Below, piece after piece: positions 1 through 26,680 of a DNA stretch of 26,680 nucleotides. Position 1 is the first letter of the stretch. The number at the start of each line of letters is the position of its first letter. Under the pieces are notes generated by a model. It worked only from the letters and a program-made list of their open reading frames with translations. It searched no databases and was not told the origin of the DNA. The position numbers were made by a program, and so were the translations under genes. The stretch is from an uncultured Eubacteriales bacterium (GTDB lineage: Bacteria; Bacillota; Clostridia; Christensenellales; UBA1242): positions 1 through 26,680 of the forward strand of contig CADBPU010000005.1 in NCBI GenBank assembly GCA_902796635.1, given 5' to 3'.

Positions 1-138
1 ATATGGCAATCGTTTTGTTAAATCATAATGAACAGTGCTTTTTGCCATATTATATACCTTTGCCGTCTTTCTTACAGTTGCACCTGTTTTTATAACATAT
101 AACGCAATTTGCTTTGTTCTCAAATAAATATCTTTCAT
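1..138 (-). CDS. spoIIID: Stage III sporulation protein D, mother-cell transcription factor (partial; 3' end runs off the window; not in the ORF track)
   Basis: Manual translation from ATG 138 gives MKDIYLRTKQIALYVIKTGATVRKTAKVYNMAKSTVHYDLTKRLPY, matching the SpoIIID HTH pattern ATVR.TAK....KSTVH.D...RL. SD-like AAGGGG upstream. Lies downstream of a spoIIQ-like gene, as in clostridia. Confidence 0.93.
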   Translation of the reverse strand, partial: MKDIYLRTKQIALYVIKTGATVRKTAKVYNMAKSTVHYDLTKRLPY

Positions 139-156
139 ACACAACCCCTTTTGAGT

Positions 157-186
157 AATGTATTATTTGAGCAATAAAAAAATGAC
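157..186 (-). promoter_or_regulatory. Putative sigma-E promoter of spoIIID
   Basis: Minus strand GTCATt (186-181), 16 nt, aATACATT (164-157) fits the sigma-E consensus ATa-N16-18-cATAcanT. spoIIID is a known sigma-E target. Confidence 0.6.
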
Positions 187-294
187 AATAAATGTCATAT
201 TTTATACAATTATTTAAGATTGTGTTGTTTTATATATTTATTTGTAATCAAAGTCTTATTTGATTTTACAATTATATTAATTATAATTAAGAAT

Positions 295-318
295 AAAAAA
301 ACAAGGCAAAAGCCTTGT
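295..318 (-). terminator. Rho-independent terminator after acpP
   Basis: Stem ACAAGGC/GCCTTGT (301-307/312-318) with a 4-nt loop, followed by a T run on the minus strand (295-300). Confidence 0.85.
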
Positions 319-322
319 AAAA

Positions 323-556
323 TTACTTTGCAGTATTTTCATCTATATATTTAACAATATCGCCAACTGTATGCAATTTCATTGCAACTTCGTCTGGGAG
401 TGAAATGCCATATTCATCTTCAAGTGCCATTAACATTTCAACAACATCCAAACTATCAGCGCCCAAGTCGTCAACGATTTTTGTTTCCATTGTTACTTTT
501 TCTGGTGCTTTGTTAAGTTGTTCGCAAATAAGTTGTCTTACTCTTTCGAAACACAT
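323..556 (-). CDS. acpP: Acyl carrier protein
   Basis: 77 aa, acidic, with the DLGADSLD phosphopantetheine attachment motif. SD GGAGG. Confidence 0.97.
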   Translation of the reverse strand: MCFERVRQLICEQLNKAPEKVTMETKIVDDLGADSLDVVEMLMALEDEYGISLPDEVAMKLHTVGDIVKYIDENTAK

Positions 557-582
557 AATATTTCCTCCAAATAATCAGTTAT

Positions 583-611
583 ATTATACATCTTTTAATT
601 TGTAATGTAAA
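583..611 (-). promoter_or_regulatory. Sigma-A promoter of acpP
   Basis: TTTACA (611-606), 17 nt, TATAAT (588-583). Confidence 0.7.
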
Positions 612-724
612 GTGATTTTATATTTTTTTTTATTTGTCAAAAATGTTAGTAAATACTGGATAAATATATATATTCAATTAGCATTAAAAAAAATGCAAAT
701 TTGATTTTATGAATTATGTAAGAT

Positions 725-750
725 AAAAAACTCAAACAAAAGTTTGAGTT
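725..750 (-). terminator. Rho-independent terminator after the spoIIQ-like gene
   Basis: Stem AACTCAAAC/GTTTGAGTT (729-737/742-750) with a 4-nt loop, then a T run on the minus strand. Confidence 0.8.
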
Positions 751-755
751 ATTTT

Positions 756-1352
756 TTACTTGTTTGAAATATCTAAATAACTTGCTGGGTCAACCAAATT
801 TCCGTCTTTCCAAACTTCAAAATGAACTTCGCCTGTATCAGAAACTTCACTTGTTGCAGTGTTGCTTGCTTTTCCAATCACATCACCTTTTTTGACGTTA
901 TCACCAAGTTTTACTGCTACATTTGAATCCAAACTGCCATAAGTGGTTTTTAAGCCATTTCCGTGGTCAATTTCTACAACTGTTCCCTGCAATAAATTAG
1001 TTGTAATTTTTGTAACTACTCCGTCATAAGCAGAATATACATCTGTACCAATGTCGGCAGCAAAATCTACTGCTTTATGAACTTCCCAAACATTAAGGTT
1101 TTTGTTGTATTGCAATTCAGTATCGCTATACCCTTTCAAAACGGTTCCATTCAAAACAGGACTAGAAAATGATATGACATCAGTGTTGGTTGGTACCGTT
1201 TTATCAACTTCATTTGACGCACCAATACTTGTCAAAACTATTGCTATTGCAAGCAATAAAATCAAAACTGCTAGTGCAATATAATATCCATATTTTGATA
1301 AAATTGATTTCATGTTATTTTTTCTTTTTGGTTGTGTTGTTTCGTTCTCCAT
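756..1352 (-). CDS. spoIIQ: SpoIIQ-like membrane-anchored M23/LytM-domain protein
   Basis: Basic N-terminus, one TM helix (YYIALAVLILLLAIAIVLTSI), then an M23 domain (HKAVD, VYSAYDGVV, VEIDHGNG, HFEV, VDP..YL). Sits between ywmB-like and spoIIID and has a sigma-F-type promoter. Confidence 0.8.
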   Translation of the reverse strand: MENETTQPKRKNNMKSILSKYGYYIALAVLILLLAIAIVLTSIGASNEVDKTVPTNTDVISFSSPVLNGTVLKGYSDTELQYNKNLNVWEVHKAVDFAADIGTDVYSAYDGVVTKITTNLLQGTVVEIDHGNGLKTTYGSLDSNVAVKLGDNVKKGDVIGKASNTATSEVSDTGEVHFEVWKDGNLVDPASYLDISNK

Positions 1353-1368
1353 AATTCCTCCATGACAT

Positions 1369-1397
1369 GATTATTGACAACTTTTTTTTGTTTATAC
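1369..1397 (-). promoter_or_regulatory. Putative sigma-F promoter of spoIIQ
   Basis: GTATA (1397-1393), 14 nt, GTCAATAATC (1378-1369). Sigma-F consensus is GYWTA-N15-GGnrAnAnTw. Confidence 0.65.
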
Positions 1398-1413
1398 AAT
1401 AAAATTAAAAAAA

Positions 1414-1890
1414 TTAAAAACCATTTAGGATAAGTGGGTATCCTATGTTAATTTCATTTTTATTGTAAGCAATTTGAGTATTAATTTTTTGATTATCTAC
1501 TATAACATAATTGGATAGTGATGAATTGTAGCATAACAAAGATTTGTAGCAATCAAAGTTCTCAACTTTAACACAAAAAGTAGAATATTTTTCAAGCAAC
1601 TTTTCAAGAGTTTTACTTTTATAATTTGATATTCTTACACTTTCGCCATAAATATCACTCAACTTACCTTTTACTGAATTTGCAAACTGCAAATCGCAAG
1701 CAACAATAGTATAATTTCCATTTTGTATTGTCTCGGCATTTTCTATATCATTTTCGACATGACTTGTATAAAAATAATATGTAGTTTTTTCTTGACTATC
1801 AATGTTCAAAACAGGTTTTGTTATTGGCACACACACAAAACAAAACACAGCCAAACAAAACACGGCAAATCTTAATCTCAATATTTTCAT
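1414..1890 (-). CDS. ywmB: YwmB/DUF1779-family (SpoIIT-like) exported or membrane-anchored protein
   Basis: N-terminal hydrophobic segment. C-terminus Y...L..Y......KIN.QIA......IGYPLILNGF resembles the YwmB end (N.qia....GtPii..Y). Conserved position upstream of the spoIIQ-spoIIID cluster. ATG 1890 is preferred over the TTG at 1908, which overlaps the predicted -10. Confidence 0.6.
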   Translation of the reverse strand: MKILRLRFAVFCLAVFCFVCVPITKPVLNIDSQEKTTYYFYTSHVENDIENAETIQNGNYTIVACDLQFANSVKGKLSDIYGESVRISNYKSKTLEKLLEKYSTFCVKVENFDCYKSLLCYNSSLSNYVIVDNQKINTQIAYNKNEINIGYPLILNGF

Positions 1891-1896
1891 AAAAAA

Positions 1897-1925
1897 AATT
1901 ATTGCCAATTTTATAAAATTTAAGC
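1897..1925 (-). promoter_or_regulatory. Putative sigma-F promoter of the ywmB-like gene
   Basis: GCTTA (1925-1921), 14 nt, GGCAATAATT (1906-1897). Both boxes match the sigma-F consensus exactly. Confidence 0.7.
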
Positions 1926-1938
1926 AATAATCTTTTTC

Positions 1939-3078
1939 TTAAAAATCAAAATTTAACAAACCACTACTATACATCAAACTCAAAAAGTTAGCATCTTTGA
2001 AAATATCTGGTTCCAAACACAATAAATTTGTAAACTGTATATCATTAATATTTGAAAATATATTATAGAAATAATCTATATCTTTTTCGGCAATTTGGCT
2101 TTTTATATATTTTTCAAAAACCATTTGAGTCTTTACATATTCCAAAAGTTTGTATCTAAATTCCTGCAACAAAAAATTGATTTTTGTGTCTGGCAATTCT
2201 TGCTGCCTAAAATTTGATATCTGCTTTGCCTGCAAAAGATAATCGGTGTGTTTTTGATAATCAACAGCATTTTTGAACTTTATTGTGTAATACTTGAAAA
2301 AGTTTTTTTCCAAAGATGATATAAGCAAAGAAAACACATATTTTGTTTCTATTATGTTTTTAGGTCTATTATATTTCTTATATAAATTTAATAGATTATC
2401 AAGCAAATTTGGGGAAATTTTTGCTTCATATATGCAATAAGAAAGATATATTTTACAGATTTCTATTACTGAATTTTTTGAAATATCATTGTTTGCGATA
2501 AAATTTTGCAAATCTTGCAATATCTTTTTTGAAACAGACAAGTCAACATCTTGTTTATTTTTTTGAAAAAACAAATTGTTTATTTTGTTTTGCAAAACAC
2601 AAAACGAAAGACTACTTATTTCTAATATTGCTCTTGATATAAATTCACCAAAATTAAACACATTATTTACAGAAAAAACTATACCCATTGGATAGTTGCA
2701 ATCTTTATAACACATTTCATCTGCAAAATAATAATTTTTGAAGCAAGAACTATCACAGATATTTGTAAGTGCAAAAATGTAAGGAATATTTTTTTGATAA
2801 CAAACGCTTTTGATTTTGTCAACGTCATGATTATTTACTGCGATAATACATGAAACATTGTCAATATCTTTTATGCTCTCTATATTGCGTTCAACTTGAA
2901 TTTTACACATTGCGTTTGACCTTAAACTGCTTATTTCTGCACCAAACTCAAAATATTTATCAATAACAATAATTGTTTGATACAAAAAATATTTTTCTAG
3001 CTCTCTTTTAAGTTCAATTTCAATATTATTAGACACATAGGCAAATTCAATGCCACTATTTACTATTTTTTCTGCCAT
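1939..3078 (-). CDS. Hypothetical protein; degenerate sn-glycerol-1-phosphate dehydrogenase (EgsA/AraM)-like
   Basis: Intact 379-aa ORF. Segments IIVIDKY, SCIIAVNNHDVDKIKSVCYQKNIPYIFALT, YPMGIV and C-terminal FLSLMYSSGLL follow the order of G1PDH motifs, but the Gly-rich NAD loop and His metal ligands are absent. Confidence 0.45.
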   Translation of the reverse strand: MAEKIVNSGIEFAYVSNNIEIELKRELEKYFLYQTIIVIDKYFEFGAEISSLRSNAMCKIQVERNIESIKDIDNVSCIIAVNNHDVDKIKSVCYQKNIPYIFALTNICDSSCFKNYYFADEMCYKDCNYPMGIVFSVNNVFNFGEFISRAILEISSLSFCVLQNKINNLFFQKNKQDVDLSVSKKILQDLQNFIANNDISKNSVIEICKIYLSYCIYEAKISPNLLDNLLNLYKKYNRPKNIIETKYVFSLLISSLEKNFFKYYTIKFKNAVDYQKHTDYLLQAKQISNFRQQELPDTKINFLLQEFRYKLLEYVKTQMVFEKYIKSQIAEKDIDYFYNIFSNINDIQFTNLLCLEPDIFKDANFLSLMYSSGLLNFDF

Positions 3079-3184
3079 AAAAAAATAGTATCATATATCT
3101 AAAAAATAAAATTAAAAGAAAATGTAAAATATTGTTGAAATTTGATAAATATTACAATCATTATAAAGAAAAAACACAAACAAA

Positions 3185-4744
3185 TTATTCTTGCTTGTGT
3201 TTTTCAACTCTCTTAAATTTTATCTTTTTTACACTTGATTTTTTATAAATTTTTCTTTGATTTTTTTCTTTGCGCTTGTTCAAATCTTTAAGTCGCATTT
3301 CCATAAGCATTTGCTCTGCCGGATAAACTTTTTTATTCATTTCTTCATTTGAAACCAAATCACTATTTTTGATGATTTCATCTGCGCCATAGTCATCGTA
3401 CTTGTCAAGACCTGTAAACATTTGTTTTGCAAGTTTGTCTTCTTCTTGATTTTGAACCACACTAATCGTCTTTCTGTTTTCAGCAAGTGTCTCTCTAAAT
3501 GTAGGCAACTTTTTTACATCATCAGCAAGCCCTTGTGCTTTAAGTTTTTCATATCTACGATTGCCAATAACAAAGTCATAAACCAGCACAAGTAGTCCTT
3601 GAAGTAAAAATACATAATACGTTATGATTCTCCATGTGAGAACAGGCCAAAATGTTTTACCTTGAAATATTGTGCCAAAAATAATGACAAACATTGCTTC
3701 TGCACCACCACCAGCGCCAGGTGTTGGAATAAATCCAAGTGTAAGCCCACAAATTACGGATTGAATAAATGTGGTAAAGAATGTTATTCCTTGCGCTTCA
3801 ATAGTTGCTATTGGCACAAACGCATAACAGATAAAGAAAGGAATTATGTTATTGACAAATATATCTGCTGATGCAAGGAATATTTCACTAATCAAAACAA
3901 TAGGATTTGATGCAAGCGTCTTAAATGTCTTTTGATAGTTTACAACAAAACGCATAACTTTTCTAAAAGTTTTTTGATAGTTTTTGACTATATGCATTTT
4001 TGAAAGCAACTTCAAAATTCCAATAACAATTTTAGGTCCAAATCTTTTACTTACTGAAAGCAAAATTATAGATGAAAAAATTACAATATTGATTATAACA
4101 GCTACCCATGCAACTGTTGTAGTAAATGGGTCAGTTGTACTTCCATAAACAATACCATTATAGATTAAAACTGCTGAGCAAATGATAACATAAGATATCT
4201 GCCATGTAATATATCTCATAAGTGGAATGCCGGTTGCAATATCTCCACGTATTCCACGCTTATTCATGTAAAGCATTTGAAATGGCTGACCACCTGTGCT
4301 CATTGGTGTCAAGTTGTCATAATACTTTCCAAGTGCTGCCGTTTTATATGCCAAAAACGGTCTAGTCTTTTTGGTCGATTTTTTAATCAAAATCATTAAT
4401 TTTAATGTTTCAATTAAAATTATAGCAACAACTATTGCGGCCAAAATGGCTATATATTTCCAATTTATAAATGGTGCATATACAGAACTTGGGTCATTAC
4501 CTGTAAGCTGAACTATCAAAATAATAGCAAGTATTGCCATATTCAAAACAAAAGAAATAATGCTGAAAAGTTTTTTTCTTTTTGCTTTTCTTTTTGCCTT
4601 ATTTTCTTTTTCTAATTGTTTTTGTTCTTCTGTTCTAATTTTATATTTTTTTGTATAATCTACAACCTTTTCAAACTGCAAAAATGGCAAGAATTTTTCT
4701 TGCTTATTTTTTATTATTAATCCTAATTTTTTCTTTTTTGCCAA
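3185..4744 (-). CDS. Lysylphosphatidylglycerol-synthase TM-region (UPF0104/flippase-like) membrane protein
   Basis: Multiple TM helices with YYDNLTPMSTGGQP and FIPTPGAGGGAE motifs. Long charged N- and C-terminal tails. TTG start with SD AGGTG. Confidence 0.85.
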   Translation of the reverse strand: MAKKKKLGLIIKNKQEKFLPFLQFEKVVDYTKKYKIRTEEQKQLEKENKAKRKAKRKKLFSIISFVLNMAILAIILIVQLTGNDPSSVYAPFINWKYIAILAAIVVAIILIETLKLMILIKKSTKKTRPFLAYKTAALGKYYDNLTPMSTGGQPFQMLYMNKRGIRGDIATGIPLMRYITWQISYVIICSAVLIYNGIVYGSTTDPFTTTVAWVAVIINIVIFSSIILLSVSKRFGPKIVIGILKLLSKMHIVKNYQKTFRKVMRFVVNYQKTFKTLASNPIVLISEIFLASADIFVNNIIPFFICYAFVPIATIEAQGITFFTTFIQSVICGLTLGFIPTPGAGGGAEAMFVIIFGTIFQGKTFWPVLTWRIITYYVFLLQGLLVLVYDFVIGNRRYEKLKAQGLADDVKKLPTFRETLAENRKTISVVQNQEEDKLAKQMFTGLDKYDDYGADEIIKNSDLVSNEEMNKKVYPAEQMLMEMRLKDLNKRKEKNQRKIYKKSSVKKIKFKRVEKHKQE

Positions 4745-4791
4745 ATTTACACCTAATTTAATTTGTGAGATTAAAATTTATTAATACATAT

Positions 4792-4820
4792 AATTTACCA
4801 TTATATTCAAAATATGTCAA
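4792..4820 (-). promoter_or_regulatory. Putative sigma-A promoter of the LPG-synthase-TM gene
   Basis: TTGACA (4820-4815), 17 nt, TGnTAAATT (-10 at 4797-4792). Confidence 0.55.
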
Positions 4821-4827
4821 CTTGAAA

Positions 4828-4855
4828 CAAAAAAGTGTAGATAAAATCTACACTT
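4828..4855 (-). terminator. Rho-independent terminator after the prsA-like gene
   Basis: Stem AAGTGTAGA/TCTACACTT (4833-4841/4847-4855) with a 5-nt loop, then a T run on the minus strand. Confidence 0.8.
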
Positions 4856-4858
4856 AAA

Positions 4859-6616
4859 TTAATACAAATCTTCATAAGCATTAACATAATATGTTACAAC
4901 AAGGTTTTGTTTTGCTGTATCAATAATGCTGTTTTGATAATTTGACCATGTGCTTGAATAAATTGTGTCATAAATAAAGTCATACATAGTTTTGTTTGTG
5001 CCAAGCATGAGTTTCATTGTGTAAAGTTTGTCAGCATCTGTGTGGTCTAAATTTCTTACTTGCTCTATTGTAAGTTCGTTGTCAAACAATCCAGCATTGA
5101 AAATTATATGATAACCACTATAATTATCTTGGCTTACAAATACAGGGTCGCTAAGGTTTCCACCTTGTGGCATTGCATTGGCAAGTTCTCTGCTTGCATC
5201 AGCAAAATTTTTTGTCATTGTATCGCTTACTGTTGTATCAAGATTTACTGAATAATAATGCGTTGCATTAATCATACCTGTATCTTGACCATATTTGTAG
5301 ATGTATTTGTTAAATGCTACTGCTTTTTCTTCTGTTGTTGAATAATTTGCAAGGTCGGCGCTGATTTCTGCCATAACTTCGGCAACTGTTTTTGTTACTT
5401 CTGTTTCTTTACCTTCTTCATCTCTTTCATGAACAACAGTTTTGTTTAACACTTTTTGATATTCTTCATCATATTCTTGTTGCGAAATAACACCAGTTTC
5501 TAAACTTGTTTTAAGTTCGCTTATTTCTTCAAGTTGTTCATCACTCAATTTTATTAAAACATGACTAACTGCAACAAATTTTCTTTGTTCCCCATTATCA
5601 TTTGTGCCATAATCTCTGTGATAATAAACTTTGCTTGGGTCATCTTGCATTGCTTTTACATACGCAGCATAACTATCATCAAATGTTTCTGACATATATG
5701 TCTCATAACTACTTTCAACAAGTTGTTTATAGTAATCAACAACCTTTTTATTGAATGCGTTGTCTATAACTTGAATATATCTTTCGTAAACATTTTGAAG
5801 TTCTGTTGTATATTTGTTTTCTTCATGAATATTATAGATTCTTTCAAGTTCATAAATAAATGCAATTTTTTCACTTGTAGTGAGACCAAGATTTGAATAT
5901 ACAGCATCAAATTGTGCTTGATTTACATTTTTCAAATCTTCTATTGTTAAATTTTTGTTTTTGTAATTCAAAGTCAATTTTTTGATATATCTTTTGAATG
6001 CTTTTGCGCTGACTTCTGCATTACCTGTTTCGTCTTGCACAAAATCAGCAACTGTCAATTCGTTTTCTTCTGCTGGTTCTAGTTTTGGTGTGGTTGTTGT
6101 CCAAACGCCATCTTCATAAGACACTTTTTTCTCATACTCTTTATAGGCGTCAAATTCATTTGACTCTTCTTCATCTTCTTCGTCATCTTCTGTTTCTGTA
6201 ATCTCATTTTCTATATTTTTGATTTGCTCATTTACAGAGTCAAAAGTGTCTTGCCAAAGTGCATTTTGCCAAACATTTTTGTTGAATATGACTTGACCAT
6301 TATAAACCATTTCTTTATTAGCATTTTCTGTGATGAGTTCTTTTGCTTTTTCCAAAACAATTTGTCTATCAATAAGTCCGTCCAAAACTGTTTTTATTGC
6401 TTTTTCTGCTGTGTAGCCATAATATTGAACGTATTGATAACCATAATTGTTGTATGCTGTGATAAGGTCTTGTTTTGATATTTCTATATTTTCGCCAGCA
6501 GTTGCAACTGTTCTATTCAAATATTTTTCTGTGTTCCTCTGTACTAAACTACAGCCCGTAAACGCAAACGAACTTGATAGTAGCAAGCAAATAAGTATTT
6601 TTCCTAATTTTTTCAC
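4859..6616 (-). CDS. prsA: Large PrsA/SurA-like lipoprotein foldase (parvulin-type PPIase)
   Basis: Signal peptide with lipobox FTGC. SurA-N-like VAT..E.I...L.....LID segment. Parvulin motifs SHVLI and GYHII. Directly downstream of mfd, as in clostridia. GTG start with SD GGAG. Confidence 0.7.
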   Translation of the reverse strand: MKKLGKILICLLLSSSFAFTGCSLVQRNTEKYLNRTVATAGENIEISKQDLITAYNNYGYQYVQYYGYTAEKAIKTVLDGLIDRQIVLEKAKELITENANKEMVYNGQVIFNKNVWQNALWQDTFDSVNEQIKNIENEITETEDDEEDEEESNEFDAYKEYEKKVSYEDGVWTTTTPKLEPAEENELTVADFVQDETGNAEVSAKAFKRYIKKLTLNYKNKNLTIEDLKNVNQAQFDAVYSNLGLTTSEKIAFIYELERIYNIHEENKYTTELQNVYERYIQVIDNAFNKKVVDYYKQLVESSYETYMSETFDDSYAAYVKAMQDDPSKVYYHRDYGTNDNGEQRKFVAVSHVLIKLSDEQLEEISELKTSLETGVISQQEYDEEYQKVLNKTVVHERDEEGKETEVTKTVAEVMAEISADLANYSTTEEKAVAFNKYIYKYGQDTGMINATHYYSVNLDTTVSDTMTKNFADASRELANAMPQGGNLSDPVFVSQDNYSGYHIIFNAGLFDNELTIEQVRNLDHTDADKLYTMKLMLGTNKTMYDFIYDTIYSSTWSNYQNSIIDTAKQNLVVTYYVNAYEDLY

Positions 6617-6642
6617 GATTAAATCTCCATAGTCTCGACACT

Positions 6643-6671
6643 ATTATACATTATTTATTTACTAAAAGCAA
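6643..6671 (-). promoter_or_regulatory. Putative sigma-A promoter of the prsA-like gene
   Basis: TTGCTT (6671-6666), 17 nt, TATAAT (6648-6643). Confidence 0.55.
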
Positions 6672-6747
6672 ATAATTAGACAAAAAATAATATATTAGTT
6701 TATAAAAATTTAGGTGATTAATTTTTCATATTTTTTAGTTTTTGATT

Positions 6748-9700
6748 TTACTTATTGTTATTTTTAATCAAATCAAATGATGTTTCAAAAACATCACACA
6801 AAATTTCTAACTTTTTTTTGACTGAATATTCGCTTAACATAAAATTCATTATTGCACCAGTTGGAGAATAATAAACTTCGATTCCAAGATTTTTTAATGT
6901 TTGACTTATAGTTTTATTCAACATGCTTTCCTTGTCATAAAACTCTGCTTGGCAACGTTCTCTATCAATAGAAATCCTTTTCACATCAAACTCTCTGGCA
7001 ACATTTCTAAGCAATGCAACGCTTGATAAATTATTAATTTCATCTGGAACTTTGCCATATAAATTTTCAATTTCCAAAAGCACTTTTTCTCTTTTTTGTT
7101 TGCAATCAATTTGTTTAAGATTGTTGTATATTCTAAATCTATTTTCACTGCCATCAATATAGTTTTCTGGAATATAACAATTTGTGGCAACATCAAGTTT
7201 GATATCCTTGTATTGCTTTTGTTTTTGGCCTTGGATTTCGCCAACGGCTTCTTTCAAAATTTTACAATACATATCATAGCCCACTTTTGCCATATGTCCA
7301 CTTTGTTCTGCCCCCAAAATATTACCACAACCACGGATTTCCAAATCTTTCATGGCAATTTTGAAGCCACTGACAAGTTCTGTAAATTCCATAATTGCGT
7401 TAAGGCGTTTGTAAGCATCTTCTGTGAGTGCCTTGTCTCTTTTGTATAGAAAATAAGCATATCCCAAATTTTTACTACGACCAACTCTACCTTTAAGTTG
7501 ATATAATTGAGAAAGTCCCAAATTGTCTGCATCAACAACAATAAGAGTGTTTGCACTTGGCAAATCAATACCATTTTCTATAAGTGTTGTGCTAATGAGC
7601 ACCTTTGTTTTGCCCTTATACAAATCCATGATTTGATTTTCTAGTTCGGTTGTTTCCATTTGACCGTGTGCAACACCTATTGCAATATCATTGCCGAGCA
7701 AAGTTCTTATATGATGTGCAAATTCATATATATGTTCCACCCTATTAAACACAATCAACACTTGCCCATCTCTGCCAAGTTCTCGATTAATTGCACTTAA
7801 AATCATTGTATCATTATACTCTGCCACATAGGTTTGAACAGACAAACGCCCCTTTGGTGCAGTTGCAATCACACTTATATCTCTAATTCCAACAAGTCCC
7901 ATATGAAGTGTTCTTGGAATTGGTGTCGCACTCAATGTCAAAACATCTATATTTGACTTTAATCTTTTGATTTTTTCTTTATCTCCAACTCCAAATCTCT
8001 GCTCTTCATCAAGTATTAAAAGACCCAAATCCTTAAAGACAACATCACTGGATAATAACCTATGGGTGCCACAAATAATGTCAATTTGACCCTTTTTTAA
8101 TCTTTCAATAATTTGTTTTTGCTCGGCTTTTGTTCTAAATCTATTCAAACACTCGACAGTTATTCCAAAATTTTCTAATCTTGCCTTGGCTGTGTTGTAA
8201 TGCTGTTCTGCAAGAATTGTTGTTGGCGCTAAAAAGCAAGTTTGTTTGTTGTTGTGAGCAGCAACAAATGCAGCACGCAGTGCAACTTCTGTTTTTCCAT
8301 AGCCCACATCACCACAAACAATTCTATCCATAATTTTTCCACTTTTCATGTCAGTCAAAATATCACTTATTGCACTTGTTTGGTCGTCAGTTTCTTCATA
8401 AGGAAAAGTGTTTTCAAATTCTCTTAATAACTTTTTATCAACTTCGTATTTATAGCCCTTTGCTTCTTCACGCTCTCTATATAACTGCACCAAATCAAAT
8501 GCAAGTTCTTTCAAGTTCTTTTTTACTTTTGCTTTTGTATTTTCAAAATCTCGTGAGCCCAATTTATTTAATTTTGGTGCTTTGCCAGTTGAGACGTATG
8601 CAGAAATAAGCCCAATTTGTTCAGTTGGCAGATACAATTTGTCGCCACCATCATATTTCAAAACGATGTAATCTTTTTCATAATTTGAAAATTTTAATCT
8701 TTGCACTCCTTCGCAAAGTGCAATTCCAAAACTTTCATGCACAACATAATCGCCTGCCTTTGGCAAAGTAAACTCTTCTTTTTTGACACTTTCAACCACT
8801 TTTTTCTGTACTTTCTTTTTTTGCAATTCGTTTGCGCCAATAACAACAAATTTATCTTCAACAAAAATTGCTCCATAAGGAATATTTTGTTTTGAAATAT
8901 AAATAATGTCATAATTTATATTTGTTGATTGCTCGTCATAGAATTCCACAGCCAAATTTTTACTTTTCAAAAAGTTTGATATATAATTTGCAAGTTCTTG
9001 TGTCCCTGCAAAAATAATAACTTTGTTTTCATATTCCAAATAATACTTCAAATCTTCTGCAAGCAAATCGAAATTGCCATGATAATTTGTTTCTGCACTT
9101 GTCTTGAAACTTAAAACTTTTTGTGGCTCAAAAATTCTGTTGCTTGTTGTTATTTGTTGAAAAGAAAGTTTTGTGTTTTTTATATCAAAAACTTTGTCAA
9201 AATGTATATAAAAATCTTTCAAAGAACAAAGCACTTCACCACTTTCTTGCAATGAATTAGAAATGCTTTCAAATTGCTCAAAATCTTGCTTGATTTTATC
9301 ATAAATATACTTGACATCATCAAAAACCACAATGGCATCATCATTCAAATAGTCAATAATAGAAACGCCTTGTAAATAAGCCATTAACCAATTTTGTATA
9401 TAAGAAAAATTTTCAGCTTCAAAATTAACTTTGAATTCTTCAAAATTTGTTTTTAATTTTATTTGTTTATTAGCATCAAGTTGTTTCAAAGATTTTTCAA
9501 AATCTTTTGTTATCTTTTCCAATAATTGAGACTTTGTATCAAAATCGAAACTTATCATAAAATTTGGTACTATATCAAAACTTTTGATTTCTTTTGTCTT
9601 CTTAAAAGTATCGAAATTAAAATGATAAATACTCTCAATAACATTATCAAAAAATTCGACTTTTATTGGATTTTGAGAAATATAATCATATATTGAAATT

Positions 9701-10212
9701 GTATCACCTTTGACACTAAATTCGCCCTTAAAAGATAATAAATCAACCCTTTTATATCCAATTTTAATTAAACTTTTAATGAATGTATTTTGGTCTATTT
9801 TTTGATTTGCTTTTACTGAAAGAATTGATTTTTGATACTCACTTTTTGGAGAAAATTTTTGCATTAAAACAGTAGGAGAAAGTATCAAACAATCAAGTTT
9901 GTTTTTTGAAAGTGAATATAACGTTTCAATATCATTTATCGTGTTATCACTTAGTGTTTGTTGATTAAGTGAAAAATTATTGATATCTGTGCCAAGCATT
10001 ATTTTTGATTTTTTACCAAAGCTTTGCATCTCAGCATCAAGTTTTATTGCATTTGAAATATTGCCTGTTATATATACAATTTGTCTTTTTTGAGAACACA
10101 AAAAAAGTGCCTTTTCACCAAAAGAAAGGCCAAAAACACTAGTGCTTATATTATCACTCATTGCGTTTTGCAAGTCTTTCAAATTGTTATTGAAAATTGG
10201 CAACTCTTTCAT
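6748..10212 (-). CDS. mfd: Transcription-repair coupling factor
   Basis: 1154 aa. UvrB-like N-terminus, RID (GDYVVHE..G), CGDVGYGKTEVA Walker A, DEEQRFG, SATPIPRTL, QLKGRVGR, DLEIRG.GNILG.EQSG. Confidence 0.98.
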   Translation of the reverse strand: MKELPIFNNNLKDLQNAMSDNISTSVFGLSFGEKALFLCSQKRQIVYITGNISNAIKLDAEMQSFGKKSKIMLGTDINNFSLNQQTLSDNTINDIETLYSLSKNKLDCLILSPTVLMQKFSPKSEYQKSILSVKANQKIDQNTFIKSLIKIGYKRVDLLSFKGEFSVKGDTISIYDYISQNPIKVEFFDNVIESIYHFNFDTFKKTKEIKSFDIVPNFMISFDFDTKSQLLEKITKDFEKSLKQLDANKQIKLKTNFEEFKVNFEAENFSYIQNWLMAYLQGVSIIDYLNDDAIVVFDDVKYIYDKIKQDFEQFESISNSLQESGEVLCSLKDFYIHFDKVFDIKNTKLSFQQITTSNRIFEPQKVLSFKTSAETNYHGNFDLLAEDLKYYLEYENKVIIFAGTQELANYISNFLKSKNLAVEFYDEQSTNINYDIIYISKQNIPYGAIFVEDKFVVIGANELQKKKVQKKVVESVKKEEFTLPKAGDYVVHESFGIALCEGVQRLKFSNYEKDYIVLKYDGGDKLYLPTEQIGLISAYVSTGKAPKLNKLGSRDFENTKAKVKKNLKELAFDLVQLYREREEAKGYKYEVDKKLLREFENTFPYEETDDQTSAISDILTDMKSGKIMDRIVCGDVGYGKTEVALRAAFVAAHNNKQTCFLAPTTILAEQHYNTAKARLENFGITVECLNRFRTKAEQKQIIERLKKGQIDIICGTHRLLSSDVVFKDLGLLILDEEQRFGVGDKEKIKRLKSNIDVLTLSATPIPRTLHMGLVGIRDISVIATAPKGRLSVQTYVAEYNDTMILSAINRELGRDGQVLIVFNRVEHIYEFAHHIRTLLGNDIAIGVAHGQMETTELENQIMDLYKGKTKVLISTTLIENGIDLPSANTLIVVDADNLGLSQLYQLKGRVGRSKNLGYAYFLYKRDKALTEDAYKRLNAIMEFTELVSGFKIAMKDLEIRGCGNILGAEQSGHMAKVGYDMYCKILKEAVGEIQGQKQKQYKDIKLDVATNCYIPENYIDGSENRFRIYNNLKQIDCKQKREKVLLEIENLYGKVPDEINNLSSVALLRNVAREFDVKRISIDRERCQAEFYDKESMLNKTISQTLKNLGIEVYYSPTGAIMNFMLSEYSVKKKLEILCDVFETSFDLIKNNNK

Positions 10213-10232
10213 ATTCCTCCAAATTTATACAA

Positions 10233-10754
10233 TTAGTCTTTTATAAAACTCTCTATTTTCTTGACTGCTTCTTCAACTGAATTTTCAAAAACTTCCAAAT
10301 AATTTTTTGGTATTTTTCCAACGACATAATCAGCCAGATTGTATATCTTTTCTTCTGGCTTTATTCCAATACGTAGTCTTGGAATCTCTGTTGTGCCAGT
10401 CAATGCAACAATATTTCTCATGCCATTGTGTGTGCCTGCACTGCCATTTTGTCTCAATCTAATTGTTCCAAAAGGCAAATCTATATCGTCATATATTATT
10501 AACGTCTTTTCTGGTTTATAAAAATTTATAAGTTCTACTACTGCTTCGCCACTCAAATTCATATATGTCTGTGGTTTTGCGAGCACAACGCTTTTATTCA
10601 AAATATTGCCAGCGTATATCAAAGACTTGCCAAATTTTTTGCTTATTTCAATGCCATTTTCGTCTGCAAATCTATCTATGGTAATAAAACCGGCATTGTG
10701 ATTTGTGCCAGCATATTCCATGCCATAATTTCCTAGTCCAACAATCAAAATCAT
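10233..10754 (-). CDS. pth: Peptidyl-tRNA hydrolase
   Basis: LIVGLGN, HNAGF, KPQTYMNLSG, YDDIDL, G.AGTHNG and RLRIGI motifs. Upstream of mfd. Confidence 0.96.
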   Translation of the reverse strand: MILIVGLGNYGMEYAGTNHNAGFITIDRFADENGIEISKKFGKSLIYAGNILNKSVVLAKPQTYMNLSGEAVVELINFYKPEKTLIIYDDIDLPFGTIRLRQNGSAGTHNGMRNIVALTGTTEIPRLRIGIKPEEKIYNLADYVVGKIPKNYLEVFENSVEEAVKKIESFIKD

Positions 10755-10766
10755 ATCAACTCCAAA

Positions 10767-11666
10767 TTACTCTGCTTTGTAAGATACAAAACTTTTAAGT
10801 TTGTTTTCTGGTTTTATTACAACACCATCAACAATACAATGAGATGGCAAAACAACTCCATCACAAATTTTTGCATTGTTTTTGATTTGGCAAAAACTTT
10901 CAATAACTGCATTGTTACCAACAAATGAGTTTACTATTTCACTGTTTGTTATTGATGCACCATGCAAAATCACACTATCAGTAATTATATTATTTGAATT
11001 GATGATAACATCGTTTTCAATAACACTATGACCTTTTATTTGATTAAATGGCTTAATCACAGTGCCTTCGCCAATTTGACAATCTGCATCAATAAAAGTT
11101 GAAGTTGGGTCTTCAATAAAAACACCATTTTTCATAAAGTATGACAAAATTCTGTTGCGTAAAACTTCATTAACCATTGCAGTTTGCTTAAAGTTTAAGC
11201 ACGTCATAAAGTCTTCTTCTTCAAAATACTGCATTTGTGGGTTGAGTAAACTTTCAATTTGCATCAAATATTTTGTTTCAAAAACATAACCACGTGTAAG
11301 TTTAAGCACACTCAAACTTTTGATTTTGAAGTATTCCATGATTTGCAGAAAGTTTTTTCTTTGAAATAGTGGCGTATCACTAAAAAGCACCAAAGTGTAT
11401 TTGCAGTTTGTGTCCACAACTCTTTTAACAACAGGCAAAAAGTCATCGCCAAAGTTATATTCAGCATAGCAAATTTTTGTGTCATACACAGCATTTGCAA
11501 CCCATTCAAGCATAGTTTTTCCACAGAGTTTTATTTCAAAAGGATTAACATTTCCAAATGCTTTGTTTTTTACTTTCAAAATCACAGTGCAAACATCGTC
11601 ATTATTTTCAAGTTCTCTAAAATTTTGCACCATATCTTTTGTGCTTATTCCTTCCAATATTTCCAT
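10767..11666 (-). CDS. Truncated, degenerate GlmU-like protein (nucleotidyltransferase-fold remnant plus short left-handed beta-helix)
   Basis: CGKTMLEWV, LFSDTPL, GYVF and the GlmU-type linker LRNRI..FMKNGV.I.DP.STFID followed by hexapeptide repeats. Occupies the glmU position upstream of pth-mfd. Catalytic motifs are missing (see findings). Confidence 0.8.
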   Translation of the reverse strand: MEILEGISTKDMVQNFRELENNDDVCTVILKVKNKAFGNVNPFEIKLCGKTMLEWVANAVYDTKICYAEYNFGDDFLPVVKRVVDTNCKYTLVLFSDTPLFQRKNFLQIMEYFKIKSLSVLKLTRGYVFETKYLMQIESLLNPQMQYFEEEDFMTCLNFKQTAMVNEVLRNRILSYFMKNGVFIEDPTSTFIDADCQIGEGTVIKPFNQIKGHSVIENDVIINSNNIITDSVILHGASITNSEIVNSFVGNNAVIESFCQIKNNAKICDGVVLPSHCIVDGVVIKPENKLKSFVSYKAE

Positions 11667-11672
11667 GAATAT

Positions 11673-11701
11673 ATAATATATATAAATAAAAAAAAAGTCA
11701 A
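11673..11701 (-). promoter_or_regulatory. Sigma-A promoter of the glmU-like/pth/mfd operon
   Basis: TTGACT (11701-11696), 17 nt, TATTAT (11678-11673). ATG is 6 nt downstream. Confidence 0.7.
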
Positions 11702-11752
11702 ATTGAATAATGTAAAATTATAAAATCCAATAATTGACTTTCCAATAAAGAA

Positions 11753-12238
11753 TTAAAAGAGTTTTTTATTTTTTCTTTTCAAAGCAAAAAAATTTTGTAG
11801 TAATTTTCTGCAATCGCTTTCAAGCACACCAACAATGACATTTGTTTTTGTATTAAGAGATTGATTATTTAACAAATCAACACCACTTCCACATGCACCA
11901 AAGTTTGGCTCAGCAACACCAATCACAACATTTTTTATTCTGTGATTGACTATCGCCCCAGCACACATGGCACATGGTTCCATAGTCACATACAAGGTGT
12001 AGCCATTATCAAGTCGCCAATCTCCAAGTTTTTTGCAAGCACTTGCAATAGAGACAATTTCTGCGTGATATACTGAGCAATGCAGTTTTTCTTTTTTGTT
12101 ATATCCACGCCCCACAACTTTGCCATCTTTCACAATCACACAACCAACCGGCACTTCATCATTTTTACGTGCTTTTTGTGCTTCTTTTATTGCAAGTTTC
12201 ATAAATTTTTCATGTTCAAAATTACTTTCTTTTTCCAT
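11753..12238 (-). CDS. tadA: tRNA adenosine(34) deaminase
   Basis: M.LA..EA..A....EVPVG, HAEI, LYVTMEPCAMCAGA zinc motif and C..LL..FF end. Confidence 0.93.
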   Translation of the reverse strand: MEKESNFEHEKFMKLAIKEAQKARKNDEVPVGCVIVKDGKVVGRGYNKKEKLHCSVYHAEIVSIASACKKLGDWRLDNGYTLYVTMEPCAMCAGAIVNHRIKNVVIGVAEPNFGACGSGVDLLNNQSLNTKTNVIVGVLESDCRKLLQNFFALKRKNKKLF

Positions 12239-12251
12239 ATAATTTCCTAAT

Positions 12252-13457
12252 CTATACCAAGTTTACAATTTTCTTGTTTTTATAAATTTCTTTTTCAATA
12301 ATATTATTTGCCACAACAAAAGCACTTGTCCAAGCCCATTGCAAATTGTAGCCACCACAAACGCCATCAACATCACAAAGCTCGCCACAAAAATACATAT
12401 CTTTTTGATTTTTGCTCTCCAAACTTTGTGTCAAGCAAAACAAATCAACACCACCAGAAAAAACTTGGTTGTTGTCGTAGCAATCTACAACATCAAATTT
12501 CATATCTGTGATATTTTCAACAAGACATTCAATTTCTTGCTTAGACAAACTCTTGCTTGACTTTTCCAAAGGTATATTTGACCTTGTCAAAATTTCTTTT
12601 GAAAGTTGTGATGCAAACAAACTTTCAAGCAACGATTGCACATTTTCAAATATGTTCACTTTTGAACTTATTAAATCAAAAATTTGAAATTTTGAGTAAT
12701 TTTTAAGCAAATTTACTGAAATTTTACCTTCAAAACGCTTATTTTTTGCAAAAATTGAAGAAATATTAAAAATACATATTCCACTCAATCCATGCTCTTT
12801 GAATAAAATTTCGCCAATTTCTATCTTTTCTTTATCACCAATTTTGGCTTTTACAAGCACATTAGAAACTCTTATGCCATCAAGTTTTTTTGTGTTCTGT
12901 TTGGTTTTTAGTGCAACAAGACTTGGTAAAATTTTGTTATATTTAATATCAAATTTTTTTAGAATATTTTGTGAAAACACATTAACACCACAAGCCATGA
13001 TAACCTTTTTTGCTAAAATATCCAACTTGTCTGTTTTAATCAAATATTTATCATTTTTGCAATCGATGTCTTTAACTGTGGTTTCGCCAAAAAAGTCAAT
13101 TTTTAATTTATTTATTTGGTTTATCAAAACATGTTGAACTGTTTTGGCACTGTTTGAAATTGGGTATGCCCTGCCTTCGTCGTCAAAATATATTTCAAGT
13201 CCAAATTTCTTAAACAATTTCATAGTATCTTGATAGTCAAAAACATGCAAAAAATCGTCTATGTTTTGATTGTAAAAACTACTAGACATATTTTTGTTTG
13301 TTATATTGCATCTGCCATTGCCTGTCACAAGTAGTTTTTTTGCGGGTTTGTCGAATTTATCTACAATACAAACTTTTAGCCCTTTTTCTGCAAGCAAAAT
13401 GCTGGCTAGTGCTCCACTTGCTCCTGCACCTATCACGCAAACATCAAAATTTTGCAT
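12252..13457 (-). CDS. HI0933/YhiN (BaiN/RdsA-like) family flavoprotein
   Basis: VIGAGASG dinucleotide fold, KKLLVTGNGRCNITN, F...GLSG..I, GGV, GE..DVDG.CGGYNLQWAW. Confidence 0.92.
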   Translation of the reverse strand: MQNFDVCVIGAGASGALASILLAEKGLKVCIVDKFDKPAKKLLVTGNGRCNITNKNMSSSFYNQNIDDFLHVFDYQDTMKLFKKFGLEIYFDDEGRAYPISNSAKTVQHVLINQINKLKIDFFGETTVKDIDCKNDKYLIKTDKLDILAKKVIMACGVNVFSQNILKKFDIKYNKILPSLVALKTKQNTKKLDGIRVSNVLVKAKIGDKEKIEIGEILFKEHGLSGICIFNISSIFAKNKRFEGKISVNLLKNYSKFQIFDLISSKVNIFENVQSLLESLFASQLSKEILTRSNIPLEKSSKSLSKQEIECLVENITDMKFDVVDCYDNNQVFSGGVDLFCLTQSLESKNQKDMYFCGELCDVDGVCGGYNLQWAWTSAFVVANNIIEKEIYKNKKIVNLV

Positions 13458-13520
13458 ATTTTCTCCAATAATATTATTATACTACAATAGTAAATTATAA
13501 ACAAGCAATTTGATTTTACA

Positions 13521-13548
13521 AAAAACAACTAGGAACCTAGTTGTTTTT
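13521..13548. terminator. Rho-independent terminator after pheT (symmetric)
   Basis: AAAAACAACTAGG / CCTAGTTGTTTTT perfect inverted repeat. Confidence 0.88.
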
Positions 13549-13570
13549 AATTTATTAAATCTTGTTTTTA

Positions 13571-15946
13571 TTACATCATTTTTAATTCATATCCAAAGAC
13601 CTTTGCGTTTTGAATAAATGCGCTGTGGAAGTTTTCAATTTCTTCACCGCTCAATGTGTGGTCATCACTCCAAAGTTTTACGGAATATGTCATACTCTTT
13701 TTGCCTTGCATATCTGCACTTTGATAGATATCTTTGAGTGCAATTTCATATTTGAGATTTGTTGCAATTTTTGATAAATTGTCAATACTATCTGCATACA
13801 CAACATTTTTGTCCATAACAAAGTTAAAATCTAAATTTGTTGCTTGATATTTGCTTGGCATTTTGATTTGAACTTTTTGCTCTTCAATCTTTGCAAAATC
13901 ACTGTAATCCAACTCTAAAACAGCAACTGCTGATTTTTTGTTGATTGCATTTTTTGTGAGTGGGTGCAACAAAGCAATATATCCAACACATTTGTCATCA
14001 ATCAAAATTTGAGCATTATTGACAGGATGAACAAAGTTTTTTGAAACTGCTTTGAGTTTGAAAGAAACATTTTTATTCAAGAATTCTTGCGCCATACTTT
14101 CAACAATATCTTTTACTTCAAAATATAACTCTTTTTCTGTCTTTTGCGTATTATATAAAGCCAATCCCAAATGTTTTTTCTCAATTACATTTTTATCTTC
14201 ATCAAGTCCAACCACAACTCTGCCAATTTCAAATACACCAAAGTTTGAAAGCAAATTTTTATTTTCATTTATCACTTTTAAGATTGTTGGCATCATCTCG
14301 CTACGAATTTGGTTGTTCTCTTTTACAATACTATTAAGAATTTTTGCATAGCTTGTTGTTTCAATATTGAGATTTTTGTTTGATTCTTCATCTTCCCAAA
14401 TATAACTATGAATTTCATTAAGTCCAAACTTTTCTGCGAGCATAAGTTTTAGGTCATACTCCATCAAATGCTCACGTTCTTGCTCAACGGGTTCAATAAC
14501 TTCTTTTACTGGCTCTGGTTTTATGTTGTCATAGCCATATATTCTTGCGACTTCTTCAACGATATCAACAGGAATTGTAACATCCTTTGTTGCCCTGTAT
14601 GTTGGTACTTCTATTTGCAAATTAAAGCCATCATTTTTTACTTTGAAGCCAAGAGCATTTAATGTTGAAATGATAAAGTCATTTGATAATTTTACGCCAA
14701 CATAATGATTAATAAACTCAGCAGTGGTTGAAATTGTACGTCTTTCATAATGTTTGTTGTAAACATCGCTAAGACCACTAATAACCCTAACACCTTTATC
14801 AATATATCTCAAAATATAGAAATATCTACCTATGGCAACAGTTGTCATCTCTGGGTCAAGTGATTTTTCATACCTATTGCTTGCTTCACTTCTAAGTCCT
14901 AATTTTATTGCAGTTTTTCTTATACTACTGCTATCAAAACAAGCACCTTCCAAAATAACGCTGTTGCTGTTTTCAACAATTTCGCTATCAAGTCCACCCA
15001 TGACACCCGCAATACACATTGGCTCCTTTTCATTACAAATCATCATTGTACCAGCATCAAGCAATCTATTTTGTCCATCCAAAGTTGTGAACTCTGTTGG
15101 TCTTGGCAAATCTCTAACTTCAATTCTTTGTGCAGCATTGCCATCAAAAGCGTGCATTGGCTGGCCAAGTTCCAACATGACATAGTTTGTAAGGTCTGCA
15201 AGCAAATTTATTGCTCTCATACCACATCTATAAAGACGAATTTGCACATTTTCTGGGCTTTCTTTTTTTGAAACATTTGCAATTTTGATGCAACTATATC
15301 TCAAACAACTATCTGTATATACTTCAACAGGGATTTTGTCCATTTGGGAATAATAATTAAGGTCATCAACAACAATATTTTTGAGTGGCTTATCAAAAAG
15401 CACTGCAATTTCTCTTGCAATTCCATAATGTCCCCAAAGGTCAGGTCTATTGGTCAAACTCTTGTTGTCTACTTCAAAAATTGTATCTTCAATTTGATAT
15501 ACATCTTTGATATCAGTGCCAAGTTTCACATCGTCAACAATTTCCCAAATGCCATCACTCTTTTCTGCAAGTCCAAGTTCTTCTTTACTGCAACACATAC
15601 CATTTGATGGATAGCCAGCAATGATCGTTGCTTTGATTTCTCCACCAACAACTTTTGCACCAACTTTTGCAAACGCAACAAGCATGCCTTCTCTCACATT
15701 TGGTGCACCACAAATACAATCAACAACTCCGTTGCCTGTATCAACTTTGAGAACATGCAAATGATTACTTTGTGGGTGTGCTTCGCAAGACAAAACTTTT
15801 GCAACAATGATGCCACTGATATCTTTTCCAACATCATAAAAATCTTCAACTTCGGCAGTTGCCAAAGTAAATTTTTTTACGATTTCTGCTGGTTCTATTC
15901 CTTTTATATCTACAAAATCATTTATCCAATTCAAACTAATTTTCAT
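13571..15946 (-). CDS. pheT: Phenylalanine--tRNA ligase beta subunit
   Basis: 791 aa. tRNA-binding OB fold (CGAPNV, S.GM.CS..ELG), NRPDL.GHYGIARE, N.VMLELGQPMHAFD, AS.RYEK..D, D.VEEVARIYGYD and a C-terminal FDX-ACB domain. Confidence 0.98.
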   Translation of the reverse strand: MKISLNWINDFVDIKGIEPAEIVKKFTLATAEVEDFYDVGKDISGIIVAKVLSCEAHPQSNHLHVLKVDTGNGVVDCICGAPNVREGMLVAFAKVGAKVVGGEIKATIIAGYPSNGMCCSKEELGLAEKSDGIWEIVDDVKLGTDIKDVYQIEDTIFEVDNKSLTNRPDLWGHYGIAREIAVLFDKPLKNIVVDDLNYYSQMDKIPVEVYTDSCLRYSCIKIANVSKKESPENVQIRLYRCGMRAINLLADLTNYVMLELGQPMHAFDGNAAQRIEVRDLPRPTEFTTLDGQNRLLDAGTMMICNEKEPMCIAGVMGGLDSEIVENSNSVILEGACFDSSSIRKTAIKLGLRSEASNRYEKSLDPEMTTVAIGRYFYILRYIDKGVRVISGLSDVYNKHYERRTISTTAEFINHYVGVKLSNDFIISTLNALGFKVKNDGFNLQIEVPTYRATKDVTIPVDIVEEVARIYGYDNIKPEPVKEVIEPVEQEREHLMEYDLKLMLAEKFGLNEIHSYIWEDEESNKNLNIETTSYAKILNSIVKENNQIRSEMMPTILKVINENKNLLSNFGVFEIGRVVVGLDEDKNVIEKKHLGLALYNTQKTEKELYFEVKDIVESMAQEFLNKNVSFKLKAVSKNFVHPVNNAQILIDDKCVGYIALLHPLTKNAINKKSAVAVLELDYSDFAKIEEQKVQIKMPSKYQATNLDFNFVMDKNVVYADSIDNLSKIATNLKYEIALKDIYQSADMQGKKSMTYSVKLWSDDHTLSGEEIENFHSAFIQNAKVFGYELKMM

Positions 15947-15953
15947 AAATAAA

Positions 15954-16982
15954 TTACCTCGTCTTTGTTTGGCTTAAAAATGGAATATTTCCACTATTCA
16001 AAGTCCTTATTTCCTTGATGTTGTATTTCATCATTGCAAGTCTTGTCAGTCCAAGTCCAAAAGCAAAACCTTGATATTTGTTTGTGTCAACACCACCCAT
16101 TTTGAGTACTGCTGGGTGAATCATTCCACAAGGACAAAGTTCAATCCAACCACCATGTTTGCAAGTTGGGCAGCCCTTGCCACCACAAAATGGACATGTG
16201 ACGTCAAGTTCAAAACTTGGCTCCGTGAAAGGGAAAAATCCCGGTCTCAATCTTACATCAACATCTTTTTTGAGAACTTTTGAAAGCATAGTTTTCATAA
16301 AGTATATCAAATTTGCGACATTGATATCTCTGCCAACCATCATACCTTCAAGTTGAAAAAATGTGTTTTCGTGGCTTGCGTCAACACTTTCATTTCTAAA
16401 ACATCTACCCGGGAATATAACTTTGCATGGTGCACCATATTTTCTCAAAATTCTGTTTTGACCTGCACTGGTTTGAGTTTTCAAAACTTCTCCATTATCA
16501 AGCCAAAAAGTGTCTTGCATATCTCTAGCTGGGTGATTTCTTGGAACATTTACTGCATCAAAGTTGTTATACTCTGTTTCAACTTCATTTCCGTCTTCAA
16601 CAATAAAGCCCATACTCTTGAAAACTTCTTCAACTTCTTTCTGTACAACTGATATTGGATGCAAACTACCTTTTTTTGATGTGCTTGGTATTGTTATATC
16701 AATCTTTTCTGCACTATTTATTTCTCTTTGCAGTTCGAGCGCTTTTACTTCTTGAATTTTGTTTTGCAAAACACTTTCTACATATTCCTTAAAATTGTTT
16801 ATTGCAATGCCCATTTCACGTCTACTTTCACTAGGAACATCTCTAAGCCCTTGCAAAAGGTCAGTAACTTTTCCTTTTTTACCCAAAAAAGCAACTCTTA
16901 ATTCATCAATCATTTCCATAGAATTTGCATCATTAATCACTCTATCAAATTCCATTTTTAGTTCTTCAATTCTTTCTTTCAT
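15954..16982 (-). CDS. pheS: Phenylalanine--tRNA ligase alpha subunit
   Basis: HPARDMQDTF, L.TQTS, PGRCFR, F.QLEG, FFPFTEPS.E.DV, GCGM-like CPCGMIHP, GFAFGLGL.RLAM. Second ATG (16982) fits SD AGGAG spacing better than 16985. Confidence 0.98.
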   Translation of the reverse strand: MKERIEELKMEFDRVINDANSMEMIDELRVAFLGKKGKVTDLLQGLRDVPSESRREMGIAINNFKEYVESVLQNKIQEVKALELQREINSAEKIDITIPSTSKKGSLHPISVVQKEVEEVFKSMGFIVEDGNEVETEYNNFDAVNVPRNHPARDMQDTFWLDNGEVLKTQTSAGQNRILRKYGAPCKVIFPGRCFRNESVDASHENTFFQLEGMMVGRDINVANLIYFMKTMLSKVLKKDVDVRLRPGFFPFTEPSFELDVTCPFCGGKGCPTCKHGGWIELCPCGMIHPAVLKMGGVDTNKYQGFAFGLGLTRLAMMKYNIKEIRTLNSGNIPFLSQTKTR

Positions 16983-17035
16983 CATTACTCCTGTTTTTTT
17001 ATTGGTTAGACAACTTTAATAAATTATTTTTATGA

Positions 17036-17277
17036 TTAAAAAAATCGCCCTCACAAAAAATTGCAAGGGACGACTGAATAATCGCGATACCACCCTAATT
17101 GCCATAAAAATATGACCACTCATCATAAGCTTTGTGTGGGCTTGCTACCACTTGATATTTCTATCAAAAGCTCCTGCAAACGAAATTTCAAATTGATAGT
17201 TGCCACAAATGCTTCCAGCCGCGACATTTGCTCTCTTTTGGACACACAATTCTACTATATTTGCAATCATTGCTTGC
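17036..17277 (-). ncRNA. T-box riboswitch leader (Phe, UUC specifier) of pheST
   Basis: Minus strand stem I is closed by TGCAAA/TTTGCA and carries AGAGAG and GCTGGAA loops. Specifier GAAAT-TTC-G has UUC at 17184-17182. Stem II TTGATA-GAAA-TATCAA. T-box GGGTGGTATCGCG (17095-17083) can pair with CGTCCC. Terminator TCGTCCCTTGCAA...TTGTGAGGGCGA-T7 (17073-17038). Confidence 0.95.
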
Positions 17278-17283
17278 TTTTAT

Positions 17284-17312
17284 ATTTTATTATTATAAAC
17301 AAATTTTGTCAA
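17284..17312 (-). promoter_or_regulatory. Sigma-A promoter of T-box-pheST
   Basis: TTGACA (17312-17307), 17 nt, TAAAAT (17289-17284). Predicted +1 near 17277, at the start of stem I. Confidence 0.85.
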
Positions 17313-17345
17313 ACAAAAATACTTATAATTTATTTGTTATAGTTT

Positions 17346-18266
17346 TTATTCATTGTTAGCACCATTATTAACACCATCAGCAATCTCTTCGTCTTGCTTG
17401 TTATCTTCAAGTTCATTTTGAATTTCTGTTGTGAGAAGTTCTGCATTTGTTTGTTTTAAGGAATCTTTAATTTCCTTATATTGTTGTTTTAATTCCTTCT
17501 TTTTTTCTTTTACATCTTTTTTATATTCTGCTTTAAGTTTTTTATACTCCTGTCTTAATTCGCTTTTATGCTCGTGATATTCTGTCTTTGCTTCTTCTTT
17601 CTTTTGCTTTTTTAATTTCTTTTTGAAACTCTTTTGCAAATTTGCTTTGTTCTCTTTTCCTAAAAGCAATCTCACAATATTTTTTCTATGTGCCACCCAA
17701 ACAAGTGTGAAAATTGCAAATAATAACAAATTTAGAACTAACAGAACAGATAAATCGCCTTTGTATGTCAAATTGTTTTTGTAGCCCTGTATAACAGTCA
17801 TAAAGGATATGATGACAAGTGATGCAACAGAGCCATAGTCAAAAAACCAAACATAGATAAACCCACCAACAAATGCAATGAGTAGCCATAATGGATTTGC
17901 AACCATAAAAACGCCCAATGATGTTGCAACACCTTTTCCACCCTTAAATTTGTATATGACAGGAAACATATGGCCTACAACTGCGCTTAATCCTGCCACA
18001 TAAAGTCCAATTTCTGCATTGAGCCCAGTATATTTGAAAAGAAACATGCCAGCAAGTGATGGTATAATACCTTTGAGTGCATCAAGAATTAATGTCAAAA
18101 AGCCAAGTCCAACACCATATGTTCTTAACATATTCATAGTGCCGGGATTTCCACTGCCACTTTGTGTAATATCACTATTATGTCTTTTGCTTATAATTCT
18201 TGCCCAAGAAATATTGCCTACAAAATATGAAAAAATTACAAGTAAAACATATTCTAGAACTGCCAT
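17346..18266 (-). CDS. plsY: Acyl-phosphate:glycerol-3-phosphate acyltransferase with a long charged C-terminal tail
   Basis: GSGNPG..N.LR..G, D.LKG, GH.FPV..KFKGGKGVAT, H..NI.RL..G.E. Follows der. Second ATG (18266) fits SD AGGAGG spacing better. Confidence 0.95.
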   Translation of the reverse strand: MAVLEYVLLVIFSYFVGNISWARIISKRHNSDITQSGSGNPGTMNMLRTYGVGLGFLTLILDALKGIIPSLAGMFLFKYTGLNAEIGLYVAGLSAVVGHMFPVIYKFKGGKGVATSLGVFMVANPLWLLIAFVGGFIYVWFFDYGSVASLVIISFMTVIQGYKNNLTYKGDLSVLLVLNLLLFAIFTLVWVAHRKNIVRLLLGKENKANLQKSFKKKLKKQKKEEAKTEYHEHKSELRQEYKKLKAEYKKDVKEKKKELKQQYKEIKDSLKQTNAELLTTEIQNELEDNKQDEEIADGVNNGANNE

Positions 18267-18293
18267 CATGCCTCCTTTTTAGATAATTATTTT

Positions 18294-19607
18294 TTATTCA
18301 TTTTTTGTTTTGAACTCAATTTTGATTGGTGTACCAGATAAGTCAATGTTTCTTCTAAATGCATTTTCCAAATACCTTTGATAAGAAAAATGCACAAGCG
18401 AACTATCATTTGCCTGAATTGTAAAAACCGGTGGATTGAAACCAGTTTGACTGACAAAATAAAATTTCAATCTCTTGCCATATCTTGATGGTGGTTGACT
18501 TATGCTTACTGCATCTTGCAAAATTTCGTTCAATATGCTTGTTGACGTCTTTTTGCTTGCATTTTCATACGCCTTCAAGACTGCTGGCATCAAAGTGTTG
18601 AGTCTTTGACCTGTTTTTGCCGAAACAAATATTGGCATATAATAACTCATAAAATTTAATTCTTTATCCAATTTTTCTTTGTAAAAATTGATTGTGTGTT
18701 CGTCCTTATCAACCAAATCCCACTTGTTGATTACAACAACGCTTGGTTTGCCTTGCTCGTGTACATAACCAGCAATTCTAATGTCTTGGTCGCTCAAACC
18801 CTGGCTTGCATCAAACACAATAACAACAACGTCTGCTCGCCTTATTGCTTCCATACTGCGAAGTACAGAATAACTTTCAACACTTTCAAGTTCTATACTT
18901 CTCTTTCTTCTTATGCCTGCTGTATCAATCAAAATGCACTCTTTTCCATCAAAAACAAAAGGTGTGTCTATTGCATCTCTTGTTGTGCCTGCAACATTTG
19001 AAACAACCATTCTGCTTTCTCCAAGCAATTTGTTTGTTATACTGCTTTTGCCTGCATTTGGTTTGCCTACAATTGCAATTTTGATTTTATCTTTATTTTC
19101 TTCAAAATCAATTTCATCAAAGTGTTTTACTACAACGTCAAGTAGGTCGCCAACACCCTGACTATGCTCACTAGAAATTGGATATGGCTCACCAAGACCT
19201 AATGCATAAAACTCGTATAAGTTTTCCAAATAGTTGTTATCACATTTATTCACAGCCAAAACAACTGGCTTTTTTATTTTTTTAAGAAGTGTTGCAACTT
19301 CTTCATCTTGTGCAGTTAATCCAGCCATGCCGTCAACAAGCATTATGATAACATCAGCAAGTTCCATTGCAATTTGCACTTGATGCAAAATGTTTTTGTT
19401 TACTTCGGTCTTTTCATGAATATCAATACCACCAGTATCAACAAGCCAAAAGTTATGATTAAGCCACTCGGCATCTGCATAAATTCTATCTCTTGTGACG
19501 CCGGGTTCATCTTTTACTATACTAATTCTTTTGCCAACGACCTTATTAAAAAATGTACTTTTACCCACATTTGGTCTGCCAATTATTGCAACAATAGGTT
19601 TTTTCAT
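18294..19607 (-). CDS. der: Ribosome biogenesis GTPase Der (EngA)
   Basis: Two G domains (GRPNVGKST...DTGG; GKPNAGKSS...DTAG.RRK) and a KH-like C-terminus (GTPI). Confidence 0.98.
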   Translation of the reverse strand: MKKPIVAIIGRPNVGKSTFFNKVVGKRISIVKDEPGVTRDRIYADAEWLNHNFWLVDTGGIDIHEKTEVNKNILHQVQIAMELADVIIMLVDGMAGLTAQDEEVATLLKKIKKPVVLAVNKCDNNYLENLYEFYALGLGEPYPISSEHSQGVGDLLDVVVKHFDEIDFEENKDKIKIAIVGKPNAGKSSITNKLLGESRMVVSNVAGTTRDAIDTPFVFDGKECILIDTAGIRRKRSIELESVESYSVLRSMEAIRRADVVVIVFDASQGLSDQDIRIAGYVHEQGKPSVVVINKWDLVDKDEHTINFYKEKLDKELNFMSYYMPIFVSAKTGQRLNTLMPAVLKAYENASKKTSTSILNEILQDAVSISQPPSRYGKRLKFYFVSQTGFNPPVFTIQANDSSLVHFSYQRYLENAFRRNIDLSGTPIKIEFKTKNE

Positions 19608-19616
19608 AATGTTAAT

Positions 19617-19645
19617 ATTTTAACATAACAAAACGAATTTAGCAA
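19617..19645 (-). promoter_or_regulatory. Sigma-A promoter of der-plsY
   Basis: TTGCTA (19645-19640), 17 nt, extended TGnTAAAAT (-10 at 19622-19617). Confidence 0.65.
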
Positions 19646-19666
19646 TTTATATTTATCAAATTTTAT

Positions 19667-21838
19667 TTATAAATGTTGTTTTTTGTCGCAATTTTTGTTT
19701 GCTGGACAAAATTTGCAATATCTTTTATGTTTGATAATGCCAAATATAAAAAATATAAACACACAAATCAAAGTAAACACAATTATTGAAACAATGCCAC
19801 TCAAAACTCCATTAAAGATAAAATAATTTGCAATTTTATACACCACAAAACTCAAAGCATAACTAATCGCAAATTGCAACAGACAAGCAAAAAGTGTCCA
19901 CTTTCTGCCAATTTCTTTAATCATAACGCTAACAGTTGAAATACATGGCAAATATAATAGTGCAAATACCAAAAAAGATAAACTGCTACTTGCAGTCAAA
20001 CAAAATGCACTTGTTGATAGTAGCAAACTGTTTGAAATTTGATTTAGGCCACCCGTCCCATCAAGCCCGTTGATTATACCAATTGTGCTGACAATTATTT
20101 CTTTTGCAACAAAACCACAAAGTATTGCACTGACTGCCCCAGCAGTTCCAAAACCAAGTGGGGAGAAAATTGGCGATAAAAAATTTGAAAGTGTTTCAAG
20201 CATACTTTCACCCACATGATACTGAAACCTAAAATTGCAATTTTGAAGTATCCAAACAATGCAAGAAAAACCGAGCAAAACACTACCTGCACGAAGCAAA
20301 AATTGCTTTGCATTATAATAAACATTTTTTGAAATCTTTTTGAAATTTGGAATTCTATACTTTGGCAACTCCATAACAAAAGTTGTTTCATTACTTTTTA
20401 GAATTGTTTTATTCAAAAAATAACTAACACATAGTGCAACAACAACGCCCAAAACATACAAAAAAATTATTATAAGCACTTTGAACTTTGGAAAAAATGC
20501 ATTGCAAATAATCAAATATAATGGCAGTTTTGCTGTGCAACTGATATATGGTGTTAACATCGCAGTTTTTATTTTACTGTTTTTATTTTCTAAATTTCTG
20601 CTTGAAAGTGTTGCAGTTGTGCTACAACCAAAACTCATAAGTAGCGCAAAAATGCTTTTGCCAGACAGTCCCAATTTTTTCAAAAAATCTTCAAAAATAA
20701 AAGCAACACGAGACATATAGCCACTATCTTCCAAAATGTAAAGTCCCAAAAACATAAGAATGACTTGTGGCAGAAAGGAAAACAATGAAACGACAGAACC
20801 ACAAAAAGCATTGGAGATAAAATCAGCAACAAACTGATTGCTAATTTTGTTTTGAGCAAAACTAGAAAGTGGGCTCAACATCAGTTCTGCAAAATTAGAT
20901 AATGTACCCGAGAGCATTGTTCCAAAACTGCCAAATGTAAAGAAAAATAGACCTGCAATAATTACAAAAAAAATAGGAAAACAAAGCCATTTGTTTAAGC
21001 AATATTTATCTATTTTTGAATAACCATAAATTTTGTTGTTATCTTTTGAAACACAGTTCGATAAAAATTTTTTAATGATAATAAATCTCAAATTTATCAC
21101 TTTTTCTAATGTATTATTTTTTTCTAATATATTTATTATGTCATTTTTTTCTTTATCTGTAATTTTTAGTTTTGATATTACGCTCTCATCTTGCTCTAAA
21201 ATCTTTATTTTTTCAAATATTGATAAATTAAAGTTTTGATTATATTTTGGCAAGTAATCACTGAACATATCTTGTAAATCAGTAATATATGAAAATATGT
21301 CTATATGAGAATAAGTATCAATTTTGTTTGTTTCATTTTTTTCTTTTTTATCATTTGTGTTTTTTACTGCATAATTCAAAACTTCTTTGCTCTCTTTTTT
21401 GTTTTGTGCATTGATAAAAAAACATTTTAGCCCCAATTCTTTTTCAAACTTTTCTTTATCAATTTTAAGTCCATTTTTTACAAATTCATTTGCCATATTC
21501 ACACAAACAATGGGACGGATTCCCATTTCAACCAGTTCAAAAGTAAGTAGCAAATTTCTTTCCAGATTATTGCCATCAATAATGTTTATGACTTCACAAT
21601 CTTTGTGAGTTAATAAATATTCCTTTGTAACTCCTTCTTCAAAACTAAATGGGGAAAGCGAATATGTGCCAGGTAAATCTGTTATTACAATTTCTTGACC
21701 ATCAAACTTTATTCTCTTTTCTTTGTAATCTGTTGTAACGCCATGCCAGTTGCCAACATGTTCTTCTGCATTTGAAAAAATAAAAAAAAAAGTGGATTTA
21801 CCAGTATTTGGATTGCCAACAAGCACTATATATTTCAT
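19667..21838 (-). CDS. feoB: Ferrous iron transporter B
   Basis: GNPNTGKS, VGNW.GVT, DLPGTYSL, NLERNL. Membrane part has LEDSGYM.R.AF, FGC, SC.AKLP.Y, FVMELP.Y..P, AKE..VST, LY.PC. C-terminal Cys motif. Confidence 0.95.
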   Translation of the reverse strand: MKYIVLVGNPNTGKSTFFFIFSNAEEHVGNWHGVTTDYKEKRIKFDGQEIVITDLPGTYSLSPFSFEEGVTKEYLLTHKDCEVINIIDGNNLERNLLLTFELVEMGIRPIVCVNMANEFVKNGLKIDKEKFEKELGLKCFFINAQNKKESKEVLNYAVKNTNDKKEKNETNKIDTYSHIDIFSYITDLQDMFSDYLPKYNQNFNLSIFEKIKILEQDESVISKLKITDKEKNDIINILEKNNTLEKVINLRFIIIKKFLSNCVSKDNNKIYGYSKIDKYCLNKWLCFPIFFVIIAGLFFFTFGSFGTMLSGTLSNFAELMLSPLSSFAQNKISNQFVADFISNAFCGSVVSLFSFLPQVILMFLGLYILEDSGYMSRVAFIFEDFLKKLGLSGKSIFALLMSFGCSTTATLSSRNLENKNSKIKTAMLTPYISCTAKLPLYLIICNAFFPKFKVLIIIFLYVLGVVVALCVSYFLNKTILKSNETTFVMELPKYRIPNFKKISKNVYYNAKQFLLRAGSVLLGFSCIVWILQNCNFRFQYHVGESMLETLSNFLSPIFSPLGFGTAGAVSAILCGFVAKEIIVSTIGIINGLDGTGGLNQISNSLLLSTSAFCLTASSSLSFLVFALLYLPCISTVSVMIKEIGRKWTLFACLLQFAISYALSFVVYKIANYFIFNGVLSGIVSIIVFTLICVFIFFIFGIIKHKRYCKFCPANKNCDKKQHL

Positions 21839-22071
21839 AATTCAATCTCCACTTCTATACTTTTTAATATACTTCTTCTCAAACAAAGAGAATAATTTTT
21901 TAATGCAATCAAATAACTGTTTTTTAGTGGTGAAATGGATAGCACCTTCACCATTTGACCCGTGATTAATCCAAGTTCCAAAAGTCGTCTTTTGATACGT
22001 ACGTCTGCACTTAAATTTATTATTTTGCCAACTTCCCCCGTTTTCAAATCACTCATTTTTTTTGTAATCAT
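21835..22071 (-). CDS. feoA: Ferrous iron transport protein A
   Basis: SH3-like M.DL..G..G.I......RRLLELGL..G..V.V....PL.....I...LRR. Overlaps the feoB start by 4 nt. ATG 22071 (SD GGAG) preferred over 22089. Confidence 0.92.
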   Translation of the reverse strand: MITKKMSDLKTGEVGKIINLSADVRIKRRLLELGLITGQMVKVLSISPLKNSYLIALKNYSLCLRRSILKSIEVEIEL

Positions 22072-22101
22072 AACACTCCAATATTTCATTATATTTTACT
22101 T

Positions 22102-22117
22102 TGATAATTAGTTATCT
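22102..22117. promoter_or_regulatory. Putative Fur/PerR-like operator over the feoAB promoter
   Basis: TGATAAT-TA-GTTATCT has one perfect Fur half-site but a 2-nt centre. It lies just upstream of a minus-strand TATAAT (22093-22088) preceding feoA. Confidence 0.45.
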
Positions 22118-22172
22118 ATGACAAAATGTCATATATTGTATTTTATTTTAATAAAAATATAAAAGGAGTTGT

Positions 22173-22631
22173 ATGGAAACATCTTTTTGTGAACTTAAAG
22201 GCAAAGAAGTTATTAACATTGTTGATGGCAAAAAACTTGGCAGGATAATTGACATAGTTTTTGATACAAATTGTGGACGTATGCTCGGCATTGTTGTGCC
22301 AAGCTACAACAAAAGTTGGAATATTTTTAAGCAAAGCGATGATATCTTTATCCCTTGGGGCTCAATCTGCAAGTTTGGAGATGATGCAATACTTGTGCAA
22401 ATATTTATACCAAATCAAAAGGAAATCTTTGCAAAAAAAGGCAGATTTGTTCGCACTGCATCACACGGCGAAACTCCTGCTTATGCTCAAAATATCTCAA
22501 TAGACAATTCAGTTGAAACTGAAAGTACAAAAAATTCAAATAATGCTGAAAACAGACAAATACAAAATATTGGCTATACCACAAATCAGGATTTTGAAAG
22601 ATCAGCTGACATTAATGACACTCAAATATAA
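22173..22631 (+). CDS. YlmC/YmxH-family sporulation PRC-barrel protein with C-terminal extension
   Basis: F.ELKGKEVIN..DGK.LG.I.D..FD...G....IVVP and IPW..I.K.GDD.ILV. SD AGGAG. Confidence 0.9.
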   Translation: METSFCELKGKEVINIVDGKKLGRIIDIVFDTNCGRMLGIVVPSYNKSWNIFKQSDDIFIPWGSICKFGDDAILVQIFIPNQKEIFAKKGRFVRTASHGETPAYAQNISIDNSVETESTKNSNNAENRQIQNIGYTTNQDFERSADINDTQI

Positions 22632-22725
22632 CAAAACTTATTTTTGTACACAAAAAGATATAACACGTCAAAAAAAAGCAAAGTTTTTACTAACATAATT
22701 TGAAATGCTGTTTTAATATATTTAT

Positions 22726-23556
22726 GTGGTTATTTATGTCGAGTATATTGTGATAGACAACATGGTTATTGATGTACTAATACTTCTTTTAACCAAATCT
22801 ATGCTAAAAATAAATACTAAAAAAATCTTTATATTTTTGAGTGCATTTTTAGGAACTATTATCGCATTGATATCACCATTATTAAATAGCACAATCAACA
22901 TTATAATAAAGATACCTCTATCAATATGCATGGTTATGATTTGCTACCATCCAAAAAAAATAAAACTATTTTTTGCAGAACTTTTGGGCTTTTATATCTC
23001 AACTTTTGTTTTGATTGGTGCTTGCCTTGGTATTTGTGAAATGCTGGGCATAAAATATATCATTTCAAATGGCGTTTCTTATGAATATAACTTTCCCGTT
23101 GGCTTTGTGCTTGTTGTTTGCGCTGTGATGTTTGTAGGTATAAAAAATATAATAAAACTCGTTTCAATAATTCACAAAAATGATAAATACATATATCAAA
23201 TAACACTAATAGAAAATGATAAATCAATAAAAATTTCAGCATTTTTAGATACAGGCAACAAGTTGATTTTTAACAATAAACCAATATCAATAATAAACTA
23301 CAAAACATTTGAAAAACTATACCCTTCAATTTTGCTTATGGATATATTATTAAAAAAACAACTACCACTAAAAAACTCTACATATTTTGAAATCAAAAGT
23401 TTAGGAAATCCACAAAAGATATTAATTTTTGAAATTGAAAAAATTGTTATAGACAAAAGAGAAATAAATAACCCACTTGTTGGATTATCACTAGAAAACT
23501 TTGAAAAGCAAACGCACAGCGACATGATTATTTCATCAAATTTGTTAGGAGAATAA
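22726..23556 (+). CDS. spoIIGA: Pro-sigma-E processing aspartic protease
   Basis: Begins IYVEYIVIDNM..D. Five or more TM segments, catalytic AFLDTGN.L and P..I. Immediately upstream of sigE. Confidence 0.92.
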   Translation: MVIYVEYIVIDNMVIDVLILLLTKSMLKINTKKIFIFLSAFLGTIIALISPLLNSTINIIIKIPLSICMVMICYHPKKIKLFFAELLGFYISTFVLIGACLGICEMLGIKYIISNGVSYEYNFPVGFVLVVCAVMFVGIKNIIKLVSIIHKNDKYIYQITLIENDKSIKISAFLDTGNKLIFNNKPISIINYKTFEKLYPSILLMDILLKKQLPLKNSTYFEIKSLGNPQKILIFEIEKIVIDKREINNPLVGLSLENFEKQTHSDMIISSNLLGE

Positions 23557-23557
23557 T

Positions 23558-24277
23558 ATGAATATTTTTAAGATTAAAGAAAAACTAAAAAAATTATTTT
23601 GTGGAGATATATTTTTAGACAACGAAGAACTAATTTTATTTTTATGTGGAAACGAAGCCCTGCCTAATCCCCTTGATAGTGAAACTGAACTTGAATATAT
23701 CGAAAAGGCCGAACAAGGAGACGAAAGCGCAAAGAGCAAATTGATTGAGCATAATTTGAGACTTGTTGTTTATATTAGTAAAAAATTCAGCAACACAAAT
23801 GTGGAACTTGAAGACTTAATTAGTGTTGGCTCCATTGGATTAATCAAGGCAATAAACAGTTTCAAACTTGAAAAAAACATAAAACTTGCAACTTATGCAA
23901 GCCGCTGTATCGAAAACGAAATTTTGATGCATTTGAGAAAAACCAGCAGATTAAAAGCCGAAGTGAGTCTTGATGAACCGTTGACTGTTGATGGAGATGG
24001 AAACGAGCTTGTGCTTGGTGATATTTTGAGTGTTGAAAGTGATAGTGTTACAAAAAATATAGAAAAGACAACAGAAAAGCAACTTTTATGGCAATGCCTT
24101 GAAAAACTAAACTCAAAAGAAAAAGAAATCATGATGCTACGTTTTGGACTTGGAAATCACAAAGAAAAAACTCAAAAAGAAGTGGCTGATGAACTTGGAA
24201 TAAGCCAAAGTTATATAAGCAGAATTGAAAAAAAGATTGTTTCAAAACTAAAAAAAGAACTATTAAAAACATATTGA
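23558..24277 (+). CDS. sigE: RNA polymerase sporulation sigma factor E (pro-sigma-E)
   Basis: N-terminal pro-sequence ending G.EALP.PL. LIEHNLRLVVYI.KKF, EDLISVG.IGLIKA, KLATYASRCIENEILM.LR, DGNEL.L.D, TQKEVAD.LGISQSYISR.EK. Confidence 0.96.
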   Translation: MNIFKIKEKLKKLFCGDIFLDNEELILFLCGNEALPNPLDSETELEYIEKAEQGDESAKSKLIEHNLRLVVYISKKFSNTNVELEDLISVGSIGLIKAINSFKLEKNIKLATYASRCIENEILMHLRKTSRLKAEVSLDEPLTVDGDGNELVLGDILSVESDSVTKNIEKTTEKQLLWQCLEKLNSKEKEIMMLRFGLGNHKEKTQKEVADELGISQSYISRIEKKIVSKLKKELLKTY

Positions 24278-24314
24278 TAATAATTCAAAAATATTCGTCA
24301 AATTAGTTAATAAT

Positions 24315-24343
24315 TTGACTTTTATTTTTTATTGTAATAAAAT
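24315..24343 (+). promoter_or_regulatory. Sigma-A promoter of degV
   Basis: TTGACT (24315-24320), 17 nt, TAAAAT (24338-24343). Confidence 0.75.
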
Positions 24344-24358
24344 ATTTTTGAGGTACTT

Positions 24359-25249
24359 ATGAGAGATTTTGAAATATCAACAGATAGTAATTGCGATTTA
24401 TATGCAAATGAAATAAAAGAATTGGAAATTTATGTTGGTCATTTGAACTACACTTTTTCAAAGGGAAATGAACTAACAGAACATTTAGATAATTTTACAG
24501 AATATAGCGAATATGTAGATTTTTACAACAAAATAAGAAGTGGTTATGTTGCAAAAACTTCAATACTCAGTTTACAAGCACACATTGACCTATTCACAGA
24601 AATGGCAAAAGCAGGAATAAAAAAAGTTTTGCATATTGCACAAAGTGATGGATTGAGCCCAACGATTGACAATGCAAACAAAGCAATAGAAATGGTAAAA
24701 GAAGAATACCCTGACATTGACTATGTTGCTATTGAAAGTAAAACAACCACAATAGGAGAAGGTTTGCTTGTCAAAATCGCTTGTGATATGAGAGACAAGG
24801 GCAAAGATAGACAAGAAGTAATTGATTTTATACAAAACAACAAATGCAAAATTCAACATATTGTTATGGTTGATGACCTTACATGCTTAAAACGTGGTGG
24901 AAGAATAAGTGGACCAAAAGCCATGATTGCCACAATGCTTAACATAAAACCAATCATTGAATTTGGAATGAATGGCAAACTTGATGTTTACAGAAAAGAA
25001 ATGGGTGTCAAAAAAGCACTCAAAAGCATGGTTGAAGAATTTAAGTCTCACACACTAAACAAACAATATCCACTTTGCTATATCGTTCACTGTGATAATT
25101 CACAAAGAGCAGAAGAATTGCAACAAATGGTTTTTGCAGAAACAGGTATAAAACCAGAATTGAGAATTATGGGACCAATCATTGGCGCACATGTTGGCCC
25201 GGGTGGAATTGCTCTTGGATTTTTGAGCAATGAAGATAGACCATTTTAA
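24359..25249 (+). CDS. degV: DegV-family fatty-acid-binding protein (FakB-like)
   Basis: I.TDS.CDL, KTS, LS.T..NA, S.T...GEG, L.RGGRIS....IATMLNIKPI, IGAHVGPG. SD GAGG. Confidence 0.93.
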   Translation: MRDFEISTDSNCDLYANEIKELEIYVGHLNYTFSKGNELTEHLDNFTEYSEYVDFYNKIRSGYVAKTSILSLQAHIDLFTEMAKAGIKKVLHIAQSDGLSPTIDNANKAIEMVKEEYPDIDYVAIESKTTTIGEGLLVKIACDMRDKGKDRQEVIDFIQNNKCKIQHIVMVDDLTCLKRGGRISGPKAMIATMLNIKPIIEFGMNGKLDVYRKEMGVKKALKSMVEEFKSHTLNKQYPLCYIVHCDNSQRAEELQQMVFAETGIKPELRIMGPIIGAHVGPGGIALGFLSNEDRPF

Positions 25250-25255
25250 TAAATT

Positions 25256-25280
25256 ACCATGGTTTACCCATGGTTTTTTT
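25256..25280 (+). terminator. Rho-independent terminator after degV
   Basis: ACCATGG-TTTAC-CCATGGT followed by TTTTTT. Confidence 0.8.
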
Positions 25281-25406
25281 ATGCAAAAAACATTTACATA
25301 AAAAAATGATTTTTATAATTTTTTATATAAGAATATGAGAAAATGACAAAAAAATGTTATTTTTTAATGTTTTTTTGCTAATTTTTTACATTTTTTTTAT
25401 ATTTTT

Positions 25407-25435
25407 GAATATTTCTTTTTAAGTAGGCAACCATA
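25407..25435 (+). promoter_or_regulatory. Putative sigma-F/sigma-G promoter of sigG
   Basis: GAATA (25407-25411), 14 nt, GGCAACCATA (25426-25435). Same geometry as the ywmB and spoIIQ promoters. Confidence 0.6.
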
Positions 25436-25452
25436 AAAGCATAGGAGTTTTT

Positions 25453-26226
25453 ATGGCAAATAAAGTAAAAATTTGTGGGGTTGATACTTCAAATTTACCA
25501 AAACTATCAAACAAAGAAATGGAAGAATTAATGCAAAAATTGAAAGCCGGAAACAAAGAAGCAAAAAAACAATTTATTTTTGCAAACTTGCGTCTTGTGT
25601 TGAGTGTAGTGCAAAGATTCAATCCAAAAAACCAAAATCCAGATGACCTTTTTCAAGTGGGCTGTGTTGGACTTATCAAAGCAATAAATAATTTTGACAC
25701 TTCTCTTAATGTAAAGTTTTCTACTTACGCTGTGCCTATGATTATTGGCGAAATCAAGAGATTTATGCGCGATAGCACAAGTATGAGAGTATCAAGAAGC
25801 ATAAGAGATACTGCATATCAAATACTCAAATGCAGAGAACGATATGCAAAGGAACACAAAACTGAACCATCACTGGAACAGATTTCAACAGACCTTGGAA
25901 TAAGTGTGAAGGAAGTATCTTTTGCACTTGATGCTTTAAGTGAACCTGTGAGTATGTATGACCCCGTGTATAAAGATGGTAGTGAAACAGTAAGAGTTAT
26001 GGACCAAATTGGCGACAGCAAAAACAATCAAGATGAATGGATTGAAAATTTTGCGCTTAAAGATGCACTAAAAAAATTGTCAGCAAAAGAAAAACAAATT
26101 GTGCTTATGAGATATTATTTAGGCAAAACACAAATTGAAGTCAGCAACGAAGTTGGCATCAGTCAGGCACAAGTCAGCCGACTTGAAAAAGAAGCAATAA
26201 AAAGTATGCGAAAAGATATAATTTAA
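25453..26226 (+). CDS. sigG: RNA polymerase sporulation sigma factor G
   Basis: Diagnostic NKV.ICGV.TS.LP.L start. NLRLVLSVVQRF, DDLFQVGCVGLIKAI.NFD, FSTYAVPMIIGEI.R..RD, RVSRS.RD, TQ.EVS.E.GISQAQVSRLEK.A. Confidence 0.97.
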   Translation: MANKVKICGVDTSNLPKLSNKEMEELMQKLKAGNKEAKKQFIFANLRLVLSVVQRFNPKNQNPDDLFQVGCVGLIKAINNFDTSLNVKFSTYAVPMIIGEIKRFMRDSTSMRVSRSIRDTAYQILKCRERYAKEHKTEPSLEQISTDLGISVKEVSFALDALSEPVSMYDPVYKDGSETVRVMDQIGDSKNNQDEWIENFALKDALKKLSAKEKQIVLMRYYLGKTQIEVSNEVGISQAQVSRLEKEAIKSMRKDII

Positions 26227-26236
26227 TAAAAATAAT

Positions 26237-26266
26237 AAAAAATCAAGGTAAAAACCTTGATTTTTT
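26237..26266. terminator. Bidirectional terminator between convergent sigG and the DnaC-like gene
   Basis: AAAAAATCAAGGT-AAAA-ACCTTGATTTTTT. Confidence 0.88.
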
Positions 26267-26295
26267 ATGTTTTTTTGCTTATTTTTTATTGATTT

Positions 26296-26680
26296 TTATT
26301 TTTTTAGTCTATTATTCTTTCCCTTAAACTCTAAAATAAGAGAAGAACGTTTGTTGAATATTCTAGAAAAAATTCTTTCTTCGTACTTTGAAAGTACTTG
26401 TTCAGGACTTAAATTACTCGTTATTATTGTTGACTTTTGTTTTGTTATTCTTTCATTCAAAAGAAGTAATAAGTATTCTTTTGTAACATTCTTTCTTATA
26501 GGTTCTGTGCCAAGGTCATCAATAATCAAACAATCAGTGTCAATCAAACTTTTTAGATGCTCTTTTTGTTCCAAACTTGAAAGGTGGTCTTCTAAAAACA
26601 TATTGTTCATATCAAAAGCGCTCAAAAACAAAGTTGTGTATCCTCTTGAAACAAGTTCTTTTGCAAGGCATCTTGTGAGA
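26296..26680 (-). CDS. DnaC/IstB-like AAA+ ATP-binding protein, probable helicase loader (partial; 5' end off the window)
   Basis: The frame is open to the window edge (LTRCLAKELVSRGYTTLFLSA...). Walker B LIIDDLGTE, LLNER...KSTIITSNL, YEERIFSRI. Walker A lies just outside the window. Confidence 0.85.
   Translation of the reverse strand, partial: LTRCLAKELVSRGYTTLFLSAFDMNNMFLEDHLSSLEQKEHLKSLIDTDCLIIDDLGTEPIRKNVTKEYLLLLLNERITKQKSTIITSNLSPEQVLSKYEERIFSRIFNKRSSLILEFKGKNNRLKK

Follow-up and report, generated by a model that had tools for sequence, protein, structure and literature searches.

The gene and its neighborhood

On the minus strand of the window (the whole stretch of 26,680 nucleotides that was analyzed), pheS, pheT, a gene for an HI0933-like flavoprotein and tadA are followed, in that order, by an open reading frame of 299 amino acids derived from GlmU (P0001, referred to below as the relic), and then by pth and mfd (Table 1). 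The frame was intact, as the initial annotation had stated, and lies on the minus strand, the plus strand of the same interval containing many stops. The gap between tadA and the relic is 86 nucleotides. The initial annotation had also given the relic its own sigma-A promoter and placed it at the head of a pth-mfd operon, and neither claim was supported. The letters of the promoter are present, but promoter-like matches occurred at chance frequency (9 found versus 12.0 ± 3.2 expected from shuffles), and no terminator was found when we looked for one between tadA and the relic, so that the idea that the relic heads the operon was unsupported.

Table 1. Coordinates of features in the window
Feature	Position	Strand	Basis and remarks
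GlmU-derived ORF P0001 (relic), 299 aa	10767..11666 (stop codon included)	-	ORF call, NCBIfam, AlphaFold2 model, fold matches
tadA, conserved upstream neighbor	11753..12238	-	Family searches and synteny
pth, conserved downstream neighbor	10233..10754	-	12-nt gap after the relic stop codon; preceded by GGAG
mfd	6748..10212	-	Family searches and synteny
Promoter-like TTGACT-17-TATTAT	11673..11701	-	6 nt before the relic ATG; consensus match only; no Shine-Dalgarno sequence
N-terminal extension, aa 1-21	11604..11666	-	No GlmU counterpart; low model confidence; ME.L start conserved in orthologues
Shrunken, remodelled nucleotidyltransferase-like domain, aa 22-158	11193..11603	-	Lacks the GxGTR loop and Lys25; two deletions
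Long helical arm, aa 159-179	11130..11192	-	DSSP helix; Q161 and R172 conserved in relic and GlmU
Left-handed beta-helix, 6-7 coils, aa 180-299	10770..11129	-	Corresponds to about GlmU 250-365; Phe at the position of the acetyltransferase His

The sequence comes from a bovine gut metagenome, and its source bin (G000) is AT-rich (~30% G+C), with 869 kb in 120 contigs and a completeness of 86%. A general search of sequencing runs listed no RNA run that contains the locus. Related bins carry the labels Christensenellales, Clostridiales or Clostridia bacterium. The family to which the window itself belongs (f1) has genomes of 0.6-1.3 Mb, and 24 of these were searched.

Fold and kinship to GlmU

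Residues 150-290 of the relic aligned with residues 217-357 of GlmU in the NCBIfam models (151-290 with 218-357 for PRK14354). PRK14354 gave 102.5 bits, where its cut-off is 450; the score with TIGR01173 was likewise below its cut-off (72.8 versus 366.85 bits). Pfam recognized hexapeptide repeats only, PF00132 (Hexapep) scoring 43 bits against a threshold of 27. AlphaFold2, supplied with 96 homologues, gave a model with a mean pLDDT of 92.1 and a pTM of 0.83, residues 1-21 alone being disordered (pLDDT <50), and in it the strands of the beta-helix are spaced 17-18 residues apart between 209 and 297. When this model was compared with the PDB using Foldseek, the best 34 matches were all GlmU, with TM-scores by query of up to 0.81, and these were followed by GMPPA/GMPPB, VTC1-KJC2 and ST0452. 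Crystal structures of the truncated Escherichia coli fragment GlmU-Tr331 (1FWY and 1FXJ) were also among the fold matches, and the AlphaFold cluster database contained two uncharacterized fold clusters that share the truncated shape of the relic. The kinship to GlmU proposed in the initial annotation was thus borne out, since the best hits were GlmU by NCBIfam as well as by AlphaFold2 with Foldseek.

The relic and GlmU (e.g., PDB 1HV9, 1G97 and 9DQF) have in common an α/β head, a helical arm and a left-handed beta-helix in the same order, together with the motifs GK.M..WV and DxPL, the residues of the arm, and NGV..DP..T.ID. However, the relic is shorter by about 155 residues.

Loss of both catalytic sites

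To locate the missing residues, the relic was compared motif by motif with four full-length GlmUs from other families of the order, and a profile-to-PDB alignment agreed with the result. The nucleotide loop of GlmU (LAAGEGTRM) aligned with LKVKNKAF in the relic, and the position of the catalytic Lys25 is occupied by Phe or Tyr. An in-frame deletion of about 27 residues removes the uridine-binding segment Q..GTGHA, with Q76 and G81, and a second of about 65 residues removes GYGRI, E.KD (EEKDA) and the EIN strand, i.e., the sugar lobe, including N169. In addition, EYYLTD of GlmU is replaced by RGYVFET, and the position of Asn227 (GVN) is Leu or Tyr within YFEEEDF.T.L. The Mg-binding Asp105 of the DxPL motif is kept, and is invariant as D97 of the relic. 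Also retained are GK.M.EWV, DTPL, the helical arm, NGV.I.DP.STFID and 6-7 coils of the beta-helix. At the C terminus, KLKSFVSY aligned with TKVSHLTY of GlmU and was followed directly by the stop codon, so that the catalytic His has become Phe.

These alignments upheld three earlier observations, i.e., that the landmarks of GlmU are kept in order, that the nucleotide loop is lost, and that the sugar-binding segments are deleted in frame. A fourth, that the protein stops before the His motif, needed correction: the His is indeed lost, but the chain ends at the motif rather than ahead of it. Judged by its sequence, the relic has probably lost both catalytic centers. Without a nucleotide loop, a catalytic Lys, a uridine-binding segment or a sugar lobe, it would be unable to transfer UMP, and acetylation would fail as well, since the chain has Phe at the position of the catalytic His and stops there.

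Distribution and positional orthology

Loci were extracted from 28 related genomes, and their neighboring genes were labelled by BLAST. In four outgroup families (G028, G026, G030 and G037), a full-length GlmU of 454-462 residues lies directly upstream of pth; mfd follows pth in three of these four loci, and tadA lies upstream in G028. Two further genomes (G036 and G038) have in the same slot a protein of 348-400 residues that combines a short, dead head with a complete acetyltransferase. Within f1, a relic of 253-302 residues occupies the slot between tadA and pth-mfd in 17 of the 24 genomes, including a divergent one of 266 residues in G015. Overall, 21 of 24 related genomes carry the relic, and the orthologues in this slot are intact in most genera of the family. 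The presence of orthologues beside pth across genera means that this allele is not peculiar to one strain. The slot is filled in G023, a genome lacking glmM and glmS, by a full-length version of 366 residues in which the His motif has been destroyed as well (KSGFIADS). In G019 (98% complete), from which the relic has been lost, the strand of pth carries no ORF ahead of that gene, and in G016 (93% complete) an unrelated ORF of 385 residues stood at the slot, the relic being seemingly absent. Thus G019 and G016 seem to manage without the relic, which would make it dispensable in some backgrounds.

A word-indexed search returned 178 homologues of the relic (E values up to 0.001), most of them about 300 residues long. 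A few homologues were named "bifunctional GlmU" by their source (JGI names). Among the query and the 120 homologues listed, none of the 121 sequences had the P-loop and 107 had neither motif, the other 14 (357-427 residues) combining the remodelled head with an intact His motif. When only the head (residues 22-165) served as query, an exhaustive phmmer search gave 192 clusters at 50% identity, 96 of them with E values up to 1e-10. The P-loop was found in none of the 150 clusters listed out of these 192; the His motif was also missing from 136 of the 150 (median length 280 residues) and was retained in 14. We consider, with a probability of roughly 0.8, that the relic is the positional orthologue of glmU turned into a pseudo-enzyme.

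Purifying selection

Ratios of dN/dS were calculated by the method of Nei and Gojobori against two close strains (93% and 89% amino-acid identity), for which dS was unsaturated. For the whole relic the ratio was 0.13-0.15 at dS values of 0.27-0.78, which is far from 1. The flanking genes gave 0.11 (pth), 0.10-0.16 (tadA), 0.115 (mfd) and 0.17-0.23 (the HI0933-like gene). Within the relic, the head was the most constrained part (about 0.10 for residues 1-150), compared with 0.19-0.28 for the beta-helix (residues 185-299). In an alignment of 96 homologues (33-93% identity to the query), 12 columns were invariant, all within residues 97-181, i.e., in the head and arm: D97, P99, L100, R125, G126, F129, F148, D152, F153, Q161, R172 and G181. 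The invariant motifs specific to the relic are DTPL (97-100), RGYxF (125-129) and YFEEEDF (147-153). There was no conserved His or other polar residue in the beta-helix, where only I198, G212 and S247 were nearly invariant.

The relic is therefore not decaying, and is kept by purifying selection at the level of the flanking housekeeping genes, which argues that the protein does something. The dN/dS ratios, the synteny and the large family lacking the motifs all support the earlier proposal of a repurposed, non-catalytic derivative of GlmU rather than a decaying pseudogene.

Supply of UDP-GlcNAc in the family

The initial annotation had raised the question of where UDP-GlcNAc comes from. The gene murA was found in G000 as well as in each of the 24 family genomes searched, showing that a cell wall is made. 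A search for glmU, glmS and glmM in G000 recovered glmS and the 3' half only of glmM, but no second, full-length glmU, and a GlmU scoring above the curated cut-off was absent from every family genome searched. Many family genomes instead contained a stand-alone ORF of 176-216 residues that matches GlmU residues ~250-449 with 180-240 bits and has the His motif intact (SHLAYVGD); it was found in four of the six genomes of the genus, and its length in sister genomes is 176-196 residues. This acetyltransferase ORF lies immediately upstream of glmM in G005, G012, G013 and G021, as well as in a genome of another family (G034), and in G009 and G020 the acetyltransferase and GlmM are fused in one frame of 658 residues.

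The glmM of G000 begins at base 3 of contig C101, which corresponds to position 243 of GlmM, so that the contig breaks within the gene. An identity search with the gene downstream of glmM found, for this species, only contigs of three other assemblies, and each of these likewise begins within glmM, about 100 nucleotides or less from the break in G000, which leaves the expected place of the acetyltransferase unassembled. Two pattern scans of metagenomes gave no match for the region upstream of glmM in G000. Given the presence of the gene in sister genomes, the organism of G000 probably has the acetyltransferase.

Candidates for the uridyltransferase differed between genomes. Three genomes of the same genus (G003, G005 and G006) contain a divergent nucleotidyltransferase of about 310 residues (LILAGGAGSRFGGPKQ), whose nearest relatives are enzymes of the Bacteroidota type. 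As a family-wide replacement this protein was rejected because its occurrence is patchy (6 of the 24 family genomes in all). Other genera of the family have GalU-like enzymes of about 290 residues, and G018 has a UAP1/NagU-like protein (PF01704, 128 bits). PF01704 was not found in G000, G003, G005, G010 or G014, which are weak negatives since the control genomes were without a member, and GlmR/YvcK, considered as an accessory uridyltransferase, was not found in the five family genomes searched. No recognizable sugar-1-phosphate nucleotidyltransferase was detected in G000, a genome that is 86% complete, and neither tblastn nor family searches of it found the stand-alone acetyltransferase or the 310-residue nucleotidyltransferase. 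The question of the source of UDP-GlcNAc was thus answered in part: the acetyltransferase half and alternative nucleotidyltransferases were found in sister genomes, but neither in G000 itself.

Taken from gene content, UDP-GlcNAc synthesis in the family appears to have been redistributed, with an acetyltransferase that is stand-alone or fused to GlmM and unrelated candidate nucleotidyltransferases that differ by genome. This mosaic of enzymes fits a report that GlmU is wholly or partly missing from many bacteria, which rely on other uridyltransferases (bioRxiv 10.64898/2026.06.23.733835), and the description in Capnocytophaga of a monofunctional uridyltransferase, the GlmUCc of Bacteroidetes (PMC4358021).

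Possible roles of the relic

The relic keeps the arm and the beta-helix, through which genuine GlmU assembles into a trimer, and its head is small and globular. An engineered fragment of the E. coli enzyme, GlmU-Tr331, is reportedly trimeric. Because these trimer-building elements are kept, and because its extent is close to that of GlmU-Tr331, a trimer with three small heads is the most likely assembly of the relic. Its role would most likely be one of non-catalytic binding, scaffolding or regulation, like that of the dead relatives of sugar-nucleotide enzymes. The invariant residues that are specific to the relic are largely aromatic or Gly/Pro (F129, F148, F153, G126 and P99), and may serve to close the core again after the two deletions. 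The old cleft is where alignment to GlmU places D97, R125 and the acidic stretch E150-D152, which could form a new site.

A tentative extension of this proposal, to which we would give less than even odds, is that in many small-genome Clostridia of the Christensenellales type the relic acts as a trimeric regulator or sensor, in which the remodelled head (DTPL/RGYxF/YFEEEDF) would bind a metabolite or a protein and control some process that persists without de novo hexosamine synthesis. Such a process might be the consumption of UDP-GlcNAc by MurA, or one that couples envelope synthesis to the functions of pth and mfd.

The leading specific sub-hypothesis for the role of the relic, which is possible but on balance rather improbable, is that it serves as the non-catalytic partner of the stand-alone acetyltransferase, the two being a split GlmU. 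The beta-helices would pack in mixed trimers or in a stacked complex, stabilizing or regulating the acetylation of GlcN-1-P. In G014 and G007 the relic indeed adjoins an acetyltransferase gene of 181-195 codons' worth of protein, and both genes occur in at least 10 family genomes. A dead head is, moreover, fused to an acetyltransferase of the active type in the sequences with a retained His motif mentioned above (14 among the 121 homologues, 14 among the 150 listed representatives), and non-catalytic paralogues of this fold class act through beta-helix contacts, GMPPA/GMPPB and VTC1-KJC2 being among the fold matches of the relic. On the other hand, two genomes (G017, 97% complete, and G018, 100%) keep the relic without a detectable acetyltransferase, glmM or glmS, so that partnership cannot be the whole story, and the full-length, doubly dead version in G023 also exists without glmM or glmS. 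Conversely, the acetyltransferase is found without the relic in G019. The two proteins also overlap by 3-4 homologous coils, and are thus not complementary halves.

Continued enzymatic activity of the relic, whether as a uridyltransferase with a rebuilt site or as a hexapeptide acyltransferase with a new substrate, is very unlikely. The invariance of D97, the Mg-binding Asp of the DxPL motif, and the conservation of E150, E151 and D152 near the old cleft would suit a rebuilt site, but none of the ~270 sequences examined has the GxGTR loop, Lys25, the uridine-binding segment or the sugar lobe, and an acyltransferase would have to work with a beta-helix devoid of any conserved His or other polar residue. 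That G000 shows no other nucleotidyltransferase could also be taken to favor an active relic; this argument is weakened by the completeness of G000, which is only 86%, and complete relatives do carry other nucleotidyltransferases.

Finally, decay or neutrality of the relic, with a frame that stays open only for transcription or for translational coupling into pth-mfd, is essentially excluded: the relic does abut or overlap pth in several genomes, lies in an operon of essential genes and has been lost in G019, but its dN/dS of 0.13-0.15 applies to the full length and is lowest in the head, far from the junction with pth, its invariant residues extend across proteins that are only 33-40% identical, and at least 20 genomes, belonging to different genera, have preserved its frame.

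Significance and relation to known systems

As an antibiotic target, GlmU is taken to be universal, essential and bifunctional. The family described here is a natural case in which the glmU gene stays in place and is still preserved after both activities have been lost, the pathway having been rebuilt from other genes. This case lends support to the recent claim that alternative routes to UDP-GlcNAc are common, and broadens it. The automatic label "bifunctional GlmU", as in the JGI names, is wrong for proteins of this kind and would corrupt metabolic models of these gut organisms. At about 300 residues, and with a confident model, the relic is also a tractable pseudo-enzyme.

No description of a GlmU pseudo-enzyme of this type was found in the literature searched. 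The nearest precedents in terms of the pathway are the truncated or split GlmU variants of bacteria that use NagU (bioRxiv 10.64898/2026.06.23.733835) and GlmUCc (PMC4358021), in which, as here, the two activities of GlmU are uncoupled and another uridyltransferase takes over. However, the fragments in those systems are treated as active half-enzymes, and a conserved fragment that is doubly dead is not described.

In terms of architecture, the closest is GlmU-Tr331, which, according to the part of PMC4358021 that cites Pompeo et al., is an engineered fragment of the E. coli enzyme comprising residues 1-331. Like the relic, it consists of the head, the arm and the first coils of the beta-helix, and is without the acetyltransferase site. 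GlmU-Tr331 is, however, laboratory-made and an active uridyltransferase, whereas the relic is natural, and its head is dead and shrunken.

In terms of evolutionary fate, the relic can be compared with proteins that, like it, are derived from nucleotidyltransferases (most of them with a beta-helix), have lost catalytic residues and are under selection. GlgD, GalF, GMPPA, plant KONJAC and the γ and ε subunits of eIF2B are non-catalytic paralogues of sugar-nucleotide pyrophosphorylases that act as regulatory or scaffolding subunits. These proteins have a full-size head that often binds a ligand, and their catalytic partner is known. The relic, by contrast, has a head cut by about 90 residues, persists where an obvious partner is absent, and is the orthologue of the enzyme rather than an extra paralogue.

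An Apparent Intermediate between GlmU and the Relic

The related genome G023 carries a 366-aa GlmU-derived protein in which the β-helix is entire and the C-terminal arm is present, with KSGFIADS at the position where SHLTYVGD would be expected. Neither glmM nor glmS is present in the G023 genome. This version looks like an intermediate in which inactivation preceded truncation.

The ATG of the 299-aa relic in the window has no Shine-Dalgarno sequence, and TATTAT lies 6 nt ahead of it (window 11667-11701); by contrast, pth is preceded by GGAG (window 10755-10766). Alignment shows that an ME.L start is common to the relic orthologues, and this conservation supports the start codon as called.

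Coordinates of the genes discussed (G, genome; C, contig; L, extracted locus)
Feature	Location	Detail
GlmU-derived version of G023	L030:4597-5697	366 aa
Adjacent GlmU N-half and acetyltransferase half	L027 (G024:C32) 2089-3820	
Acetyltransferase half and GlmM, single open frame	G009:C3:6094-8013	658 aa
Acetyltransferase half and GlmM, single open frame	G020:C2:21460-23337	658 aa
glmM, cut by contig start	L067 (G000:C101) 1-602	
murA	G000:C1:1006-2250	500.9 bits, above cut-off
UAP1/NagU-like UDPGP-family protein	G018:C5:133048-134124	403-aa frame, 128 bits
Archaeal-type sugar-1-P nucleotidyltransferase (TIGR03992)	L026 (G004:C91) 3-686	278 bits
Divergent nucleotidyltransferase (LILAGGAGSRFGGPKQ)	L035:2299-3231; L034:3245-4186; L036:2651-3583	~310 aa

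Pathway Genes in the Host Bin and Its Relatives

G024 has, in addition to the relic, an adjacent gene pair, the first encoding a 301-aa GlmU N-half (211 bits; the ORF as called begins past the P-loop position) and the second a 201-aa acetyltransferase half. This pair looks like a second, split GlmU, possibly of foreign origin. In G009 and G020 the acetyltransferase half shares its open frame with GlmM, in what appears to be a natural fusion joining consecutive pathway steps.

In G000, the bin that holds the window, glmM is interrupted by a contig start. Three other assemblies contain contigs of this species (L068, L069, and L070) that likewise begin inside glmM, within ~100 nt of the G000 position. 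These clustered starts suggest that a repeat, a strain-variable segment, or an insertion lies immediately upstream of the shared break point. The same bin contains murA, on a contig other than that of the window, an observation relevant to a separate claim of the initial annotation that murA was missing from the ywmB-spoIIQ locus.

Other Nucleotidyltransferases

G018, which is 100% complete, encodes a UAP1/NagU-like protein and lacks glmS, glmM, and the acetyltransferase; this combination suggests that UDP-GlcNAc is obtained there by a eukaryote-like or salvage route. The TIGR03992 gene of G004, a sister bin that is 78% complete, is located on a contig of 2.5 kb and could represent either true transfer or bin contamination. 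In three genomes of the genus, the divergent ~310-aa type is the sole recognizable sugar-1-P nucleotidyltransferase. Its closest Atlas clusters are of Bacteroidota type, some with a fused APH-like kinase, and it may be the counterpart of the monofunctional GlcNAc-1-P uridyltransferase of Capnocytophaga.

Follow-up and report, generated by a model that had tools for sequence, protein, structure and literature searches.

Promoter boxes six nucleotides before start codons suggest leaderless mRNAs at many operon-leading genes in a small-genome lineage of Clostridia

In the genome of an uncultured Eubacteriales bacterium, far more genes than chance would give have a -10 promoter box that ends exactly 6 nt ahead of the start codon (offset 6), and these elements are very probably promoters fused to start codons, with an mRNA that would begin at the ATG itself. 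Half of the operon-leading genes that lack a Shine-Dalgarno (SD) sequence are accounted for by this layout (55 of 110, the box being absent in the other 55). Roughly 50 genes above background have it, which is about 12% of the approximately 423 operon-leading genes and 6-8% of all genes, the 12% being approximate because gene and operon calls were home-made. The original prediction, that this lineage uses leaderless initiation for many operon-leading genes, is supported by that share, by the conservation of the layout among orthologues and by its taxonomic distribution, while the position of transcription start and the mechanism of translation at these genes are what we infer from sequence patterns. 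The phenomenon is not new, as leaderless genes with an extended -10 box are already known in some Firmicutes (Lactococcus/Streptococcus, Mycoplasma; PMC3160421); the most interesting observations here are switches between SD-led and leaderless starts within one genus and an apparent leaderless promoter of forespore-sigma type.

The source genome (869 kb in 120 contigs, 31% GC, estimated 86% complete) is one of the small-genome Clostridia of gut and rumen, and the family to which it belongs (f1) has genome sizes of 0.8-1.3 Mb. The window, by which we mean the whole stretch of DNA analyzed (26,680 nt), is a complete 26.7-kb contig (C5). The genes on it encode a SpoIIQ-like M23 peptidase, two proteins without assigned function, a flippase-like protein, Mfd, Pth, a truncated GlmU-like protein, TadA, a flavoprotein, PheST with a T-box in front, PlsY, Der, FeoAB, YlmC, SpoIIGA-SigE, DegV and SigG. 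The closest named records to it are metagenome-assembled genomes (MAGs) of uncultured Clostridia, one of them from reindeer. A 1.4-kb stretch across der was traced to bovine, sheep and other animal gut metagenomes and to rumen; all 24 runs of any kind listed for it are DNA metagenomes, for the most part of animal gut, 20 of which contain part of the stretch, and no RNA run was among the sequencing runs listed as matching a 9.8-kb stretch of the window.

For the genome-wide statistics, 744 genes were called with a codon-usage model and the SD was scored at each candidate start. Automatic start picking went wrong for some genes (pth and a 585-aa gene among them), so we based the statistics on the first candidate start or on counts of patterns only. 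In 43 of 698 genes (about 43-44 of 690), the extended box TGnTAnnnT had its end at offset 6 relative to the first start, as against a mean of 3.65 and a maximum of 9 at the other 40 offsets and 0-4 at offsets 0-10 besides 6 (Poisson p about 1e-30 for 43). Among genes lacking an SD, TANNNT stood at offset 6 in 35-39 of 124-130 and at other offsets in about 6-7, and 300 dinucleotide shuffles of the SD-less genes gave 6.7 +/- 2.5 with a maximum of 15, versus 35 of 124 observed. When gene calls were left aside altogether, TGNTAWAAT-N6-ATG was found at 39 sites, 35 of them opening a reading frame of at least 60 codons; with N3, N4, N5 or N11 before the ATG, 0 of 4-15 sites opened such a frame, and N7-N10 gave 3-4 each. 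A genome-wide comparison with shuffled sequence had been proposed for boxes at 6-8 nt; the enrichment proved to be confined to offset 6, which lies far above chance, with no excess at 7-9 taken as a class. An additional TANNNT peak at offset 11 was considered as a second class and ruled out, being the shadow of a 'TA-TGa-T' that overlaps the extended -10 of offset-6 promoters.

The layout is concentrated at the first genes of operons. Of the 423 operon-leading genes, 68 had TANNNT at offset 6, against a background of 18, versus 7 of 193 internal genes, and its extended TG form preceded 2 of the 193. The 68 leading genes comprise 55 with no SD, 11 with a weak one and 2 with an SD. Among the 211 SD-led genes in leading position, the box was present at offset 6 in 2; internal operon genes are SD-led in 154 of 193 cases. 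Intergenic length had no link to the layout (medians 116 vs 122 nt, p = 0.41).

Sigma-70-type polymerases initiate about 7 nt past the last base of the -10 box. Where TANNNT stood at offset 6 (82 genes), a -35 TTG was found with a spacer of 17 nt in 28 and of 16 nt in 15, and TG stood one base before the box (-15/-14) in 43. Among the 43 strongest cases, the base at -1 was T in 24, C in 16, A in 3 and never G (pyrimidine in 40 of 43), with C at 4% across positions -6 to -2, and the start codon was ATG in all but one. This pyrimidine(-1)/purine(+1) pattern is a signature of transcription start sites (TSSs). In the mechanism we propose, a sigma-A promoter with a -35 element TTGaca, a 16-17-nt spacer usually ending in TGn, and a -10 element TAtAAT would direct RNA polymerase to the seventh base after the -10, the A of the ATG. 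The resulting mRNA would have neither 5' UTR nor SD, and its translation would follow the leaderless route: a ribosome carrying initiator tRNA binds the 5'-terminal AUG directly. Additional upstream promoters may yield leadered transcripts of the same genes.

The same boxes could be real promoters whose transcripts are not strictly leaderless, either through loose TSS choice that leaves 1-4-nt leaders or through extra upstream promoters with longer SD-less leaders translated by another SD-independent route. We consider this unlikely, although several observations fit it: the -10 box of der lies at 9 nt and is conserved in five genomes of the genus, TGNTAWAAT-N7 to N10-ATG does open long reading frames (3-4 cases each vs 0 for N3-5), 55 of the 110 SD-less operon-leading genes carry no offset-6 box, and in C. 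phytofermentans the potentially leaderless genes generally have a further upstream TSS (PMC5171806). The peak at a single offset, ATG in 42 of 43 cases and the pyrimidine at -1 are nevertheless what would be expected for a selected 5'-terminal AUG, and none of them is needed in a leadered mRNA. A quite different possibility is that the mRNA has a leader and that the TA-rich element within it, not a promoter at all, binds the ribosome or enhances translation independently of an SD, as in genomes of the Bacteroidetes type (GeneMarkS-2 group B). The box is indeed AT-rich and sits where a ribosome-binding site would, but a -35 TTG is found at a spacing of 16-17 nt, TG stands one base before the box, the SD-led genes of the same genome have a canonical GGAGG, and the near absence of the box at internal genes (7 of 193; extended form, 2 of 193) contrasts with the group B motif, which precedes internal genes too (PMC6028130); we regard this reading as very improbable.

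Chance or artefact is the explanation to which we give the least credence, namely that TATAAT-like hexamers are frequent at 31% GC, that starts were wrongly placed, or that an in-frame TAA or TAG falls 12 nt upstream. TANNNT does occupy about 5% of upstream positions, hexamers with two mismatches had been accepted in the original prediction, and a rule of taking the first start after a stop could enrich for TAA or TAG at -12, where they are stops in frame. Against this, the offsets show no period-3 pattern, with neither 3 nor 9 enriched; TAT is found in half of the boxes; counting by pattern alone is free of gene calls; 146 other Clostridia have an N6/N8 ratio of about 0.65; and relatives have conserved N-termini. 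Occurrence of -10-like hexamers at the same rate in controls had been named in advance as an outcome that would overturn the prediction; the shuffles, with their maximum of 15 against 35, never attained the observed value. Promoters fused to start codons, with transcripts beginning at the ATG, remain the reading we prefer and follow below.

Within the window, direct inspection of the sequence located all five promoter/start strings that had been quoted, each at the coordinates given for it (Table 1), and the five starts lack an SD both by motif and by anti-SD duplex energy (-2.2 or weaker at each). The remaining genes are SD-led as claimed, with GGAG, GAGG, AGGA or GGTG at the usual distance, feoA qualifying only at its second ATG. 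In that gene (21835-22089, minus strand) the first ATG (22089) has neither an SD nor an offset-6 box, GGAG lies 4 nt upstream of the second (22071), which is probably the true start, and the overlap of feoA with feoB is 4 nt.

Table 1. Predicted promoter and start arrangements of five genes in the 26,680-nt window
Gene	Gene coordinates	Promoter-start region	Strand	Layout	Promoter type	SD
glmU-like	10767-11666	11664-11701	-	TTGACT (11701-11696)-17-TATTAT (11678-11673)-6-ATG (11666-11664)	sigma-A	none
379-aa gene	1939-3078	3076-3093	-	extended -10 TGaTACTAT (3093-3085)-6-ATG (3078-3076); no clear -35		none
ywmB-like	1414-1890	1888-1925	-	GCTTA (1925-1921)-14-GGCAATAAT (1906-1898)-7 T-ATG (1890-1888)	sigma-F/G-like	
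der/engA	18294-19607	19605-19645	-	TTGCTA (19645-19640)-17 (ending TGt)-TAAAAT (19622-19617)-9-ATG (19607-19605)	sigma-A	none
spoIIGA	22726-23556	22714-22728	+	TAATAT (22714-22719)-6-GTG (22726)		none

The glmU-like gene, which is conserved in the genus and leads a pth-mfd cluster, has a predicted leaderless start. Its layout, TTGACT-17-TATnAT-6-ATG, is kept together with an MEI/MEV N-terminus in G003, G004 and G006, and the version in G007 reads TTGACA-17-TAAAAT-6-ATG, while the same methionine has an SD in front in G005 (AAGGAG), G010 (AAGGAA), G012 (AGGGGG) and G008 (GGAGGGG). The names 'glmU-like' and 'ywmB-like' fared less well, neither having a full family match behind it: the 299-aa GlmU-like protein aligned to GlmU models through the left-handed beta-helix part only (residues 150-290 to profile positions 218-357), far under the family cut-offs, with no family match for its first 150 residues, and a profile search gave no family match for the ywmB-like product, a small predicted membrane or secreted protein. 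Similarly, the 379-aa gene has no match in Pfam or NCBIfam. Each of the five genus genomes with this gene (G000, G003, G004, G005 and G006) has TGnTAnnnT-6-ATG at its start. Its orthologues share a conserved MA(E/K/D) N-terminus, with an in-frame stop 9-51 nt upstream.

At the ywmB-like gene, a sigma-F box 6 nt before the ATG had been described. A pair of boxes of this type is conserved, with G(C/T)T(T/A)A-14/15-GGCAATA(A/T)T-T6-8-ATG kept in six genus genomes (GTG in G005) while the spacer diverges. The gap before the ATG at 1890 consists of 7 T, and the gene does not belong to the enriched offset-6 sigma-A class. The start at 1890 was confirmed, because a TTG at 1908 falls within the -10 box and is not a start; in the G004 orthologue, the ATG behind the T-run is the sole start candidate. 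The two boxes, 14-15 nt apart, resemble the B. subtilis sigma-F/G consensus (GYATA ... GGnnAnAnT). The gene is probably read by a forespore sigma factor, not by sigma-A.

For der, a -10 box and an SD-less start were confirmed and are conserved in the genus, with TTG(C/T)(T/C)A-17-TGnTA(A/C)AAT-9-ATG in five of the six genomes that possess the gene, but an offset of 9 departs from a strictly leaderless start and corresponds to a predicted 3-nt leader (AUU-AUG). We therefore describe it as a predicted near-leaderless variant, for which the support is conservation and not the genome-wide statistic, since that statistic shows no excess for the class of offsets 7-9. Although the 9-nt spacers diverge among the genus genomes, a purine (A or G) always occupies the seventh place and TT the final two. 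Position 1 of the Der profile aligns with residue 4, and der is SD-led in G005 and most other members of the family.

The spoIIGA start is predicted to be leaderless on a GUG, with position 1 of the SpoIIGA profile aligning with residue 1 and an N-terminus, M/V-x-(I/V)-Y-(V/I)-E-Y, that is conserved in leaderless-type and SD-led relatives alike. Leaderless-type arrangements are found in G002 (TATCAT-6-ATG), G004 (TATGAT-6-ATG), G009 (TATACT-6-ATG) and G010 (TAAAAT-6-ATG) as well as in G000 with its GTG; an SD-bearing leader is present in G001, G003, G006, G007 and G012. The GTG is atypical, the 43 strongest offset-6 cases comprising 42 ATG, 1 TTG and 0 GTG. A block 5' of the promoter (22660-22700, plus strand; L036/L037), gtcaaaaa.aagcaaagttttt/cacta, is conserved in G000 and G002 and partly in G004, with diverging flanks, and could be an activator site of Spo0A type.

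Elsewhere in the genome, 20 of the strongest candidates were scanned against Pfam. They include AddB, RNase R, RecN, a uracil/xanthine permease, RsmF, MgsA/RarA, an amidohydrolase, a MiaB-like radical SAM enzyme, Tgt, a phosphopentomutase-type metalloenzyme, a class-V aminotransferase, an SPFH protein, HolA, a release-factor-domain protein and a PP-loop ATPase. Almost all of the 43 genes with the extended box at offset 6 are operon-leading, and many offset-6 genes have housekeeping or low-abundance functions. Pfam profiles begin at residues 1-6 in the cysteine desulfurase-like, MiaB-like and RecN-like proteins and the metalloenzyme, which supports those starts. One candidate (L071; G000:C84:3506-4429, minus strand) encodes 307 aa with a match to the RF-1 (GGQ) domain only and no PCRF domain at E <= 1e-8, and is short for a class-I release factor.

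The distribution of the trait was followed by counting TGNTAWAATN6ATG (P6) against an N8 control (P8) in whole genomes. The genus gave 202/53 (ratio 3.8), and high values were also seen in the family genomes G011 (36/9), G015 (37/11), G016 (17/3) and G009 (17/4), but not in G012 (12/20), G018 (12/24) or G007 (13/14). In a class-wide sample, five genomes of the family had ratios of 2.5-10, whereas 146 other Clostridia summed to 1725/2653 with a median ratio of 0.65, and 4 of the 146 reached 2.5. The layout is thus a lineage trait and not a general property of AT-rich Clostridia. Orthologues in the genus share the start codon and the -10 offset while their spacers have diverged, and some relatives carry an SD there instead. 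By these comparisons, the layout is inherited within the genus and is widespread yet patchy in the small-genome family, and leaderless and SD-led arrangements appear to interconvert at the same start codon over short evolutionary distances.

In GeneMarkS-2 group C, of which Mycobacterium tuberculosis and Deinococcus deserti are examples, first operon genes have a Pribnow box 6-8 nt ahead of the start codon and 25-50% of operons are leaderless; only 36 of 1064 Firmicutes fell in this group (PMC6028130). The present genome is similar in having an offset-6 Pribnow box at SD-less first genes and an SD at other genes, but the share of operon-leading genes is about 12% (an estimate from our own gene calls), and, unlike the TAnnnT of high-GC group C genomes, the boxes of this low-GC genome have a full TAtAAT, a strong TGn and a visible -35. 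Zheng et al. (2011) found that 56 of 209 Firmicutes genomes have leaderless genes, which make up 2.4-16.6% of genes; they are concentrated in Lactobacillales (Lactococcus-Streptococcus, Oenococcus-Leuconostoc) and Mycoplasma, and not in Clostridia, and have a TGnTAtAAT box (PMC3160421). Our 6-8% of genes lies inside that range, and TGnTAtAAT at a fixed distance from the start is shared with those cases, but the organism here is a spore-forming member of Clostridia, with spoIIGA and a forespore-promoter gene among the cases. Within the same class, a TSS map of C. difficile lists 15 candidate leaderless genes (PMC7438776), and 4% of intergenic TSSs in C. phytofermentans are potentially leaderless, at genes that mostly keep a ribosome-binding site and another TSS (PMC5171806). 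These two species share with our genome the sigma-A promoter consensus and a canonical SD for most genes, but leaderless mRNAs are rare in them. A literature search on leaderless starts in Clostridia MAGs, with Shine-Dalgarno as topic, found no publication.

If the layout acts as we propose, it would add a spore-forming, low-GC, reduced-genome lineage of Clostridia, a class in which leaderless mRNAs are rare where they have been mapped experimentally, to the substantial users of such mRNAs. In these MAGs, gene finders that expect an SD would overlook such starts or put them in the wrong place, as with the TTG at 1908 inside a promoter box, and the switches at the glmU-like gene, der and spoIIGA within the genus offer natural experiments on the replacement of one initiation mode by the other. 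If transcription from the forespore-type promoter does begin at the AUG, the housekeeping sigma factor would not be a requirement for leaderless expression. More speculatively, and at odds that we judge to be rather against it, leaderless initiation in this reduced-genome family could be an actively evolving alternative to the SD, in which orthologous starts flip within a genus and which extends to developmental genes and a forespore-sigma promoter, and which may tie to changes in the translation apparatus such as the seeming absence of a multi-domain bS1 homologue. All other families of the order have a multi-domain bS1-like protein (TIGR00717, matched over about 330 profile positions), as do the family genomes G009, G011, G014 and G018; it was not found in any of the seven genus genomes (70-97% complete, so that absence is not proven) nor in most of the family, and the genus and most of the family have only single S1-domain matches, in reading frames of about 720 aa. 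As a correlate of the leaderless signal, this absence was not clean and was set aside, the protein being present in the high-ratio G009 and G011 and absent from the low-ratio G007 and G012.

Two further features of the window were noted. At its right end (26240-26680), a terminator-like hairpin with a T-run (caaggtaaaaaccttg-tttttt) lies directly 5' of the ATG of an open-ended reading frame at 26267 that lacks an SD; a minus-strand frame (26296-26631), coding by the codon-usage model, overlaps it, and the gene call there is uncertain. Upstream of pheS, a T-box leader (17063-17279, minus strand; Rfam RF00230, 99.7 bits) occupies the 363-nt gap, indicating that the genome retains long regulatory leaders where they are needed.
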